This document shows, piece by piece, positions 1-64,000 of a stretch of DNA of 64,000 bases (within the stretch, counting starts at the first letter, position 1; every line of letters begins with the position of its first letter). A program made the position numbers and the translations under genes. The stretch lies in NCBI RefSeq assembly GCF_006345805.1, contig NC_043000.1, positions 54,746,001-54,810,000 of the forward strand, written 5' to 3'. The notes beneath the pieces are model-generated. The model saw nothing but the letters and a program-made list of their open reading frames with translations. It searched no databases and was not told the origin of the DNA. The stretch comes from Octopus sinensis (lineage: Eukaryota).

Positions 1-168
1 TTCATTTGGTATACAAATTTCTGCTTTGTTTTCATTTCTATAGCCGTTATTTTGCACTTGCCAATGCTGAGTAACTTAACTGATGATGTATTATACATGT
101 ATATATCCATCTATACATGTATACATCTATCTATCTATCTCTCAAACCTATCTATATCTATATTTATC

Positions 169-206
<38 letters not shown>

Positions 207-1591
207 ATTATAAATAATTATATATATATATATACATATAGATAATTATAAATAATTATAATGGCCAAAGAAAAAAACGCATGTCGAAATATTACAATGC
301 CAGTAGACTTGCCTAGCTCTATGGTAAGTTTGAAAGCCAAATGAGAGTAGTCTACGATAATTTATTTTCAGAACAAATATGTAACGTGGAGATATTTATT
401 CATAGAAGGTGACAGTATAATACACAAAACTGCAAAGTATTCGAATAAGTTATGTTATATTTCATTATTTTTTTATGTATCCATGATAAATAGCGATACT
501 AGTAAAATCATACATAAATGTTTCCAATACCAAGCTCGCAATACCGAACTTTCAAGATTTTCTTTATGCTACTCTCTACAACGACGTCGACAATGCATGT
601 ATCCTGTCAGAACTGCATTTATAATCATATTTTCATGAGACTGGCCAATATTTTTAGAGTTTGGATAAATATCATTTAAACTATTCCTAAAAGATTTTCC
701 GTACATGATGTGTAGTACTTCTTATTTGTATTATCATATACACCTTATAACCACCTGTTTATAGGTTAGTTGAATAAGTTTAGCAGATTTTGTAACTTTT
801 AACTATTTATAATTCTGTAAGCGGCATCTTTGTCTATTCCTCAGATAAAATTATATAAAATCTAAATCTACTTTTCATGAGGCCAATATTAATAATTTGT
901 ATATATTTATATTCTACGTATTTGCTAAAATTCGCAGCTTTAAATAATCATGCTGTCAATATCATGAATTTCAATATAAAAGTTGTGTTCCAATAGGCAC
1001 AAGCTGAGTGGTTTCTAAGGAATAAATAAGTGGGAAGAAACTAACAAAATAGCCACGAGTGACCATGAGCAGATATTTCATGCCTTTGCAGTTATGTTAC
1101 GCTACATCTTACAATTTTTACTATTGTTGAGCGAGGGAGACAGAAAACCGATACTAGTTAAGAAATGTTGCATTTTATATATTTAAAAAATTACTTCCCT
1201 GCAACTGGTATATCTATCATTAATTCGTATTTGTTTTCAACACTACATAGTTTGTCAGATATGTAAAATTTTGATGAAATTACCGTTACAAAAAACAAAA
1301 CCTCTTTAAGTCTCACTAGCTATTTTATGCTCTGTAAAGCAGGGCGCAAAGAATGCATTCATAAATCTCTAAGTCCCTTTTCTGAAATGCAATGTTCTTT
1401 ATAGTACGGATGCAGTAGATAGGTTATACTATGTAAACCTTTGTTAGTTCTACTTCTCCAAAGAAACATGCTATATTGGAGACTCTAAATTAATTTCTTC
1501 GTACATGGAATCATATGACAGCAACCTCCGTAATAAACAAGCCAGAATTATAAAATCAATAGTGTTCGAGCCGTAATATTCCCATTTCTAA

Positions 1592-1810
1592 AGACGACGA
1601 GCAGGCACAATCGTTAGCACGCCCGACATTATGCTTAGCGGCATTTCGTCCGTACTTACGTTCTGAGTTCAAATTCCATCCAGGTCAACTGTGCCGTTAA
1701 TTTTCTCGCAGTCAATAAAATAAGTACTAGTTGAATTCTGGGGTCGATGTAATTGACTTAGCCACTTATCAAAAATTTCTGGACTTGCACGAAAATTTGA
1801 AACTAATGTT
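1592..1810 (+). mobile_element. SINE family 1 (tRNA-like head), diverged copy
   Basis: Matches the other copies in the window: AATCGTTAGCACGCC...GTTCTGAGTTCAAATTCC (B-box-like)...GGGGTCGATGTAATTGACT. Confidence 0.8.
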
Positions 1811-2500
1811 CACCTTTCTTCTAACTAGAGTATATTCAGCGCAATAGGGAAAAAGACGCAGTTTTTTAAGATGACTTATCAGAATTTGGAATAAGTTTAG
1901 ATGTTATTTCAACTAACTCTTCAACAAAAAAGCCATGGCTTTCGGACAACGATAGATGTTTATCCCAAATGTATACATATGAAATTTAAATTATTTATAT
2001 TACCCCTATGAACTAATAATATTTTCGTAAATAGTACCCACGTATAAGAAGAAATTTTACTTGTTATTTCTATAAGGTGAGGCCGCCACAAAGACATCAT
2101 TTTCTATATCATTTTCTTCCCGCTAGGTATGAAAATAAAAATAAGATGTTAACAAATTTATGAAAGGAACTTCGATACGTTTATAATGATTTCATTCAAC
2201 TATGGTTGTATATGTTTTCACACCACATAATATGACACCGCATATTTTCAAACATCTATAGGTTGAATTTTTCTGTCGTTTTCTTCTCTCTCTCTCTCTT
2301 TACACACACACACACACACACACACCACACACACACACATACATACACATATATATATAGTGGGAGAGAGATATTGAAAAGTAGGTAGATACGTAGAGAT
2401 AGAGATAAAGATATATATGCATATGTATACATACATAATTATATTCATGTATACATATATATACAAACATATACGTATATATATATATATACGTATATAA

Positions 2501-2583
<83 letters not shown>

Positions 2584-2591
2584 CATATATA

Positions 2592-2657
<66 letters not shown>

Positions 2658-3339
2658 TATACATATATACATTTACATATTTATGCATATATATACGTGT
2701 GTACGTAACGTAACTTCTTGCTACATTGTTATATGTGTAAGTGTGCATGGGTGTGCGTATTAATTTATATATTGCAATTTACTAATAAACTTCAATAGTC
2801 ATCTAACGGTACTCAACAGACTTTGACAAGGGATATAGACTATCTTATGGTGCATTTCACACAGCAATAAAATATTCTATATTACACATACAATAATTTT
2901 ATCGAGTGTAATGTGGCGAAATATCATACAATCTATATGTCCATTTTTGTGACTAATGTTTCAAGATATGCAAAGACCACATTTAATGAAAACATTAATG
3001 AAGTTGGTCAATGTAACTGGTTCGGCATGATTGTATCGCACCTGGTATCTACCATATAAAGACACATTAATAAATTTTATATTGTATGAATGTATGTATC
3101 GTATATTCTTTGCATAGTATCAGATCACACCAGTGAAGGAATATACATAAACTCATGCACAAATACATACACAAATCGTCCTCTCTCATATCATTATCCT
3201 CCTCCTCTCCTACCCCTCTCTCTCTCTCTCTCTCACTCTCTCCGTGCATATATGTGTACGTATATTTTTATACATACATATATATATGCATGCATCAGTA
3301 TGTGTGTATGTACTACACAAGCACACACATATGTATCTA

Positions 3340-5215
<1,876 letters not shown>

Positions 5216-5306
5216 TACTTACTTTGATACTTACTTTGATAGGTTTCGGCCATTATTGGCCCAGGCCATGTCTAACTTAATAGCACCACCTGGTGAAGTC
5301 TTCAAG

Positions 5307-8300
5307 TCAGAATTTGGGCACTATGGCCCACTCAAGTAGAGAGTTATTGTTTACAGAGACATATCCAGGTGTAGGGGGTTTATCCGGGATTTCTTGAAGG
5401 AATCTGTCCAAAGACTTCTTGAACCCTATAGGGTCAGTTTCTGTTTTAATGTGTTTTGGTGTAATGTTAAAGAGAGCGGGGCCAATTGAGGTGAAATAAT
5501 TGTGCCGTATTGTTGTTATGAGATGAGAGTGCGATTTTTGTTTGGGGGCGGATGGCACGGGGCCCAAGCCTTGGATGTACCTTAAAGGTGATGCCAACAT
5601 CATTTGGGCAATGCTGATGGAATATTTTCCACATCATGCAGATGATGTAGCGCTCACGACGACGTTGGAGAGAATAGAGTTTTAGCTTTTCTAGCCGACC
5701 CCAATAGTCGAGGCCTGTCATGCCATCTATCTTTTTTGTGATTGCCCTTTGAGGTGCTTCAACTTTTATGATACCTTGTATTGTGTGGGGAGACCACAGT
5801 GGACAACAGTATTCAAGGTGGGGTCGGGCAAAAGTGGAGAAGAGAAGGATAATGGTGTGGATATCTCTCGACTGGAAAGTTCTGAGAATCCAGGAACACA
5901 TTCTGCGGGCCATGTCAACTTTGGTGTTTATATGAGTGGCCCAGCTTACGTTGTGTCCACAATTACTCCCAAGTCTCTGATGTTGTTGGACGCCGCGAGA
6001 GTTTCACCTGAAGGAAGGGAGTATGGGAGTTTCAGGGCATCCTCTTTTCCAAAGTGGATTAGCTCAAATTTATCCTCGTTCAGCAGCATATTGTTTTTTT
6101 CTGCCCATTGGATAACAGCCAGTAGATCTGACTGAAGGCATGTCCGGTCACTCGCCTCATTTATGACCTTCTGTAGCTTGGAGTCATCTGCAAAGATTTT
6201 TATGTTGCTGTGCTTGATGGTGTCATTAATGTCATTAATGTAAATGATGAAAAGAAGTGGGCCTAGCACAGTGCCTTGCGGAACGCCACTACTGACTTTG
6301 GCTGGGCTTGATTTTACCCCTTCAACTACAACATGTTGAGATCTGTCTGTCAGGAAACACTCAATCCATTTCAGTAACTTTCCAGAGACACCAATGTTGG
6401 ATAGTTTTTTCAATAGGATCTTGTGATCGACCCTGTCGAAGGCCTTACTGAAATCAAGGTAGATGACATCGGTGTTGGAGCCCTCTCCCAAAGCTCTCAA
6501 AATGTCCTCAAAGTGATCAGGAGCTGCGTTAGGCAGTCCCTTCCATTACGGAACCCATGTTGGTTGGAGATCAGCCGTCTGTTGCTTTCCAGAAATTGGG
6601 TTATTCGAGATCTCACCACCCTCTCAAATACCTTGATGATATGAGAGGTGAGTGAGATCGGGCGGTAATTCACTGCAAGGGACTTGTTTCCCTTTTTGAA
6701 AACTGGGACAACAGACTGGGACAGAAGGTTTTTTGGAATATAGCCAGCATCCAGTGAGTTTCTCCACAGATTAGCAAGGGGAGATGCAAGTTGGTGTCGA
6801 CACACCTTCAGGACACAAGCAGGGAATCTATCGGGGCCTACTGCTGAATTGTGTTTATTTCGTTTATCGCCGCTAAGACATCAGGGGCACTAAACGTTAT
6901 GTCCGATATAGTGTGTTGGGGGTTGACATCACTGATACAGCCCAGATCGGCCATATCAGGATTGCTGAAAACAGAGCAGTAGTTGTTTCTGCAGTATCTC
7001 GGCCATGGATTTGGCATTATCTTGGAGAGTGCCAGTTTCGTCAATTAGAGGGCCTACAGTGGGACACAGTGACCCTGCGTTTCCTCGCAAATGAAAAGAA
7101 CACTTTGGGGTTGAGTTTGATTTTTTCAATGGCCCACTTCTCCTCAGCTGATCTTTGGTTATTGATGAGGGTCTTCATGCATTGTTGGAGGTTATATTTT
7201 TTGGATTCAAGCAGTGCGATAGCCGTCGAATGTGTGTGTTGCTGTTGGCAGTACTTTAGTTTGTTAATTTTTTTGTTTGTTCTTTTTATTTTTCTGATAA
7301 TGGTTTTTCTGTTTTGGGGGATTCTGCACTTTTTGTTCACAGGTCTTGGTGGGGAGTGTTTTGCACATATGTCTGTGACGGTTGACAAAGATCTGCCAAG
7401 ATGTTTTATGGTTGGTGGAGATGTGTGTATGTGTAAAGGACCAGTCAACATTTGATAGCTCGTTCCTGATTGCATCCCAGTTGGCTTTATGGAGATCCAT
7501 GTTGTCAAATGGGTGGGCTGGAGGAAGGTCACTAGGATTAGCTTTCGGCTGGTGGAATTTCATGTTACAGAGAACCATGTCATGGTCTGAAAGAAGGGTT
7601 TTTTCCACTGTAACGTTATGTATAGTGTTAGTGTGGTTACTAAACACTAGGTCCAAAATGTTCTGATGTCTTGTTGGTGCAAGGACAAGTTGGGACAAGA
7701 AAAACTCATTCGTAAAGTCGAAAAGTGACTCTGCTGCTTCTTTGTCAGCGGTTGAGGCGGGAGTGCTTGGTTTCAAACAGTTTGTAGTCCAGTCAACACA
7801 GGGTAGATTGAAGTCTCCCATCATGAGTATGTTGCTAGAATGGCACTGTTGAATAAAGCACTTAATGCTGTTGAGGCATTCTTTAAAGCACAGTATGGGT
7901 GTTTGGGGCGGCCTATAGAGCCCAATTACTGTCAGGTCATTGGCTTTGTTGTGCACGGTGACTGATTCACAGTAGCCGTTGGAGAATATACTATTTCCAT
8001 CTGCCGTAAATGAATCATGCAGGAAAATGGCAGTTCCACCTTCCTCCTGCCGATACGATCCGCGCGCGCGGATGGTTGTGAAATTCTTCACTCTCACTTC
8101 GGCTTCCAAGTGGGAGTTGTCAAGGTGGGTCTCAGTGAGAATGAAGAAAGGGATGTGGTGTGAATGGTTACCAACCCAGTCTTCAATGAATTGGACCTTC
8201 CATTTTTGTGCATTGATGGAAGGGCTGACACCTTGTGCATTGAGTAGGAATGTGGAGGTTAGTGTAGTGGCTGGTTTTGACTGTTGCAGGGGGCTTGGAT

Positions 8301-8418
8301 TTTTTGTGTGTGTGTTAGTGGCAGCAATGTGGGGAATTGGTGCACTGGGGTAATAGCATAGGATGGTGTGAGTGATGGCTAGAATGTTTTTGTGTATCTC
8401 TTTTGCCATGTTCAACAT
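5307..8418 (-). CDS. LINE-A ORF2: APE endonuclease plus reverse transcriptase, split by several 1-bp frameshifts
   Basis: ORF-track pieces 7264-8418, 7041-7532, 6838-7044, 6497-6805, 5946-6500, 5467-5913 and 5307-5603 are collinear parts of one CR1 ORF2. Confidence 0.9.
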
Positions 8419-8420
8419 GG

Positions 8421-9536
8421 CTAAAAAAGAATTTTCCTGCTTAGGGAGCAGTTTTTGGCTGGAGGTGTGGTTGCACTGTTGGATAGGGTTGTAGTTTCCA
8501 CTTTTGTTGTTGTTGTTTTTGTGTCTTCCTGAAAAGACTGGACCAGCATTACTGCAGCATGGTGTGTTCTATTTTTATTGTTATTCAGGTTTGTGTGTGG
8601 CTTGGGGGCCCCGTTTCTGTTTGTGCGTCGGGTCCCTGGAAGATGAGTGAAGGGACAGTCACTCAGTAGACATGTTCTCTCACGTTGGGAATACCGGCAG
8701 ATTTTGGGACTCCGAGTTGTGTGTGTTTTGAATTTCGATTTACTATTTGGTGGTGTTGATGTCATGGGATGCGTGCTTTGGCCTTGGCCGGTAGTGCGTC
8801 TAGTGCCGGGTAGATGCGTGAAGATGCAGTCACTATTTGTGCAGAGTCTCTGGCGCAGTGAATAGCGGCATATTTGGGGATTTCTTGTTTGTGCCGTGGG
8901 GGGCGCATTCTGCTTCCTATGTTTCTTTAAGTTTTTGTTACTGCAGTAGTATTGAGGTGGTGATGTGGGGAAGAGGGCAGTGGTTTCTTATTTGGTTTTC
9001 TGTCGGTATTTTTGGTGATAGAAGACGATGGTGGCAGCGGTGTGGTGATGATGATGATAATTGTGGTGGTTGCTGTGAGAGCGGTGAAAAGATACTGGTA
9101 TTTAGTGAATCGTCTAGTAAGCTAGAGTTGAGGAGTGGCTGTGTTGTTCTTGTTGCTGTGGCTGTTGTTGTGTTGTTGTGCCTGACCGATGTCAGGGTCA
9201 GCCATTGTGCTGGGAACCAGGAGTGGCTCATTCTGTTGTTGTTGTTGTTGTTGTGGCTGCTGATTTTCTAGCTGTTGTTGTTCTTGAACTGTGAAAATAT
9301 GTAGAAGCTTTTCATAATGGCCTCTTATCAGTTTGAAAGATACTTCGATATGTTTCAACTTGCTACGAATCTGTTTGACGGATCGTGTGTTGACCACTTG
9401 ATGTTTTTTCGGCAATCTCATTCAAACACAAGACATTTAGATTTTCTGTTTGGGAAAGAGAAAGCCATGTGTTTATTAAAACATCAATTTCGTTATCAGA
9501 CCAATTTCGTCTGTTGCAGGCCTGCAAGTTAGTCAT
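8421..9536 (-). CDS. LINE-A ORF1 (frameshifted): Myb/SANT-like domain, Q-rich linker, two CCCH zinc fingers
   Basis: ATG at 9536 gives MTNLQACNRRNWSDNEIDVLINTW...EIAEK. Removing one base from the T6 run at 9404-9409 continues it into HQVVNTRSVKQIRSKLKHIEVSFK. C-x8-C-x4-C-x3-H motifs lie at 8814-8870 and 8643-8699. Confidence 0.75.
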
Positions 9537-9879
9537 GTTTGTTTTTCTTTTGTTTGTTTTCCTTTTGATTTTTGAAAATATATATATTCTTTCTTGGAGT
9601 TAAAGAAGTGTATATATATATAATGTTCTCTCTTAAGGGTGTGAGTTTTTGATTATTTGGTTGTTTGAGATATTAAAAGAAAAACAGTTGTATATAACAA
9701 TTTGTAGTTAAATGAAAACGTACTTACGGGTTTGTAGGCAAACACGTGGTTACAAATATATATATATTTAAGGTCAGTTAGTTTTGAAGCTGTGTAGCTT
9801 GCTACTGACTTGGGAGAGAAACAAATAGACGTCCGTCCACTTCAACAGTTAATCCAGTCCGTCCACTTCAACAGTTAAT

Positions 9880-11457
<1,578 letters not shown>

Positions 11458-13807
11458 TCAGAGTTGGAGAGCTTTCAAGGTTTCTATATTTCATCTGGGA
11501 TTAATACTGAATCTAAATCTATATCATCTTTGTCGTGTCGAAATATCCATTAAAATTACAAATATCGCGTCATAAGTATATAATATTCAATTTCTAACAG
11601 TAGCAATGTTGTCCATCTACATCTGTGATGTTTTAAGTGATTGCACTGAGCAACGAAAAATTTGTTAGTCGCCAAAATCATTCAAATTAATTCATAGCAA
11701 TTTTGGATGCTGTGATACCACCGCCTGAAACACACACACTCACACACAGACACACACACAAAGTGTTTTTACCAGACAGAACTTAAACTTTAAACTAATG
11801 CATTCTGTTTAAATTGTAGTTTTTCCCAATATGATGTACTGTAAATTTGTAGAATCGGATTAAAATAGAGGTTATGAGTTCAATTTGGTCATTGTTCATA
11901 TTACATTTGGCAACAAGGTAAATTAGGATCATTGAACTGAGAATGCGATATTTGATATCATAGTGTCATTGAGTTTTATGAACGTATTTACTGACATATG
12001 TGGAGGGATTTGTATCTAGCGTTTTACTCTTCTACATTATCATTTAATTTCCTTGCAAGGCGCACTTTAAAATCGTCTGTCAGGTTTGATAATCGATATT
12101 TCAAGTATTTTTCGGGAGAGAAACAAGTAAATAAAAGTTCATTACGAAAAAATTTAGCATAACCTACATGTAGTTTTCTGTAGCTGTGGTGAACAGAGTA
12201 TGGTTAGGCATAGAAAAATCACTGATCTTCTAAAACAATTATATGTTTGGTTTTCTGGAGTAGATTTTGGAGACCAAGATAAACTTGGGCTACCCATAAT
12301 TCTCTGTTTAGCCACTTTTGCAATGGACTCACGGACGAGGAAAATATTTTAATTTTGGTGTATCTGTAGATGTTACCATAGCCGTAAGACTACCGGTATG
12401 ATTGTTATTTTTGCGTCGTTAATGTGAAAGATTAGTCTGTTTAGCGAACTGTACTCGTCGGGAAAGGAATGTTCATACAACTATTTACCCCCCAAGTTGA
12501 TCTTACTACTTTTGAAGTTTAAAACCTACATAACTTCATATCTGACACAGATGGTTGCAGGGAAAATGAATATTAAATAAGTCTCTACACTAAAGCATGT
12601 TTTTTTTAATGATACGTAATCTCAGTCGATCAAAATATTCCAAAGAACCTAAGTATCCAGTGTAAAGAAAAAATAGCTGTCTACAACCGGAAAGTAAATA
12701 TCAACATACCAGAAAAGACAAGTGGCGCTTCTTTCTTGCTTCAACGAATATGAAGATTTTATCTGAACAAAATATGGATGGTTTCTGTGTCAACAGCTTC
12801 GCCAGAGCCCGTTAAACAATAGAAACCACTGCATTTTTATTAATTGATCATTCATTTGAGCTTAAACTAGGAACGACTCGACTATTTGTTTTGAATTTTA
12901 AACGATGAGTTTCTTGTTCAGACAATAAAGTGGTTACTTAAATATTCTTGTTCTATGGGCTTAAGGGACAGAAGAGCAAATAAAGATTATAGTGAAAAAA
13001 GTGATATGTTATTCAATGGAGAAAAGTACATAAAGAACAATGAATATCATTGAAGGACTCTAAGGTCAAAAAGAAATCACCATTTCCCCTTCCACTGAGC
13101 TTGATTGATATATTGCAATGTACTTAAATAGCAAAATATAACTTCTGGATTGTCTTCTACATTTGTGTTTATTTTTTCGTAATTGTTTATGTGACAATGT
13201 GGTACACAATTTTGGTATTTTATGCGAATACTCTCTGATGAGTGTGGGAGAATTTCAAATAGGTGACATCGATTACGTCAAAACTTAGAGCTAATCTGGA
13301 AACCCAGGTGTCATCAACAGATTTCATGGTCACTGGGTGATATCTATGTCATTGTATTCAGTATATTTGAAGAGGTTTTACGGATCAGGATTTGGGGATA
13401 TGATAAAAGTTATTAATAATCTTTCAAAATGAATTGAATCTGCTCTTGAAAGTATACGTGAAACTATTTTCACTCTACATTTTTCCTGGAGGTCTTTCAC
13501 CAATTATTTGATCAAATAATTATTTCGTTGTTTTTTTCAAATAGTGGACCACATTATCTATTTCAGGTCTCCCCAGAACTGCATTTATACGTATGTAATC
13601 CTGTTTTTAACTCCAGTGGTATGCAATGACTATTGTTTTCTATAATATCATTTCTTCGTGTGTTCTAAATTTGTATATTAAACACGAATCAAAACTATGA
13701 AATTATATAGAAAACATTTCCACTATTCTTTCTTTCGTTTCTCTCACGTACTGCGTAAAGATAAGCATTCATACACTCAAACGCACGGGGACATAAGTCT
13801 ATAATGC

Positions 13808-13838
<31 letters not shown>

Positions 13839-13861
13839 CCCTAATTATTAATATACATACC

Positions 13862-13926
<65 letters not shown>

Positions 13927-13945
13927 CTAATTATTAATATACATA

Positions 13946-13993
<48 letters not shown>

Positions 13994-16900
13994 ACTGTGT
14001 GTATATGTATGTTTGTATGTATGCATTTATCTATGTGTGTATGTTGTCAATTTACTTAATGAGAAAAATAAATTACGTTGCTTCTTAATAAGCTGCAGTT
14101 ACTTCAGATGATACAGCAAATGAATTCATGTTTTGGAAGCTTAGTTCCATCATACATTTATCAACTGAATAAATACGTTTAAGGTTTATATTTATATTAA
14201 AGTAAAATATATTTTTACATTACGAAAATAAAGCAAATATTGACGGTTTGGTTCACTTAACCATGTTTTTATATTTTCTGTAAACTGAATGTATTTAACT
14301 TTCATTTTGACTGTTGACTAACTCATTCAATATTCTATATAGTTAACCAGTATTTACAAGGAAAAATGTCTCTAGATAATATATATGTAAGCTTACAATT
14401 TTTTCTTTATTCAATTATTCTACACATATTAAATTGTGTTGCTCTAAACCTAGTTTATCGAGTAGTTTGCGGGATTCTTGCTTTGAATATTCATTTTGAC
14501 GTATTTTAAATAACGAATATATGATACGCTCTTAAAACCTAGAAACTTCTAAAAATCTAGCTGCTAACTTACTATAGTGGTAACGTAAAAGAAGAAGTAT
14601 AATTTGAATTGTGTGATATTTTAATAAGGTATGGATGTCAGGCTGTTTATAATCTTGCTCTCAATGCCATGTGTATAATTTGGAAAATTCAATGTTTTTA
14701 ATCATTTCCGCTGTTGAATGTCGCACTTTATGATCCATGACATTAATTACTTTCCAGAAATGTATACTGCGCTCCAGCAAAATGCGTATTATTCAAAAAA
14801 CATTATATATCATGTTGTTGTATGAAACTCAAACTAAGTCATTTGTAAGTGTTACAAGATTTCACATAAAAGATGAATTTTCACGATTTTTTAAAATAGT
14901 TCCACATTTACATATATAGTACTCCGTGAGATTTCGGGAACCGCCTTAATATTAAACAATTATAACAAATGAAACGCATTTAAATACGTCGAGTACATTC
15001 TTTGTCTTTTGGCTTAAACGTAACATACGTTATAAAATAATTATGAATTGTGTCAGATTAAAATGTATGAGATTCAAATAGTTATTATTGAGTATATACG
15101 AAGGGAAAGTTGTTATCAAATTTAAGAGTTACAGTAAAATAAATGCAGCTTTTGCAAAACAAAACTATATCAGCAAACAATGTAGAATTAGGGTTTTAGT
15201 TCTGAATGAATGCCGGCTGTTGAGGGATATATTCCCAACACTGAGAGACATCAACTTTAGATTTTATGATTATATTGTAAAACACTGATAATGTTCACGT
15301 AAATGATACTTTAATGCTTTGAGAGCCTTTTAATCGAGAGCGTTTTAAAAATCAATACTGTGTTGCTTGCATTCTATAATGGTATCTCTGAAGAGCGCAT
15401 CGTGTTATGGATATAAGACAGCATTGTTTCGAGTATATTTGAAAAAATCACATGCATGTTTCAAAATATATTATATGATTTATGTTGATGATAGTGAAAC
15501 AAGCTGCGAATAAAGTCATATGATATAAAATGATGTTTGCGGGAATATATGTTTCATTGTCTTCATGTAAAATACTTAGAAAGCCTCAAATCAATAATCA
15601 TCACATACAAGCAGTTTATAATGTAATATATGCCTGTATGCATACGATTCGAAAAGTGCTGTATTTAAAGCAATCTACATAGCCAATACAAATGATTCTA
15701 AGTGAATTTACTATTCCATAAAAATCAGTCCTATCTTTCGGGAAACAAATACCCCAGAAAGATGCATTAGAATCTTTAGCATTGGATATACGTAACACAA
15801 GATGATCATCATTGGAATGTATTTGACTATACATATGACCAAACATAGATGGAGTTGACCAGGGATTGCTCAGTGTAAAATGTTTTTCGTAATAACTAAA
15901 TGCATTTATAAGAAATAGAATTGATGGCCACGTTTAAATTGTTTACAACTACAAGACTGGTGGAAACCCTATATTTTCTAGGAGTATATAATTACATCGT
16001 TGATGCATTATTGCGTTCAGATCCCGATAGGTTTGATTTGGCGTGTCGTTTATTCGGGAATCGACAAAATATGTGTTTATTGAATTAAATAATCATACCC
16101 GCCTAAAAGTGTTTATGACGTTCTGAGAAGCTAAAATCAATATTCAGTATGCATAAGGTAATATGTTGTTATGCCTACTACGATAAGATTCTCAGAAATC
16201 AAAACGGCAGTCTATTTTGTAGTTTCTCCTTAAACTGATGTAATTATTTTCAATTCACTTGGAAGGGTAATGCATATCCCTTAATGCTATATTAGAACCA
16301 AGAAAAGCGTATCTAATCAAAAATAACCTGTAATATTACAATTGGCTATAAACAATATATTCTCAATATTTTGTCGGATTTCGTTAAAAACATAATTCTC
16401 ACAATTGCTCACTGAAAGCTAGAATTAAGTGTAGAAGTAGTGTGGATTATCGACTATATCCATTTCATCCAATTTATTGTGTTTTGCATCAAAGAAACCA
16501 AACTTTCTTATTTAAATATATTAATGGTTAACGATTCAAGTTAAACAAAGTAATATACAAATACAGTATACACACATCCGATCATACTTTCAGATAAATA
16601 GACCAAAATTCATATATAAATAGGTTAATCAGAGAAAAAGGGAGAGATATTCATGAAGTTTAAATAATACACAAAATGGCATGACAAATTGTCAACGCAT
16701 ACCATCTTCACGATACTTTGTTATCTGTTCTAAAGTTAGTTTTCAATATTAAAAGCCATTTACATGAGGGAAATTTTGAGATCTATATTTTGAATTGCAG
16801 TAAATCATAAAATATATTGAATTTGATTAAGTAGGCATGAGAACTGCATGTATATAAATCAATGCAAATAGATCTATGTTTGTATACGAGTATGTGTTTA

Positions 16901-18439
16901 CGTATGTATTTAAATATGGATGTATATATATGTGTGTGCATGCATGCGATTGTGAGTATGTGCACGTGTGTGTGCGCACGCGTATGTGTGTTTCAAAGTT
17001 GAACATAAATTGTGAAAATTAGAAATTAGAAAGAAAACTACATGCAGAAGTTATTCCAGTGCAATAAGTTTCGATGGAATGCTTAAAAATAACTTTAAAT
17101 CACAATCGTTAAAACGTTTATGTGAATTATTAAAAAAATAGTTAGCGTTGGAGTAAGGCTATAGAGATAGTGTGATTATGATAAGTGATAGAGAAAGCAC
17201 CTCTAACATGCAGGAATGTGCATTAAATTATGTAATTACTTAGACTCCTCGTAAATATTTAGTTTAGTATATACAAGGGATATATTTCTATAAGGGAGAT
17301 AATTGGGAAACATATCAACGAGGAAAATATTGTAAAAGCAAAATGTATAACAAATATCATTTGATTCTTACCATCAACAAAACTTTACCCAATTGGTTTT
17401 GGTTTTATTATTGAGTAGTGATGCTCGTACTTGGCTTAAACATGCTGAAGAGTTTGTGGGAAAGTTCATCTAAAGAGAATGAACATAATTTGAAGATTGA
17501 TAAATTTCAACTCGTGTATGCATTTATTAAACTTTGCGATATAAAGTAATAAAGATTTTACCAAAGAATTCTCTGCTTGGGAGACGAACTCAACCTTTCT
17601 TCATAATATCTAAAAGATTAGATATTTCAATTTGAAATTAAGGAGTTATAAAGAAAATGATGTTCAGAATTCACATTTTAATTTTTTACGTTATTTTATT
17701 TATTTTTATATTTATTTATCAGTTATCGTATGTTTTATTTTACTTATTTATTACTCCGTGCCTATTTATTTATTAGTTTTATATTTATGTTTTCTATTTT
17801 TTAATAATATTTTAAAGTTCTTAAAATTTCAATTAAGTAGCAATTATGTACATCGCTATTTCGTGTTTCTCAAACATCATCAGCATGTGATATATAAATA
17901 CAATGTTTTAAGCAGCAAAAGCAATTCATTATAAATGAAGGTAATTACAGTCTAGAGCAAAATTCATAGAAGATCTGCCTTTCTTTTTTGTTCTGCTCGG
18001 AATGTTAGTAGTTTAGCTCCAGACAGAAAAAAAGAAAGATCTTAGTGATTGATTATAAGATTACCACTCTCAGGGAGATCTTGCTTGTGGAAAGGTTTCA
18101 CAAGAGCCAATATATTTCCCAATCTACTTTTTAGCTATACATATTGGTTTTAAGCTTTTAATGGATAGGTATAATCCCTTGTTTTGTAGCCAAAGATGCA
18201 TCTTGTGAAAACCAAACCACCCCGACGATCGTTAACTGTATGTAATATACATATGTCTATCTTAATATGCATGTGTATATTAACACATATGTACATATAT
18301 TATGCATATATATGAGTGTGTGAATGGGGTGTATGCATATTATATAACCAAAACAGACATAGTAGCAATGGTTGAGATTCTCTGGATGGAAACCAGACTG
18401 AAGGGTTTTTTTTTATTGTGTCACAAGATCGAAACCTAA

Positions 18440-18986
18440 CCAACGGAAACCAGCAAAGGTTATAATGAAGAATGCAAAACTAACAGTAGAATGTGCGGCG
18501 GTGGGGAAAAACAAGAAACCATATTGTCTCTTGCTCCCTGGTTGTGGCTCAGAACGAAAATATCTATAGATAGGATGGGATTGGGACCTACACACACTTG
18601 AAGCTACTAGCCATGTTCTGGGATATACCAGTGCACACAAAGTGAGAGACAGCATGCCAAATGTGTCAGATATTGTCAGGGAAAGCTAGAAAAGATGCGT
18701 TCTAATCGACAAATCAGTCCGAAAAGCTGACAATGTATCTCTAAACATATACAGAGAAACCTTCGAAATACAAAGATTTGGAAAGGTATATAACTCGAAC
18801 ACGAAGCACGAAATTATCCCTATAATAACAGAAATAATCCTGAATAAGTAGACAGAACATATCGACCTAAAGTACTTTCAATATAGTACAAGTGTCAATA
18901 AAAAAACCCATCACTGAAGATACTCACAGCGTACAGAGTTACGATCGTTATTGGACAGAGAGCGTATGATAACAATAAAACTACTG
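18440..18986 (+). mobile_element. Degenerate 3' fragment of an R4/Dong-like RLE LINE
   Basis: Broken frames give SRMCG..ETI, FWDIPVHT, RCVLID.SV...DNVSL, EKPSKYKDLE and IIPII. Ends in AATAAAACTACTG then (AAT)n, the same terminus as the 50321 copy. Confidence 0.8.
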
Positions 18987-21547
18987 AATAATAATGATAA
19001 TGAAAACAACAAAAATAGCAACAAAACAACAACAGTACTAACAATATTATAAAAATAATCAATAATAATAATGATAATAACAACAACAACAGCAAGAAGA
19101 AGAAGAAGAAGAAGAAGAATGTAATAAGAAAAATGAAGAACGAAACATGGAATACTTCTGTATATTCAAAGTATAGCGGAAATAAATCTTAGTAATGAGT
19201 AAATTTTCTAACTATATTCTGAGAAATGATCACTACCTAGGTAGAGACGTCAAAATGAAAAATTATTTTGAAACGAACGTGTTATGCGTACTACCAGGTT
19301 ATGGCTTAGAAACCTTCAAAATTACCTACAATGTCTTAAATTTCGTTGAACGAAAACATATTTCCAATAATAGTTGAAGACATCACAAGCATTCTGTTGA
19401 TGTAAGTATCAGATATTCCCTGCAGCATATCTTGAGAATTAAGGATGAAGGAACCATGTATGCTGTAATATTGTGGTCAGTTTTTGAAATTCATGTAATA
19501 CATGATGGCGTGTTTTTTTTATTATAACTACAGGTTAACAATATTCTCATTTTATAGTTGGAATTTCTTTGAAATTCGTTCTAAGTTATAGAAATCATTT
19601 GAAGTGATTTGAACGTTCTTTGAATATTCTGATATCTTTTTCGTAAGTGGCAATTTTGTGTCAAAGGCTTTTTGTAAGCAAGGAGATGTTAAAGATATTT
19701 CTTTTATAAATGGTAGACTTTTCGGTTAACCGGAACCATTACACAATTGAAAAAGAAAAGTATTTGAATATATTTCTTCCATTGATTTTTGTAACCTTTT
19801 GAGTACTGATAATTTGTTACCGTTATTCACTTCATATTTATATATATTCTCCATTTTCTTTCACACGCCTTCATTATTCTTCGCTTTTGTCTTTTTCCTC
19901 AATTTTCTTTTTTCTTTTATTTTTCTTCTCTAAATATTGTTTCATTATTTGTTCTTCTTAACATTTGTATAAGAACATGAGTACACATCATTCCAATATT
20001 TCTCTTGTTTTTGTATACTTATATACATTAATTTTCTCTCGTTCCCCACTATTATCTTCTTCCATCTAATCTTCTTTTACGCTTGTTATCATACACATAC
20101 ACCCGCGCACCCGCACACCTCCCCCATATATATATATATATATATATTGTATATTTTACTATTTCTATCGTTTTTATATTTCACTTCCTCTTAAATATAT
20201 ACATGTTTCTTGCCGGCAACCAAATTTATCTTGTCTTCATACAAGTATGCATTATTATACAACGCCTGTAGACAAAAGTATAGTGTGTCATGCTATATTC
20301 AAACGTTTCCTTCTGTTTTCCTTTCATATTGTTCGTTCTATTGTTCTGTAACTTTACTTCTCTTTATCCATTTCTTTCTTTTTTCTATTCAACCTTTATA
20401 CATCTATATTAACTTTCTGCCATTTATTTAACTTCTCAATTTATCTGTAGGTGTTTATTCACCTGTGCTTCTCTTAACAAATTTGTCTCGTTGTTTTACA
20501 ATATTTTTGTTATCGAAGACTGACATCAATATTATTAAATCTTGAATTTGTAAAAACCTTTAAATATTATAATCATAGTATTGATGAGCCAAGTTTGACC
20601 AACTCTTTCTATATGCTGTTTTATAAGTAATGATATAAATTTATTCACTTCTAGTTATCCTTTAGGCGTCCATTTTAAATTTACGCCATTTCCTTTGTGC
20701 AAGTTTTTATATATCTCAACTCCTCCTAAGTTGTTTGCTTTACAGTAATTTTACTTAACGATAAATTCTTGAAATCTCTCAGTATGTTAACATGCTGAAT
20801 TTGTGAGACGTTTGAATATAGTAATTTTAGAATCCATCAGACTAGTTGAACCAAAGGGAACACAGTCGGGTCTTTCCGAAGTGACAGTGTAAAATCTAGA
20901 TTTTGTTAATTTTGTGTGTGTGCGCGCGCTAGTTAATCACATACATTTATTAAACATATACCTGTTAGCTTTGGAGTGTACACTTTCTTCAAAATGCATT
21001 TTCTCAAATGTTTTACCATGATTACCCTTTCTATGCCAGAATAGGCTTCATAAATTTAAGCTGAATATTGCAGTTATAATATTATATTCTCAAACAGCTA
21101 ATACACTCAATACATAAAATTACGAATTATATTACATATTATACATTTGTAGATCGGGGTTTATATAACCATTATTAAGCATAAGTTCATGCAGTTTGAA
21201 AGGAAAAAAAGCAGGTAAATTTACAGTACTTCAATATGAAATATAACCTATGATTGCAATAAATATGGCCATTTATTGTTAAATATATATTTCGTGCTTA
21301 GTAAGGAAAACGTATCTTTCCATGCTCTCGTGTCAGCTATTATAATGCGAGTAAAATTTGGAAGCCTTAAATTATGCTAAAGCTTGGATGCATTAATCAA
21401 TGTGGTTAAAGGGTCTTCCGAACTGAACTGGTGTACTTACATCTTTTTGTCTAAAGCGAGTATTCTTTCTCAATCACTACAGTAAATGACCGTCCTACTT
21501 GTTCGAGTATGTCTTAGATTCATTGGAACTTGTAACATATTTATATT

Positions 21548-21710
21548 AACTTACATCGATGCCAGTGTTCAACTGCTACTTATTCTATCAAGTCCGAAAT
21601 TATGAAAGGTAAAGTCAGCCTCGGCTGAATTTGAACCCAAGACGTAAACATGGAAGAAATACTTCTTAGAATTTTGACCGGTGTGTTAACGATTCTGCCA
21701 GCTCGCCGCC
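21548..21710 (-). mobile_element. SINE family 1, diverged copy
   Basis: GAAAGGTAAAGTCAGCCTCGG...ACGATTCTGCCAGCTCGCCGCCT is the reverse complement of the family head. Confidence 0.85.
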
Positions 21711-23129
21711 TGAAGCTGAGAATATCAATATTTTTCGTCTATAACTTTGTAAAAAAGGTATTTCACTAAATCGAAGCTAATTTGATCTGTGTGCGATTTT
21801 ACTAAGAGATTAGTATGAACCTATGCTTATCTAGTTTATGTTGCTTATACTGAAACGTCGGAAAGGGGGAAAATATTAGTTATATTTGTAACTACAGGAG
21901 AAAAAATAGAGCTGTTAGGCGAAAGGAAGCGCTGTACAAATGAAATTATTCAATATTGCAACGGTCCTGCTTTCAGGTTTTGTGTTGCAAGTGTGATAGA
22001 GATTGCTTTGTCTACATGATAATGTCTAAACAAAAAGTGATAATACAGAATTGAAGATTCTATGTCAGCTTTAATTGAGCATCAACAAAATGGTGTTTTC
22101 AATATTCTAATAACCAGCTTACGTAAGAAACATATTGTTAATTTTCCTGACAAACAGCAGTTTGTTCATTGTCAGTAATATTCCTTGATATAAGATGATT
22201 TTGTTTTTATTTTTGCATTTTATGAATTACCTTATATGTCATTTATATGAGATACCGATTCTGATTCCCACAAACAATGCCTATCTTTTCTTTATAAAAA
22301 TAATATTCACAAGAACTTATTCTTTCCGTCTATTTCTACTATAAATTGGTATAACTCTTTCCATTTATGGAAAAAGTCACCTACGCAATATCCACTAGAC
22401 TGGTTTTACGCATACGTATAAATGGTTATTTATAAAGCATAATTCTTTTTAGGCTTACTTCTTGTTTTATCTCTATGGCCTATATTATTATATTATGCAA
22501 ACAAATTCTTCCCGTGAACCGTCTGCCTTCTGATGACACGATGTTAATGCAAGAAACAGTTTGGTGGAAGCGAAATTTGAATCGAAATACATATATATTA
22601 ATGCTAAATTAATTGCTGTCCTATTCAACAATGGAGCTCCCGATTATCTGATGAAGTAATACACGGATATAAATACATGTATATGTATGAATTTGTAAAC
22701 GTGTATATGAACATATAAGTATGTGTGTGTTAGCTTTGTGGATATGTGTGTGTTTGTGTATGTGTACCCTGGGTAAGACTTTAAAGTGGATCTGGTAGTA
22801 GGGCTCTCGTTCGAGAGTTCTAGGGCTCGGTGCATTGTGGAAGCACCAGTTTGCTACTCTGACTCGGATTCGTAGCAGCCGTCTGGGTCCCAGCAGTGGG
22901 TAAACTTGCATATGTAATGGCATAACAGCTGGGCGTAGCGACGCAGAAATACCCTTGGTTCATATCTTTAGCTGTTATCGTATCCTCGTAGGAAACACTG
23001 GCGTAAAACCTGCGGTTTCCCGTGATTGCTAGTCATCTTTCTTCGGCCGGAAAATACGTACTAGACATCGAGGATCGAAGAACGGTAACGGTGTGCTACA
23101 AGTGTTTATCACTGTATTTCAGTGATGTA

Positions 23130-23350
23130 CTGATATCTTTCTATGGAGATCCTATTTGTCATTTAATCTACTGAAAGACCCATAGTGCTTGAAAAGGGTA
23201 AAGTGTACACGCTTGTTCACTTGGAAGCACAGAGTAGGTTACGATTTTGATCTCTCACCTATGCCCCAAATCATGCAGGTCTGCAAAGGGACTGGGTAGT
23301 CATCGGAGAGATTGTTGGTGGAATCATAAATATGATTAACAACGAAGATG
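23130..23350 (+). pseudogene. Possible decayed L1/Tx1-like APE endonuclease remnant
   Basis: One frame reads GKVYTLVHLE..RLRF*SLTYAPN..LQRDWVVIGE, which resembles APE YAPN and GD motifs. Weak. Confidence 0.3.
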
Positions 23351-23550
23351 GAGCAATTACCATGTCTCTGTATGCATATATATAAATATATATATATATA
23401 TATATTCATATATGTATGTAAATATGTATGTTGTATGAATGTATGTATGTATGTAGGTATGTATGCATGTATGTATGTATGTATATATATATACATATAT
23501 AAATTTTTCAACTAACACAAACACACACATACATGCATGTATGCATACAT

Positions 23551-23608
<58 letters not shown>

Positions 23609-24154
23609 TTATAATAAGAGTAGCTCGTATACGAGTGGGTATATATTTGTAAAAATGAAGTTTTAAAATGCCGCTATATTAGATAAATTTTAATTTTAAT
23701 ATGTTTCGGTTCTTGAAATAACAAACCTTATGAAAAAAACTTTTTTATATAATAAAGAGAGTCCATGCTATATGTTTAAAGAGTATGATGGAACGGTTCA
23801 TAATTGTGACATACATTCAATAGAGTCAAATATAAAAAATCCATGTTCTTGAAATGGCGAGGAGTTCATTATAGATTTTACCTTGTGTTCCAATGGGAGC
23901 AACAGTAATGATTCTTGGTCGGCGTCTGCTGGCGTAACTTTGGTAAATTTTGTGATTGTTGGATTTATATCAGCTAAGCTGGTCTCTGGCACTGTTCAAT
24001 GACGTCATATAGTTCCAAACCAATCAAAACCCAGCCTCAACGAATATAGGGAAAAGACCCCTAACTGTATCCTGTTAGGAAACCAACCAAGCGGAACGAC
24101 AAGTTTGACCACGGAGGAAAAACGTCATCAATTTTTTGACGAATCGAAAATAGA

Positions 24155-24345
24155 TCTGACCCATATATACAGTGAGAATTTACAAAAGACAAAGACGAAG
24201 ACGGCTGTGTAAACAATAAACAGATGTATTAGTTTAAGGTTCGGGAAGTGAGACGGTCATTTACGTTTCGAGCCTACGCTCTTCAACAGAAATGATCACA
24301 GAAATAAACAGGGAGAGAAAATAAAAAAAGGTTTAGGGCTTCCGT
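24155..24345 (-). mobile_element. Short repeat resembling a Penelope-type terminal repeat, with a degenerate minimal hammerhead
   Basis: Minus strand reads CTGTTGA-A-GAGC-GTAG-GCTC-GAAA-C-GTA at about 24256-24298. Confidence 0.5.
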
Positions 24346-25289
24346 TAAATTAAGTATTCAAATTGAGGCACCTTGCTAGGTCGGTATAATACGCACACCC
24401 AAACAATATTGAATCAAGACTCCGTGCAGAGACGTTTCTAATTGATATTCATTGCCGTGTGTGAAGATATGTGTGCGTGTGTATGTGTATGTTCCTCGTA
24501 TCCTACAGATATAGATACATATATCTGTACAATATGAGACATACACACACACACACACATATATATATATACACATATGCGTGTGTCGACAATCCACCTT
24601 ATCACGAGTTGATCTTAGGGTGCCTGACCGTATACACCCATAAACACACACATATTTCTAATTATAACCACACACATGTACCTGCCCATTCACGCCTACG
24701 ATCCCCATTCGCTGAAACTGGTATCTCCTATACCCAACTCGTTATTCTCACATCTTACGTCATACATACACTCACGCACTTCTCAACTTGCCTTTTACTT
24801 GACAAGTGTATATGAGTAACGTTCCATATATAAGCTTCCATAGATAAAGTGGTGCGCTGTAGTGTAGTTATGCGTACAGTGCTTATGTGTTTTCAATGTA
24901 TGCGTGTGTGTGACTGTGTGTATACATACTTACGTAATTTATCACTACTATGATTCGTTGGAATCAAAGTATTTTAATATTCAGAACACCAGGAAAGGAA
25001 CGAATTTAGTACGTGCGTATATGTACCACATACATGTATAACTCCATATATACAAAGACATAGCAGTATATAGCTGCGCCAACCAATCTTAGTTCTAGAT
25101 ACAACATATGAAGGTTCCAGCTGTGGATACAAATTTGGTTTAAAGGCTCACTACAGTTGTTTCAAATTCATTCTGGTCCTAACTACTCATCAATCAGGAA
25201 TGCTTTTAAAACAGCTGTAGTGAACCTTTAAATCATTTTGTGTTCTTAGATATATATAAGCATACGTGGCTGCAGTGTCTTCAATGGTC

Positions 25290-25610
25290 GCATGCTAAAA
25301 GATAGTATTCTTATGATTACAGATGCAAGGTGTCTATAGTTGTAATTCCTTCGAGGTTTTAAATAGTATTATGAGCACAGTGCTCTTCCGATTGGAAGTG
25401 TATAGGGGTGGATCGAGAATTTTGAAATTAGCTGGAGATGCGTGAAGCACGAAGAGATAGCAGCAGAGCCATCAACCTCATCGACTGACGGGATGATTCA
25501 AGAAGCCCCAGAAATGGTTTCAGCGCGCCGACGAGTGACCAGGCATGTTCTCTGCAAATTAGCCATGGTTCTGCATAGCTTGTCGGAAGAATTGTTCAAC
25601 CACTACTTCA
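25290..25610 (+). pseudogene. Mariner-like transposase N-terminal (HTH) remnant
   Basis: YEHSALPIGSV*GWIENF...EPSTSSTDGMIQEAPEMVSARRRVT matches mariner SVYEWIEKFK...GRPSTS...EMV..NRRVT. Confidence 0.7.
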
Positions 25611-25761
25611 GTTTTAATAAATTACAGATACAAAAGAGTGTATAATTTTTGGCAAACATGAGTGTGTACAAATTAAAACATATAGAGACACTTGCACATA
25701 CGTTACTACAAAGAACAATTTTGGTGATGATGATGATGATCATCATGATCATGATGATTCT

Positions 25762-25970
25762 TTATTTTGGCTCAAAGCCAGCATTCCTAAGAGTAAGCGG
25801 CAAGTCGATTACATTGAAACCAGTGCTCGACTGGCCCTCTTTTATATTCCGTTCCCGAAGGGATGAAAGGCAAAGTCGATACCAACGTAACTCGAAGCCA
25901 GAAAATAGAGACGGATGAAATGAACTAAGCATTTTGTCCGGCGTGATAATGAGTCTGTCAGTATACTCCT
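25762..25970 (-). mobile_element. SINE family 1, diverged copy
   Basis: AAGTCGATTACATTGAAACCAGT...GGATGAAAGGCAAAGTCGA. Confidence 0.75.
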
Positions 25971-25984
25971 TTAATAAAAATGCT

Positions 25985-25987
25985 ACT

Positions 25988-26040
<53 letters not shown>

Positions 26041-26053
26041 AATAATAATAATG

Positions 26054-26116
<63 letters not shown>

Positions 26117-26347
26117 TTAATAATAATAATTAGAAGAAGAAGAAGAAGAAGAAGAAGAAGACCACAAGCCAGCAAATTCAGGAAAATGATAAGTCGATTA
26201 CATCGAAGGATTAGTTCAGCTGGTACTCCTTTTATAGAGGCCGACAAGTTGGAACACGAGAACTCAGAACGTAGATTGCTACACGAAACACCACTAAACA
26301 GTTTTATCCGTACTATAACTATTCTGCTACGTCGCCGCCTCAATTTG

Positions 26348-26419
<72 letters not shown>

Positions 26420-26482
26420 AATAGTAATAATAATAATAATACTAATACTAATAATAATAATAACAATGATAATAATAATAAC

Positions 26483-26535
<53 letters not shown>
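25985..26535. repeat. (AAT)n, (AAG)n and (ACT)n tracts flanking a diverged minus-strand SINE at about 26140-26340
   Basis: Direct reading; SINE motifs AAGTCGATTACATCGA, GAACTCAGAACGTA and CGCCGCCT. Confidence 0.85.
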
Positions 26536-26537
<2 letters not shown>

Positions 26538-27406
26538 CACGAATATGGAAGAATTTTTTTTTTTTATATCAGCGTATTTATTGAAAAGTTATTCGAAAGA
26601 TACATACTTGCTGGCTACAGAAAATCATGAAATGCATTTATTGGAATATATACTTACACAGAGACATGAATTAATTTTCCTCATTTCACATGGCATGTCT
26701 AAGAGTTTATTCTAAAATTATATAAATACCCTTGAATGATTATATATCTTGACAAAACCCGAATCAGCCCACTAAGGTAAATACTACTTTCTGAAATTTT
26801 AAGCCAAATGGCGCCAGCAAGGAAAGGATCATAATAAGATTTCTCCAATTAATGTCTCATGTTACATAATTGTAAGTGAGAGAAAGTATTCTGCAGATAA
26901 AACTTTTTCCCGTGTTGTATCTCTCTTTTACAAATATGTTATTCTCTCTATTTATTGAAAACTGGAATATGGAATATGGAATATTAAAATTGGAATAATA
27001 ACACTCTGAAGCACACACTGAAGTATATATACACACTCGTGAGCACACACAGAACACACAATTATCTTATATACGTATAATACAACATACACGTATGTGT
27101 GTGTGTGTAGATCTGTACATAACAATTGATATGTATATTAAGTATATACATGTGGGAGTATGTGTGCATATATGAATGTATGTTTATGTGTGCAGATGAA
27201 AACAAAAAAAAGCAAACATAAATATCAAGTCAGTCATATACAATGTCACTTACTAATAAATTCCCCCTCAGTCTTTCACACACACAAACACACACGCACG
27301 CACACACATGTATATATATATAAATTTATCTTCCTATTTGGATTATATATATACATGCATATATACATATAAATATATAATATATATATATATTATATGT
27401 ATATAT

Positions 27407-27478
<72 letters not shown>

Positions 27479-27500
27479 TATCTTTGTCTCCATATTTGGG

Positions 27501-27533
<33 letters not shown>

Positions 27534-29593
27534 AACATAATACAAGGAGATAGAGAGAGAGGGGGGAGAGAGACTGATAGACACACAGAATTATAGAATT
27601 GTATAAATATGAAACATACATAAATAAGTTGAATAAATACTTATATTCCATATATGGTGACATTTTCTGATGTACATTGTCATGACATTAATTGGAATCA
27701 CTTCAATGATTATTTACTTATACCAGTTTTAATATATATGGCTTCTGTCCTGTAAAGCTGGCTATTGAGAACATTTACAGTGATAGTCAACATCGTGGCT
27801 GATATCGAAATTCTAATTTCAATTCATACACTACAAAAATTTCTTTCGTAGAGACAAAAGTTTTTAACATTCATTTTACCATTCTATTTTTATTTTATTT
27901 CGCTCCTCTTATTCCCTATTTCACATCTCTTTTTTCTTTTTTCTAATACTTTGTCTGCATAACAACGTTTTACAACCTGACACTTACATACGCGCCTATC
28001 AAAACAATCTGGCCTTTCTACATGCTACTAATACCAGTTCCTCTTTCGCGGAGTTAGATTTTCTTTAGCGATTCACATATTGTAAATATTTTTCTTCAGC
28101 CTTTCTCTTCTTTGCTATACCTTCTGAAGTCGCAGCTTTTCATTTTTCTTTCTTTCTCTTGAGCTTACATCTATTCTATGGAATACTGTCTTATACTGAT
28201 GCTATCGCATACCTTTGTATTACAACCTCCATATTATTCTTGCTTTCTGTTTTAGCTCACACTTGTGTCCATTCTCATGTTCTCATTTCCTTTACGTTTC
28301 TCATCTTTTAAATCTATGGTACAAATCTGATCAACTAATTTGTAAATGTGTCTAATTAGGCATTTTTTCTCTATGTAAGGTAGTAAATTCTACTTAAATA
28401 TGTATAGTGTTATTTGTAAATTATCATACGATAAGTTTTAATATTCAAATTTTAAGTTTAGCTGAATATATTTTAAGTAAAATGTTTCTTATTCTTTACT
28501 TTACTAGAAGAAATAGCTTGTCCTATACTTGTACAGGTGTAATAACCTCTCCTCTACTTTTCCAGGTTTATAATCTTAAGAATATTACTTTTCATGCTCG
28601 CATTTTCCCATGTAATCCATGTCTTTTCGATGAATTGCTGTTATAGCATAATTAATAATGTGTCAATTAATAATTCAAGATTTCATCTAATAGAACACTG
28701 AAAGATAATATTTCAATTTTTCCATATAAGTGATGATAATATTTCAATTTCGTTCATGTTTAATTTAAATACATGTTGCGATTGAATTATTTGATATTAC
28801 TCATCCACAACAAATTATTGGCAGGGATTGTTGGTTGCACCATGGCTCACCAAAAGTTACAAACAACAAGACCCCACACCAGACTCACCTTAAGTAACCT
28901 AATTTTGTAATATTAGGAGGTCACAGGAATTCATTCAACGAAAAATTTCCAATGATTCCGGGATTGGGGTGGGAACCACGACATCATTTTTTCCTAACCA
29001 AAATAAGGTATTTGCAGCGTATCAAGAGGTTACGGTACTTGATTCCACGCAAAAACTCATTTTTTTCTTTTCTTTAGTGAAAATCTTGATGGAGTTAATA
29101 TAGAAGTTTACCATAATGTTCTTCTTATTTAGCCTCAAATTAACCCTGATACTGCAAACATATCATCAAAGACATTCAAACCTTAGGCAAACCGTCTTTT
29201 TAGGGATAATCTAGGACATTACGTACAATGGGCGTGTGATTTAGTTGGCTGCTATTTTTAACGTGTCGAGTGACCAGGTAGAGTTTCTTTCATTGGTTCA
29301 ATTGCGTGATGAGGTTTTTTTACACATACATGTATTATATATATATACCATCGACAGAAGTTAGTGAGTAAATCAAAAGCTGGGGTTTTCGTGCATTGGC
29401 ACCCATCAAACACGAATTTGTCCATTGTAACTCCTGACGAAATAACTTCTAAAATACAAAATATTGTTAAAAACGTTAAGAGTAAACCCTCTTCTATTTG
29501 ATACATTCTACCAGTATCGTAAGTTTGAAAGTGTTTAGTTTAGAAAAAAAGTAATTGAATAACCTGTACGCCAAATTGAATAGATCCAAAATA

Positions 29594-29703
29594 GATAAAA
29601 GCGAAGTCGACCTCGGCGAAATTTGAACTGAAGCGTAAAGACAGACGAAATACAGCTAAGCATTTCAGCATACGCGCTAGCGTTTCTTTCAGCTCGGCGC
29701 CTT
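29594..29703 (-). mobile_element. SINE family 1, 5' part
   Basis: GTCGACCTCGGCGAAATTTGAACT...GACAGACGAAATAC..CTAAGCATT. Confidence 0.85.
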
Positions 29704-30179
29704 AGAATGTAAACATTCATGTTAGAAATACATTCTTTATTCTTATTGCTTGGGCTTTACTTCTTAATTCCTCAATTACTGACAATAAATTTCAGAACAT
29801 TTTACCTCATAACACTTTGTCTAATAACTTTCGTTCAAGGCAACTAACGATTCTGAATTCCTCATGCACTTTTCTATCATTTAAGCCTAAGAAAAGTATA
29901 CTTCTATTTCAAATTTAAAGAGTTAATGTTAATTGAAGATGAATATTTGCCTTACTACCCACTTTGAGGTCTGACATATTTTGATGTAACTTTTTTCTAC
30001 CAAATCTCAAACTATTTATGCCAAAGTGTAGCTGAGGAGGTGTCCTCTTTAAAACTATTAACAGTTTGCAATTTAGTTGAGAACTGAATTACTGGTGAAG
30101 CTCGGAAGCTGCTACGATTGACGAAATGGTGGACTTAAGAAAATATTCAACCACTACCATGGTTGAATATGAGCACACA

Positions 30180-30192
30180 TATATCTCTATCT

Positions 30193-30259
<67 letters not shown>

Positions 30260-30272
30260 ATCTATCTGTCTG

Positions 30273-30325
<53 letters not shown>

Positions 30326-30370
30326 ATATATATATATATTATATATATATATATATTATATATATATATA
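30180..30370. repeat. (TATC)n plus (TA)n microsatellite
   Basis: Direct reading. Confidence 0.95.
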
Positions 30371-30854
30371 TACATGTACGTATATATGTATACTTATACG
30401 CAACTTACTTCCCTAACAGAAATGAACATTAAAAGTACAAATTAATGAGGTCTGTCGTCTCCAAACTAGTTTTTTCTATTGTTTTCCACCTATTGTTTTC
30501 TATAACTACTCTTATTTCCTCACTTCAAGTGCTCAAAATCGTCGATCTTTTACGCTTAGTCTAGATTTTGGGATTAGAATGTATTCATAAGGAGAAATCT
30601 GCTCTGTAGGAGATATGCGAAACAAGGATCTGAAAGTACAGCAATGAAATTTTACATATATGACGTGACGCACGAGCGGGTGCGTTGTAAATGCGCAACA
30701 TGCATGTCTCATTTGTTCTTTTACATCTACCTCCCTGAAGTTTTGTTTTACAACTACGTAAATTTCCTAAGGAAGACCATACAAAACTTATATTGGGCAC
30801 ATGAAAACATACAATTGGTTCAGAGCAGACTATATTAACATAACCTTTAATATT

Positions 30855-31200
30855 AAGGCGGCGAGCTGGCAGAATCATTAGCACGCCGGGGGAAACGCTT
30901 AGCGGTATTTCGTCTTCGGCTACATTCTGGTTTCAAATTCCGCCGTGGTTGACTTTGCCTTTCATCCTTTCGGGGTCGATAAATTAAGTACCAGTTACGC
31001 ACTGGGGTCGATGTAATCGACTTAATACCTATGTCTGTCCTTGTTTGTCCCCTGTGTGTTTAGCCCCTTGTGGGTAATAAAGAAATAGGTATTTCGTCTT
31101 CGGCTACATTCTGGTTTCAAATTCCGCCGTGTTTGACTTTGCCTTTCAACCTTTCGGGATTGATTAAATAAATACCAGTTACGAATTGGAGTTGAAATCT
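30855..31200 (+). mobile_element. Dimeric SINE family 1 copy with a fixed internal spacer
   Basis: Head AAGGCGGCGAGCTGGCAGAATC, body, spacer of about 70 bp, then a second body starting GGTATTTCGTCTTCGGCTACATTCTGG. Confidence 0.9.
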
Positions 31201-31689
31201 TGGAAGACGAACATTTGCATATGCTTACCTTCGGACACTTCACGGACAATTAATCTCCAATATTTGCAGACAAGAACATACATTATTTTAATGTGGTTAT
31301 AGCTCGTAATCATGGAGTGCCATGCAGATGTGGTAGTGTCTTATGGTGAATGTTGTTCCTAAATTAATACATTAGTACGGCACGTGATTTTCAGTACGGT
31401 TTACACACTCCTTGTATGCCTGTGAGTTAAACATATGTTGAATCTGGCAAATGTTTCAAAGAGGTAATCGAATCTGTTATTATTACATAATGTGAAAGTT
31501 ACCCATTTCAACGCTGCACCTCAGAGTACACAATGAAGAATGGGAGTCCTTCAGGACTACCAATTTTTTGCGTTTTGCCTGTATTCCCTCTTTTCGCTTA
31601 GTCGAACTAATACTTAATTATTCTCGTTAGATTTTTCACGCCCCCCCCCCCGAAAACGTAATATTGGAAGTTGGTTTTTGAAGTGATAT

Positions 31690-32260
31690 CCTTCGGAAGT
31701 TAATCAACTCCAAATGGGGAGCAACATCACACACAGTTCGCTCTACTGCTCTAGCTGTGATCTATTCCTCTGTAAAGCATTTCCAGTCCAAATGAGATTA
31801 GCACATGCTAAGGAATTTGTTTGATCAAGCTTGGGATATCGCTTACAGCCTGATTACTAATTGCATGGAAGCTACAAACATAAATCACCTGCATCTCCAT
31901 CAATCAATAACCCCTGCCGATATCAGATGGGAACTGGTCAGTCGAGCTGAGATAAGAATAGCTTCTAGTGATGAACTCCTTTTCTTTTATAGGAAATCTC
32001 ACGATTGGAACGCTTGAAATCGATTCTCTTCTAATCAACATAAATGGGTATCCTCTTCATGCAGAAATTCTTCCTAGATAACAGAAAGAGCATGGTTTCG
32101 TTGGAACATACTCAATCACCTGAGAACGAGAACGGGGCGATCAACAGTTACTTTGCTGAGAGGGAGTAACTAGCTTTGAATGTGCAGAAGCAAACCATAC
32201 CATGCTGTACTGCCTTGTCGTCCCTCTTCTACCTAACCCCTTCAGTACGAAATACCTTGA
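31690..32260 (+). mobile_element. Old RTEX/RTE-like LINE 3' remnant (post-RT region)
   Basis: WGATSHTVRSTALAVIYSS...DQAWDIAYSLITNC...ITPADIRW...SRAE, interrupted by stops. Confidence 0.7.
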
Positions 32261-34510
32261 AGAGTTCAAGAAAATGAAAAGAACTGTGTAAATAAATGAA
32301 TAAATGGGAAGTTATCACATAGTCATTACGCTTCGGAGAATCGAAAGAGGAAAGAATGTTGACCTGTCATTTCATCGTTCGAAACGTTATTTTACTGAAA
32401 AGAACGACAAATTGTGTCTCTCCGTATCAACAATAATATTGATCATATTAGTAACTCATAGTGAATTTCTAATGAATGAATCCATGTAAATTAATTTCTC
32501 ATCATACTAAATTTATTCAAAACAGCAGTAATATTGACATGACAATAACTGAACGGGTCAATTTAATGTTAATTTGTTGCAAAACCCATTCTGCTAAAAC
32601 ATAACTTCCATTGTGTTTATACGAATACACTCGTAAAATTCTATATTTTTTATGAAGAATACTTAATAATATTGATTACCTCATTAGACATAATGCCAGA
32701 AATTCATTTGAGTGAAGAAAGATTTTCTGCGAGATTCTACCGTTTTCAAGAGCAACAGCAACGCTGTCGAATAGAATGAACATAATAATAGCGTAAAATA
32801 ACATTTCTAAACAGTATAATATTTCCATGTTTTTTTTTTTGTTTCAATTTCACTTCAGCAAGTAAGAACAATAAACGAAATGGGGAATCAGACAATATAT
32901 AATAGCAAGTAAATTTCAGAATACTGCTGGACTAGAGTTCGCAACATAATTAGGATTTAGTTACTTTTTTACACTTCAAGTTGCTGTGGGTCTTTGACGT
33001 GGGTTATGCAAAACCAAAAATATCTGTTGGAGTGAATTGTTTGTCATCTGAAAAGAAAAGATTCGTGCTTTATTGAATATTCCTGTGTTTAAATTAGTTC
33101 AATGATAAAATGAACATAACGTTATTAAAAGTGTATTCTCCCATGTGGATTCATGTCTTGAAACTTCAAAATTAATAATTGTGGTATTAGTGCAGTTTTC
33201 AAATTAGAGAACTTCTCAGTGGGAAATCCGAAACACATGATTCCATTTGAAAGGCACAGCGATGATGAATTTAATTTTTTTCTCTTTCATTTCGCTGCTT
33301 CTACTTTAATATTTAGTGCATATTACCTTTAGAATATTCTATAATTGCATCAACGTTTTCTTTTTTTAAAGTTTAATTCCTGACCACCTTTTCCATAATA
33401 CAATCAACGACTTTGAAATTTAGATGCCATGTATTTTCCTCCGAATGCCGCATATAATACTTTTACTCAATGTTGAGCATATTTCAACGAACTTCTGTTT
33501 AGTATTTAATTATACCGCACTATCGACTACAAATATTTCCAGTATTCCCCAGTAGAGTCCCCGCGCACACTTTCATACAAGTACACACACACAATCACAG
33601 AGCGGAAAATACAAATGGAAACCCCTGTACACTCAAACACATAGAGGCGTAGTTCATATATTTTTTTTATTTTAATTAATTATTTACATTTCCTCAAATT
33701 TTGAAGATGTCTCCAGCGATAAATATAGATTAGTATACAGAGAAAATTAAATGGATATATTATAGTTCGCCTTTAATAGTCCTCAAAATTGATCCTGCAG
33801 CATACGTCATACACAGAACACCGATAGCTTCGTTGACTATACTAGCTATATTCGCTTTCAACAAGCAGGAAGAATGAGCTAATGTAAAATATAAAGCTAC
33901 TGTCTTAGACAGTCCTCTGTTTATGGACACTCGTCAGAATCCACCATATCTACTTACCCACCCGTAATAAGTTTAAAATACTAAAGTGTCTCCTTTATTA
34001 TTTTTTTTTCTTATGTTGGTACATCATTTTAGGCTTTGCATTGAACGTGGGTCTAAAGTCAATGCAATTTCCTGAATACAGTGAGGAAGTGCGGGGCATT
34101 AACCGTTGGAAAGTGTGAGAAGTGTAACCGAATAATGGAGAGATGGGAAGCGAGTGCCATATTAAGAATCTCAACTTAACTAAAATGATCATTGATATTA
34201 GCCGATTTGTAATAATATTAAAGGCAATTATCGTGTACATCCCTCTTTATAAATCAAGGTTGCCCAATAAAATACTAAATATCATGAGTCTAATTTAGCT
34301 TAAAATTAATTACTCTAATATATATATAACCTATGGTGGAAAGGATAATTTTTCTTTAAATAAGTATACTGTCTATGCTTACTTATGCATCTATAAATGC
34401 TGGTGGGTGTATGTGTGCGTGTGAATCTATGTACTTTTGGTTATATGTGTGTTTGTATATACATGAATGTATATATATATATGTATATATGATCAGATAT
34501 ACATATATGT

Positions 34511-34587
<77 letters not shown>

Positions 34588-37500
34588 TATATGTATCTAT
34601 GTCAGTATGTATACTCACATACACACAAGCGCATACATATACTTACATAGAATTGCATCAACAACATTACATATTTATTTAGTCAATTAATCTTATACTG
34701 TGGACCAAAAAATGACATATACAAGCCTCCTCTAGCATTTTGTTATATCAAAATATAGAAGAGACATTCCAGATAAAACATCGCATTTTATATTCATAAA
34801 CACAGCCGGTAACATACGCAGCTATATACAGTTCTGTATTATCTTGAAGTACTTCAAAGTAGTATATATATATAACTTTGTAAATACAACGTTGTTATTA
34901 GACTCCTACTTGTCAGTCTGCGTCCAACGAATGAATTTTCCTGCATTTTAAAATCTGTAAGAGGGCCATTGACAATGATGGTTGCCCAAAACGTTGAATC
35001 TCTACTTCTTGAACAACACTGGTACAGAGTCACTGATGACCTACATTATTATGTCAGTCAATGGTAGAATTTTGTCTATCGACCTTATCAGTAACGGTAC
35101 TACAATCTTAAGGTCTTTACTCTTCTCTATTCAACTCTTGGATCACCAATAGTTTATCAACATTCACATAACCAATGTTCGTTAGTACACCTTATTCTCT
35201 CCATTCCATACACCAAGGACTCACTTGCCGTGAAGTCCAACAACAATCAGTAGCTGTATGGTTCATTCTCCTCTAATCTTCCATACTTACGCATTAACCT
35301 CACGCAAAGTAATCACCACACTGACTTCATGAAGAAAGATTTCGGAAGCTACCTCTAACAGACACGCTTTATCATCTTTTCAAGCGCTTATATAAAGCTG
35401 CTGATCCGATGATATCACTGTGGTCAAACAACCAACGCTCTCGCTACTTCCATCTCATCCTCCTTTGTTTCTCCAAACTTTCAGGACTCTTAACTCATAA
35501 ATATTCTCATTTTGTCCCAGCCTTCCAAAAGTTCCTTTTGTCTCAGCCCTCCAAAATTCCTTTCTCCAATCTTGTCTTTCACGTCGATGTTGACTTCTTA
35601 CTGTTCACGGCGGATATCAATGACATCAACGTCCCCTGTCTAAGTAGAACTGCAAAGACGAGAACTAGTAAATAAAACAGAAATATTTCTCAGTTTATAT
35701 ACAAGAAAACTTGTGAAAACTATTTTGTATTTTTACCGTTTTTCAAGATTGGATTTTAATATAGATTTTAAATTTAACACAATTTTCGTTCGAAATTTGA
35801 ACTTTTCTTTTTTTTTTATATTTGTGTTATTCTTCTAGTTTAACTGAAACACGAGATTCGAATTCCGAATACTAATGATTTTATATTTTTAGCAATATAT
35901 ATAAGTATATTATATACACCTATTCAGCCACATGCATATGCGTTCATATTTGAATATATGTAAATATGTGGGTATGCGCGTCTGCGCGTGTGTTTGTTTG
36001 TATGTCTGTGTGCGTCTATGTACTTAGAAACATAATATTTTTTACATACTAAATACGAGTAATTATTGTAAACTAAACCTATACTTGTTTTAAATTTTCG
36101 AACTCAACATCATCACCTATAGACATCGGAACGATGTGACATCATTAACAACAGAAAATTATGTATGTTTATTTTAGTTATGCGGTATTGCTAAATAAGA
36201 ATATTCTGAATATTATCAAAAAAATATTTACAAAGTAAATTGATCATGTCGCACATACTTCGGTGGTATAAAAACAATATTTTATGTAAATGTAAATACC
36301 ATATAGGCTCCAATATGCTCATCAAATTTCCGTTTACTGACACATTCTGTTACTCATAACAGTGTCTATAATTCGTTTGTTAGTTTCATTGTTTTAATAA
36401 ACATTTAGCTGCACCATATAAATATTTATGATTCTAGCATAAATACTGTCTTTTTTTTTTACGTAAGAAGAAATTTTGCTAATTTTATTCTATACATTTT
36501 ATATAACCAATTTTAATGAGATTTTGAAAAAAAGCATTAATGCTACTGAAATTCAGTTCATACCATTTTAAGATTTAATATATTCAAGAAACATGTTTCA
36601 CATAATGTTGAATAACTTAGGATCCAATAGAAAAGCAGATTCCAAACTTTGCAGCACATTTGTTGACATGCTGAACGGGACAAACAAATTTCATTCAAAT
36701 AACTTCCTACGACTGAAAATCATTAATTAAAAGTACTTTCTATCGAGGAAATTACTGAACAACAATATCTTATTCTAACAGTAACTATAAAATCAAGAAT
36801 ATGTCTTATATTTTACCACTTACAAAATACAATGCCTTTATTCCACAAGCGATAAGACGAGACTAGCCCATTTCAGTTGACTACATTTCTATTGGCTATC
36901 ATTTGTCAAATATTACATTTCTTTCCAGAATTGTCTACTGAAATAGAATCTAGTGAATGGCTTTGGCATCGACAACTAAAGATATTGGTATCTGAGTCAT
37001 ACATTATTTCAGCCATGTCATATCGTATTTTTTTGTTCATGTGATTTATAAGATTCCGTTCATTGGTTCAAGAAGCTCTAGCGTAATTTTATATTATTCA
37101 TGGCCATTTTGGATAAGTATTAAAGATATATCCTCATGTCATACTTCTTAGAAAATAAGTATAAGAATACGATGCATGCGAGGCAATGGATAAAACTGGG
37201 AAATAATGCATTATGGATATGAAATCTTGTAGACAGTAATGATTGATCGATTTTGTCTTTCACAAAAACAGCCGTGAAAACTGTAACCGATTGATAACAT
37301 AGAATCTTATTTGATTGATGATATGCAATGGTCGCTTTCTTTATATCTGAGATCAAGCATCAATATAACGCAAGTTATTGTAGAATTTCTGTGCTCATTG
37401 GAAGCCTTTGAACTGCGAACTTAAATATCGTATTGTAATTTTATGAGCCATTTTTTATTAAGGTATATTTCATGGTAGTCTTTGTTTCAAAATTGCGTTC

Positions 37501-37934
37501 TTACACTTTTAGTTATCTCCTGAGAACTGAGAAAACTGGCATTTGCCAGTACAAAATCGATTAGATATGGATGAGGGTAAGTTGAAAATGTAAGGACATA
37601 AATCTTGAAACAAAAGTTTCATTGACGGAATTTGTAGCCTCATTAGCTGCTTTGTCTCTGGAACACTATTACGATATAATGAAGCATTTATACACGAAAA
37701 GATATATGCATGTGTGTGAGTATTTGTGCGTGTATATATGTGTATATATATATATGAATATGTATATATATACATATACACATACACGTTTGTATATACA
37801 CAGATATGTGTATGTACATTATGTATATATACGTACAATGTATATATGGGTATGTAGAGAAAGTATATTATATATATGTATATATTTATATATTCAGCTG
37901 TCTGCCTACCCATGTATATATGTCTCTCTCTCTT

Positions 37935-38025
<91 letters not shown>

Positions 38026-38689
38026 GAGCACGTGGCGTCAGGTTGAATGAGGATATTATTTAAGCTTATGAGATTTTCCTTTTAATAAGCAATTATATAT
38101 TCGCTGTGACAAGTACTATTGCGGCCACACGTCGGTTAGTCCAACGGTAAATACAAAATTATCACTTTGAATAGTTTAAATATTATAGACTGTTAGTCCT
38201 TTTCCTGAAAACAATGAGGGTAGGAAATTACAACTAGGTAAGTTTAAATATGCTCATGACGTATTTCAAGTTTTAAAAGCAAATTCACTGCAGTTACCCT
38301 GGAGAAAAAATACCCGCTTTTGTTAAAAGGTGTAAAAACACCATATCTACCTAGAGTGTTCCCATGTGGAATTCCAGGAACAGTGTTTCTAGTTTACCCG
38401 GTATATTGGTAAATACGGAGACAGGTAACTTAGGGCAAATTTAAAGCCGTTGTGAATTTTCTTTCAGGAGTCGATATATTCTATAAACATATTTTAATTA
38501 ACCTAAATTCATTACTATAATTTACAGTGGCAGAAGAACATCTTTGTTACTTATTTGCTTTTTATTCACCTAACTTAGAGCTGGGCGGACAATACCGAAC
38601 TGACGTAACTGACTTACGTGCCGAACTTACGTACCTAATTCAACTGGATCTTAATTATTTCTTATGTATATATATGTAACTATTTTTTA

Positions 38690-40753
38690 AATTTTATTTA
38701 GTTTCAGTTCACAAGCTGTGGCCATGCTGGGGCACCACCATTTGGTGTTGCTACATGATTTTACTTCACGAATGCTTTTTAGCAAATGCCATCAGGTGCA
38801 TGAGAGAGTTTGATGCAGCTGCCCTCATCTGCACCTCCTACCGTGAAGTTGGATCATCTGGGACACCTGACAAGATGAGATCCCGTTTCATTTTAAAGAC
38901 ATCTGCATCCACTCCATGCAGGTCTCTTAGGTTCTTCGGGAGGATATTGAAGAGCTGTGGGCCTCTGAAGCCCAGGCTATCACAGTATCTTGTCCTACAT
39001 CTTGATGGCAAATTTGGAGTCCTTGGCACTATGCAGTGGCGCCCAGTTCTGGCATTTGTGTAACTCTCGATGCCAAAGTTTGGTACAAGTTCTTCTAGGA
39101 CCTTCCAGATGTATATTATGGCATATCTTTCTCGCCTACGCTCTAAGGAATAGAGTCTCAATCTCTTGAGTCTTTCCCAATAGCATATATACAGCACAGA
39201 GGCTATCTTCTTCGTGTATCTTCGTTGGATCGCCTCAAGTTCTGTGATTAACTTGACACTGGATGGTGACCATAGATGTGAGCAATAGTCAAAGTGGCTT
39301 AGGACAAGTGTCCTCCAGAGGACCATCATGGTTTCCTGGTCTCTTGTTCTAAATGTTCTAAGAATCCACCCGGTCAGCCGCCTACATTTCATTCCCAATT
39401 TAGCAACATGCACATGTTGCATAATCACTCATGTAAATACCCAGGTCTCGCACTGATTGTGCCTTTGGGATTGCAATTCCTCCAGGTCCAGTGTATTTAT
39501 TGGGTATTGCATTTAGTTTTGCATGCTGATAGCATAAAGCTTGAAACTTTTCAGTATTGAACTGCATGCTATTCTTTTCAGCCCACTTGTATATTTTGTC
39601 CAGCTCACATTGCAGGTGCTTAGTGTCTTCAGGGTTCTGTATTGCCTGTGAAACTTTTGTATCATCTGCATAACTTGTGATCGTGGCTCTCTGCGTGGTT
39701 GAGGGCATGTCTGAGAGGGCCATTATGAACAGTAGTGGTCCCAGAACAGTGCCTTGCGGAACACCGCTCACTATTTGCGTGTTAATGGAAGTGGCTACTA
39801 CCACCTCATTTCCATTGGCTGCTACCACCTGATTTCTATCCTTCAGAAAGTCATGAAGCCATTCTCCCAATTTTCCAACTATGTTTGTGACATATCATTC
39901 CATGATCGACTTTATCAAAGGCCTTTGCAAAGTCGAAATATATGATTTCTACATGTGAGTGGTTGAGCAGTCGTTTCAGCACCCAGTCATAGTGTTGTAG
40001 GTATCTGAGTTAAGCAGCTTCTTCCTGGTCAGAAACCATGTTGGGTGTCAGGCAGCAAGTCATTTTCTTCAAGGAAGGTGATTAGTTTTCTTCTGACTAT
40101 TCGTTCGATGACCTTGCTGACGTGTTAGGTCAGAGCGATAGGTCTGTAGTTTTTGGCCTCCGCTCTGCTACCTCCTTTATGAATAGGGCACATTTTACCT
40201 TCCTTCAGTTTTCTTGGAAGTTTGCCAGTTGCAAGGAAGCTCTGAAAGAGGAAATGCAGTGGTCTTGCTAGGACTCTCTTACATACTTTTAGAAGGATTG
40301 CTGGGAATCCATCGGGGCCAGTAGCTGAGTTTGTTTTCATCAATAGCCTTTATTACATCGTCTTCCTTTATATTGATGTAATCAATCATCGCTGCCTCTG
40401 ATTTTATATCTGCAGTGGTAAAGAAGTCAGTTGGATTGCTGACTTGAAAATGCTCTAGGGGTGGAGTGAAAATACTCTTGAATTGCTCATTTCGTATTTC
40501 ACTTACCCTCATTGGATTTCCTGTGAGTGTGCCATCCTTTTCAAGGAGTGGCTCTATCCTACAGTGCACCTAGCTGTTTCTTTGGCATACCCGTAGAAAG
40601 CTCTGGGGTTAGATTGTATGTTGTCTATATCCCAGGCTTCTTTGTCTGCTTTTTCTTTTTCATGGGAGAGTTGCAGACATTTTTCAATTTCCAACAGTTT
40701 TATTTTCAGGCGGGACTTTTCACTGCTTTCAATTTGTTTGTTTAGGCGATTTG

Positions 40754-40790
<37 letters not shown>

Positions 40791-41005
40791 TGTATGTATG
40801 TATTTCGTTTTTCAGTTTGGTTTGCAAGATTCTTTATATTTTGTTCGTGTGTTGAAGCATATTCTGTTGTGTCTGGGGAGTCATTTTCTTTTTGTGCCAT
40901 ATTATGTAACGCACTCACCGGTAAAATTGCCACTTTTTTTCTTATTTTTATTGTCCTAAAATTTTTGTTGCGTCTTGCAACCTTTTCAATAGTTTTGACT
41001 CTGTC
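38690..41005 (-). mobile_element. 5'-truncated CR1-clade LINE (LINE-B), a different family from LINE-A
   Basis: NPRAFYGYAK, ATGPDGFP, NYRPIALT, SGVPQGTVLGPLLF, YADD, FDYCSHLWSP and YSLERRRERY. Frameshifts and stops present; (TA)n expansion at 40757-40806. Confidence 0.92.
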
Positions 41006-41028
41006 CGTTATTTACATATTTATATATA

Positions 41029-41157
41029 GGCGCAGAAGTGGCTGTGTGGTGAGTAGCTTGCTTACCAGCAACATGGTTCCGGGTTCAGTCCCACTGCGTG
41101 GCACATTGTGCAAGTGTCTTCTACTATAGCCCGAGGCCGACTAAAGAAGCCCGTCGG

Positions 41158-41211
<54 letters not shown>

Positions 41212-41415
41212 GTGTATGCGTGCGTTTGTGTGTCTGAGTTTGTCCCCCACCATCGCTTGACAACCGATGCATGTGTGTTTACTTAGCAGTTTGCCAAACG
41301 GTACCGATAGAATAAGTGCTAGACTTACAAAGAATAAGTTATGCGGTCGATTTGCTCGACTAAAGGTGGTGTTCCAGCATGCACATAGTCAAATGACTGA
41401 AACAAATAAAAGAAA
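41029..41415 (+). mobile_element. SINE family 2 (tRNA-like head, central CA/TG microsatellite, CR1-like 3' tail)
   Basis: A-box-like TGGCTGTGTGG and B-box-like GGTTCAGTCC; tail GGTGGTGTTCCAGCATG...GACTGAAAC. Confidence 0.85.
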
Positions 41416-41740
41416 ACATATATATATATATGCATAATAACTATAATAATACATAATGATAATAATATATATTCTCCGATTTAAAGTGACATCTGTATAT
41501 GAACAATTTGACTGAAAAATGATAAGCTAACTCTAGCAAGAATCGGACCCACATATCAGCACTTACACGACTGCACGTGCATCCGATGGAGTCAAACGCT
41601 CACCAAATATAGATATGTGCACAGATATATCTTCGCGCGTGCGCGTGTGTCTTTGTGCGCGCATGCCTGTAATTAAGAATCTCGCATTGTAACGAGGTGG
41701 CTTCCGGTTCAGTCTCACCGTTTGGAACTTTGAGTGATCA

Positions 41741-42698
41741 TCTCTCTATATATAAATGGCAGTTTGTCTGTCTGTGTGTCTGTGTGTCTGTCAGGTTGTA
41801 CCCTCACCCTTACCACGGCTTTCAACCGATTCTGATGAAATTTGACACACACATAGCCCAATGTCATAATTCAAAACTAACGCAGCGAAAATTTTGAAAA
41901 GTTCCCCCAGTTCTGAAAAAAATCGATAAATTCGACATGGGGTCGAGAATCAGAAACACAAACCACAGATTCTAGGGGACGCAACTCGACCTTTTTAACT
42001 CTCAACTCCATCAATATCCAGCTACTTGAAGCTATTGCTGGTGATGTCCACGTCTACAAATCTATTGATAAGACAGCAGACCCCGCCGAGCTTGCCGATT
42101 ATCCTGTTGAATTCCTGAATTCCCTTGAACCGCCAGGCCTGCCGCCACACATCCTGAAGTTAAAAGTCGGTGCGCCCATTATGCTCATCAGGAATTTGGT
42201 TCCACCTAAACAGTGCAACGGCACACGTCTGGTTGTGAAACATTTGCCACCATATTTAATAACGGCCACAATACTTACCGGTTGTGGGAAGGGAGAGGAC
42301 GTCTTCATTCCACGCATGCACCTTCAACCGTCGGGCGCTGACCTACCAATCCACTTCAAGCGTTCTCAGTTTCCTGTTAAACTCTGATTCGCAATGTCCA
42401 TCAATAAATCCCAAGGCCAAACGCTACAAGTCGCTGGGTTACAGTTGGGCGAACTGTGCTTCGCCCACGGTCAACTCTACGTGGGCTGTTCACTCGTTGG
42501 GAGGCGCAATGATGTTTTCATATTTTCGTCCAAAGGGACAGCTAGGATCATCGTATACTCAGAAGTATTCGAATGAAGAGAAGACATTGCAACCTACACA
42601 TGTGCCTTCGTTCCCTAGAGGGAAAGAACTAGATTGGGATTAGTAGTTGCCTACTAGGGGCTCTTACATACCCGGGCAACGCCGGGCTATGCTGCTAG
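41741..42698 (+). mobile_element. Internally deleted (non-autonomous) Helitron, 958 bp
   Basis: A|TC 5' end at 41741; subterminal hairpin CCCGG-gcaacg-CCGGG at 42671-42686; CTAG|T 3' end; no target-site duplication. Confidence 0.93.
42004..42576 (+). pseudogene. Helitron PIF1-like helicase C-terminal fragment with one premature stop
   Basis: YPVEFLNSLEPPGLPPHILKLKVGAPIMLIRNL..CNGTRL...QFPVKL*FAMSINKSQGQTL...HGQLYVG. Confidence 0.92.
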
Positions 42699-42769
42699 TC
42701 TGTTATAGATACGAGGAGGAAATTTGGTAGCGCCGATGGAAATTATGTAGAAGCTCATTGTTTATGTGT

Positions 42770-42804
<35 letters not shown>

Positions 42805-45079
42805 GTGTATGTATACATGTGTGTATGTGTGTGCATGAGTAGCTTTGCGTTTGTTTCCTTCGTGCTACGGTAAAGCAATCGATAGAAAATGTACCAACGA
42901 TTGGATAAAAAATATATATAATAAACACAATCTGTTTTTAGGTGAAGCCTTCAAGGCAGTGGCCCACGCTTAATATGCATTTAATTAAAGATGCGTGATA
43001 TGAAATGAATTTGTTTCTGTCTAGATATTCAGGTAGTTCATAGAAGTCTGGTATTCATTTGTACCATTTTTTACTTTTCAAGTACCTATCATTTATCATG
43101 CTTTCGTACTATCACGTTTGTACATGTGTATATATAACTATATGAATATACATACATATGTACATATATATACATGTATGTATATATATATGTCTATATA
43201 TACATATATAGACACACACGCACAAAGAAACGCGCGCGCGTACGCACATATGTACATGCCTACAAACGTATTATTAGCATTCTGCAAATTACTGATACAG
43301 CGTTCGAAAGCAAGAGAACCATAAGTTTATACTGATTAAATAAATATATGCATAAGGAACGTGCTGACTAAATGATTAACTACATTTACGTTTAAGTTTA
43401 AACAGCTTTAGGTTTACTAGTAACGCTTTTGTCTTTCGTTTCAACATAGTTAAACTTCCATAATATACTAGAGTCGAATGCGCAAAAGTATTGTTTCCTT
43501 CTATGAACGTCGTCCAATTTTCTGACTAAAGATTTCAGTACACCTAGGACAAATTATTTCGATATCTTTATTTTGTATTATTTAACAGTAGCTTCTTATT
43601 TTTAATATGAATCATAAAAGAACGTTAGGATAGCTTTAGCTATAGCTTTCATATCTTTGCTTGTCACTCACACAGAACAGTAAAATAAAGCTAGACATAA
43701 GATTTCATTTCACACTGCTCTGCGTTTGCCGCAGCTGAAAAGACTCGTACGGAATTTTTATCTCTGAAAATCAGAGAACGTGTTGTCAGATTCGATATTG
43801 TTTCTCTTAGAATTTACATTATTTATTATCTTCGTCAGCATCAACAAAATTTGTTTTATGGCTATCGGATATTAATATCTCTAATTTTAAAATCTACGGA
43901 TATTTGGTTGATTTCAATACTGTTCCCGAGCCAATTGTTTAATAAAAACTTTCTAGATAATTGTCGTGTAAAAAATGTTTGAAAAACATCTCGTAGGTTG
44001 TGAATTGCAATATACTGATTTCTAAAAGTAATTAAAGATGCATATGGTATTCAAACTTGTTATAGTTTGGAGAAAACCTATATTGAAATACCTAAGCTGA
44101 ACACGACAGACTTGTTATGGATATTAAATATTCGCCGTTATATTGTGTGCACAATATATCAAGGAATAATACTCTTATTTCGGTTATTGGTTTTCTTCCC
44201 GTTTACTAGACATACGCGGCTCATGAATTTGGGTTTGGTGTGTACCTCACAATGTACGAAGTGACCGTTCAATTAAGGTACACAACCTGTACTCCTAGAG
44301 ACAAACAATCTATTATTCACTTTTACGTCTAGAAAGATGTACTGGAAATATTATAGCTATGTTTTGAAAGAGAAAAGTTATTGAAAATATCTTCCTCTAC
44401 ATATGTTATATATTCAAATTGCTGCTTAACTGGATTTAAGCCAGAATAATTCCATCCTTTTTTAGAAATAAAATTATTATTACACTTTCTTGACGCATGT
44501 AGAATTCCAATGCCCATAACTTCGATAATTCTACATTTTTCCAGTTAAACTTATTCGATGATTGTACGTATATTTTTGATTCAAGGACGTTTTTAATAAG
44601 TATGTCCCAATATAATGAACTCTTACTTTAAATGCTTAAAATTCTTTAAAAAATGAAATCAAACTTCCAACCACATTCAGTTAGGACACCCTGTATCACT
44701 TATACTTATTTTACAAATCATAATATTTATTGCTTATTTACAGTTCATACGATATTTTCATGAAACTAGTTCAACCATCGAATTTAGAAGTATTTAACAG
44801 GTTTCGTTGTTTGTGTTTGATTACTTTGAATATTGATTCTTTTGTGTGTCCAATTTCTAATTTGTGCACACAGTATCATTTTTATACTTTATTTGACACG
44901 TGATAGCCGATAACCTCTCTCACCAACCTCCAACACTCTCTCCATCTTGCAGCTGACAGTTTTTGAACTTTTTCGCGACGGAAAATACACCTTTTGTGGC
45001 AGTTATAACGAAATTTCTTTCTTATATCAGTTATAAGACGTTTCAATAGATCACCTATACCACCAGGAATAACCGGGTA

Positions 45080-46560
45080 CACCAGCTAAAATCACACGAG
45101 GAACAAACACAAGAAAAAAAAACAAAAACGCCAGGACGTGGGACATGCAAGGAATTAGCAAATACTCAGGGAAGGAATAAAAAGGTAGTTATACGCTTCT
45201 CACTTCGTCAGAAACAGGAGACGATAGAAAGTCCAAGAGAAGAGGAGGCGGGAAAAAGCCCCAACGATCTTCAAATCGTTACATTTTGAAATGACCGGAA
45301 GGGAATGTGTGAAGAAAAAGTTCTTTCTAAAACAGTAGAGGTAACTGTGTGTATGTGTGGACATGTGCGTGCGCACGAGTCTGAGTGTGTGTGTCTGTGT
45401 GTGATTGTGTGTTGTGTTGTGTGTGTGGTGTTGTGTGGTGCTGACTCTTTGTATGTGTGTTCATGTATGTGTGTGTTGTGTGTGTGTGTATGTAGTTCGT
45501 GTGGGAGGTATATGTGAGGTATATGTGTGTGCACATGCGTGTGTTTACACATGCATGTATATGTGCGTGTGTGTATATGTACATGTGTGTATGTATATGT
45601 GCGTGTATACAGAAATAAAATAAAATATAAAATAAGATTGATAAAAAATAGGGTAAAAATGAGGAAAGGTACGCGATGAAAAAATAAAATTAATGAATAA
45701 AAAATGAATAAAAAATACAAACATAACAGATACAAAATAAAAAATAAAACTTAAAGAGATAAAGTAGAAATAAATACAATCATTAAAAAATTAATACAAT
45801 GAAAAAATTTTAAAGTTTGACGGAAAAAATTATTAAAAATCCACAAAAAGAATAACTGTTTAAAAAAGTGAGTGGAGATAAGATAGGATACAATAAGATA
45901 AAATGTTATTTTTGAAGGAGGGTGTAGAGACAGTCCTTAAGAGGAGGGGTTGTGTTGAGTCCGAATGGGGTTTGTGTTTGTAGACTGAAAATGTAACGCT
46001 GTTCCAGGCGGAGTCCAGACTATATGGATCCGTGCTAAAAGACGAGGCCAAAAACGGAGATATTAGAGGTGGAGTGGTCAGCCAAGCGGAAATGACGAGC
46101 GAAGGGGGTGTCCGTATGTAGCCGAACATCTCATAGATGTTTGGTGAACCTCTCCGCCAGCCGGCGTCCGTCTGACCAACGTAGAGTTTATTGGAGAGAT
46201 TATGTCTAGTGCAATAGATAAGGCTTTAAGAAGTGTAAGAGAAGGACTTTCTAATGTGGAGGGTGTGCTGGTTGGATCCAGCGAGGGAGGTGGTTTTGGT
46301 GATGAAAGTGGAGGTGTGACAGCGGCATCTAGAACAAGGGGAGGATCTGAGTGGGACTGGGATGGAAGAGGGAGAGTGCTACGGAGTAGTAGATCGCGTA
46401 GGTTACGGAGGCGTTTAAAGGAGGGCAACGGTGGGTTGTGGAAATTGGAGTGGGTAGTAGGATCTAGCTGGAGACGACGGAAATATTTATCTCATAGTGT
46501 GATGAGGTAAGGTAGATAAAAGAGAGGTCAGACATAAAGAAGAAATAAGGGTTATAGAGA
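45080..46560 (-). mobile_element. Degenerate Penelope-like element 3' part (GIY-YIG) plus downstream terminal-repeat-like segment
   Basis: SFKRLRNLRDLL, KLYVGQT (frameshift) RRLAERFTKHL*DVR, LRLEQRYIFSL and GLN. CTGACGA core remnant at about 45190-45218. Confidence 0.75.
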
Positions 46561-46769
46561 TGTACACAATGTATTTGTTAATGCTTATAGGGCTTTTATA
46601 GGGGTAATATTCGTGTTGGGTGAGCTTAAATTAAAATTTATGGAATAATTGAAAAGTGCAGAAGAATTTTTGCTTACTCGTAGTGAAAGCCTCATTGTAT
46701 TAAGCAATTGTGGTAAGCTGATATATATATATACATATGTGTATATATTTATATATATATATATATATA

Positions 46770-46995
46770 TGTCCTTGTTTGTCCCCTCTGTGTTTAGCCC
46801 CTTGTGGGTAGTAAAGAAATAGGTATTTTGTTTGTCTTTATGTTCTGATTTCAAATTCCGTCGGGTCGATAAATTAAGTACCAATTGCGTACTGGGGTAA
46901 TCGACTGAGGGTCGATTACATACTCGGGTACCGGTATGTAATCGACTGACCCGTCTCCCAAAATGTCGGGTCTTGTACCTATAGTAGAAAAGTAT
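46770..46995 (+). mobile_element. Partial dimer-type SINE family 1 copy (spacer plus second body)
   Basis: GTCCTTGTTTGTCCCCTCTGTGTTTAGCCCCTTGTGGG spacer followed by body and tail. Confidence 0.85.
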
Positions 46996-47117
46996 ATATA
47001 TAATCTAGTGTAACGGCAAGCAAGTTCTTATATTGTCACCATTCATGGATATTTTGTGCGACGTCTATTTCTGACTATTTCTCTCTCCTCTTTGCCTTCC
47101 TCTCTCTCCTCTTTGCC

Positions 47118-47154
<37 letters not shown>

Positions 47155-48124
47155 CCATCCCCCTTCTCTCTCTCTCTCTCATTCTCTAGCACTTTTTTCT
47201 GTGTTGTTATCTGGCTCTGTTTTCCTTTCCTCTTTTCTCTCCTTCCCTGTCCGTTACTTTCTGTCTCAGTATCTGCCCTGTACCACATTTTCTCCCTACT
47301 CCGACTGCCACGTAACCCGTGGTCATTCTCCCCTCTTTTTTCCATTTTCTCTTTACGCCTGGTCGCCAAGAGGTTCAGCCACGTTTCTCTCGTCTCCCAC
47401 TTTCAACACCGTTTGTTGTCTCACCGCTGTTGCATTTGTTCCCACTTTCGGACACTTCTGCTGGTGTTATCGCTTTCTTTCTCTCCTGTTTGAGCTGAAA
47501 GCTTTATCTTGTTTGTATAATGTATATCTATTTGATTTTTTCCGTACGTTTATATTCTACAGTATTTGTTTTCATCTCTGTTCCATGTCCGTTTGCTCTT
47601 CATCTCAGCTTGAGCTGCAAGGCCCTAGTTTATATTATGTTGTTTGTATGATATATATTTATTTCATTTTTGTTTCTTTGATAACATTATGTCGTGTTTG
47701 GCTTCTTGTTTGTTCACTGTTTCCCAGCTGCCTCTCGTCACTGACGCCAGCAAAGGTGACCAATATTATCGTTAAATGCGTGAAATTGTCACAATCCTTT
47801 GGACTATAACTGACATTTATGCGTGGATTTCCCGTTTGTTGTGCTTCTGTATAATGTCTGAATATATTACTTAATGTAACGCCACGCACGCTCCTATCTT
47901 ATAACAATTCAGTGTATATATATATATATATATATATATGCATACACATATGATGCACTCTCCGGTGGAAGACGACATATGAGCGTGCAGGTTTTCCCGA
48001 ATGACCTGCACAAGTGTATAACTGAATTGCCATCAAGGGAGAGTGAAACACTCGTACCAACAAGAGAAATATGTCTAAAGATTTACATGATAATTCAATC
48101 TGTTCTTTTCCTTCTCAAGAAAAT

Positions 48125-48518
48125 TATTATTTTCTACTCTAGGCACAAGGCCTGAAATTTTGGGGGAGAGGGCCAGTCGATTAGATCGAACCCAGTACGC
48201 AACTGGTATTTAATTTATCGACCCCCCGAAAGGATGAAAGGCAAAGTCAACCTCCCGCGGAATTTGAACGCAGAACGTAAAGACAGACGAAATACCTATT
48301 TCTTTACTACCCACAAGGGGCTAAACATAGAGAGGACAAACAAGGACAGACATAGGTAGTAAGTCGATTACATCAACCCCAGTGCATAACTGGTGCTTAA
48401 TTTATCGAAAGCATGAAAGGCAAAGTCGACCTCGGCGGAATTTGAACTCACAACGTAACGGCAGACGAAATACCGCTAAGAATTTCGGCCGCCGTGCTAA
48501 CGCTTCTGCCAGCTCCTT
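48125..48518 (-). mobile_element. Complete dimeric SINE family 1 copy
   Basis: Head, body, same spacer as the 30855 copy, second body, tail AGAGTAGAAAATAAT. Confidence 0.9.
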
Positions 48519-49144
48519 AAAAGTGGGTCTGCAATGATTAGATTGTCGCCAATGCCTATGGATTTCTTTCATGTTCTTGATCATTGGAAAAAACTTTATC
48601 ATCAGGATCAACTCACCTACTATATCTCCCAATGTATCCCTATATTCCCTCTCCACTGCTCGTACACCTTGCATACAACTTCTTCCCTAGCCTCCTTCCT
48701 GAAGTTTTTCTCTATCTCCCACCTTACCCCTCCCCATACTGGAATATGTTATCATCTACACTCTCACACTTCCTCATCACTTACTACATTACCCTCTAAA
48801 CTCTAACTGTCTATTCACCACTCACACTCTTATTAAATCATCCCCATAGTCTCTAATCTCCTTCCTTGACCCACTGTCTATACCCACCTCCTTATCCTCA
48901 CCATCTACCTCTTTGAGATTTTACTCTAGCACCCCGACACTACTTACCCCTTTTCTCCTTCAGTCATACACTTCCTCTATAGCAAGACACCTGTGCTGGT
49001 TCCTCTGCCATACATTAGCCTTTCCTCTCACAAATACTTCGTCTTAGTAGTGGCAGATGCTTTCTTATTTTTTTTATTTCCTCGTTAATGTTTTGCAAGT
49101 TTCATGGCCGCCTCACTAATAAATAAGAGATTCCGGCTCTCTTG

Positions 49145-49430
49145 TAAAGGGATTAGCAGCCGTATAAATCATGTCGAAGATGGCACTGAAGTTAAACGCA
49201 GCGCTGTGGCTCTCCCGTTTCTTCTCAAATCGTCCAGCCCATGCCAGCATGTAATTCGGAAGTTGAAAACGAACGTTAAATTATGATGATGATGATGATA
49301 AGGAGGAGGAGGAGGAGGATGGTGATGATGATGATGAGGAGGAGGAGGAGGATGAGGAGGAGGAGGATGAGGATGATGGTGATGATGATTATGATGATGG
49401 TAGTGGTGGTGGTGGTGGTGGTAGTGGTGG
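49145..49430 (+). mobile_element. 3' remnant of a SINE/LINE ending in (GAT)n, followed by GAG/GGT triplet tracts
   Basis: CGTCCAGCCCATGCCAGCATG...CGTTAAATTATGATGATGAT resembles an RTE-type tail as I recall it. Confidence 0.45.
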
Positions 49431-50264
49431 TTTTACACAAATCATAACATATATTAAAATATAGGACACAGAATAAAGGACCGTGCCATGTTATATGACA
49501 GTAAATTATGGCAAAAGAATGCATCTTATAACATATCAACACCGATATAATCGGAAACTCCTTTCTTTTAACAGGTAACAATACCCTTTTTATAGAAACT
49601 AGCATAGTTGATATTGTGGGCCGTAGCCGCATCCATAAGATAAAATAATTCGCCTACGCGCCGAACGGCTCATTATATTTCCATACCGAGCGGTCTGTCT
49701 GCAGTTTCATAACAAAATGCTATGGAATACCTTACTCATCTACCTAGTGCAAAATAGCATAGTTTAACTCAGAATGAATAGATATGAAGCAACCGAGAAC
49801 ATGATATATGCTGCAATAAGTAAAATAATTTTTCAGTGCTACAGAATACACATTTACAATACGATACCTTAAGTAATGCTGCAAAATAGAGTATCTTAGT
49901 GCTGTTGTTGCAGCTGTTGCTGACTCATTAATTTATATCATACCGATATGGTGCTCGCTATTCAATACAACTGCTAAGCTGGCGTTCGCTTGCAACATCC
50001 GCAATTTTAATAGTATACTTTCATTCAGTTTCGCATTATCTATTGGAAAGTTAACTTGACTGTAGAGTCATTTCATTTTGATGGCATTAAGTCTACTCTG
50101 CTTCCAACTTTAAACTTCTCCTCCATTTGCGCCTCCAACCCCCTCCCCTCCCCCTCCTCGTCATTGTCAGGATCGTCATCGTTGTCGTCGTCGTTGTTGC
50201 TGTTGTTGTTGTTGATGGTGGCGGTGGTGGTGATATTATTATTATTATTATTATTATATTATTA

Positions 50265-50320
<56 letters not shown>

Positions 50321-50323
<3 letters not shown>

Positions 50324-51135
50324 TAGTTTTATTTTTATAGCGTGCTTTCACTTCACTACCGAGCGCAGCTCTGTGTGCCTTGGGAATGTGCTGTGATTTG
50401 TTGTGATGCTTTGATGGTTTTTCTGTATGTTATATGTGTTTGTAAGTCCTGGTGTTTTTGTTATGTATTTGTCTGAATATTTTTTATCATGCCTAATGCA
50501 CCTACTATGATAGGAATTGTTTCTGTTTTCAGATTCCACATTCTAGTTACCTCTATTTCCATGTCTTTGTATTTTGAGAGTTTCTCCATTTCTTTTAGAG
50601 ACACGTTATCATTTGCCGGTATTGATACATCAATTAGAAAGCACTTTTTTTCTTCATGATCTCTGACAACTATATCTGGTCTGTTGGCCTTAATTTCTCT
50701 ATCTGTGTGTATCGGCATATCCCAGAGTATGGTTGCTTTCTCGTTTTCTGTGACCTTTTCTGGTGTGTGCCTATACCATCTTTTTTCTGTTGTTATTCCA
50801 TAATGTTGGCATAGCTTCCAATGTATGTAGGTTCCAACTCTGTCATGTCTGTGAATATATTCCTTCTTAGCCAGGACTGGGCAGCTAGAGATAATATGAT
50901 TTATTGTTTCTTGTCCATCTCCACATATTCTGCAGTTACTTGTAATATTTCTTTTCATTACACGTTTTTAGTAATTTCTGGTGTGGAGGCTTTGGTCTTG
51001 TGCTGCAATTAAGAATCCCTCTGTTTCTGCTTTGAGTCCTGAGCTTCTCAACCATTGCTGGGATTTTTCTTTGTCTATTTCTTTTGCGTTTAGTTTAGTC
51101 CAGTATTTACCACGTATTTATTATTCCAGTATTTA
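50321..51135 (-). mobile_element. 5'-truncated R4/Dong-like RLE LINE (zinc knuckle plus restriction-like endonuclease)
   Basis: LKAETEGFLIAAQDQ, CRICGDGQETINHIISSC (C-x2-C-x8-H-x4-C), RPDIVV, FLIDVSIP and EKLSKYKD. (AAT)n on both sides. Confidence 0.92.
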
Positions 51136-51179
51136 TTATTATTATTATTATCATTATTATTATTATTATTATTATTATT

Positions 51180-51700
51180 GAGTGAGAGAGCAGTGCATGC
51201 CATTAAAGTGACACTGGGGTAAAATATACGAAGCCCAATATACCCATCATGACTACCCGTCTGATAAGGGCACACCAGGCACATGCATCACAACCATATG
51301 TGCGCGACATGGTGATATCATATCAAGATAAACAGCATATGACCTTGCAGGTGGGGCCCAGTTAGAATTTTCTTCATGTTGAGTAGCCCATCCCGCTCAA
51401 GCGGTCCCTGAATAAGGGTTGTTTAAGGATGTTGAAAGAACAACCCATGTTTCCAGAGGTGAATTATTCAAACCCCAAAGAATCCCTCTCAACACATGGC
51501 TATGATGCTCCCCCACTACTTCTGCTCGTGATCAGAGATGCACATATCGTCAGCCACTAAGGGACATGCTCAACTGGTTAAGGTCAAACAACTGACAAGC
51601 AAATCTATGGTATTGAGCAGAATATTTGCTGTAGCCCATCTTTTATACCAAGACAAAACAACGTACATGATAACACTTCCAATCAGTTAAGATCAGAAGC
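51180..51700. mobile_element. Unclassified non-coding element of about 520 bp bounded by (TAT)n on both sides
   Basis: Higher GC than flanks, sharp junctions with triplet repeats, no recognisable protein. Confidence 0.6.
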
Positions 51701-51725
51701 TTATTATTATTATTATTATTATTAT

Positions 51726-51764
<39 letters not shown>

Positions 51765-51789
51765 TAGTAGTAGTAGTAGTAGTAGTAGT

Positions 51790-52935
51790 ATGTGATGAAA
51801 ACTCACAGCTTATTTTGCTGGGTATAATGGAAAATGCCGGCTGTCTATAGCCAGCAGACTAAGGTGACACTTGATGGCTAGTCAGGTTTCAAGAACCCTG
51901 TGAAGAATTCTTGCAGTTCTAAGCAATGCCGACTTTTGTAGGTGTTCTACCTTCGGATTTCTATCAATCTCTTTTTTGTCATGCTGTTAGTTGATTGTTG
52001 ACAATTACTATTGGTATCACGTCTACTCTCCTCATTGACCAGAACATTCGTATACCCCACTTCAAATCGTTTTCTTCTTTCACACTGATCCTGTTGACAC
52101 CGTAACTTGCTATGTCGATTAACATACATGTTCTTTCTCCTTTATTCACCACAAAAATGTCCGATTTCCGACGTCTGGTTAGGTGATCGCACTGAATCAT
52201 TGCATCTAACAGGATTTTGCAATTCTCATTCTCGGTGATTCCTGGGGTTTGCGCATACCGCATCTTTGCTCATTGTAGGCCATGGTTTGCAAAGAGCTCC
52301 CAACGGATCATTCTTGCCAGATTGTGATGTCGTCTTTTGCATTCACGTAGTGCCAATTTCAGGCATTCGCTAACGATGTGCCATACAGTTTCACCCCTCT
52401 CACCACACATTCTGTATTTGTCGCTGTCGGTACTGTTGTCATTTCTGCACTTTACGTAATTGGTCCTTAGCACTTGTTGTTGACCTGCGCGTATAAGTGC
52501 TTATATCTCTATCCTCATGTCACTCCTCCTCATTCATAAGTACCAATCTTCTATAGTTGTCTTGGCGTTCATATTTCTTACAAACTCTCAGTACATTTTT
52601 TCTTCTTCCCTGCTGTTTCTTTTTATGTGTAATTTTCGTCATTAATTTTTTTTCTTTCATTGCACAATTCTCAAATTTGATGACGCCGGCCTTCTTCGCA
52701 TGTTTCGACAATAGCTCCTGAACATTCTTCACATACCACCCTAAGTTGTTTTCTTCTGTTTCGATACAATCTTGGCAACTGATCAAAACTCTGCCAACCA
52801 CACCTGGAAAAATACAGCCTATCGGTGTCACTCTGAAAGTGGAAGGCTCCGTGTACTGTCAATACTTCTTTTTTTGTCTTTGTATCCATTTTCATCAGTT
52901 CTTTCTTTCGACATTTTATAATTCCATCCTATTAA
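51790..52935 (-). mobile_element. Second, more decayed R4/Dong-like family fragment
   Basis: GIIK...MDTKTKKEVLTVHGAFH.QSDTDRLY, GRVLIS, YRMCGERGETVWHIVSEC, MLIDIA and LQKSALLRTARILHRVL. Confidence 0.85.
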
Positions 52936-53659
52936 CAGAGGATTCGTTTTAATCGACAAAGCGCTCTTCTTGAATGCTCGATAACTGTTAAAAGTATTGA
53001 ATCTACTGAATTAGTTGAAGCATCAGAGCATCAGCTATCCTTTCTTGTTTGATAACGCAGCAGTGAAGTACTAAGGTTAATTCAGCTTGCTCCCTTACTA
53101 TTTTTCTTTCTTGCTTTCTTTTTTTTCTTTCTGACTTTCCTTCGTTCCTTCTTTCTTTCTTGCTTTCTTCCAGACTCACTGTTTTCCGGAAGAAACCGGC
53201 GACGGCAGTATTGAAGAGAAATACGTCTAAGACTCCCCAAGATGTGCTCTGTGTCCTAATAGAACCTTTGTGACCGGATCACTGAATAATCCTAATCTCA
53301 GTGAGATGAATTTGAAGAGACGGTAACGCGCGAGATATGATGCTTTGCGGGATTTGCTCGAATTGTTTACGCTATAGTTTCAAACTACCGAGATCAAATC
53401 TGCTATTAGTCCCACTGAGGTTGATATGATAAATTACCAAGAAATGCTATGCAATCCAATATATAATTCTTGATAGTTTTCAGGCATTATGCCTATCTTA
53501 GAAACATTTAGTTTTTCTTCGTGAGATTCATGTAAGTTTCTGTTGCCCTGCATGGTGCACCTCCGAGTTCTTGGGACTTATGAAAAATTGCGTTCTTATT
53601 TTTGAAGGGATGTTGTGTGTAGTCTCCTCCTGTTATTTTACTACATTGGTTTCATTTAT

Positions 53660-53900
53660 GATAGGGTTTAGATTTAGATTTAAACCAGAAGACGGCATAC
53701 ATTGACGAAACATCTAGAAGTATTTCCTAGAGATTAAATGAACCTTGAGGCCATATGATGAAAAGAACTGCCCTCCATATTCTACCAACATGCTAAAGCC
53801 CATCTTCAAAGCACACTGGACCGACTTGACATATGCATTTTATCCAAGCACCTAAAAGACCCATTACTCGGACAAATACAGGAGTACATCCTCATAACAG
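53660..53900 (+). pseudogene. GIY-YIG (Penelope-like) remnant
   Basis: AYIDETSRSIS*RLNE resembles YIGET.R.L..R..EH; a downstream frame reads ICILSKHLKDPLLGQIQEYILI. Confidence 0.45.
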
Positions 53901-55917
53901 TCCCTGTAGTAAATAAGGAACACACATAAAGTTAGTGATACGTCAACCCATAATATATACATACGTAAGTACATTTGCTAGTGGGCTGTTATGTAGGTAG
54001 CTATACACATAAGGCTAGGTAAATGGATATGAAGTAAACAAATATATACATAGGCAAGTAGATAATAGATAGGAACATAGGTAATATGGACAGATAAGTA
54101 CATGCACAAACGCACACACAACAGATGGAAACGCATGACCGTACAGACACACACACTCCACACACGTGCATACAACCACACAAACACACACAAAAGCACA
54201 TGAATATGTAGAATATATATATATATATATATATGTACATATGCATACATACATCTATGCATTCCCACACATACATGTATTCAAACATATATACTTACAT
54301 GCATGCATTCATAAATGCATACATACTACATACATGTGAGCATACACTAACACACATGTACACTGATGCATACGCATGCGCACCGACAAAAAAGAACGCA
54401 GCACCAATACCGGACAGTCAACATCCGTTGGCAAGGTTGCAAAAGCAACGAAAGTTTTGGAAGAAAATATATAAATAATAAATGCATGGAAATCGAACTG
54501 GTGAGTGTGTATAAAGTATTAACACAATATGTCTTTCCCTTGACACAACATAGTGTACATTTTTGATCCATGTTTGTTTTATTGTGCTTGATGAGTGTAA
54601 TGTTGGTTGTGTAATTTCAATGTGTCTTAATATTGTATAATGAATGTTGTGTTCGGTTACCAGAGTAGGTGCTTATTGTACAGTAGATGTGTAGCGTGTG
54701 AAGGTTGTTCTATTAAGCTATTCTATTAAATTGTTAGTTATTCCATTGAATCTTCAGCTATTCTATTAAATGTTCAGTTACTCTATTGAATCGATAGTGC
54801 TTGCTGCAATGTGCAGTGTATTACTGGTATAGCTAGTTATTGAGCAGTATGTAATGTTGTAAGGCCTGGTTTGTGAACCCTCCTAGTCTTTGATTCATAG
54901 ATAGAAATTTCACAAGCGTATTAGAATTAACAAAACGATTTATAAGGAATCAGTTCAGAAATTATTTCGTAACATAAATGTCAAAAATTTTGATTTTGCT
55001 GAAATATCCAGAATAAATAGATCATTATATAAAATAAATAATTTTCTCGCAATATGTTTTTAAATATATTATTTAAAGAGTATGGTATGGAAATATGGCA
55101 GCCCACCATATACGTCGGTTTAGAATAGCCTACGATTTTGTGCACGTGACACAAAATGCGTTGAAAAACGAACCAGAATTTAAAATCATAATGTAGTCTT
55201 CATAAAAATATTAAGGCAGAATGTAATTTTTAAACTACTCATTTTGTATTGCTGCTGTAATAATGCAACTTCCTTTGAAATGTTCAAAGGATTGCAAACT
55301 AGTAATATTCAGGGAAGATGTAAAATTGATTTTATTTTTAAGTTATATTTTCCAGCGCCAAAAGCTTAATTTAAACGTTACTTTTTTTCTTTCATTACAT
55401 GTTTCATTATGTTACGTTGCACTTTGTAATAAAAGACTTTCAATGTATGTATGTATGTGTATATATATTGTTTGTTTTTGATTTCATGTTTTTAATATGC
55501 GAAACATTTCTTTGAAGAACAATTTTCAAATCTATTGATATAAGTTTAAAAAATGTAACTTTGAACGGAGACGCAATTGTTAAGCAATTCTCCAGAATTT
55601 TTTTACACATTTTCAAAAAGCTTCCTTTCAATTATGATATTTCATTAAAGCTGATTTTGTCTAGCGACTAATAAAGGAACATTGCAATATTTTATAATCG
55701 GATTACTTTCTTGCTTTTCATTTTTGCGCAATGACTAATATTACAGTTTCTGAAACAACTCCGAAGTAAGTGAAAGAAATATAAATGTGAAGGTTTGTTG
55801 TTCATAACTTGTGATTTTGCATTTACAACTGAAATATGGTAAAATATAACGTGTCTTAAATGGCACAACAATGCAGAGTTGACTATAATAACTGTTATAA
55901 CTTAATTATCCATACTC

Positions 55918-55967
55918 TAACATAATAATGATATTTCGGAATACAAAAATTCCTTCTTCAGATATCG
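55918..55967 (-). ncRNA. Type I hammerhead-like motif in the left Penelope terminal repeat
   Basis: GATAT CTGAAGA A GGAAT-ttttgt-ATTCC GAA ATA-tcat-TAT T^ATGTT. Confidence 0.7.
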
Positions 55968-57278
55968 CTAGAAATTGATCGAGTCACTGCTATAATCGAT
56001 TTGCCAACGCTTACAGATCTTTTTCCGGAAGCGTTTCTTCCGGAATTCATCATGAAAAGAGCGTGAGGGCGTCCATGTCTCAAGCTCCTGTGTGTCGGCA
56101 CATCCGCAGCGCCGCTCATGCTCCTTCTTCACCAGGTACGTAAATGACATCTTCATACTCACATCTTCCCGTGAAGAGGCAGACAGAATATTCACGACGT
56201 TCAACAACATGGACATGAGCACACGGTTCACCATAGAACATCCCCTATAGCTACTCAACTTGCAACTGAAAATAACAGAAGAAGGAGAGATCCACACCGA
56301 GTTCTACAGGACAGCAGCCAGAAGAGATATTTTTTTTCATTACAGTTCAGCCCTTCCACTCAGTGGGATAAGCCAGAAATGAACTTGGACGCAAATGCAG
56401 CAGGACAGAGGACAAGGTGACCCATACTACACGCTTCCTAGAGGTATTGAAAACCAACGGGTACTCTATAGCCATTGTAAATCGGCTTAAGTAACTAAGC
56501 AAACACGTCGAACACATAGAAAACCCAGCAACACATGTTTCCTTAAAATACTCCATTTCCGCGAGAGGATACAACATACAACTAGCCCACTCCATTCTCT
56601 CTCTGAGAAGACATCTAGCAAAGAAACGAGCAAGGGACAGAAATCAATGCACACTAGCTAACTCCCCCTTCCGTGACACAGATTTATGCTAACGGGTAAA
56701 TGTTGTGTATAGAATACAATGTTACAAATGCCAGAAGCTCTATGTCGGTAGCACAACAAAACCGTTACACATTCGTATCAAAGAACATCTGAACACGAGA
56801 GCATCCTCCTGCAGAAAGCATCTAGACAGATGCCGGAACACGAACAAAAGCATAGCAGTCACAAGTGAGGCCAACGAAAGAAATTTGTGTAATCTAAGTA
56901 TTAAGGAAGCTATCCTCATAGACAGACAAGAACACCAAATTAACAACAGGATGGAGGTTCATTATTTACATTAATTACATTTGATGTTGGCAAACAATAT
57001 ATTATTTAGCTACATCTGGATGCATGTTGATCCACATTTGATAACACGCTCATGTATTATAAAAATTAAAAAAAGAAACAGGACGTATAATACATAACTT
57101 AGAAGCAGAGCTGCGAATATGCCAATACACATGAGATTGAGACAAGTCCGCCTTCATACACTTCTCATGAGGAATTCCGGAGGTGCTTCGTGAGACCACT
57201 GAAGTGACGCCTCTGGAAAAAAAAACGTTCTGTAACCTTTGGAAAACCGATTATAGCAGTGGCTCGATCAATTCGTAG

Positions 57279-57325
57279 CGATATCTGAAGGGAATGTTGT
57301 ATTCCGAAATGTTATCATTATATCG
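57279..57325 (+). ncRNA. Type I hammerhead-like motif in the right Penelope terminal repeat (A9 missing)
   Basis: CGATAT CTGAAG GGAAT-gttgt-ATTCC GAA ATG-ttat-CAT T^ATATCG, with a 6-bp stem I. Confidence 0.65.
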
Positions 57326-57999
57326 GACAATGGATAATTAAATTATAACCGCTATTATAGACCACTCTGCATTGTTGTGCCATTCAAGACACATTATATT
57401 TTACAAACAATACACAACGCTTCAAGCGAGCTACAATACTCTCTTAAATATGGTATTATGTTTGCAAATTCGTTAAAGAGTTCACTTTATTTCAAATAAA
57501 CTACTCTTTTCTGACGCCTGTCCGTGAGGTCCAGGATCAAACAACTTAGTGGAACTTTTTGCTTATCTTTTCTCCCTCACGTTTCCTAAACATGTGTCCC
57601 CCTACGAATCCAATGCGCTCCAAGATTTGAAACTGCTACCATAACATTCTTGTTATATACCAATGACCTTTTGTTCTCACCCATATTAGCGCTCACTGCT
57701 ATACCGCTCAAATCTACTGTAATTATTTGCAACTGAACTTTACGACACAACTAAATAGTAGTTGAATGTACCTGATTACTCGGGCATGTGCGCTGCATGC
57801 TTCATCGAAGAATAGGTGCAGGTCATTAGAAAGGCGGTAGAATGATAAAAATTTAACTAAATTAAATGTTATAAACCGAACAAAATACATGCGGTAAACT
57901 TCAAAAATTGCATCAGTCTGAATGTAAAGCGCCTGCAGTTAGGGTTATTCTATATCAGTAGTGACTTAATTATTTCTAAGCATGCGGTCGACAGTTTTT

Positions 58000-58048
58000 A
58001 GTTGCTGCTGACGGCGCAAGAAGCCTCAGAAATATAGATTCAGCAATT
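58000..58048 (+). ncRNA. Degenerate type I hammerhead-like motif
   Basis: AGTTGCTG CTGAC GGC-gcaagaa-GCC TCA GAA AT-atag-AT T^CAGCAATT; 8-bp stem I but broken core. Confidence 0.45.
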
Positions 58049-58473
58049 CCCCCACCGGTCCCTACGCTTTTTCCTTTGCCATTGATACACTTCGATGTTT
58101 TTTAACACTATACGTTTATAGGAGATGCTTTCTCGAGACGAGTACGGCAGTTTTGTGTATCCTCTTTAAGTAAGATATAGAGAAATAAATAAATATATAT
58201 ATATATATATATAAGTTTAACAATTAAGGATAATCTCTTAATAAGGGATCTTAACAAGAAATTATCGGTAGCTAGCGTGAAAACCTCAAAAAGAAAAGAA
58301 TTCGAAAATAATTTTTTTCTTTTGAACAAATTAATTATATCTATATTGTATAGAGGGCATTATTACACATAAATGCCTCACACTAGGAGGGACAAAGTCA
58401 TTACTACTACCAAAATTATACTAATCATACCCAAATGCAGTTTTTTCAAAGCAAGACATTTAAAAATGAATTT

Positions 58474-58531
58474 AGTTCTGTATCACCGTGATTTCACATT
58501 CAACTTACGTCTAATGATCGTCAGCAGAACT
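58474..58531 (-). ncRNA. Type I hammerhead ribozyme fold, complete
   Basis: AGUUCUG CUGACGA UCAUU-AGAC-GUAA-GUUG-AAUGU GAA AUCA-CGG-UGAU A^CAGAACU; all invariant core nucleotides present, 7-bp stem I. Confidence 0.88.
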
Positions 58532-59180
58532 GATTCTGAACCATCATAAATAAACTACCAACTTACGTACGAAGACGAACAGACAACTGCTCACTCCGCC
58601 AAGCACATGGAATGTTTATAAATCATATATCCGGTAAATGCGGGCTTTTTACGAACTGCATGTCGGGTAATGAAAAGTATTTCGGAATAAGTTTAACAAT
58701 TAAGGATAATCTTTAATAGGGATCTTAACAAGAATTATCGGGTAGCTAGCGTGAAAACCTCATAAAAGGAAAAGAATTCGAAAATAATTTTTTTCTTTTG
58801 AACAATTAATTATATCTATATTGTATAGAGGGCATTATTACACATAATGCCTCACACTAGGAGGGACAAATACAATATAGATTAATTAATATAGATATAA
58901 TTATTGTTCAAAAGAAAAAAATATTTTCGAATTCTTTTCTTTTATGAGGTTTCACGCTAGCTACCCGATATTTCTTGTTAAGATCCCTTATTAAGAGATT
59001 ATCCTTATTGTTAAACTTATTCCGAAATACTTTTCATTACCCGACATGCATTTCGTAAAAAGCCCGCCATTTACCGGATATATGATTTATAAACATTCCA
59101 TGTGCTTGGCCGGAGTGAGCAGTTGTCTGTTCGTCTTCGCTACGTAAGTTTGGTAGTTTATTCATGATGTGTTCAGAATC

Positions 59181-59237
59181 AGTTCTGCTGACGATCATTA
59201 GACGTAAGTTGAATGTGAAATCACGGTGATACAAACT
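59181..59237 (+). ncRNA. Second copy of the same hammerhead, with a 1-nt deletion in the 3' strand of stem I
   Basis: Identical core, stem II and stem III; CAAACT instead of CAGAACT after the site. Confidence 0.8.
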
Positions 59238-59357
59238 AAATTCATTTTTAAAATGTCTTGCTTTGAAAAAACTGCATTTGGGGTGATTATTATAATTTTG
59301 GTAGTAATGACTTTGTCCTCCTAGTGTGAGGCATTTATGTGTAATAATGCCCTCTAT

Positions 59358-59408
<51 letters not shown>

Positions 59409-59811
59409 TAATATATATATATATATAGAGGAAAATCTTTACTGCAGCGAAGCTAATCAACGCTTTATAGGAGTAAATAAGTATTGATAACAGAAAGAAA
59501 GTGAAGGACAAACTTTCGTAGATCAAATTCTTTAAACAAAATTCATATACGGTTTAGAACCAATCTTAAAATATAAGTCATATAAATACATAAATAGTCA
59601 TTAAAGTGATGGCTGTGTTCGTGAGCACCAACATAGCTAGAAATAGGAGTCAAAATAACTCTTAATCATGTAAGAGCACTTTTCTAACGACATGCCTTTT
59701 GGTTGTAAAATGTGAATAGCCACTTTGATAATTTATTATAATATATTATATATATGTGTGTGTTGTGTGTTTTGTGTGTGTGTGTATGTGTGTGTGTGTT
59801 TGTGTGTGTTG

Positions 59812-59855
<44 letters not shown>

Positions 59856-60819
59856 AAATACAAGAAAGTATGCTTTTAATTTTCACATTACCCGAATCAT
59901 ATTGCTACGAAAGTACCCAGTTAGAACCGTATTATTCGGCAGTTTCTAATTTGAGAACAATGCCGCCATAGATTTTGTTGGGAGAAAGTTAACCGATATC
60001 GTCTATTCCAGTACTTTCCTGTTATTCATTGACCTGTCGAAGGGATGAGAGGCGAAGTCGAACTGAAATATTTGAACATACAAAGCAAATATCTGTGCAA
60101 GGCATTCTGTCGATTGTGACAACTCCCAGTCGTGTTACATTATACAATTGGTTTAATAGAATCAAATGAGATAATTCTTGTTTTACTGAAAGAGTATTAT
60201 GATACTGATATCTAATGTTCGTAGAACCCACTCGCATAATATCTTTGCAAACTAAAGAATTGTAGCATATATGTTATTAGGGTTTATATATATAATATTC
60301 TGAACTCTTGGTTTCTTCATGATTTTATTTTTTGCCTTGTTTCTTAGCCCTCTTTCACTCTTACCAACTCGTGGCATTTTTCATGCTGCAGTAAAGGAAA
60401 GATTATAAACTGTCACAACCATAGAAACTCTGGTGTTACCTGTTCAATAATATAAATATATAATAAACTTACTTTGAATACGTTACGCGAAGTACTAAAA
60501 GAGATTTGATTAAAACTACTTCGAAAATATTATTCACTATATCAATACACAGTAAGATGTTTAATTAATACAGTTAATTCAATAAAAGGCATTATGCTTC
60601 ATATGAGAACTAATCAGTAAATTGTTTTGGGGCTTTGACGTGCTTTCAGATGAAACAGAACGAATGTTGTTTGGACACAGGCCTTAAAATTCACGCGTAT
60701 GTGTTTATATGCGTAGACGCGCATATATATTTGCATATATGTACGTGTCTCTTGGGTCAGTCATAGTGAGTGTGTGTGTGTGTGTGTGTGCGCGTGTTCC
60801 TGTATCTATGTGTGTGTGA

Positions 60820-60864
<45 letters not shown>

Positions 60865-61839
60865 TGTGTGTGTATCTGTTCTTCATCCACTTTTTTAACG
60901 GATGAAGTACGAATAAAATCTTTAAAATTTTACAGTGTTTAGCTTGTCTTACGTATGGTAGATATGCTCTATTCTATAAATGTAGACAAAGTATGCAATA
61001 ACTCAATGAGAATTTTTGGCAATGTAATGGGCAGAAAACGCTTATTGTTTCACGGATACTGACTGCTGTCCAAAAGCAGCATGCGTATTATATCTTATGA
61101 AAAATGTAAACGACTTGATAAATCAGAATGAGGGAAAACATAAAGAATTGTATTTTATAACAAAAATTCTCAGTATAATTTTATAGCCCTAATACATGAA
61201 ATACATAATTGTATTCAATCTTTTCAATGACTTGGGAACTCATTTTAGATAAAAACATTGAAATTATCGTATACATGCAATTGTGTTTTATTGCTAAAGA
61301 GACTTATAACTGCGGAATGTCTCACATTTATTCTTATTGTCAACACTATGTAAAAATTATATTCAGTTCAAATCGTAACGCAGTGTTTTCATTGTCATAA
61401 GAATGTCTTTTTATCTTCCTATGTTAAAATTCCAACACAACTGAAGGTTATCTGATGTGAAGCAGAAAACATAAATATTCTCATACAGTTTTACGTTGTG
61501 CAGAATTATGGTAATTTCTTTTTACACATTGTTGGAATCATTGACATTCTCTTTGTTATTTTTTATTTATTTTTCAACAGAGCAATCTGGTTTTAAGAGC
61601 ATTTCATTATTTCATTCCCTTTGAAATAAGAAATTTCAAGATAGGACAGAAGAAATGCCATTCACAATAAAGACCATTTAAGTGTAGCATTTATTCTTCT
61701 TGCATAGCTTCAGATAATAAGATCCAAACTAAGGCTAGAGATTAATCATTAATATTTTACGTTTTACATGATTTTTCAGGCCTAACCGAAAACGGTTGTT
61801 TGCGGAAAATAAAAATTATAATTACCGTTTCTATTATAG

Positions 61840-61982
61840 GCATAAAGTCTACCCCAGCAGCCAGCTGTTACTTATATGGTCGACCACAGGAGGATGAAAG
61901 ACAGTTGACATCGACGCCCGTTGAACTCAGAACGTAAAAGCCGATGAAATGTTGCTTAGTACTAACGATTCTGCCAGCTTAC
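61840..61982 (-). mobile_element. SINE family 1, diverged copy
   Basis: GAACTCAGAACGTAAAAG...CTAACGATTCTGCCAGCT. Confidence 0.75.
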
Positions 61983-62133
61983 TGTTTTAAAAAATATTTT
62001 ATAGTAAAGAAGCGTAAACTTAATTCTACACAAAAAGTCATCTCAGGATCAAAGTATATATAAATGCAGTAAACCTAACTTTGTTCATTAAGACCGGATA
62101 GATTGACTCCATATTAAATTATGTGAGTGTGTG

Positions 62134-62169
<36 letters not shown>

Positions 62170-62174
62170 ATATA

Positions 62175-63408
62175 CAGGGATTGGACAAAATACTGCAAAT
62201 ACCTAGCATCATAGCATCAAAATCTTCAAATGTCTATAAAACCGTCAAAAGCGTGTTTATTGTCAGTTTTTTTTTATTATTAGTGTCGCTCAATATGTTT
62301 TGTTAAAATAGCTGTTTCTTTTCAGATATCATCAGAAAAAGATAACTAAAATTCATTAAAATGACAGATATACCGGACATTCAAAGAGGTCAAATTGTTG
62401 GCGCTCGTATGTCAGGTGCTAGCTTAACGAAAACAGCCGAAATATTTGGTATATCAAGAAGTACTGTCTCGAAAGTAATGACAGCCTTTGAGAAAGAGGG
62501 AAAACATCCTCGTCGAAACAAGACTCCGGAAGGGAACCAAAACTTTCAGAGAGGGACCGTCGGACTCTTATACGAATTGTTCAAAAGGATCACAAAAGTA
62601 CAGCTCCCAAAACTACTGCAGAGCTTAATAACCACCTCGAAAACCCAGTTTCTACAAAAGCTGTTCACCGGGAGCTGCACGAAGCCGGATTTCGCGGGAG
62701 GGCTGCAATCAGTAAACCACTATTTGAAAAACAAACGTTGCAAAGCGTTTAGAGTGGAGTAAAGACCTACATAATTGGTCCCTAGAGTAGTGGGAAAATG
62801 TTATTTTCTCGGACAAGTCATCCTTTGCCACATTTCCGACCGAGTATACGTGCGGAGACAGCCAAAAGAACCATTTGATCCAGACTGCCTTCTTCCAACT
62901 GTTAAACATGGAGGAGGGTTTGTAATAATCGGGATTGGAAATCAGCCGGCACAATGGTTTACCTTCATGGCCGAATTAGTAGTCAACACTAAACATTTTA
63001 TCTGATCAAATTCATCCTATGGTTGCGTTAGTGTTTCCGGAGAGAAACGCAATGTTTTAGGATGATAATGCACCAATTCACACAGCTAAAGTTGTTACTG
63101 AATGGCACGAGGAACAGTCTAATGAAGTTGAACATCTTATTTTGTTACTACAGTCCCCTCATCTCGATATTATTGAACATTTAGAAAAACAAGTAAGGAG
63201 TCGATATCTTCCGCCATCATCACTACAAGAAGTGGAAACTGTTTTAGCTGAAGAATGGACAAAAATACTTTTGGAAACAATTCAAGCTTTGTACCAGCCC
63301 ATGCCTCGTAGAATTCAAGCTGTAATTACTGTCAAACGCGGTCTTACCCATATTAAAATAAATTCGCTTGAAATTTTAAGGTCTTTCCATTATTTTGTCC
63401 AACCCACG
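62175..63408 (+). mobile_element. Tc1-like DNA transposon, about 1.23 kb, with decayed transposase
   Basis: Imperfect TIRs of about 30 bp (CAGGGATTGGACAAAATACTGCAAATACCT / AGGTCTTTCCATTATTTTGTCCAACCCACG) in TA context. Motifs RGQIVGAR..GAS, ISRSTVSKV, VIFSDKS, TVKHGGG, DDNAPIH, SPHLDIIEH and MPRRIQAVI; frameshifts and stops. Confidence 0.92.
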
Positions 63409-63409
63409 A

Positions 63410-63419
63410 ATATATATAT

Positions 63420-63472
<53 letters not shown>

Positions 63473-63558
63473 ATATATCTATATATATATATATATATCT
63501 ATATATATATATATAATATATATATATATTATATATATATATATTATATATATTATAT

Positions 63559-63602
<44 letters not shown>
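63410..63602. repeat. (TA)n microsatellite at the right end of the Tc1 element
   Basis: Direct reading. Confidence 0.95.
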
Positions 63603-63607
<5 letters not shown>

Positions 63608-64000
63608 CTAAAGAGAGAGGGGGAGGGCGAGATACATACCTACGCTCACAACATACATATAGGTTATGCAGCGTTTATCGAGTCACTCCTCCTTTCCAAT
63701 TCACTTTTAGCGATATGCTTTCATTCATTCAGCATCGTGATGAGAACGAGATGTTTTCAGATTCAATACTAAACAATTACATCGAATTAAGACAACTACT
63801 GGCAAATAATTCTAGATCTACGTAATTTATTAAACAACATTCTGTTTGTTTTGTAATCGAAAACTATTTATGGGTACCGTTCGAAAACATGTTACCGACC
63901 AACCGTTTCCTCTGGCAATGCCATCATCATAAATGCAGGAAACCAATAATTGATGAGTTGGAAACATTACCAATCACAATAGAAAATACGTAGTAGTTTA

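What the first reader, a model, noticed from the sequence alone, without database searches (positions are those of the whole stretch)
9270..9536. Hidden Myb/SANT-like (trihelix) domain at the N-terminus of a CR1 ORF1
Seen: not in the ORF track as one piece. One base removed at 9404-9409 gives RRNWSDNEIDVLINTWLSLSQTENLNVLCLNEIAEKHQVVNTRSVKQIRSKLKHIEVSFK. Known: this follows the Myb_DNA-bind_4/MSANTD pattern W(S/T)xxExxxLIxxW...EIAEK...R(S/T)xxQxxxKxxxLxxxY; such domains occur in PIF/Harbinger ORFs, and R2 uses ZnF+Myb for target recognition. The usual helix-2 Trp is absent here. Inference: a captured DNA-binding domain plus RNA-binding CCCH fingers could tether the RNP to DNA and might explain insertion in (TA)n.
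Basis: partly seen in the sequence, partly recalled or inferred. Interest (0 to 1): 0.82.

Follow-up and report, generated by a model that had tools for sequence, protein, structure and literature searches.

The report
Myb-like domain in a LINE ORF1
A dead copy of a jumping gene (a CR1-like LINE, probably in a cephalopod genome) starts with a small three-helix Myb/SANT-like domain ahead of its RNA-binding zinc fingers, and four related copies share it, so it is a real and apparently undescribed variant of the element's first protein; that it binds DNA or steers insertion into (TA)n repeats is untested.

Summary
On the minus strand, window 9536-9263 encodes a roughly 90-residue domain split by one frameshift. 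It sits at the 5' end of a decayed 4.66-kb LINE (5215-9877). That LINE has two CCCH fingers, an APE endonuclease, a reverse transcriptase and a hairpin plus 12-mer-repeat 3' tail.

Four other loci from public assemblies carry the same domain at 32-56% identity, uninterrupted across the window's lesion. In three of them CCCH fingers follow. In one (L002) the same-family EN/RT follows as well.

Between copies, synonymous sites are saturated while pN is 0.27-0.42, so the domain was kept by selection.

Pfam PF13837 (Myb_DNA-bind_4) is the top hit for four of the five copies:
- intact relative P0023: 31.7 bits
- family consensus: 36.2 bits
- window copy: 22.9-26.3 bits
- curated cut-off: 27 bits
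- reversed control: no Myb hit

The structure test failed to decide. AlphaFold gave three helices at pLDDT about 60, with no Foldseek or GT-1 match.

DNA binding and a role in (TA)n targeting are untested. TA-type junctions recur in four copies, but endonuclease preference and 3'-tail microhomology explain them equally well.

Verdict: a new variant of a known kind (modular LINE ORF1), of moderate interest.

The parts
9537..9877 (-). Putative 5' UTR and 5' end of the LINE. It starts directly after the (TA)n array with a 26-nt tandem duplication (TAACTGTTGAAGTGGACGGAC[TGGAT], 9877-9831). The true 5' boundary is uncertain, because short internal (TA)5-6 patches lie near 9577-9589, 9610-9623 and 9755-9769.
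   Evidence: Sequence reading. TRF places the (AT)n array at 9878-11456. There is no homology to the 5' regions of L002 or L004 beyond window 9558.
9402..9536 (-). N-terminal half of the Myb/SANT-like domain: ATG at 9536, helix 1 (NWSDNEIDVLINTW) and helix 2 (LNEIAEKT).
   Evidence: Translation. Family HMM hit at 9536-9399, 55.5 bits. Pfam PF13837.
9401..9409 (-). Frameshift lesion. An orphan T at 9401 lies next to the A6 run at 9404-9409. Relatives carry one more residue here, which suggests a 2-nt deletion.
9290..9400 (-). C-terminal half of the Myb/SANT-like domain: a basic helix 3 (NTRSVKQIRSKLKHIEVSFKLIRGHYEKLLHIF) with hydrophobic residues at a regular 4-3 spacing.
   Evidence: Translation. 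Family HMM hit at 9457-9272. Charge analysis.
9122..9289 (-). Poly-Q / low-complexity linker, ending in a stop codon at 9122-9124 in this decayed copy.
   Evidence: A Q-rich or S-rich linker follows the domain in all relatives.
8814..8870 (-). CCCH zinc finger 1 (CRYSLRQRLCTNSDCIFTH; C-x8-C-x4-C-x3-H).
   Evidence: Pfam zf-CCCH_2 E 7.8e-4, below cut-off. Conserved in L001, L002, L004 and L006.
8643..8699 (-). CCCH zinc finger 2 (CRYSQRERTCLLSDCPFTH).
8421..8987 (-). Open C-terminal part of ORF1 (188 codons plus the stop at 8421-8423), in the same frame as the Myb N-terminal half.
5307..8418 (-). ORF2: APE-type endonuclease (open ORF 7264-8418) and reverse transcriptase, broken into at least six pieces in different frames (7041-7532, 6497-6805, 5946-6500, 5467-5913, 5307-5603).
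   Evidence: ORF list. Pfam Exo_endo_phos_2 8.2e-14 and RVT_1 3.5e-21. Homologues P0001-P0022.
5215..5306 (-). 3' UTR: a GGCC...GGCC hairpin followed by (TATCAAAGTAAG)x2.2 at 5215-5241, with no poly(A). It abuts (TA)n directly.
   Evidence: (fold z = -2.67). It is 86% identical over 72 nt to the Argonauta copy.
3329..5217 (.). Flanking (TA)n array on the 3' side of the element.
   Evidence: TRF.
9878..11456 (.). Flanking (TA)n array on the 5' side of the element. Together with 3329-5217 it forms one array split by the insertion.
   Evidence: TRF.

Best explanation
Window 9536-9263 (minus strand) is the frameshifted remnant of a Myb/SANT-like three-helix domain of the Pfam PF13837 type. This domain forms the N-terminal module of the first protein of a small LINE family, CR1-like in anatomy and probably from a cephalopod host.

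In working elements the 5' coding region reads: Myb/SANT-like domain (acidic helix 1, basic helix 3), a Q/S-rich linker, two CCCH fingers and a tail. ORF2 (APE endonuclease + RT) follows, then a 3' hairpin and a short tandem repeat.

Shown here: the domain exists, it is conserved under purifying selection, and it is physically linked to the CCCH fingers and to the EN/RT.

Inferred: the CCCH fingers hold the element's RNA. The basic helix 3 of the Myb-like domain contacts double-stranded DNA or chromatin, so ORF1p helps bring the RNP to AT-rich or (TA)n DNA. There the endonuclease nicks at TA, and the ...AGTAT 3' tail pairs with the nicked repeat to prime reverse transcription.

The confidence of 0.7 applies to the identity and architecture. 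For the DNA-binding role I would give about 0.45, and for Myb-determined (TA)n targeting about 0.15-0.2.
For: Profile evidence:
- PF13837 is the top hit for four of the five copies, always over profile positions 1-2 to 68-75 of 89.
- Scores: P0023 31.7 bits (E 2e-7), L002 26.9, window 26.3, P0024 15.5. The family consensus scores 36.2 bits (E 7.9e-9). The reversed consensus gives no Myb hit.

Homologues:
- L002 is 53-54% identical (E 1e-26 to 5e-30) in one frame across the window's lesion.
- P0023, P0024 and P0025 came from an exhaustive phmmer search.
- The family HMM scores 130-155 bits in L002, L004, L005 and L006.

Linkage:
- The order Myb, then Q/S-rich linker, then CCCH holds in the window, L002, L004 and L006.
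- L002 continues into EN (59% identity) and RT (81-84% identity) of the same family.

Selection: pN 0.27-0.42 against pS 0.72-0.93 in nine of the ten pairs. The close pair L005/L006 has pS 0.36 and pN/pS 0.81.

Fold and charge: AlphaFold predicts three helices at the expected positions. The first 45 residues carry a net charge of -2 to +2 and the rest (helix 3) +3 to +7; domain pI is 8.9-10.2.

Junctions:
- The window copy has (TA)n on both sides.
- L006 is 5'-truncated against (AT)n, and L005 abuts (TRTA)n.
- L001 is inserted at AATA|TAAGG.
Against: - The window copy alone is below the Pfam cut-off (22.9-26.3 against 27 bits), and P0025 gives no hit.
- Only one of the three canonical Trp positions is kept.
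- Both AlphaFold models have a pLDDT of about 60. Foldseek against the PDB gives nothing below E = 1.
- hhalign of the family against the solved trihelix GT-1 (2JMW) aligns only the W..E...LI motif, at probability 0.7%.
- A profile search of the PDB returns only GCN4-type coiled coils, at E 0.05-0.2.
- All five copies are damaged between the Myb part and the fingers, so a single ORF is not proven.
- The Argonauta relative (L001) has CCCH fingers but no Myb domain.
- (TA)n covers 7.6% of the window, so an insertion there is not very improbable by chance.
- L002 and L004 show no (TA)n within about 350 nt upstream.
Confidence: 0.7

Rival explanations
1. The domain is real, but it works as an oligomerisation or protein-interaction module rather than a DNA binder. 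On this reading the long amphipathic helix 3 and the poly-Q tract form a coiled coil that multimerises ORF1p, as the coiled coil does in L1 ORF1p. Alternatively the domain acts as a SANT-type histone or partner-binding module.
For: - Helix 3 is predicted to be 29-46 residues long.
- Hydrophobic residues at I57, L61, I64, F68, I71, Y75, L78 and F82 follow an unbroken 4-3 spacing that is conserved in the family.
- The only PDB profile hits are GCN4-type isoleucine zippers, and they are not significant (E 0.05-0.2).
- A poly-Q tract follows directly.
Against: - The Pfam match covers all three helices, not just helix 3.
- Helix 3 is strongly basic, as in DNA-binding Myb domains and unlike acidic SANT domains.
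- The coiled-coil hits are not significant.
- The two roles do not exclude each other.
Confidence: 0.25
2. The (TA)n location has nothing to do with the Myb-like domain. It would follow from the APE endonuclease's preference for TA steps, from pairing of the element's ...AGTAT 3' tail with nicked (TA)n, and from the sheer abundance of (TA)n in this genome.
For: - (TA)n covers 7.6% of the window.
- The element ends in TAT directly fused to ATAT....
- The Argonauta copy, which has no Myb domain in the copy itself, also sits at a TA step, AATA|TAAGG.
- From established knowledge: CR1/L2-type LINEs prime reverse transcription through 3'-tail microhomology.
Against: - Three Myb-bearing copies have TA-type microsatellite at a resolvable junction (window, L006, L005).
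- The PHD-type relative L003 and a second tail in L001 do not.
- The sample is far too small to separate the two explanations.
Confidence: 0.5
3. The Myb-like reading frame is a separate small upstream ORF (an 'ORF0' of about 150 aa), not the N-terminus of the CCCH ORF1.
For: - The only copy with an uninterrupted Myb ORF (L004, P0023, 157 aa) ends in a stop before the finger, which lies in another frame.
- In both the window and L004, the finger frame is offset by +2 from the Myb C-terminal frame.
Against: - In L002 and L006 the Myb frame is the same as that of the first finger.
- L004 has a stop codon immediately before its finger, so it is damaged there too.
- No copy shows a start codon for a separate finger ORF.
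Confidence: 0.2
4. It is a chance resemblance, or an unrelated gene or transposon fragment (for example a Harbinger Myb-like gene) that merely lies next to the LINE.
For: - The window copy alone is sub-threshold in Pfam.
- There is no other copy in the window.
- The word-indexed protein search gave no hit.
Against: - The same order and spacing recur in four loci at 32-56% identity.
- Selection on the protein is evident.
- The neighbours are EN and RT, not a DDE transposase.
- The consensus passes the Pfam cut-off and the reversed control does not.
Confidence: 0.03

Closest known systems
Pfam PF13837 Myb_DNA-bind_4 (Myb/SANT-like, trihelix / GT-1 / MSANTD type)
   Same: - It shares the W-S-x-x-E-x-x-x-L-I-x-x-W helix 1 and the R-S-x-x-Q-I-x-x-K-L-x-x-I-x-x-x-Y/F basic helix 3.
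- Three helices are predicted.
- The profile match covers positions 1-75 of 89.
   Different: - The Trp residues of helices 2 and 3 are replaced by I/V and L.
- There is no detectable similarity to the solved GT-1 domain beyond helix 1.
- A single-sequence search of 1.84 billion proteins reaches no ordinary Myb/SANT protein.
- The context is a retrotransposon ORF1, not a transcription factor.
R2 retrotransposon N-terminal zinc finger + Myb module (PMC10499050, PMC11204384)
   Same: It is a non-LTR retrotransposon that combines zinc fingers with a Myb-type three-helix domain at the N-terminus of an element protein. In R2 this module reads the target DNA.
   Different: - R2 has a single ORF with a restriction-like endonuclease, C2H2 fingers and a canonical Myb, all on the same polypeptide as the RT.
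- Here the endonuclease is APE-type, the fingers are CCCH (usually RNA-binding), the domain is PF13837-type, and it sits in ORF1 rather than on the RT protein.
- No homology to R2 was shown.
ORF1 types of CR1/L2/Jockey-superfamily LINEs (Khazina & Weichenrieder types I-V; Metcalfe & Casane 2014, PMC4120745)
   Same: - ORF1 is modular and exchanged among lineages.
- Relatives found here show this: a PHD-type ORF1 in L003 and L012, and CCCH-only ORF1 in L001 and L010.
   Different: - The catalogued modules are RRM, CCHC, coiled coil/CTD, PHD, esterase and zf/leucine zipper.
- Neither Myb/SANT nor CCCH appears in that paper (0 occurrences), nor in two later CR1 and mollusc LINE papers.
Myb-like second ORF of PIF/Harbinger DNA transposons (own knowledge: Sinzelle et al. 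2008; Pfam family notes)
   Same: A transposon-encoded Myb/SANT-like (trihelix) protein that binds DNA and recruits the catalytic protein.
   Different: - No DDE transposase or TIRs are present here.
- No Harbinger protein was reached by the exhaustive search, so no donor can be named.
Myb-like region in ORF2 of the telomere-specific R1-clade LINEs TRAS/SART
   Same: An APE-type LINE with a Myb-like motif proposed to help recognise a simple tandem-repeat target.
   Different: - There it lies between EN and RT in ORF2, not in ORF1.
- It is a different LINE clade with a different target, (TTAGG)n.
L1 ORF1p coiled coil (PMC5940361)
   Same: An N-terminal helical region of ORF1p upstream of the RNA-binding part. 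Helix 3 here has a heptad-like pattern.
   Different: - No sequence similarity.
- Here only about 3.5 heptads are present, and they are embedded in a three-helix domain with a Pfam Myb match.

Membership tests
Pfam PF13837 Myb_DNA-bind_4 | Profile score at or above the curated gathering cut-off (27 bits) | tested here: met
Met at the family level: P0023 31.7 bits and the family consensus 36.2 bits, with a clean reversed control. L002 scores 26.9 bits. These three are just below the cut-off.
Pfam PF13837 Myb_DNA-bind_4 | Three-helix bundle fold matching solved Myb/SANT/trihelix structures | tested here: inconclusive
   AlphaFold gives three helices, but mean pLDDT is only 60.9 and 60.4. Foldseek against the PDB gives no match below E = 1. 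hhalign against GT-1 (2JMW) gives probability 0.7%. The alignment had only five sequences.
Pfam PF13837 Myb_DNA-bind_4 | Regularly spaced aromatic (Trp) core residues in the three helices | tested here: not met
   Only the helix-1 Trp (W12) is invariant. The helix-2 position is I/V and the helix-3 position is L/I in all five copies. From own knowledge, such substitutions occur in bona fide Myb/SANT domains, so this weakens the assignment but does not exclude it.
Pfam PF13837 Myb_DNA-bind_4 | Binds double-stranded DNA | not testable with these tools
   Only indirect evidence: helix 3 carries a net charge of +3 to +7, and domain pI is 8.9-10.2.
CR1-clade non-LTR retrotransposon | ORF2 with an APE-type endonuclease followed by a reverse transcriptase | tested here: met
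   Exo_endo_phos_2 at 8.2e-14. RVT_1 at 3.5e-21.
CR1-clade non-LTR retrotransposon | 3' end with a hairpin and a short tandem repeat instead of poly(A) | tested here: met
   (TATCAAAGTAAG)x2.2 at 5215-5241. Hairpin fold with z = -2.67. The 3' end is conserved in the Argonauta copy. This feature is shared with L2 and Rex1, so it is not specific to CR1.
CR1-clade non-LTR retrotransposon | RT groups with CR1 reference elements in a phylogeny | not testable with these tools
No labelled reference RT set (Repbase) was available. The homologues found carry no clade names. I can vouch only for 'CR1/L2-like anatomy'.
CCCH zinc finger (zf-CCCH_2 / Nab2 type) | C-x7-8-C-x4-5-C-x3-H spacing, conserved among relatives | tested here: met
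   There are two fingers with C-x8-C-x4-C-x3-H spacing. They are conserved in L001, L002, L004 and L006. Pfam zf-CCCH_2 gives E 7.8e-4 and 20.3 bits, below the 25.8-bit cut-off.
R2-type ZnF+Myb targeting module | The module is on the same polypeptide as the RT, with a restriction-like endonuclease | tested here: not met
   The domain lies in the ORF1 region, separated from ORF2 by the stop at 8421-8423, and the endonuclease is APE-type.
PIF/Harbinger Myb-like ORF | A neighbouring DDE (DDE_Tnp_4) transposase gene and terminal inverted repeats | tested here: not met
   The neighbouring ORFs are CCCH, EN and RT. The same holds in L002.

The most novel reading that the evidence does not exclude
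An APE-type, CR1-like LINE whose ORF1 protein carries a sequence-specific Myb/SANT DNA-binding domain that steers the RNP to (TA)n microsatellites. Target choice would then be made by ORF1p rather than by the endonuclease or by an RT-linked domain as in R2. I know of no such mechanism described for the CR1/Jockey superfamily.
Probability: 0.15. Interest if true: 0.75.

Novelty: new variant of a known kind. Interest (0 to 1): 0.5.

Why it matters
LINE ORF1 proteins are known mainly as RNA binders and chaperones. Their catalogued modules are RRM, CCHC, coiled coil, PHD and esterase.

A conserved Myb/SANT-like domain fused to, or placed just upstream of, CCCH fingers adds a likely double-stranded-DNA or chromatin reader to that list. 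It gives a concrete, testable candidate for how an APE-type LINE could choose its sites through ORF1p.

This bears on the long-standing question of what ORF1p does at the target. It is also of practical interest now that site-specific non-LTR elements such as R2 are being developed for DNA insertion.

If the domain turns out to be only an oligomerisation module, the finding is one more example of ORF1 modularity in an under-studied phylum.

Tried and rejected
- Word-indexed protein searches with the Myb part and with the CCCH part gave no hit.
- Two scans of the JGI metagenome contigs, one by protein pattern and one by a 24-nt DNA motif, gave only chance matches.
- An exact look-up of the window's EN ORF found it not on record, so the source genome could not be named.
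- The cluster look-up found all relatives to be unnamed singletons.
- A paper search for the sample accessions gave nothing useful.
- Sequence search of the PDB with the single protein and with the family profile gave only insignificant hits: a germination protein, poly-Q proteins and GCN4 zippers.
- Two AlphaFold jobs and two Foldseek searches gave low-confidence models and no match.
- hhalign against the GT-1 trihelix found nothing.
- The family HMM against six-frame translations of the relatives L001, L003, L010 and L012 found no Myb-like domain.
- I considered using L004 as proof of linkage to ORF2 and rejected it. Its 1093-aa ORF2 belongs to a different LINE (RT 36-41% identical, EN not detectably similar), so it is a nested insertion or a chimera.
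- I considered that the (AT)n arrays flanking L001 show (TA)n targeting and rejected it. That copy sits inside a palindromic foldback element, not in the arrays themselves.
Full report
**1. What is in the sequence**

The feature lies on the minus strand. From an ATG at 9536 one frame reads MTNLQACNRRNWSDNEIDVLINTWLSLSQTENLNVLCLNEIAEKT, ending at 9402. From 9400 a second frame reads QVVNTRSVKQIRSKLKHIEVSFKLIRGHYEKLLHIF, then a poly-Q tract, then a stop at 9122.

All four relatives found later have one more residue at this point (K-T-V-x-L-F), and a single T is stranded at 9401. A 2-nt deletion is therefore the more likely lesion. This is a detail: both repairs restore the same domain.

**2. The element around it**

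The segment is the 5' coding end of a decayed non-LTR retrotransposon occupying 5215-9877 on the minus strand. Downstream of it lie:
- a Q-rich linker;
- two CCCH fingers (CRYSLRQRLCTNSDCIFTH at 8870-8814 and CRYSQRERTCLLSDCPFTH at 8699-8643), with Pfam zf-CCCH_2 at E 7.8e-4, below the cut-off;
- the ORF1 stop at 8421-8423;
- an APE-type endonuclease (open ORF 8418-7264; Exo_endo_phos_2 at 8.2e-14);
- a reverse transcriptase broken into several frames (RVT_1 at 3.5e-21);
- a 3' UTR with a GGCC...GGCC hairpin (fold z = -2.67) and (TATCAAAGTAAG)x2.2, with no poly(A).

The element splits one long (TA)n array, 3329-5217 and 9878-11456. There is no second copy in the window.

**3. Relatives**

Word-indexed searches with the Myb part and with the finger part found nothing. 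The endonuclease found 22 proteins. The only named close one is from the octopod Argonauta hians, so a cephalopod host is likely, although the window's source could not be identified.

Fetching contigs gave the following.
- **L002** (EN 59% and RT 81-84% identical to the window copy) carries the same N-terminal domain at 379-657. It is 53-54% identical (E 1e-26 to 5e-30) and reads in a single frame across the window's lesion. A poly-Q tract, CCCH fingers and EN/RT follow.
- An exhaustive phmmer search of 1.84 billion representatives with the repaired domain found exactly three proteins, P0023, P0024 and P0025. Their contigs are L004, L005 and L006.
- In L004 and L006 the domain is again followed by a Q/S-rich linker and CCCH fingers.
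- L005 is interrupted by a piggyBac-type fragment.
- L004 continues into an intact ORF2 of a different LINE, so it is nested or chimeric. I do not count it as ORF2 linkage.

A family HMM scores 130-155 bits in these four loci and finds both halves in the window.

**4. Selection**

In nine of the ten copy pairs the domain has pN 0.27-0.42 while pS is 0.72-0.93, which is saturated. Where dN/dS can be computed for these pairs it is 0.13-0.25. The closely related pair L005/L006 has dN/dS 0.75, as expected for post-insertion decay.

The domain has therefore been maintained as protein through the divergence of these sublineages. It belongs to the working element.

**5. Is it Myb/SANT-like?**

By sequence profile, yes.
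- PF13837 (Myb_DNA-bind_4) is the top hit for four of the five copies, always over profile positions 1-2 to 68-75 of 89.
- The intact relative P0023 scores 31.7 bits (E 2e-7), above the curated 27-bit cut-off.
- The family consensus scores 36.2 bits (E 7.9e-9). Its reversed sequence gives no Myb hit.
The helix-2 and helix-3 Trp positions are I/V and L throughout the family.
- The first 45 residues (helices 1-2) carry a net charge of -2 to +2 and the rest (helix 3) +3 to +7. This fits a DNA-reading Myb better than an acidic SANT domain.

By structure, the question is undecided.
- Two AlphaFold runs on five-sequence alignments gave three helices at the right places, but pLDDT was about 60.
- Foldseek against the PDB gave nothing below E = 1.
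- hhalign against the solved GT-1 trihelix (sequence checked against 2JMW) aligned only the W..E...LI motif.
- The PDB profile search returned only insignificant GCN4-type zippers.

Those zipper hits, the 29-46-residue predicted helix 3 and its unbroken 4-3 hydrophobic spacing keep an oligomerisation role alive as a rival or as an additional function.

**6. One ORF or two?**

- In L002 and L006 the Myb frame equals the frame of the first finger.
- In the window the Myb N-terminal half is in frame with the fingers.
- In the window and L004 the Myb C-terminal frame is offset by +2 from the fingers, and L004's intact 157-aa ORF stops before its finger.
- Every copy carries stops or shifts in the linker.

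I take a single ORF1 as more likely, but I cannot prove it.

**7. Distribution among relatives**

- The Argonauta copy (L001, 8926-12878) has CCCH fingers but no Myb-like domain. Its 5' end lies only 83 nt before its ORF1 ATG, so either 5' truncation or a Myb-less lineage is possible.
- L010 has a multi-CCCH ORF1, cut by the contig end.
- L003 and L012 have PHD-type 5' regions.

The picture is a CCCH-ORF1 group of LINEs in which one sublineage carries the extra N-terminal domain. This is consistent with the modular, reticulate ORF1 evolution described for the Jockey superfamily (PMC4120745). No donor can be named, because the exhaustive search reached no ordinary Myb/SANT protein.

**8. The (TA)n idea**

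Resolvable junctions are as follows.
- The window copy has (TA)n on both sides.
- L006 is 5'-truncated directly against (AT)n.
- L005 abuts (TRTA)n.
- L001 is inserted at AATA|TAAGG inside a foldback element.

Against this:
- L002 and L004 show no (TA)n in about 350 nt upstream.
- A second, more distant 3' tail in L001 and the PHD-type L003 are not in (TA)n.
- (TA)n covers 7.6% of the window.

A TA or (TA)n preference for the family is plausible. However, the endonuclease and pairing of the ...AGTAT tail with nicked (TA)n explain it without any Myb contribution. With five copies the two explanations cannot be separated.

**9. Comparison with what is known**

- R2 uses N-terminal zinc fingers plus a Myb domain to read its rDNA target (PMC10499050, PMC11204384). 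In R2 these sit on the RT polypeptide, with a restriction-like endonuclease.
- PIF/Harbinger elements encode a separate Myb/SANT-like protein (own knowledge).
- R1-clade TRAS/SART elements were reported to have a Myb-like motif inside ORF2 (own recollection, not verified here).

The ORF1 catalogues I could read list RRM, CCHC, coiled coil/CTD, PHD, esterase and zf/leucine zipper. They mention neither Myb/SANT nor CCCH. Targeted full-text searches found no description of a Myb-like domain in a LINE ORF1. Absence from that library is not proof of novelty.

**10. Verdict**

- It is not confirmed structurally.
- The functional inference is untested.

This is a new variant of a known kind, of moderate interest (0.5). 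The interest would rise if ORF1p-borne DNA targeting were shown.

Noticed in passing
window 5215-5306 and L001:12803-12872: The LINE's 3' UTR (hairpin plus 12-mer tandem repeat) is 86% identical over 72 nt between the window and the Argonauta copy. The ORF2 DNA of the same two copies is only about 65% identical. This suggests the 3' UTR is the RT recognition element.
   Followed up: partly
window 9831-9877 (minus strand): The 5' end of the element begins with a 26-nt unit (TAACTGTTGAAGTGGACGGACTGGAT), repeated once in truncated form, directly against the (TA)n array.
   Followed up: no
L001 8464-8925 and 12879-12930: The Argonauta LINE copy is inserted inside a roughly 460-nt palindromic foldback (MITE-like) element, whose arms can be rejoined across the LINE. 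The foldback is itself flanked by (AT)n arrays.
   Followed up: partly
L004 1282-4563: A Myb+CCCH ORF1 remnant is followed by an intact 1093-aa EN+RT ORF of a different LINE (RT 36-41% identical). This is either a nested 5'-truncated insertion or a genuine ORF1/ORF2 chimera.
   Followed up: partly
L005 575-934: A piggyBac-type transposase fragment (DDE_Tnp_1_7, E 9e-8) lies about 200 nt downstream of the Myb-like ORF and interrupts that LINE copy.
   Followed up: partly
window 38838-39870 (-), 50461-50958 (-), 62361-62762 (+): Other transposon debris is present: an RT fragment of another LINE (RVT_1 at 4e-12), a zf-RVT C-terminal fragment, and a Tc1/mariner-like HTH_28 ORF.
   Followed up: partly
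window 25762-26584: Long low-complexity tracts translate as poly-Leu, poly-Ile or poly-Asn runs in overlapping ORFs on both strands. This is probably simple-sequence DNA rather than a gene.
   Followed up: no
L012 3180-4163: In a distant relative the ORF upstream of the PHD-EN-RT ORF has a YqaJ-like exonuclease domain (E 1.3e-13). It is either an unusual neighbour or an unusual ORF1 for a LINE.
   Followed up: no
L010 1-765: A related LINE family (EN 38% identical) has an ORF1 with several CCCH-like fingers (for example CPLYLESKCPHGMRGVNCKYEH). CCCH-type ORF1 therefore seems widespread in this group, although it is absent from the published ORF1 classifications I could read.
   Followed up: partly

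What the first reader, a model, noticed from the sequence alone, without database searches (positions are those of the whole stretch)
58211..59365. Retrozyme-like insertion: a 476-nt hammerhead unit as a longer-than-unit tandem plus an inverted circular permutation
Seen: a non-coding unit read 1.39 times forward, then once in reverse starting from a different point of the same circle. Neither end coincides with the ribozyme site, and both ends join (TA)n through 3-5 bp microhomology. Known: metazoan non-LTR retrozymes and hammerhead satellites (newt satellite 2, Schistosoma Sm-alpha, Dolichopoda pDo500) are tandem type I hammerhead units that give monomeric or circular RNAs and are thought to use PLE RTs; PLE insertions often show inversions. 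Inference: a cDNA copy of a circular RNA made by rolling reverse transcription with a strand switch. I know of no such family described for this lineage. Alternatives: a solo PLE terminal-repeat multimer, or a chimeric read, since the copies differ almost only by 1-bp indels.
Basis: partly seen in the sequence, partly recalled or inferred. Interest (0 to 1): 0.95.

Follow-up and report, generated by a model that had tools for sequence, protein, structure and literature searches.

The report
Hammerhead retroelement inserted in TA repeat
A 476-base non-coding repeat with a hammerhead-ribozyme-like motif sits in a (TA)n microsatellite of a cephalopod-like genome as a 1.4-unit tandem joined head-to-head to an inverted copy, which is the usual insertion footprint of Penelope-like retroelements and their ribozyme-bearing hitch-hikers, so it is probably a new member of a known kind.

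Summary
A 476-nt unit is read 1.39 times forward (58211-58870) and 1.03 times in reverse (58871-59365) from another point of the same circular permutation. Both outer ends join (TA)n through 3-5 nt of microhomology, and the copies differ almost only by 1-nt indels.

Each arm carries one hammerhead-like motif with every core nucleotide and three helices. It is my descriptor's only hit in the window and had none in 60 Mb of random sequence. It is non-canonical: U·U at the base of helix II, and Rfam Hammerhead_1 gives 14.5 bits against a gathering score of 34. The sense monomer folds far better than shuffles (z -5).

With polarity set by the ribozyme, the 3' ends point outward and the 5' ends meet in the middle. 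Partial tandem, inverted 5'-truncated copy and microsatellite target are the published insertion signature of Penelope-like elements (PLEs). A decayed PLE endonuclease lies 12 kb away.

Best reading: one PLE-mediated insertion of a non-autonomous retrozyme-like element. A circular RNA template is possible but not shown. Genome-wide copies, RNA and cleavage could not be tested, and a long-read artefact is not excluded.

The parts
58196..58213 (.). Left (TA)n tract of the target microsatellite. Its last 3 nt (ATA, 58211-58213) are shared with the unit.
   Evidence: Sequence read.
58211..58686 (-). Copy F1, one full 476-nt unit. The ribozyme-sense strand is the - strand, so its 3' end abuts the left (TA)n.
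58474..58531 (-). Hammerhead-like motif of F1. Helix I is AGUUCUG/CAGAACU, followed by CUGACGA. Helix II is CAUU/AAUG plus GAC/GUU with a GUAA loop, closed by U·U. Then come GAAA, helix III AUCA/UGAU and UA^C, with cleavage predicted between 58481 and 58480.
58687..58870 (-). Copy F2, a partial tandem unit (unit positions 1-186). It is the 5'-truncated end of the left arm.
58870..58871 (.). Head-to-head inversion junction, where the 5' ends of the two arms meet. About 1 nt of microhomology.
58874..58903 (+). A 13-14-nt slippage duplication (AATATAGAT...) at the 5' end of the inverted arm.
58871..59365 (+). Inverted arm. It reads unit 142->1 and then 476->~131, about 1.03 units. The ribozyme-sense strand is the + strand, so its 3' end abuts the right (TA)n.
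59181..59237 (+). Hammerhead-like motif of the inverted arm. It is identical to the F1 motif except for one base missing from the 3' strand of helix I (CAAACU instead of CAGAACU). Cleavage is predicted between 59231 and 59232.
   Evidence: Not detected by Rfam.
59361..59427 (.). Right (TA)n tract, about 34 repeats. Its first 5 nt (ATATA) are shared with the unit.

Best explanation
This is the product of one retrotransposition of a non-autonomous, 476-nt, hammerhead-bearing element. That makes it a non-LTR retrozyme, or equivalently a derivative of a Penelope-like element (PLE) terminal repeat. It was copied by a PLE-type reverse transcriptase/endonuclease into a (TA)n microsatellite.

Inferred mechanism:
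1. The microsatellite was nicked on both strands.
2. (TA)n is self-complementary, so each 3'-OH could anneal to a short UAU/UAUAU stretch inside a longer-than-unit RNA template, either a circle or an uncleaved multimer.
3. Each 3'-OH primed a cDNA. One ran 1.39 units and the other 1.03 units.
4. The two cDNA ends met and were joined with about 1 nt of homology and a 14-nt slip. This leaves 3' ends outward and 5' ends head-to-head.

Shown: the anatomy, the motif, the RNA foldability, the microhomology, the microsatellite target, and a PLE relic in the same genome.

Inferred: the RNA intermediate, the PLE helper, the double priming, and ribozyme activity.

The locus has one ribozyme per arm, so it cannot release monomers and is a dead-on-arrival copy.
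For: - Anatomy and junctions.
- Hammerhead core complete, with three helices. My descriptor hits only this unit in 128 kb of window sequence (both strands) and finds nothing in 2 x 30 Mb of Markov-random sequence.
- The hammerhead conformation (-9.1 kcal/mol) is within 1.2 kcal/mol of the minimum free energy fold.
- A U·U pair at the base of helix II is described for the HHR_Amex2 motifs of axolotl retrozymes. The retrozyme monomer associated with them self-cleaved 22% in one hour (PMC7229834).
- The sense monomer folded as a circle gives -120.8 kcal/mol against -89.3 +/- 6.3 for shuffles, z -4.96. The antisense strand is weaker, z -3.76.
- GC content is 33%, as in animal retrozymes (PMC7229834).
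- Microhomology with (TA)n at both ends has a chance probability of about 9e-4.
- PLE insertions are described as partial tandems with an inverted 5'-truncated copy at the 5' end and a bias for microsatellites (PMC8557442).
- Retrozymes are related to PLE terminal repeats.
- A frameshifted PLE GIY-YIG endonuclease relic lies at about 45.9-46.4 kb. It is 64% identical to an Octopus bimaculoides GIY-YIG protein, E 6.5e-27.
- Penelope families are annotated in Octopus vulgaris (PMC13282606).
Against: - Only one locus could be studied, with no second copy in the window. The collections that could be searched returned no match. Repetitiveness, conservation of the motif and empty sites are therefore untested.
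- Rfam scores the motif well below threshold. There is no G10.1-C11.1 pair. The 86-nt region does not fold into a hammerhead as its minimum free energy structure and is no more stable than shuffles.
- No target-site duplication can be read in (TA)n.
- No PLE ORF is linked to the unit, and the unit shows no similarity to the PLE relic.
- The indel-dominated differences suggest a poorly polished long-read region.
Confidence: 0.55

Rival explanations
1. Assembly or sequencing artefact. A fold-back or chimeric long read, or a mis-join through TA repeats, created the inverted arm or placed a fragment of a tandem array here.
For: The copies differ almost only by 1-nt indels, many in homopolymers (F1 vs F2: 0 substitutions, 8 indels). 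This is typical of unpolished long-read consensus. A near-perfect 490-bp palindrome is hard to polish and assemble. PLE-type structures are known to trouble assemblies (PMC8557442).
Against: A simple fold-back read would run back into the reverse complement of the left flank, but the two flanks are unrelated beyond TA. Both junctions have only 3-5 nt of overlap, too short for an assembler's overlap. The two arms start at different points of the unit, and the polarity pattern matches a known biological footprint.
Confidence: 0.12
2. DNA-level rearrangement of a short satellite. A small tandem array of a 476-bp hammerhead satellite underwent a fold-back inversion by replication template switching, with no new retrotransposition at this site.
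For: The inversion junction has about 1 nt of homology and an adjacent 14-nt slippage duplication, as in replication-based rearrangements. Hammerhead satellites exist in animals (PMC7229834).
Against: This does not explain why both outer ends abut one (TA)n tract with microhomology. It also does not explain why the array is only 1.4 units, or why the polarity is exactly 3'-out/5'-in as in PLE insertions.
Confidence: 0.13
3. Solo terminal-repeat multimer of an autonomous PLE. The 476-nt unit would be the pseudo-LTR of a coding PLE, and this locus a pair of extremely 5'-truncated copies.
For: The PLE footprint. Hammerheads normally lie in PLE pseudo-LTRs. Retrozyme consensus sequences match PLE termini in Xenopus. 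PLEs are present in this genome.
Against: The left arm runs 1.39 units with no ORF sequence between repeats, so the template carried at least 1.4 tandem units without coding sequence. The unit is not similar to the PLE relic in the window. The difference from the best explanation is largely one of naming.
Confidence: 0.12
4. Foldback or MITE-like DNA transposon with long inverted arms, in which the hammerhead-like motif is a coincidence.
For: There are two inverted arms of about 490 bp with a short spacer. The Rfam score is sub-threshold.
Against: The outer termini are not inverted copies of each other, since the left arm overhangs by 130 nt. A chance hammerhead is very unlikely. The strand-asymmetric RNA foldability favours an RNA element.
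Confidence: 0.03

Closest known systems
Metazoan non-LTR retrozymes (Cervera & de la Pena 2020, PMC7229834), including axolotl Rtz_353 with the HHR_Amex2 motif and mussel retrozymes
   Same: A non-coding, AT-rich unit of a few hundred nt in head-to-tail arrangement, with a type I hammerhead and a well-folded RNA. The U·U at the base of helix II matches HHR_Amex2.
   Different: The unit is 476 nt, slightly above the reported 150-450 bp. The tandem is only 1.39 units with one ribozyme per arm. An inverted copy is attached. The host is a cephalopod-like lineage, for which I found no described family. Expression and circularity are untested.
Penelope-like elements (Penelope/Poseidon/Neptune/Naiad) and their insertion architecture (Craig et al. 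2021, PMC8557442)
   Same: A partial tandem plus an inverted 5'-truncated copy at the 5' end, insertion into a microsatellite, and a hammerhead in the repeated part.
   Different: There is no RT/GIY-YIG ORF, so the element is non-autonomous. No 30-40-bp tail was recognised. The hammerhead has a 4-bp helix III, unlike the minimal PLE variants.
Hammerhead satellites (newt satellite 2, Schistosoma Sm-alpha, Dolichopoda pDo500)
   Same: Tandem type I hammerhead units.
   Different: Those are long arrays. This is a single 1.2-kb insertion with an inversion. It was not tested by sequence here.
L1 twin priming (inversion of 5' segments during target-primed reverse transcription)
   Same: A second priming event from the other nicked strand gives an inverted segment within one insertion.
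   Different: In L1 the two segments come from one linear RNA and together make less than one element. Here each arm exceeds one unit and both 3' ends face outward. This is a recalled analogy and was not tested.

Membership tests
Hammerhead ribozyme, type I (Rfam RF00163) | Conserved core: C3 U4 G5 A6 N7 G8 A9, G12 A13 A14, A15.1-U16.1, and H17 before the cleavage site | tested here: met
   CUGACGA ... GAAA ... U A^C is present in both copies.
Hammerhead ribozyme, type I (Rfam RF00163) | Three helices around the core with helix I open (type I topology) | tested here: met
   Helix I has 7 bp, helix II has 4+3 bp with a GUAA loop, and helix III has 4 bp. This fold costs -9.1 kcal/mol against an MFE of -10.3. 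The descriptor finds no hit in 60 Mb of random sequence.
Hammerhead ribozyme, type I (Rfam RF00163) | A Watson-Crick pair (usually G10.1-C11.1) at the base of helix II | tested here: not met
   The pair is U·U. A natural precedent is axolotl HHR_Amex2; the monomer repeat associated with it self-cleaved 22% in one hour (PMC7229834).
Hammerhead ribozyme, type I (Rfam RF00163) | Score at or above the Rfam gathering threshold | tested here: not met
   The F1 copy scores 14.5 bits against 34, E 0.65 on 131 nt. The inverted copy is not found. Nothing reaches gathering score in the window.
Hammerhead ribozyme, type I (Rfam RF00163) | Conservation or covariation of the helices among family members | not testable with these tools
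   Only two near-identical copies exist in the window. No relatives were found.
Hammerhead ribozyme, type I (Rfam RF00163) | Self-cleavage at H17 | not testable with these tools
   This needs in vitro transcription of a monomeric and a dimeric construct.
Metazoan non-LTR retrozyme | Head-to-tail tandem of units of a few hundred bp, with at least two hammerheads flanking a monomer | tested here: not met
   The tandem is real (1.39 units), but each arm has only one hammerhead. This locus cannot release a monomer. Whether the family has such arrays elsewhere is unknown.
Metazoan non-LTR retrozyme | Non-coding, low GC (<45-50%), and no LTR/PBS/PPT | tested here: met
   GC is 33%. There are only short ORFs with no protein relatives. 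No tRNA-like part was found.
Metazoan non-LTR retrozyme | Multi-copy dispersed family | not testable with these tools
   No host genome is available. There is no other copy in the 64 kb.
Metazoan non-LTR retrozyme | Expressed as linear and circular monomeric RNA | not testable with these tools
   No RNA data are available. Indirect evidence only: the sense monomer folds with z -4.96.
PLE-type insertion (mobilised by a Penelope-like element) | Partial tandem plus an inverted 5'-truncated copy adjoining the 5' end | tested here: met
   With polarity set by the hammerhead, the 3' ends lie at 58211 and 59365 and the 5' ends meet at 58870/58871. The pattern is as described in PMC8557442.
PLE-type insertion (mobilised by a Penelope-like element) | Microsatellite target | tested here: met
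   (TA)n lies on both sides, with 3- and 5-nt microhomology.
PLE-type insertion (mobilised by a Penelope-like element) | RT plus GIY-YIG ORF inside the element | tested here: not met
   There is no such ORF in 58211-59365. The element could only be a non-autonomous passenger.
PLE-type insertion (mobilised by a Penelope-like element) | PLEs present in the same genome | tested here: met
   A frameshifted GIY-YIG relic lies at about 45.9-46.4 kb on the - strand. Pfam GIY-YIG gives E 3.4e-4 (21.3 bits against a cut-off of 22.6). It is 64% identical to an Octopus bimaculoides GIY-YIG protein. Whether any PLE is active is unknown.
PLE-type insertion (mobilised by a Penelope-like element) | A 30-40-bp 'tail' extension at one end | tested here: inconclusive
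   Nothing is recognisable between the unit and (TA)n. Without a family consensus, a tail cannot be told from unit sequence.

The most novel reading that the evidence does not exclude
The locus would be a genomic fossil of reverse transcription around a circular hammerhead RNA. Two cDNAs, primed at different points of the same 476-nt circle from the two strands of a nicked (TA)n, each ran past a full turn. That would be the first direct sequence evidence that animal retrozymes integrate from circular RNA, and the first such family in cephalopods.
Probability: 0.2. Interest if true: 0.65.

Novelty: new member of a known kind. Interest (0 to 1): 0.4.

Why it matters
How animal retrozymes are copied back into DNA is still inferred rather than shown.

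- **What this insertion offers.** It appears young and internally near-identical, with both arms longer than one unit. It preserves the priming sites, the joining point and the template topology of one event.
- **What a survey could test.** If the family is multi-copy, the junctions of many such insertions could test three things: priming by microhomology on microsatellites, priming from both strands, and a circular versus a multimeric template.
- **Range.** It would extend ribozyme-bearing PLE passengers to cephalopods. PLEs are annotated there, but I found no ribozyme families described.
- **A possible side effect (speculation).** If transcribed, the 490-bp inverted repeat would also be a hairpin-RNA source.

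Taken alone, a single locus in a noisy assembly is an ordinary-looking PLE-type insertion.

Tried and rejected
- **Rfam.** No family reached gathering score anywhere in the window. An E<=10 search of 2.5 kb gave only low-complexity microRNA-like noise. Hammerhead_1 appeared only when 131 nt were searched, and not for the inverted copy.
- **Thermodynamics of the motif.** The 86-nt region does not fold as a hammerhead and is no more stable than shuffles (z -0.3). Thermodynamics alone therefore does not support the motif.
- **Search for other copies.** All of these returned nothing: BLASTN in the window, a 564-aa concatenate of all open frames of the unit against the protein collection, two 21-mers each in metagenome and prokaryote genome collections and one in viral contigs, and the motif sequences as text in papers. 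None of these collections is a cephalopod genome, so this says little about copy number.
- **SINE-like origin.** No tRNA genes were found, and no tRNA, 5S or 7SL similarity.
- **Foldback or TIR transposon.** Rejected, because the termini are not inverted copies of each other.
- **Simple fold-back read.** Judged unlikely, because the flanks are unrelated.
- **Hammerhead next to the PLE relic.** None was found, only TG/TA hairpin noise.
- **Exhaustive representative-protein search.** Not run, because made success very unlikely.

Full report

Yes. The sequence, the repeat finder and a BLASTN of the first unit against the whole window agree on the layout.

- A 476-nt unit occupies 58211-58686 (F1).
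- It continues head-to-tail for another 184 nt, to 58870 (F2, unit positions 1-186).
- It is followed at once by an inverted segment, 58871-59365. This reads unit 142->1 and then 476->~131, about 1.03 units, so it starts from a different point of the same circular permutation.
- A 13-14-nt slippage duplication lies at 58874-58903, just inside the inverted arm.
- No other copy is detectable in the 64 kb.

The insert lies inside a (TA)n microsatellite, with 9 repeats on the left and about 34 on the right. ATA at the left junction and ATATA at the right junction could belong to either partner. Given the unit's composition, random breakpoints would show this at both ends with P ~9e-4.

The copies differ almost only by single-base indels. 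F1 vs F2 has 0 substitutions and 8 indels. F1 vs the inverted arm has 5 substitutions and 18 indel events, more than half in homopolymers. Biological divergence rarely gives that ratio. It looks like residual long-read error, so the three copies were probably identical when made.

**2. Is there a hammerhead?**

Rfam does not call one. Nothing reaches gathering score in the window, and nothing appears at E<=10 in 2.5 kb. Hammerhead_1 scores 14.5 bits (gathering 34, E 0.65) only when 131 nt are searched. That alignment covers just helix I and CUGACGA. The inverted copy, which lacks one base in helix I, is not found at all.

Read directly, the - strand of F1 (58531->58474) has these parts:

- helix I: AGUUCUG/CAGAACU
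- core: CUGACGA
- helix II: CAUU/AAUG, extended by GAC/GUU and a GUAA loop
- core: GAAA
- helix III: AUCA/UGAU
- cleavage site: UA^C

Every invariant core nucleotide is present.

I wrote a simple descriptor: helix I at least 5 bp, helix II at least 4 bp, helix III at least 3 bp, with a mismatch at 10.1/11.1 allowed. It finds only this motif in both strands of the window. It finds none in two sets of 30 Mb of Markov-random sequence. A rough calculation expects about one hit per 30 Mb, which is about 3e-5 per unit.

The hammerhead conformation costs -9.1 kcal/mol, against an MFE of -10.3 for the 58-mer. The 86-nt region does not adopt it as its MFE and is no more stable than shuffles.

The one departure from the canon is a U·U pair at the base of helix II. 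The same feature is described for the HHR_Amex2 motifs of axolotl retrozymes. The monomer repeat associated with them self-cleaved 22% in an hour (PMC7229834).

I conclude that the motif is very unlikely to be chance. It is probably a weak or dimer-dependent ribozyme. Activity is untested.

**3. Other properties of the unit**

- It is non-coding. It has only short ORFs, and a concatenate of all its open frames has no relatives in 5.8 billion proteins.
- GC content is 33%.
- Reconstituted from the cleavage site and folded as a circle, the sense monomer has an MFE of -120.8 kcal/mol, against -89.3 +/- 6.3 for dinucleotide shuffles (z -4.96). The antisense strand is weaker (z -3.76). This fits an element selected at the RNA level, with the ribozyme strand as the functional one.

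**4. Polarity and architecture**

The hammerhead strand is taken as sense. The left arm (58211-58870) is then sense on the - strand, and the right arm (58871-59365) is sense on the + strand. Both 3' ends face outward onto (TA)n, and the two 5'-truncated ends meet head-to-head at 58870/58871.

This matches what Craig, Arkhipova and colleagues describe for PLE insertions: partial tandems, an inverted 5'-truncated copy adjoining the 5' end, and a bias for microsatellites. Hammerheads typically lie within PLE pseudo-LTRs (PMC8557442).

**5. Host and helpers**

- A LINE endonuclease ORF in the window has Argonauta hians as its best named relative.
- At about 45.9-46.4 kb on the - strand there is a frameshifted GIY-YIG endonuclease preceded by the SFKRLRNLRDLLLRS-type linker, which I recall as typical of PLE proteins. 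Pfam GIY-YIG gives E 3.4e-4, just under the cut-off. The relic is 64% identical to an Octopus bimaculoides GIY-YIG protein, E 6.5e-27.
- The genome is therefore cephalopod-like and has hosted endonuclease-bearing PLEs. Thirty Penelope families are annotated in Octopus vulgaris (PMC13282606).
- The relic is not similar to the unit.

**6. Most likely mechanism (inferred)**

A PLE enzyme nicked the (TA)n on both strands. (TA)n is self-complementary, so both 3'-OH ends could anneal to short UAU/UAUAU stretches of the element's RNA and prime cDNA synthesis. The template was longer than one unit, so it was either a circle or an uncleaved multimer. One cDNA ran 1.39 units and the other 1.03. Their ends were then joined with about 1 nt of homology, after a 14-nt slip.

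This accounts for the different permutation of the two arms, the outward 3' ends, the microhomologies and the inversion, without a strand switch.

The snap-back it implies would rest on only about 1 nt of pairing. The identity of F1 and F2 (0 substitutions) fits a circle read twice, but it fits a homogeneous donor array equally well. I put the circle at about 0.2-0.3.

Each arm has one ribozyme, so this locus cannot itself release monomers.

**7. Rivals**

- **Long-read or assembly artefact.** The indel noise favours it. The unrelated flanks and the very short junction overlaps speak against it.
- **DNA-level fold-back inversion of a small satellite.** This does not explain the (TA)n junctions and the polarity.
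- **Terminal-repeat multimer of a coding PLE.** This is nearly the same biology under another name.
- **Foldback DNA transposon.** The termini are not inverted copies of each other.

**8. Comparison and novelty**

The feature works like a non-LTR retrozyme and is inserted like a PLE. Membership of the retrozyme family cannot be completed. Multi-copy status, arrays with two ribozymes, circular RNA and cleavage are untestable here. The locus itself fails the criterion of two ribozymes flanking a monomer.

I found no paper describing hammerhead repeats in cephalopods, and none that prints this motif. It is best filed as a probable new member of a known kind.

Its value is as a clean single-event footprint that could inform how retrozymes integrate, provided the structure survives read-level checks and the family proves to be multi-copy.

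Noticed in passing
window 45,900-46,430 (- strand): A decayed, frameshifted C-terminal part of a Penelope-like element. It has an SFKRLRNLRDLLLRS linker followed by a GIY-YIG endonuclease spread over two frames. It is 64% identical to an Octopus bimaculoides GIY-YIG protein. It appears 5'-truncated, lies next to microsatellites, and has no RT upstream.
   Followed up: partly
window 55,900-55,970 (- strand; CUGAAGA starts at 55961): A second, much weaker hammerhead-like match. It has CUGAAGA, then GGAAU/AUUCC after an extra A, then GAAA, a 3-bp AU-only helix III and a 5-bp AU/GU helix I. It passes only my loosest descriptor, for which about 0.11 chance hits per window are expected. It is probably chance.
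   Followed up: partly
window 5,467-8,765 and 38,838-39,870 (- strand): Remnants of APE-type LINEs. The first has endonuclease and RT domains in several broken frames. Its best named relative is from Argonauta hians (49%).
   Followed up: partly
window 50,461-50,958 (-) and 62,361-62,762 (+): Two further transposon fragments: an RT C-terminal zinc-binding piece (zf-RVT, below the Pfam cut-off) and a Tc1/mariner-like helix-turn-helix N-terminus.
   Followed up: partly
window 58,874-58,903: A 13-14-nt tandem duplication (AATATAGAT...) lies exactly at the 5' end of the inverted arm. It could be a template slip during joining or a consensus error in AT-rich sequence.
   Followed up: partly
window 2,000-5,300; 9,900-11,600; 25,760-26,580; 45,300-45,740; 59,755-59,852: The microsatellite load is very heavy, with TA-, TG/CA- and trinucleotide-rich tracts and GC down to 13% in 10-12 kb. 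One TG/TA hairpin at 45,519-45,616 gives sub-threshold mir-297/mir-3149 matches, which look like low-complexity noise.
   Followed up: no
window 58,211-59,365: The two arms form a hairpin with a stem of about 490 bp and a loop of about 45-60 nt. If the locus is transcribed through, it would give long double-stranded RNA and could be a small-RNA source against the family. This is speculation.
   Followed up: no
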